From Candidatus Micrarchaeota archaeon (GTDB lineage Archaea; Micrarchaeota; Micrarchaeia; Norongarragalinales; UBA8480), in assembly GCA_043805855.1 (NCBI GenBank), contig JAZDHP010000020.1, positions 1 to 14,515 of the forward strand: a DNA stretch of 14,515 nt, in the 5' to 3' direction. The position numbers and the translations under genes were made by a program. Of the stretch, positions 1-14,515 are shown piece by piece. The notes under the pieces are model-generated. The model searched no databases. It was not told the origin of the DNA and saw nothing but the letters and a program-made list of their open reading frames with translations. Each line of letters begins with the position of its first letter. Position 1 is the first letter of the stretch.

Positions 1-1095
1 ATTGTTAACAAAATCGACGCAGGTGCATGCGTTACAGCTAGTCACAACCCTCGCGAGTATAATGGGTTGAAGTTGTTCTTCGGGCAGTTTTCAATTGGCG
101 GGGAAAATATACAAGAAGTTAGAAAAATCTGCGAAAGTGGAAAATTTGCAACTGGAAACGGAGTTGTGGAAAAGCGCGACGCGTTGCCTAGCTATTTTCA
201 ATATTTGCACTCTTCGTTTAAACTTGACAAAAAGTTGAAAGTTGTTATTGATGCTGGCAACGGCATGGCGGCACTAACTGCGCCGAAAATCTTCCGCGAT
301 TTAGGGTGTGAAGTTGTAGAATTGTACTGTGACGTTGATGGGACGTTTCCAAACCACGTGCCTGATCCAAGTGTAAACGATGCGCTTAAGGAATTAGTTG
401 TGAAAGTGAAAGAAACTCATGCTGATGTTGGAGTTGCGTTTGACGGCGATGGCGATCGCATTGGGGTTGTTGACGAAAAGGGAAATATTTTCAAAGGCGA
501 TCAACTACTTGCAATTTTTGTCAGAAGCACGGTTATAAAACACGAGGGAAAAATTGTGTTTGACGTCACGTGTTCACTTGCGCTTGAAGAAGATATTGCA
601 AGCCACGGCGGTACGCCAATTCGCTGGAAAACAGGACACACGAATATTGAATTAAAACTCGAAGAGGAAAAAGCATTGCTTGGTGGTGAAATGAGCGGCC
701 ATATATTTTTCAAAGAAAATTACTATGTTGACGACGCGGTTTACGCCGCGTGTAAATTCGCTGAGCTTCTAAGTAATTCCAAAACACCTGCTTCGCATTT
801 GCTTGACGGCTACCCGCATTATGTAAACTCACCAAAGATTTACATTGACACTACTGACGATGCAAAGTGGAAAATCGTCGACGGAGTTAAAAAAGAATTG
901 CAACAAATGAAATGCAAAGTTAACGATATTGACGGCGTAATGGCAGTATTTCCAAATGGCTGGGGTTTACTACGCGCGTCGAACACAATGCCTGCAATTG
1001 TCGTGCGCTTCGAGGCAAAAACCCAGCGTGATTTAGATGAGATTAAAAACATTTTCGTAATTGCGTTGGAAAAGCATGGAGTGAAAATTCCTTAA
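1..1095 (+). CDS. Phosphomannomutase/phosphoglucomutase (alpha-D-phosphohexomutase family), 5' end outside the window
   Basis: Frame 1 is open from base 1 (IVNKIDAGACVTASHNPREYNGLK) and contains the phosphoserine motif TASHNP, upstream of the ORF-track start at 67. Also present: metal-binding FDGDGDR, sugar-binding GGEMSGH and phosphate-binding RASNT. Confidence 0.96.
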   Translation: MVNKIDAGACVTASHNPREYNGLKLFFGQFSIGGENIQEVRKICESGKFATGNGVVEKRDALPSYFQYLHSSFKLDKKLKVVIDAGNGMAALTAPKIFRDLGCEVVELYCDVDGTFPNHVPDPSVNDALKELVVKVKETHADVGVAFDGDGDRIGVVDEKGNIFKGDQLLAIFVRSTVIKHEGKIVFDVTCSLALEEDIASHGGTPIRWKTGHTNIELKLEEEKALLGGEMSGHIFFKENYYVDDAVYAACKFAELLSNSKTPASHLLDGYPHYVNSPKIYIDTTDDAKWKIVDGVKKELQQMKCKVNDIDGVMAVFPNGWGLLRASNTMPAIVVRFEAKTQRDLDEIKNIFVIALEKHGVKIP

Positions 1096-1096
1096 A

Positions 1097-2197
1097 ATGA
1101 AAGTGGATGTTGTTGTTGTCGGCGCTAGTGCATGCGGTGGGTTAGCTGCTAGAAGCGCAGCAAAACGCGGCGCTAAAACAATTCTACTCGAAGAAGACGC
1201 GGTCGTTGGCAAGTTCAATAAGTGCAGCGGGTTGTTTTCCAAAAATGGGTTAAAACAATTGAATGTTGATTACGATGCTTGTGTGTTGCATGAAATAACC
1301 GGCGCTGAAGTTTACGCTGGGAAAAATAAATTTACAGTTCAGCGTAAAAATATAGTTGCACTTGTGCTTGATAGGCAAAAACTTGATGAAGAAATTGTAA
1401 ACGAAGCAATTTCTGCTGGCGTAGTTTTGAAAACGAAATGCAAAGTAACCAACAAAATAAACGCAAACACAATTGCCACTTCTGCGGGCGGCGAATTTAA
1501 TTTTAAATATCTAATTGGGTGCGACGGCGTTTCGTCATCAATTGCTTCGCTTTATAGTTTTCCGTCGTTGAAAAACAGCCTCGCGATTGGCTACGAAGCT
1601 GAGTATGTAAACGCGCGAGCTGGCGGTGAAGAGTTAGTGAAAGTTTTTCTTGACAAGAAAATGTTTCCTGGTTTCTTTGGTTGGGTTATACCCGCTGGTA
1701 AAACAGTGCGGTTAGGATTTGGCACTACTAACTACAAAACTTTTACAACAACCTCTAGAGATTTTTTTCATTTACCTATAGTTTCTCAAATTACTCGCGA
1801 CTCTCGCAAAGTACGTGAGTTCACCCACGCGATTCCGTTGAAATTGCGCAGTGTGACTGAAAAGCAAAGTGTTTTCCTTGCCGGCGACGCAGCTGGACAA
1901 GTAAAATCTACTACTGGTGGCGGGGTTGTTCTCGGAGGGCAGTGTGCCATGCTAGCCGGAGAAATTGCTAGCCACAATTGCAATTGCGTTTGTGATGATA
2001 ATAGTAAAACGCGTAGTTATGAAAAAGAATGGCGGCAAAAGTTTGGCAAAACATTTGCAACTCACGCAGGGATAAGAAAAACGTTTAACGCGTTGCCATC
2101 GCCGTTGGTTAACTTAAGTGTTTTGGGTTTTGACAAACTGTTTTTGTATAAATTGCTTGAAAAGTTCGGTGATATGGACTACGTTACTAAATGTTAA
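1097..2197 (+). CDS. Geranylgeranyl reductase family FAD-dependent oxidoreductase
   Basis: N-terminal FAD-binding fold (VVVVGASACG, a variant of GxGxxG), KCSG, LDRQKLD, IGCDG, FFGWVIP and GDAAGQVKSTTGGG. Starts 1 nt after the PMM stop (TAAAATG). Confidence 0.9.
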   Translation: MKVDVVVVGASACGGLAARSAAKRGAKTILLEEDAVVGKFNKCSGLFSKNGLKQLNVDYDACVLHEITGAEVYAGKNKFTVQRKNIVALVLDRQKLDEEIVNEAISAGVVLKTKCKVTNKINANTIATSAGGEFNFKYLIGCDGVSSSIASLYSFPSLKNSLAIGYEAEYVNARAGGEELVKVFLDKKMFPGFFGWVIPAGKTVRLGFGTTNYKTFTTTSRDFFHLPIVSQITRDSRKVREFTHAIPLKLRSVTEKQSVFLAGDAAGQVKSTTGGGVVLGGQCAMLAGEIASHNCNCVCDDNSKTRSYEKEWRQKFGKTFATHAGIRKTFNALPSPLVNLSVLGFDKLFLYKLLEKFGDMDYVTKC

Positions 2198-2208
2198 TGC
2201 TAAAAAGT

Positions 2209-2910
2209 TTATTTTCCAAATCGCTGTTCTGTTGTTTCAAAGAACTCTTTTGCAACGAGAAAATCTTGTTGGTTGAACTCTGGCCATAGTTTTGGCGAGA
2301 AGTATAATTCAGAGTAGGAGTTTTGCCACGGTAGAAACCCACTCAAGCGCTGTACGTTTCCAGTGCGGATAATTAGTTGTGGTGACTGCGGGTAGTATAA
2401 ATATTGAGAAAAGGTTTCTTCGTTAATTTGCCCTGCGTTGATTTTGCCGCTAGCGATGTCAGCTGCTAGGTTCTTACTTGCAGTTAGAAGTTCCTCGCGT
2501 CCACTGTAGGCAATTGCGATGTTCATTGTTTTGTTCCCGTCGCGTGTCTTTTCTTCAAGTTTAGCCATGCCTTGCTGTACACTTAGCGGGAGTAACTCTC
2601 GCTTGCCGAAGAATTTAACGCGACACGCGTCTCTCTTGAACCGCGAGTCAGTTAAACTGTCATTTATGTTCCGCGTCATTAATTTGAATAATACGTTTAA
2701 TTCATCTTGCGAGCGCTTTGCGAAGTTATCAAGCGAAAGCGCCCAGTAGGAAACGGTTTTCACATCTTTGTCAAACGCCCATTGTGCGAACTCGCCTGCT
2801 TTTCTAAAGCCAGCTAGGTACGCTGCCTCTAGTGGTAAATTGTTCTTCTTTGCAAAACGGCGGTTTCCGTCTGGGATAACTGCTACGCTTTCAAGCAATT
2901 GTTGGGACAT
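2209..2910 (-). CDS. uppS: cis-prenyltransferase (undecaprenyl/polyprenyl diphosphate synthase)
   Basis: Motifs IPDGNRR, AIAYSGREE, LIIRTG..RLSGFLPWQ..YSEL and WPEF, plus C-terminal RFGK. GTGA SD-like sequence before the ATG. Confidence 0.96.
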   Translation of the reverse strand: MSQQLLESVAVIPDGNRRFAKKNNLPLEAAYLAGFRKAGEFAQWAFDKDVKTVSYWALSLDNFAKRSQDELNVLFKLMTRNINDSLTDSRFKRDACRVKFFGKRELLPLSVQQGMAKLEEKTRDGNKTMNIAIAYSGREELLTASKNLAADIASGKINAGQINEETFSQYLYYPQSPQLIIRTGNVQRLSGFLPWQNSYSELYFSPKLWPEFNQQDFLVAKEFFETTEQRFGK

Positions 2911-2993
2911 TTAAATCACTATTTTTTCTATTTGCCTACTTTTTAATAGCGAACGTTATTATAAACGACCTTATTTTTAAACGTAGAGTTACA
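2911..2993. promoter_or_regulatory. Divergent promoter region uppS / DUF192
   Basis: AT-rich intergenic stretch. TTATAAAC (2959-2966) lies about 27 nt before the DUF192 ATG, and TATTAAAAA lies on the minus strand (2940-2948) ahead of uppS. Confidence 0.5.
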
Positions 2994-3335
2994 ATGGAAA
3001 TATACTTAAAACAAGCAAAAAAACAAACAGTCATCGCAAAGTACTGTGCCGACACTAACTTCGCAACGCAGTTCATTGGTTTGATGTTCTCGCGAGAAGT
3101 AAAACAGCCGCTACTTTTTCACGGAAAAGGTAGAATTTCAATACATTCTTTCTTCTGTCCTGTTTTCGATGCAGTGTTCCTTGACGAAAAACATCGAGTT
3201 GTAAAAACACTTACAGTAATGCCGTGGAACTCGCTAATTGCGGCAAATGCATTTCATTTAATTGAACTTCCGTCAGGCACAATAGCGAAATATAAAATTA
3301 AAAAAGGCGATTTGCTAACTTGGAAAGAGAAATAA
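2994..3335 (+). CDS. DUF192 family protein
   Basis: Pattern AD.....FIGLMF...IHSFFCPVFDAVFLD....VV......PW......IELPSG...IKKGD is characteristic of DUF192. Confidence 0.88.
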   Translation: MEIYLKQAKKQTVIAKYCADTNFATQFIGLMFSREVKQPLLFHGKGRISIHSFFCPVFDAVFLDEKHRVVKTLTVMPWNSLIAANAFHLIELPSGTIAKYKIKKGDLLTWKEK

Positions 3336-4456
3336 ACGAAACGCTATTCGGGTGGAAAATCACTGGAAACGAGCCCGAGCTACGCGACTTTAATCTAAAC
3401 GAAAACGAACGCCGCCTTGCGGGTAAATTAATCTCTGCTTTTTTCCTTTCTACAAAAACCGTTGAAATCGAAACCCTACTGCGAAGGCATTGCGAAGCAA
3501 CTCTCGAGCCGCTGCCGCAAAAGAGTTTTTCAAAAATCGCTTCAACATGTATTTCTCTTCTCAATGGAGTTGGACCAGTGCAAGCACTTCTAGAGGGAGA
3601 TGTAGAAGAAATTTCGCTTTCGCTGGGAACAGCGCGCGTGTTTAAGCGGCGGCAAGGCTGGGAAGACACTGCGTTGGAAATTACAAGTGAAAAATACTTA
3701 TTGCACGTTGTGAACAAACTCGCGTCACAGTGCGGCCGACGGTTAACAATTGAAAATCCAGTGCTCAATGCTTTTCTCTCTGACGGTACGAGAATACATG
3801 CTGTTGCCCCGCCAGTTTCCAACGCGTTAAGCGTTTCCATTCGAAAACTCCGCGAAGTGCCGTTTACTTTGCAGCAATTAGTTGGCGAAGAGTTGCTCTC
3901 GCAAAAATGCGCTGACTTTCTTCAGCGCAGCGTTGCAAGCAAGTCAATTTTAATCGCTGGAAACACAGGCAGTGGCAAGACGACGACGTTGAATGCGCTT
4001 CTTTCGCTGCTTCCGTTAAGTGATCGCTTTGTGTTTGTCGAAGACGTAAGTGAGTTGACGCTGCCTGGTCATGAAAATAAAGCACGATTACTTGCGGATG
4101 GTGACAAAACAACCCTCGCTAGTTTAACTTACGAAGCGCTTCGCATGCGACCAGACCGCCTCGTCGTAAGTGAAATTCGCAGCGAAGCTGAGGTGAAAGC
4201 ATTTGCCAACGCTTTGCTCTCCGGCGGGGGGAAAACGTGCTACGCCACGTTCCACGCTAGCAGTGCAAAAGAAGCGCTACGCCGCCTACGTTTGCTAGGG
4301 TTCAAAAAAGCTGACTTGGACTCAATTGGGTTGATCGTTGTACAGAAGAGAATTGATGATGAAAAAACCGGCCGCGAGAAACGCAGGGTTACAGAGATTG
4401 CAACCGTGAAAAACGGGGAAGCTAAGTCGATTGCTAATACCTTTTTAGGCAAGTAG
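3320..4456 (+). CDS. Type II/IV secretion / pilus assembly ATPase (CpaF/TadA/VirB11 family)
   Basis: LSDGTRIHAVAPPVS..SIRK, Walker A GNTGSGKTT, Asp box VEDVSEL, ALRMRPDRLVVSEIR, ATFHA and RRVTEI. TTG start overlaps the DUF192 stop by 16 nt. Confidence 0.92.
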   Translation: MEREINETLFGWKITGNEPELRDFNLNENERRLAGKLISAFFLSTKTVEIETLLRRHCEATLEPLPQKSFSKIASTCISLLNGVGPVQALLEGDVEEISLSLGTARVFKRRQGWEDTALEITSEKYLLHVVNKLASQCGRRLTIENPVLNAFLSDGTRIHAVAPPVSNALSVSIRKLREVPFTLQQLVGEELLSQKCADFLQRSVASKSILIAGNTGSGKTTTLNALLSLLPLSDRFVFVEDVSELTLPGHENKARLLADGDKTTLASLTYEALRMRPDRLVVSEIRSEAEVKAFANALLSGGGKTCYATFHASSAKEALRRLRLLGFKKADLDSIGLIVVQKRIDDEKTGREKRRVTEIATVKNGEAKSIANTFLGK

Positions 4457-4468
4457 GTTGTCAGTATT

Positions 4469-4573
4469 TTATCGATGATAGCGGTCTTTCTTTATTTCTC
4501 GCTTCATTTTTTCAACATTCATTCCTTTGCAACAGCCAAAATACTTCTTCAAAATTGTTTTTGTTTTGCGCAT
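4469..4573 (-). CDS. Putative 34-aa basic microprotein (MRKTKTILKKYFGCCKGMNVEKMKREIKKDRYHR), possibly an antitoxin-like remnant
   Basis: Translated by hand: ATG at 4573, TAA at 4471-4469. It fills most of the gap between the ATPase and the next ORF and is below the ORF-track size cut-off. Confidence 0.4.
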   Translation of the reverse strand: MRKTKTILKKYFGCCKGMNVEKMKREIKKDRYHR

Positions 4574-4619
4574 ATTGTACCAGCACAAAGTAGAGCATTG
4601 TGTAAATAGAAAGCTTTTG

Positions 4620-5105
4620 CTAACCCTTCGGCTTTTCATCTAGCGGCGCTCTCATCCGGCCGATAACTGGACGAAATGCTTTACCTTCGTGTTTTGGCGC
4701 TTTGACAAAAACAAGCGTTCCCCGTCCCCTTGTTCGTCCCTGCATTAAAACATGCGTTGCGCCTTTTTCTTTTAATTCTTTTAGCCATGGGTTATTACTG
4801 AAGCGTCTAAGTTCGTTTCCTAATCTAAGTGTTTCTCGCCGCACTTCTCTGTTGGCGTATGTAGCTCCAACTGTGCTAGCAGCTACAATGGGTGCACCAA
4901 TATATTTTTGCTGGTCATTGGGAGTTATAGCCCAACAAGCGCCCAACATAGCAGCTATAGGTACTAACACATTTCTTGCTGTCCTTAAATGTAATAAATC
5001 ACTAATTCTTTCCCGAATTGCAGGTGGCAACTCCTCAAATTGCATTTTCCCAACTACTTTGCCATAGTGAAGTGTTGTCCGCGGAGCTTTTTCAATAAAC
5101 GCCAT
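4620..5105 (-). CDS. Hypothetical basic protein with a central hydrophobic helical hairpin (161 aa from ATG 5105)
   Basis: Long open frame with two small-residue hydrophobic segments (VLVPIAAMLGACWAI and YIGAPIVAASTVGATYA). ATG 5105 is preferred over TTG 5141 because a TATA-like element (5127-5134) lies about 25 nt upstream of it. Confidence 0.65.
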   Translation of the reverse strand: MAFIEKAPRTTLHYGKVVGKMQFEELPPAIRERISDLLHLRTARNVLVPIAAMLGACWAITPNDQQKYIGAPIVAASTVGATYANREVRRETLRLGNELRRFSNNPWLKELKEKGATHVLMQGRTRGRGTLVFVKAPKHEGKAFRPVIGRMRAPLDEKPKG

Positions 5106-5173
5106 ACCAAAATGAAGCTTTTTTCCTTTAAAAACCCACAATGCTTTTCAACTTACTTTCTTCTATTAATTGT

Positions 5174-5531
5174 TAGTGGCGGGGGAGTGGAACAGCTTAC
5201 CGTGTCACAAGTTGCGGCTGTCAAAAGCGCGCTTTGTGTTTCGGAGGAACTTCTGCCCTTCTAGTAGTCTGTAAAGACGATCCATACAACTTGCTTAAGG
5301 TGAGTGGTTGGGGAACAGAAACGATACTCGTTCGACACGAGAATGACGAACAGGACGTTGTGTTGAAAGAGATGAAACGGCTTCGACCGTGAGAGTCCCG
5401 TAAGGGAGCTAGAAGCAAGGTGATTTTCACCGCTTAGTCAAATGTTGTTCAGCGCCGGTTTTCAGTTCATTTGAATTGAAACATTTCAAAGGCGTTTAAC
5501 AGAAGGTAGGGTACGGCTCCTACCGCCACTA
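5174..5531 (+). ncRNA. rnpB: Archaeal RNase P RNA (type M-like, with extra helices)
   Basis: CR-I GAGGAACTTCTGCCC (5244-5258) and CR-V AACAGAAGGTAGGGTA (5498-5513) form P4 with a bulged U. P1 is TAGTGGCGG..GGAG / CTCC..CCGCCACTA, P2 is GAACAGC/GTTGTTC and P5 is CTTCTAG/CTAGAAG followed by CAAGG. CR-II AACAGAAACG, CR-III GATGAAACGG and CR-IV GCTTAGTCAAATG are present. Confidence 0.95.
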
Positions 5532-5570
5532 CTTATTTTATAAAAAAGAAAAATAAAAGAAAAAACGAAA
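5532..5570. terminator. Probable bidirectional oligo-T terminator region between rnpB and the convergent secreted-protein gene
   Basis: T-run on the plus strand directly after P1, then long A-runs (T-runs on the minus strand). Confidence 0.5.
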
Positions 5571-5594
5571 GAACTAATTCTGTTGTTTAGCTGT

Positions 5595-6026
5595 TTATTT
5601 GTCGAAGAATGCAGATATTCTGCAACCTGCGCCAGCGTTAGTTAGACTGTTTATTAGCGGGGTTACTTCATCTAAATGTAAATAAAGATTTGAATTGCGG
5701 TCATTTGGTAATTGTCTTGTTGGCTGGAAGTTTGCTAAAGTTATATTATTAATTTGCGCGCCAGTTGGTTTTGTAATATTAAGGTTACAGGTTGATACTC
5801 TGCCGTTCTGGCCATAAGTCGCTTCATTAGCTGCTATTTTGTATCCACTCGCTCCAATTGGAACATATGGCAAATTAGGAGCCAAATATATTTCAACGTA
5901 GTTAGATCCGCTGCTTGTTGGGCTAGCTGCGGTTACGTAGCCGGTTAAGTTTGGTCCAACTAGAAGCACAGCTGCAACGAGTGCAACAATTGCTGCTATT
6001 TTAATTGTGTTTTCTTGCTTTTTCAA
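5595..6026 (-). CDS. Hypothetical secreted or membrane-anchored protein
   Basis: TTG start preceded by a strong SD, AGGTGA (6033-6038). Basic N-terminus and hydrophobic helix followed by NLTGYV. Asn/Thr-rich ectodomain with sequons NLT, NIT and NIT and two Cys. Confidence 0.8.
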   Translation of the reverse strand: MKKQENTIKIAAIVALVAAVLLVGPNLTGYVTAASPTSSGSNYVEIYLAPNLPYVPIGASGYKIAANEATYGQNGRVSTCNLNITKPTGAQINNITLANFQPTRQLPNDRNSNLYLHLDEVTPLINSLTNAGAGCRISAFFDK

Positions 6027-6052
6027 AATAAATCACCTAAACTAATTGCGCC

Positions 6053-6061
6053 GGGGGGGGG
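6053..6061. repeat. G9/C9 homopolymer tract in the promoter region of the secreted-protein gene
   Basis: Nine consecutive G at 6053-6061 in an AT-rich intergenic region. Confidence 0.9.
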
Positions 6062-6093
6062 TAAAAAGGTTTTGCTTTTGTAGTGGTTAATTT

Positions 6094-6477
6094 TTACTTG
6101 TGCTTTATTTGCGCTAGTAGGTTTTTGTCAAAAGAAGCTACTTCCATGTTTAGTGATTTGGCCATTAGTATTATTGAACAGTCTACGAAGCTCAGTGAAT
6201 CGTTTTGGTTCTTGAAAATTTCAACTATTTCTTTGAAATCTTCTTGTGTAGTGTAGCCAACTATTATTTTTTCGCTGTTGATTAGTGTGTCGGTTATTTC
6301 CTTAGCTTTTTCAATTCCCATTTTTCTAAGAGCAACTGTAGCTGTTTCGTTTATGATGTAGTCTGAAATGAATAGTTTACCTTGCTCGTCAGCTTGTCTT
6401 ATTAGCTCCGTGGCTTTTTGGTGTTTTGGATCTTGCTTATCGTAAAAAGCTATGAAGACCGAGGTGTCGATGATCAT
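6094..6477 (-). CDS. vapC: PIN-domain ribonuclease toxin (VapC family), 127 aa
   Basis: MIIDTSVFIA (Asp1), INETAT (Glu), LSFVDC (Asp) and SFDK (Asp). The start is placed at ATG 6477, 1 nt after the upstream stop and preceded by GAGG. Confidence 0.92.
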   Translation of the reverse strand: MIIDTSVFIAFYDKQDPKHQKATELIRQADEQGKLFISDYIINETATVALRKMGIEKAKEITDTLINSEKIIVGYTTQEDFKEIVEIFKNQNDSLSFVDCSIILMAKSLNMEVASFDKNLLAQIKHK

Positions 6478-6478
6478 T

Positions 6479-6733
6479 TTAGTTATCCTCATCATACAGT
6501 ATTTCGTCTATTCTATCGCTTGCGTTTCCAGGGCCTTTGAATTTTATTTTGTCCCACGTGTCAAAAATGCTATTGTATTTCTTTTTTTCTTTATTCTCGC
6601 GTAGATGCGTCTCTGCTATAAAGACTATTTCGCGAAGTGCTTCGCCAGTGTTCAAATCATGGTCGCTAGCGTAGCGTTGAATAAATCGTTTAGTCTTGTC
6701 GTCTACTTTTCTAACTGCAAAAATCTCTTCCAT
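6479..6733 (-). CDS. Putative cognate antitoxin (VapB-like, probable ribbon-helix-helix N-terminus)
   Basis: 84 aa, directly upstream of and coupled to the PIN gene. The N-terminal pattern FAVRKVDDKTK...A......GEALREI fits a beta-alpha-alpha fold, and the acidic C-terminus ASDRIDEILY resembles VapB tails. Confidence 0.8.
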   Translation of the reverse strand: MEEIFAVRKVDDKTKRFIQRYASDHDLNTGEALREIVFIAETHLRENKEKKKYNSIFDTWDKIKFKGPGNASDRIDEILYDEDN

Positions 6734-6738
6734 GATAT

Positions 6739-6770
6739 TTGTTAAACATGTTTAACAATTTAAAGTTTTC
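6739..6770 (-). promoter_or_regulatory. TA operon promoter (BRE/TATA) with a perfect 20-bp palindromic operator
   Basis: TTGTTAAACATGTTTAACAA (6739-6758) is a perfect palindrome. It lies between the minus-strand GAAAAC-TTTAAA element (6770-6759) and the ATG at 6733. Confidence 0.8.
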
Positions 6771-6894
6771 GCTTTATTGTTTAAGTGGTTTGTAAGTAAT
6801 TCACTCGTAAATAGCTGTCTTTGTGGCGGGGTTATTGGATTAAAAAGTTCAGTTTCCTCATTATGTCCGACTTTATTTTGTCGAGTTTTTGTCC

Positions 6895-9675
6895 ATGTTA
6901 ACTAAAGATGGTTTAAAGAAGCATTTCGGGGAAAATTACAACGAGTTTTACTCAGTTCCACTTTTTGAAAACGAGGGTTTCGAGAGAAAAGTTTGTCCAA
7001 AGTGCGGTAAAGGTTACTGGACTGCAAGCGATGCACCGACTTGCGGCGATTCGTCACACGAAGAGTATTCCTTTTTCCGAGAAAACCCGCGAACTGAAAG
7101 GTACGTTTCATTCTGGGAGAAAACCGCTGACTTCTGGAAACGCAACGGCCACGAGGTTATTGATCGTTATCCTGTTTTATCGCGTTGGCGTGATGATTTA
7201 CCATTTACAATTGCGAGTATAGTTGACTTCCAGCGGCTAGAAGCTGGTAAAGTTGTTTTTGAATATCCGGCTAATCCGTTGTTCGTGCCGCAAATGTGCC
7301 TTCGCTTTCCTGACATTGCAAACGTCGGCGTTACTGGGCGTCACTTTTCTTGTTTCATGATGGCGGGGCAACACTCGTTTAATTACCCGAAGGAAGGTTA
7401 CTGGAAAGCCGAATGTCTTGATTACAATTACAAATACTTGCGCGAAGTTCTAGGAATTCCAAAGGGTGAAATCACTTACGGTGAAGACGTGTGGAACATG
7501 CCAGACTTCTCTGCGTTTGGGCCGTGCATTGAATCATTTGCCCATGGCTCAGAATTAGTGAACAGCGTTTTCATGCAGTACCGCCAAAACGGCGATAGCT
7601 TTTCAGAATTAGAAATGAAAGTCATCGACGTCGGCTGGGGTTTCGAGAGATTATTGTGGTACAACAACGGCTCTCAATCAGCCTATGATGCAGTTTTTCC
7701 AAACGAAGTTGAATACATGAAGCAGCGAACTTCGTTTGAGATAAGCCCAGAAATTATGAACGCCTACGCTGCGCTTTCTGCAACGCTTGACGTTGACACA
7801 GTTGTAAATTTCGCAGAAGAGAAGCGCAAAATCGCCAGGCAGTTAGGGTTAACTATTGAAGAAATGGAAAAAACCATTGCACCGCTACAGGGAATTTACG
7901 CAATTGCAGACCACTCGCGTTCACTTTTATTCGCGCTTAGCGACGGCGCACTGCCTTCCAATGTTGGCGGCGGTTACAATTTACGCGTATTAGCCCGCAG
8001 GGCGTTTTCATTTATTGACAAGTATGGGTTTGACTTTTCGCTGTTTGACCTCGTTGCAATGCACGCTGAAGATTTACGCGGTGTTTTTCCAGAGTTAAGT
8101 GAAAACCTCGATACTGTTGAGAAAATCCTCGGTGCCGAGAAGCGTAAGTACATGGAGTCACGTGAAAAAGCCAAGAAAATTGCAAGCGACGTAGTGAAAA
8201 AATCAAGTGAAATTTCAACAAAGCAAATGATGACGTTATACGAGAGCAATGGAATTAACCCTGAAACTCTCGAAGCAGCTGGCCGCGAGCTCGGTGTTAG
8301 CGTAAACGTGCCAACGAATTTCTACGCTGAACTCACAAAGCAAAGGGAAATGCAGAAAACCACATGCGACGAAGATGAATCAGCAATTGTTGGAAGAAAA
8401 ACGCTGCTTCCTGATTTAGACACGAGTGCGTTGCCTACAACAAAGCAACTTTACTATGGTGATTTCAATCTCGTCACTGCTTCGGCAACGTTGTTAGGCT
8501 GGCACAAGAACGCGTTAATTTTTGACCAGTCGATTTTCTATCCTGAAGGCGGGGGGCAAATGAACGACACGGGCAAAGCGAAAATTGGCGAGTGCACTTT
8601 TGATATTGTAAATGTGCAAAAACAAGGCAAAGTTATACTGCATTTTGTTGCAAAAGGGCAAGAAAGTAAATGCAGTGAAATTACTCGCGGGGCAAAAGCG
8701 TTAATGGAATTAAATTTTAGCCGCCGTCGTGCAATTATGAAACACCACTCTGCAACGCACTTGTTAAATGGAATATGTCGCGAATATTTTGGCAAACACG
8801 TGTGGCAGTGCGGTAGCAAGAAAGACGAAGACGAGGCACATTTAGATTTAACGCACTTTGAGAAGCCAACGTTGGAAGATGTGCACGAGATTGAACGTCG
8901 TGTCAACGAAGCAATTAGCAGGAATATAACAATTCAGTTTAAACATTTGAACCGCAAAGAAGCAGAAGCGGAATATGGAATGCAATTGTATCAGGGTGGC
9001 GGCGCAGTTGCAGATATGTTGAGGGTAATTGATATTACGGGATTGGATACGGAAGCGTGTGGTGGAACGCACTGTCATAACACTGGTGAAATTGAATTTT
9101 TCAAAATAAAAAACGTCGAACAAGTACAAGATGGCGTAATTCGGTTTACCTATTGCGCTTCGCTCGCTGCGTTGAAATACGTGCAAGAAATTGAAAACAT
9201 GTTGCAATTAACTGCGAATAACTTTTCCGCGTCGCGTTCAGAGCTCCCGCAGATAAGTAAGAAGTTTTTCAACGAGTGGAAAGAAAGAGGAAAGCAAGTG
9301 GAAAAACTTACTGAACAATTAGCTTTTCTGAGATCTGGAATAGATATAGAGAAATGGGAAAAATCCCAAACGGAATTTCTTAATGATTTAAGTGGGGCGG
9401 CTAACACAAAAAAGGTGGATGATGATTGGGTGTATGCTGAATCGAAAGAAGATCCAACTGATAATATGATTATCCAAATGGCAGATAATTTTAAGCGTAA
9501 CGGAGTGCCCGCGGTTGTAACTAATCTAAATACTGGCTCAGTTGTGATTGTTGATAATCTTGAAAGAGGGCATGCTTTGGAAAAGCTTAAGGAAATGGGC
9601 GCAAAAGGCGGAGGTTCGTCTACTTTTGCAAGGGGTAAAAAATTCGCTGGAGCGGGCGGAAATGTTGTTATTTAG
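6895..9675 (+). CDS. alaS: Alanine--tRNA ligase, archaeal type
   Basis: N-terminal CPKC..CGD, RWRDDLPFTIASIVDFQ, NVGVTGRH, IDVGWGFERL, ADHSR..DGALPSNVGGGYNLR, FYPEGGGQ, editing site HSATH and CGGTH, C-terminal KGGG..FARG. ATG 6895 is preferred over TTG 6889. Confidence 0.98.
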   Translation: MLTKDGLKKHFGENYNEFYSVPLFENEGFERKVCPKCGKGYWTASDAPTCGDSSHEEYSFFRENPRTERYVSFWEKTADFWKRNGHEVIDRYPVLSRWRDDLPFTIASIVDFQRLEAGKVVFEYPANPLFVPQMCLRFPDIANVGVTGRHFSCFMMAGQHSFNYPKEGYWKAECLDYNYKYLREVLGIPKGEITYGEDVWNMPDFSAFGPCIESFAHGSELVNSVFMQYRQNGDSFSELEMKVIDVGWGFERLLWYNNGSQSAYDAVFPNEVEYMKQRTSFEISPEIMNAYAALSATLDVDTVVNFAEEKRKIARQLGLTIEEMEKTIAPLQGIYAIADHSRSLLFALSDGALPSNVGGGYNLRVLARRAFSFIDKYGFDFSLFDLVAMHAEDLRGVFPELSENLDTVEKILGAEKRKYMESREKAKKIASDVVKKSSEISTKQMMTLYESNGINPETLEAAGRELGVSVNVPTNFYAELTKQREMQKTTCDEDESAIVGRKTLLPDLDTSALPTTKQLYYGDFNLVTASATLLGWHKNALIFDQSIFYPEGGGQMNDTGKAKIGECTFDIVNVQKQGKVILHFVAKGQESKCSEITRGAKALMELNFSRRRAIMKHHSATHLLNGICREYFGKHVWQCGSKKDEDEAHLDLTHFEKPTLEDVHEIERRVNEAISRNITIQFKHLNRKEAEAEYGMQLYQGGGAVADMLRVIDITGLDTEACGGTHCHNTGEIEFFKIKNVEQVQDGVIRFTYCASLAALKYVQEIENMLQLTANNFSASRSELPQISKKFFNEWKERGKQVEKLTEQLAFLRSGIDIEKWEKSQTEFLNDLSGAANTKKVDDDWVYAESKEDPTDNMIIQMADNFKRNGVPAVVTNLNTGSVVIVDNLERGHALEKLKEMGAKGGGSSTFARGKKFAGAGGNVVI

Positions 9676-10165
9676 CGATTTCTACAATTTTAGCTCCAAT
9701 TTTTTCAAACGCTTTTTTTAAATGTTTACTCTCAACGCGAATTGAGACAGTCGTAAGCCCTGCGTTGAACTCATTAAATTCATTTTCAAAAACACTTTCG
9801 TCAACGTAAATTTGTAAATCGGTTTTGTGCCCAAGAGGCGGAACGCCTCCAACTTCACATCCAGTAACTTGTAAAACTTCGTCTGGAGGTGCAAGAGTAA
9901 GCGATTTCACGCCAATAATTTCAGCTAGTTTCTTCAAGTCTACCTTTTTATCAGCGGACACGTCGGCAACGTAATACGTGATACCGCCTGTGCTTTTCGT
10001 TTCTCGTGGCTTTACCACAATTGCCTTTATCCCTTCGCATAGCGGATTCTTCCGCACTCTAGCTGCGTCTTCACTAGTTCGCACTGGCTCGTGTTCAAGC
10101 ACTTGAAACTCTGCATCAACGCTTTGCAAAATTTGTTGTATTTTTTTAACTTCGTTATCGCTCAT
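9668..10165 (-). CDS. YbaK/ProXp (INS superfamily) aminoacyl-tRNA deacylase
   Basis: HEPVRTSEDAA, conserved Lys in GIKAIVVK, KVDLKKL, TGCEVGGVPPLGH and FNAG. Overlaps the alaS 3' end convergently by 8 nt. Confidence 0.92.
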   Translation of the reverse strand: MSDNEVKKIQQILQSVDAEFQVLEHEPVRTSEDAARVRKNPLCEGIKAIVVKPRETKSTGGITYYVADVSADKKVDLKKLAEIIGVKSLTLAPPDEVLQVTGCEVGGVPPLGHKTDLQIYVDESVFENEFNEFNAGLTTVSIRVESKHLKKAFEKIGAKIVEIAK

Positions 10166-10248
10166 TTTTTCGTCACTTTTTTTGTATTTGTATGTTGATT
10201 TCTAGAAGAGCGTCGGGTATTAAATTTTTCTCCCGCTTAATTTTTATT

Positions 10249-10788
10249 ATGGAAAACCAAATCAGTAAAATGGAAAAGCAGGCGAACCGGCAGAAGATAA
10301 TGGAAGGCGTACTTTGTGTTGTTACCTGCGGCAGCGAGATTTTGTTAATTAAACGTGCCAAACCACCATATGTTGGGCTATATTCACTTCCCGGCGGAAA
10401 GATAGAATTTGCCGAACACCCTTCAAAAGCAGCGCTTCGTGAAGTCAAAGAAGAAACTGGGCTGGATTGCAAGTTTGAAAAACTATTGGGTGTTTTGTCT
10501 GAAGTTTTAACTAATGAGAAAAATGAAAAGAAGCACTTTTTGATGTACGTTTGCGAGTTGACAGCGCTTTCGCGGAATTTCGTTCAATGTGATGAAGGGG
10601 AACTTCGTTGGGTGAAGGAAAGTGAATGGCAAGCGTTTAAACCGCACGTTATTCAAAGCGACTGGCAAATCGTGAAAGAATTGCTGTTTGAAAAGCACTC
10701 TAAATCTGAACTACGCGAAGTTGAAATGCACGTGAAGCAGAAAAATGGAAAAGAAGAGTATGCAATGAAAGAATACAAGGCGGCTTAA
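10249..10788 (+). CDS. Nudix hydrolase (MutT-like)
   Basis: Nudix box GGKIEFAEHPSKAALREVKEETG and a downstream DEGELRW. Start placed at ATG 10249, about 25 nt after TATTAAAT (10218-10225); ATG 10270 is an alternative. Confidence 0.92.
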   Translation: MENQISKMEKQANRQKIMEGVLCVVTCGSEILLIKRAKPPYVGLYSLPGGKIEFAEHPSKAALREVKEETGLDCKFEKLLGVLSEVLTNEKNEKKHFLMYVCELTALSRNFVQCDEGELRWVKESEWQAFKPHVIQSDWQIVKELLFEKHSKSELREVEMHVKQKNGKEEYAMKEYKAA

Positions 10789-10794
10789 ATTTAC

Positions 10795-11205
10795 ATGGCG
10801 TTTTCTGAAATTCTATCTGGAAATTCAACAAAGAGTCAATTCGCGCGTTTTGTTTTAGTTGGCGGTTTCACTACTCTGCTGAACTATGTTATATTCGTCG
10901 GTTTATTTTTTCTTGGGGTTAACTATGTAGCCGCTTCTGGAACTGGCTATTTGCTCGGCCTTGCGGTTGGCTTTGTTTTATTCAAGAAGTACACTTTCCA
11001 ATCTAAGGGAAAATGGAAGGATGAAGCCTTGAAACAACTTGTAGTTTACTTATTTTCGCTTGGGCTGAACTTAGCAACGCTTTATAGCTTAGTGCACTTT
11101 GCTAGCGTTTATCCCTTGTTTGCAAATATAATTGCAATTGGAGTTTCAACGGTTACTAATTTTCTCGGAATGAGGTTTTTTGTTTTTAAGAAAATGGAAG
11201 TTTAG
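10795..11205 (+). CDS. GtrA family polyprenyl-phosphate-sugar translocase-like membrane protein
   Basis: QFARFVLVGGFTTLLNY, four hydrophobic helices, KKYTF, and C-terminal NFLGMRFFVFK. Confidence 0.92.
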   Translation: MAFSEILSGNSTKSQFARFVLVGGFTTLLNYVIFVGLFFLGVNYVAASGTGYLLGLAVGFVLFKKYTFQSKGKWKDEALKQLVVYLFSLGLNLATLYSLVHFASVYPLFANIIAIGVSTVTNFLGMRFFVFKKMEV

Positions 11206-12490
11206 ATATTAATTTTTCATGTTTTTCTGGGTTGAGCCAAAGGTAAGCTAGGAGCGCTAATGCAATTATGCTTATCGCCCAGAACGCGTAGTCGTACCAT
11301 GGACGTTCCCAGTAAATTTTGTAAGTTCCCGGCGTTTCTGCGTAGAATGCGCTTAGTCCTCCGCCTGCTTCGTAGAGTGGTTTGCCGTTTACTCTGAAGT
11401 GCGGGTACCACATTTGGCTAACAAAAACCCAGCCGGGAGAATCAACTACGATTTCCAACTCTCCTGTTTGGGATTTGCTCCACGTTAACTCTTTGCCAGC
11501 TGGTGTTGAAGCAAAAAGAGCAGGAAGCTCTTCGATTGTTATTGATTGCGGCGTATTTTTGTTTGAGGTTAAAACATAATCTGTAAGTTGTTCGTTTTCT
11601 CTTGGTAGTAACACGCCTATTTTATTGGGAGAATACTATTCTTGTTTTATAATGTCTTCGAATACCTTTTCTGCCATAATGGTGTTTTTCTGTGGAATGA
11701 GTATAGCTTTACTTGGTTGAAAAACTTTACTAGCTTTAGAAGATATGCTCTGTATTACATTATTAGTATTAAAGGCAAGTCTCAGCTCAGTTGAAATATC
11801 TAACAGATATTTTTTATTTTTTTCTTCTGGGTCAAACGTTAAAGTGTACAAATAATATGTAAATGAATTGTATTCTGGGTTTACCGTTTCTTGTGAAAAT
11901 TGAATAAAGTCGCTTTTGGAGTAGTGTGACCAAACGTAACCAAGGTATGGTGTTGAAGTTAATGCACGGTGTTCAGTGTTTAGTAAACTGTAAATATTTT
12001 TAATATAGGAATTAGTGAAGCCACTGTTTTGAATTGAAGTTAAACCTGGAGACAAGTCGATAATTAAAATAGTTAATACTGCTAATAGCGCGACATTTTT
12101 TGCTATTTGTTTTAAATTTGTTGTTCTTATTTTGTCGCTAACTATTTCTAAGATTTTTTCAACGCCAAGCGCAGCTAGTATTGATAGTAAAAAGCTAATT
12201 AGAAATAGTGGACGGGAGTAGTGCATTGCTTGTAAAACAGGAGGAAGAAGGTTAGATGCAACTAAAACAATGTAGAAAAATAATGTTGCGATTAGTAATG
12301 GTAAGCATAGTTTGTTTTTGCTCAGTATGCCGATTAGGCCAAGTGCGAGTATACTTATACCTAGATAGCCATAAACCAAGATTACGGCGGCAAAGTTAAA
12401 TTGGTTTCCAAAGCTTCGTGTAATGAACGCTTGTGGAACTGGCGCGCCGTTGCCGAACAATTCGCTTGAGCTTGCCCGTAAATAAGAGGG
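11186..12490 (-). pseudogene. 5'-truncated multi-pass membrane protein, probably GT-C-like (YfhO / PTPS-related type), with one internal in-frame TAG
   Basis: Track ORFs 11636-12460 and 11186-11614 are in the same frame and separated only by TAG 11638-11636 (..KQE*YSPNKIGVLLP..). The frame continues upstream (PSYLRASSELFG) to the junction with no ATG. It encodes TM helices with YSRP and LAALG, then a C-terminal SQMWYPHFRVNG domain and a final TM helix, as in YfhO-like proteins. The family call is from motif recall only. Confidence 0.7.
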
Positions 12491-13019
12491 GGTATTTGCG
12501 ATTTACTTTGACTGGATTCGCCGTGGTAAAAACGTTCCAATAATTGGAAGTGGAAAAAACAAATATCAGTTACTAGATGTTGAAGATTTGTGCGAAGCGA
12601 TTTACCTCTGTACTACTATGCCAGCGCAAGCTGCTAATGACACTTTTAATGTCGGTGCTGAAGAGTACGCGACGATGAAGGAAGATTTTGAAAGCGTGCT
12701 GGAATATGCTGGCCATGGAAAGAAAATAATTGCAACTCCGGCAAAACCGCTAGTTTGGCTTTTACGCGCGTTGGAATTCTTTAAGTTATCTCCGTTGTAC
12801 AAGTGGGTTTACGAAACTGCGCCAATGGACTCTTTTGTTTCAATTGAAAAAGCAAAGAAAAAACTAGGCTGGAAGCCAAAATATTCAAACAAACAAGCAC
12901 TTATTCGAACGTACCAGTGGTACTTTGACCATTATAAGGAATATGAAAACAAGCAAGGCATAACACACCGCGTGCCATGGAAACAAGGTATACTTAGCTT
13001 CATAAGTTACTTTTTCTAA
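12489..13019 (+). pseudogene. C-terminal half of an NAD-dependent epimerase/dehydratase (extended SDR)
   Basis: The frame is open from just after TAA 12483-12485 and reads GVFAIYFDWIRRGKNVPIIGSGKNKYQLLDVEDLCEAI..FNVGA..SIEKAKKKLGWKPKYS. The GxxGxxG and YxxxK motifs are absent. Confidence 0.85.
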
Positions 13020-13198
13020 CGGATTATATGCTTGTTGCCCAACCCGTAGTTTTATCTGTAGGTTGTTTCTAATATATTTGTAAAAAATAGATTTGCTTGT
13101 TATACGTATAAGTGATTTTTAGACTTTCTTTTAAAGTTTACTGAAACGACTCTACGAACATAATAAGTAAACTTCAAAAAAGAGAGTGTTATGTAAAA

Positions 13199-14386
13199 AT
13201 GAAGCGTTTAAATGCGACAATCCAAAAGACATTAGCCGAGCTTGGCTTTTCTGACTTAACTGAAGTGCAGAGTGCTGCGCTTACTCCCGCCTTGGAAGGA
13301 AAAGATTTAATTGTACAAGCTTACACTGGCACGGGTAAGACGCTTGCTTTTCTTTTACCTGCACTGACTCAAGTTTCGGGGGATTTGCACCCGCAGATTT
13401 TAGTGTTGGAACCAACTCGCGAGCTTGCAGTTCAAGTTAGCAACGACGCGTTTAAGTTGTGCAAGGCACTGTGCATTAGGGGTGCGTTGATTTACGGTGG
13501 AGCGGGTATGGAGCCGCAAATAAAACAATTGCGCAACGGTGCACAATTAGTTATTGGCACGCCTGGTAGAATTTTAGATTTGATTGACCGTAGGGTATTG
13601 AACTTGTCAAAAGTTAAAACGCTTATTCTCGACGAAGCGGACGTTATGCTTGACATGGGATTTCAGCGAGATGTAACTAACATTATTTCATTTACACCTA
13701 AAACGCGCCAGACGATGTTGTTCTGCGTTGACCTGCCGAGTGAAATAACGCATTTAGCTCAGAAACACATGCGTAATCCAGTGCATATTAATTTGTTGAA
13801 AGAAGAGAAGACAAAGCACAGCGTTACCCAGTGGCTTTATGAAATTGACCCACGCAAGCGCATGAAGTTTTTAATTTACTTACTTAGAGAACTAAAGCCA
13901 ACGCGTTCGATTATATTCTGTCGCACTAAATTTTCAACTCGAAAGTTAGCCTACCAGCTTCAAAACGAGGGTTTCAACTGCCAAGAGTTGCACGGCAATT
14001 TGTCGCAACACCGTCGCGAGGAAATAATGGGCGCGTTTAAAGCCGGCGAACTTGACTTGCTAATTGCAACTGACGTAGCTGCTCGCGGTATCCACGTTAA
14101 TAAAATTTCCCACGTGTTTAACTACGAGTTGCCTGCAGATGTGAAATACTATTTACATAGAATTGGCCGCACGGGTAGAATGGATGCAATTGGCGACGCT
14201 ATTTCTCTAGTTGCACCGCAAGACCGTCAAGTACTGCGCGATATCGAGCGGTTAATTGGCAAGGATATTGAGAGAAAGCCAACGCCTGACCAGTTTAAGT
14301 TCAACGCAGCTGCAGACGCGCTAAATCAAAAGCCACACGGCTTCCGCCGCTTTTCGTTCGGACCAAAAAGAAGGATGTTCGGTTGA
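13199..14386 (+). CDS. DEAD-box RNA helicase (minimal core, atypical motif III)
   Basis: Q motif GF...TEVQ, AYTGTGKT, PTRELA, GG, TPGR, DEAD, IIFCRT, TDVAARGIH and HRIGRTGR. Motif III reads LFCVD instead of LFSAT. Confidence 0.97.
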   Translation: MKRLNATIQKTLAELGFSDLTEVQSAALTPALEGKDLIVQAYTGTGKTLAFLLPALTQVSGDLHPQILVLEPTRELAVQVSNDAFKLCKALCIRGALIYGGAGMEPQIKQLRNGAQLVIGTPGRILDLIDRRVLNLSKVKTLILDEADVMLDMGFQRDVTNIISFTPKTRQTMLFCVDLPSEITHLAQKHMRNPVHINLLKEEKTKHSVTQWLYEIDPRKRMKFLIYLLRELKPTRSIIFCRTKFSTRKLAYQLQNEGFNCQELHGNLSQHRREEIMGAFKAGELDLLIATDVAARGIHVNKISHVFNYELPADVKYYLHRIGRTGRMDAIGDAISLVAPQDRQVLRDIERLIGKDIERKPTPDQFKFNAAADALNQKPHGFRRFSFGPKRRMFG

Positions 14387-14410
14387 AATTAACTAATTAA
14401 AAAAGAGAAG

Positions 14411-14515
14411 TGCCGCGGGGGAGAAGTATCCAACTTTTTCTTTTTCCAAGGTTTTTCTTTTCTAAAGAAAAAGCTTTTGAACACCCGACCTCTAGATGGC
14501 TCGAGCAAACCTTGA
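14411..14515 (-). tRNA. 3' part of an intron-containing tRNA gene (isotype not visible; 5' exon beyond the window end)
   Basis: On the minus strand, exon 14497-14477 is A38-TCTAG-AGGTC-GGGTG-TTCAA. A 51-nt intron follows (14476-14426), then exon 14425-14411, TT-CTCCC-CCGCGGC-A. The BHB-like junction is GUUC/GGAU with bulges AAA and ACU. A T-rich tract follows. No CCA is encoded. Confidence 0.85.

Follow-up and report, generated by a model that had tools for sequence, protein, structure and literature searches.

A type-M-like RNase P RNA from a genus of Micrarchaeota with a short hairpin just inside each strand of P5

The window analysed here, a 14,515-nucleotide stretch of DNA from a member of Candidatus Micrarchaeota, carries an RNA gene on its forward strand (5174-5531) that raises the question of how much the region between P5 and P7 can vary in an RNase P RNA. 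An earlier note, based on a fold made by eye, had described this gene as an RNase P RNA with a type-M-like core and two additional tetraloop hairpins that flank the P5/P7 junction, and had suggested that it might represent a distinct architecture. Is this a functional RNase P RNA, and are the two hairpins new elements, or known helices in an unfamiliar setting?

A permissive Rfam search of positions 4900-5800 identifies 5174-5531 (+) as an archaeal RNase P RNA gene (rnpB). The match to RF00373 extends from 5180 to 5525 on the plus strand and covers the full length of the model (1-288; 50 bits, E 6.3e-13), and is the only RF00373 match in the source genome (1.03 Mb in 67 contigs, 92% complete). 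At gathering thresholds, Rfam gives no match in the window; the RF00373 cut-off is 84 bits, and the gene is skipped by standard annotation because its 50 bits fall below this value. The low score is due to inserts in P3, at the site of the 3' hairpin and at the P19 site, all of which are described below. Scores for the rnpB of this genus are 46-52 bits, the lowest among the full-length (model 1-288) RF00373 matches in 68 genomes of the order. The RNA has an MFE z-score of -3.56, and none of 100 shuffled sequences folds equally well.

The gene is transcribed as a discrete RNA. In a public metatranscriptome run, a single 375-nt contig lies on 5176-5530 with no differences and coincides with the predicted RNA (5174-5531), although contigs cannot fix the ends; in addition, 5204-5463 is present in a DNA run. 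Cover of 4900-5800 by the RNA run is partial, and the uncovered parts are not taken as evidence. The same RNA contig has 20 more letters past the 3' end that are unmatched to the window, and many 31-letter contigs of the RNA run match an A-rich stretch at 5539-5573 with 2-3 differences. On the 5' side, the sequence TTTAAAAACCCACAA (5127-5141), which is located 33-47 nt upstream of the RNA 5' end, is identical in one genome of the same genus (G002) and has one change in another (G003); between it and the RNA 5' end, the sequence differs among these two genomes and the source genome (G000). One possible identity for this element is a TATA/BRE-type promoter, in which case the 5' leader would be short.

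The genome also contains genes for Pop5, Rpp30, Rpp29, Rpp21 and L7Ae (PF01900, PF01876, PF01868, PF04032 and PF01248, all above Pfam cut-offs), and no gene for HARP (PF08745) was found in the 92%-complete assembly. Judged from sequence, the stretch is a functional gene for the catalytic RNA of a five-protein archaeal RNase P, for which pre-tRNA cleavage is the predicted activity. The RNA is a variant of a known enzyme, and the nature and role of RNase P are unchanged.

The structure was evaluated with four RNAs of the same type: that of the source genome, those of G002 and G003, and one from a single metagenome contig (L039:385-786), which was the only match in one metagenome scan with an exact pattern. 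Two scans of viral_contigs gave no further RNA of this type. In another genome of the genus (G001, 71% complete), neither the model nor BLAST yielded a match, which does not speak for absence of the gene there. The four sequences make up the rows of alignment A3, on which all structure-pair counts and shuffles were run. Altogether, 98% of the 252 cells of the alignment pair, and 11 pairs are changed on both sides, which none of 500 shuffles reach; slid controls give 35-56% paired. A broader comparison drew on 42 Micrarchaeota RNAs (34 from the order of the source genome and 8 other contigs), with landmarks taken from a MAFFT alignment. For a wider and heterogeneous sample (the "order of G068"), the 30 best-scoring loci were folded, and 49 lower-scoring matches were left out.

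All five conserved regions (CR-I to CR-V), which the earlier note had listed as present, align to RF00373 with high posterior probability: GAGGAA at 5244, ACAGAAACGA at 5316, GAUGAAACGG at 5371, GCUUAGUCAAAUG at 5432, and AACAGAAGG..UAC at 5498. The sequence elements that it had listed, namely hairpins at 5267-5278, 5396-5407 and 5419-5431, P9 at 5289-5305, and P10/11, are all found at the stated places. In the MFE structure, the whole RNA is closed by P1 at 5174/5531; the 5' strand of P1 (5174-5188) pairs with 5516-5531, with A5522 bulged (14 pairs counted, 94.5% of cells paired). P2 is formed by 5190-5196 and 5444-5450 (6 pairs counted, all cells paired, 1 compensated). P3 (5200-5244) is elongated to 45 nt, with a 34-nt insert in its loop according to the Rfam alignment and with invariant CCG/CGG pairs. 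CR-I (GAGGAA, 5244-5249) is followed by the 5' strand of P4 (5251-5257), which pairs with 5505-5511, within the Rfam-aligned segment of CR-V and the P4 3' strand (5498-5514). The P4 pseudoknot is intact in the four RNAs, having 7 pairs with all cells paired and one G-U/G-C change.

P5 could be placed more precisely than before, as a firm 7-bp helix of 5258-5264 with 5409-5415, in which all cells are paired and 4 pairs are compensated. P9 (5289-5305; 6 pairs, all cells paired, 1 compensated) was refined by comparison to A5289-U5305 plus CUUGC/GUGAG, with the loop UUAAG; loops of this type are kept in relatives, and widely across the phylum. P10/11 is formed by GGUUGGGG (5306-5313) and CUUCGACC (5381-5388), with 8 pairs, 93.8% of cells paired and 1 pair compensated. 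The segment at 5314-5380 comprises CR-II, P12 and CR-III as aligned by Rfam, and the base of P12 (5327-5329/5369-5371) changes from CUC/GAG to CCC/GGG in relatives. P12 also contains a motif, GAAUGACGAACAGGACGUU, that is near-identical in relatives and is the putative L7Ae site. A possible contact between the P9 loop UUAAG (5295-5299) and CUUAG of CR-IV (5433-5437) was considered and rejected: its 5 bp are invariant in the four RNAs, and relatives change both sides to the same letters (by eye), as expected of a near-palindrome or chance match.

The C domain is type-M-like, as had been proposed. J5/15 (CAA) and a minimal P15 occupy 5416-5431; P15 is a 5-bp hairpin of invariant pairs (GGUGA-UUU-UCACC, 5419-5431), and CR-IV (GCUUAGUCAAAUG, 5432-5444), which the Rfam alignment places with top posterior probability, follows directly. 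L15, P16, P17 and P6 are absent. Archaeal type A is excluded, since there is no sequence for a P15 internal loop, P16, P17 or the P6 pseudoknot between 5416 and 5444. The span from J5/15 to CR-IV is 16 nt here and lies within 13-21 nt for each of the 42 Micrarchaeota RNAs in the comparison, all of which share this type of C domain. Type M is defined by the lack of L15, P16, P17 and P6, together with the lack of P8, according to the accessible parts of two sources (PMC4919922, PMC3579882). None of the six tRNA-like matches in the genome has an encoded CCA, which fits an RNA without the CCA-binding loop of L15.

The two hairpins at issue are positioned close to P5, one on each strand. The 5' hairpin (H1; GUCU-GUAA-AGAC, 5267-5278) follows P5 at a distance of 1-2 nt and precedes P9 by 10 nt. 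The 3' hairpin (X; UCCC-GUAA-GGGA, 5396-5407) is flanked by the 3' strand of P10/11 on one side and that of P5 on the other. Comparison with relatives, a check that the earlier note had proposed, indicates that both are real: each is conserved in all four RNAs, with 100% of cells paired and with compensatory changes in two of its four pairs. The X stem has 4 bp in G000 and L039 and 3 bp in G002 and G003. The note had also emphasized that the two loops are identical (GUAA), which is correct for this genome and does not extend to its relatives, where each hairpin has a GNRA loop in three of the four RNAs (GUAA, ACAAA, GUAA and GCAA for H1; GUAA, GCAA, ACAA and GAAA for X). The 3'-terminal loop adenines are present in all eight cases.

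We favour, with somewhat better than even confidence, a reading in which this is a functional type-M-like RNA that has lost P8 and retains a weak P7, with H1 and X arising from the P5-P7 internal loop. The order of elements in the S domain would then be the 7-bp P5, H1, the weak P7, ACA, P9, P10/11-P12, the 3' strand of P7, X, one nucleotide, and the 3' strand of P5, so that two short, mostly GNRA-capped hairpins would sprout from both strands of the internal loop.

The candidate P7 pairs UCCAU (5281-5285) with GUGAG (5389-5393). Across the four RNAs its strands are UCCRU and GYGAG, which give U.G, C.A, C-G, R-Y and U.G; 80% of cells are paired, and the C.A position is unpaired in all four. 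The earlier description of P7 pairing as weak is apt, as only one of its five positions covaries and one is a mismatch throughout. The strands are contained in two linkers, AUCCRUAMAA (5280-5289) and GYGAGAR (5389-5395), that are nearly invariant in the four RNAs. Within the conserved cores of these linkers (AUCCRUA and GYGAGA), the only variable positions are 5284 and 5390, and these covary, being A-U in G000 and L039 and G-C in G002 and G003. The 3' strand of the candidate helix directly follows P10/11 with no gap, and J7/9 is a 3-nt A-rich linker (ACA); the same geometry is found in P8-less P7-P9-P10/11 three-way junctions, which are frequent among the best 30 RNAs of the wider sample. The change at the sole covarying pair coincides with the main phylogenetic division among the four sequences, and the background rate of such changes is appreciable: 6 of 99 arbitrary all-paired stems (at least 3 bp, in unpaired columns) show a compensatory change, one of these being the true base of P12. 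By nearest-neighbour energy, the fold with P7 is 0.8-2.2 kcal/mol worse than that without it, and such energies do not separate the two junction models. The comparison establishes every other helix of the model; from the one covarying pair in four RNAs and from the geometry, we infer that P7 forms, with about three canonical pairs. A different pairing, between AUCC (5280-5283) and GGGA of X, is ruled out, since L039 has GGUU there.

Other arrangements of this junction occur in other Micrarchaeota lineages. In L040, L041, L049 (the RNA of G068) and L044, P9 and P10/11 are the only elements enclosed by a short helix (CCCG/CGGG or GCC/GGC). This helix is preceded by one or two hairpins, and another, of up to about 40 nt in L041, precedes the 3' strand of P5.

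The alternative that survives best is that H1 is simply P8, positioned beside P5. P7 would then be lost, or would correspond to the inner UAG/CUA of the 7-bp helix, the junction would be a five-way junction, and X would be the sole new element. We consider this a serious but minority possibility. The two hairpins that lie between P5/P7 and P10 conventionally carry the names P8 and P9, and RF00373 aligns H1 of the source genome to the P8 columns, which have GUAA as the consensus loop; the posterior probability is only 0.5-0.6, however, and H1 of L039 is not aligned to P8. The earlier note had itself named as grounds for refutation an alignment showing an ordinary P8 together with an already described 3' insertion, or hairpins neither conserved nor covarying in relatives; the present results do not refute it on these grounds, and leave identification of H1 with P8 weakened and yet alive. 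That identification gains from the relatives, as a hairpin abutting P9 is retained in every other genus of the family; in the nearest sampled genus (G007), a canonical 5-bp P7 (ACUUU/AAAGU) encloses P8 and P9, and the P8 loop there also contains GUAA. A P8 in an RNA without L15, P16, P17 and P6 is, moreover, already described in the accessible part of one paper (PMC3579882), and the slightly better energy of the fold without P7 points in the same direction. So does the lack of room for a P7 3' strand in at least 14 of the 34 RNAs of the order (L002, L005, L006, L009, L012, L014, L016, L018 and others), in which 11-14 nt separate CR-III from J5/15. In these, a single 4-5-bp helix closes the P8/P9/P10 junction, with no room for both P5 and P7.

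The position of H1 argues against its being P8. Junction folds of all 42 RNAs place a hairpin, which is P8, at a distance of 0-1 nt ahead of P9 in 30 of the 38 others, whereas 10 nt separate H1 from P9. In 27 of the 38, the 5' strand of P5 is followed within 0-2 nt by a hairpin; this is an additional element, located as P5.1 is in bacteria, and H1 abuts P5 in the same way. The gaps along this strand are typically 0, 4-10 and 0 nt, or 7-15 and 0-1 nt in RNAs without the extra hairpin, and are 1 and 10 nt in the four RNAs of the present type, where the hairpin abuts P5 and nothing abuts P9. The loop does not discriminate P8 from a P5-abutting hairpin, because several of the latter (those of G037, G017, G012, G031 and G013) also have GNRA loops. 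Finally, identification of H1 as P8 would leave the conserved, covarying linkers unexplained. By position, H1 probably corresponds to the hairpin found next to P5 in most relatives, P8 having been lost.

Hairpins at the site of X are also found elsewhere in the phylum. The distance from CR-III to J5/15 is 9-22 nt in 24 of the 42 RNAs and 23-66 nt in the other 18, and a hairpin folds in this interval in 15 of the 42. In a second family of the same order (f9; G019, G024, G028, G032, G036, G040, G062, G063, G065 and G066), all ten RNAs have a hairpin before the 3' strand of P5 (6 of 6 that were folded, and 4 of 4 that were read by eye). These are located 0-1 nt before this strand, and all of their stems differ. 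The f9 RNAs resemble the RNA described here in also having a hairpin that abuts the 5' strand of P5, a weak P7 candidate (of the UGCA/UGCA type), and a minimal P15. They differ in that they keep P8 (loop UGCRAUAC) abutting P9, in that their 3' hairpins are longer (5-12 bp) and have a GAAA loop in only 2 of 10 cases, and in that they have no insert at the P19 position. The sequence comparison indicates that an arrangement of one hairpin just inside each P5 strand is not unique to the genus, and that the genus adds to it the probable loss of P8. As an architecture it is not confined to this RNA, with 27 of 38 others having a hairpin on the 5' side and 10 of 10 f9 RNAs one on the 3' side.

What these hairpins might do is suggested by their location at the hinge joining the C domain to the S domain, where H1 and X may act as struts or as platforms for proteins. 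In other RNase P RNAs, the hinge is braced by P6, L8-P4 and L18-P8 contacts, as set out in the accessible part of one source (PMC8457005), and in bacterial type B by P5.1-P15.1, as set out in those of two others (PMC5066622, PMC12974513). It is conceivable that, after the loss of P6, P16, P17 and P8, two tetraloop hairpins took over the bracing, which would make this arrangement convergent with the P5.1-P15.1 bridge of type B; we put this forward as a tentative proposal.

A less eventful explanation is that H1 and X, although genuine helices, are neutral expansion segments particular to the lineage, at a site that tolerates them, with no part in folding or catalysis and with the protein subunits doing the bracing. 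Both sites do vary among the families of one order, in which hairpins may be present, absent, or 3 to 12 bp long; within the present group the X stem is one pair shorter in G002 and G003 (3 bp) than in G000 and L039 (4 bp), and each of the two hairpins has a non-GNRA loop in one RNA. A 2026 survey, in its accessible part, likewise describes archaeal losses of P6, P16 and P17 as generally tolerated by means of proteins, with no added RNA segments (PMC12974513). Neutrality is harder to reconcile with the compensatory changes by which pairing of the two stems is preserved in all four RNAs, with loop adenines retained at the 3' end in 8 of 8, with nearly invariant flanking linkers, and with the occupation of the same two sites in a second family (f9), and we regard this explanation as rather unlikely. 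That the RNA is a decayed, non-functional copy or a chance match to the model, as a score of 50 bits against a cut-off of 84 might suggest, is very improbable in view of the single RF00373 match in the genome, the intact conserved regions and P4 pseudoknot, the covariation across four RNAs, the protein subunit genes, and the discrete contig in the RNA library.

Compared with archaeal type M, the RNA has the same C domain, with no L15 loop, P16, P17 or P6 and with a plain P15 hairpin. In the favoured reading, it also shares the lack of P8 and a three-way junction of P7, P9 and P10/11. Type M RNAs depend on five proteins, the genes for which are present here. The RNA differs from type M in its two extra hairpins between P5 and P7, one per strand, in the reduction of P7 to a candidate helix of about 3 canonical pairs, in its long P3, and in carrying, where P19 would be, a hairpin of about 46 nt. 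The two also differ in phylogenetic placement, type M being euryarchaeal and the present RNA coming from a DPANN lineage.

The accessible part of PMC3579882 describes a P8-containing variant of type M, with what is called a "typical P8 stem," in Archaeoglobus profundus, A. veneficus and Ferroglobus placidus. If H1 were P8, the present RNA would resemble this variant in keeping P8 and in having lost L15, P16, P17 and P6. It would differ in that its hairpin abuts P5 and is 10 nt from P9, without a convincing P7 enclosing it, and the variant has no counterpart of X.

The bacterial type B RNA of Bacillus has its P5.1 hairpin just after the 5' strand of P5 and has lost the P6 pseudoknot, both as here, and P5.1 is said to form a replacement bridge at the domain hinge (PMC5066622, PMC12974513; accessible parts of both). 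Here, in contrast, there is no P15.1 partner, P15 being a 5-bp hairpin; the tetraloops are GNRA-like; and a second hairpin is present on the 3' strand. The resemblance would be one of position and possible role, with no common descent implied.

The hairpin insert at 5451-5496 is located between the 3' strand of P2 and CR-V. It is about 46 nt long; the Rfam alignment shows an insert of about 45 nt here, and in the MFE structure the hairpin is closed by AGCGCC/GGCGUU. This is the same place as that of P19, between the 3' strands of P2 and P4, and P19 is reported from various archaeal clades with variable length (PMC12974513, accessible part). It is long in this group: the four same-type RNAs have 54-101 nt, insert included, from the P2 3' strand to CR-V, versus 9-10 nt in most relatives. 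Inserts at the P19 position are also present in G005, G009 and G011 (35 nt), G018 (58 nt), and G023 and G039 (21-22 nt), as well as in L038 and L042.

In the literature on RNase P RNA in DPANN lineages, with the survey supplement outside the scope, we found no paper on the structure of the RNA and no description of either hairpin. The 2026 survey includes 298 archaeal RNAs; the tip of P12 and the end of P3 are the only sites of archaeal expansion that its accessible part names, and its supplement may show these elements (PMC12974513). The same part describes P5 and P7 as fully conserved in Archaea and Bacteria (PMC12974513). H1 and X would add a third archaeal expansion site beyond these two. 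More generally, Micrarchaeota show unusual plasticity in the P5-P7-P8 region, which is commonly regarded as part of the conserved core, with hairpins on either strand beside P5, P8 present or absent, and P7 weak or absent. These RNAs are natural variants with which one may ask how the two RNA domains are kept together in an RNase P rich in protein. If the bracing proposal is true, the RNA would belong to a structural class that is not yet in the literature, and would be a counter-example to the generalisation, as worded in the accessible part of the survey, that proteins compensate without new RNA (PMC12974513). On a practical level, annotation pipelines miss an essential gene, rnpB, in this genus, where its scores are 46-52 bits against a cut-off of 84.

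Few tRNAs were identified in the source genome. Five tRNAs score above the RF00005 cut-off, and six matches are found at E<=0.001 (C31, C35, C5, C29, C8 and C53); default ARAGORN reports only 3 tRNAs in the 92%-complete, 1.03-Mb genome, and its permissive output, consisting of about 200 false tRNAs with huge introns, was discarded. Introns of an unusual kind, split tRNAs, or losses during assembly may explain the small number of matches. Three of the tRNA matches are 62-65 nt in length and look partial, and two have inserts of about 40-50 nt.
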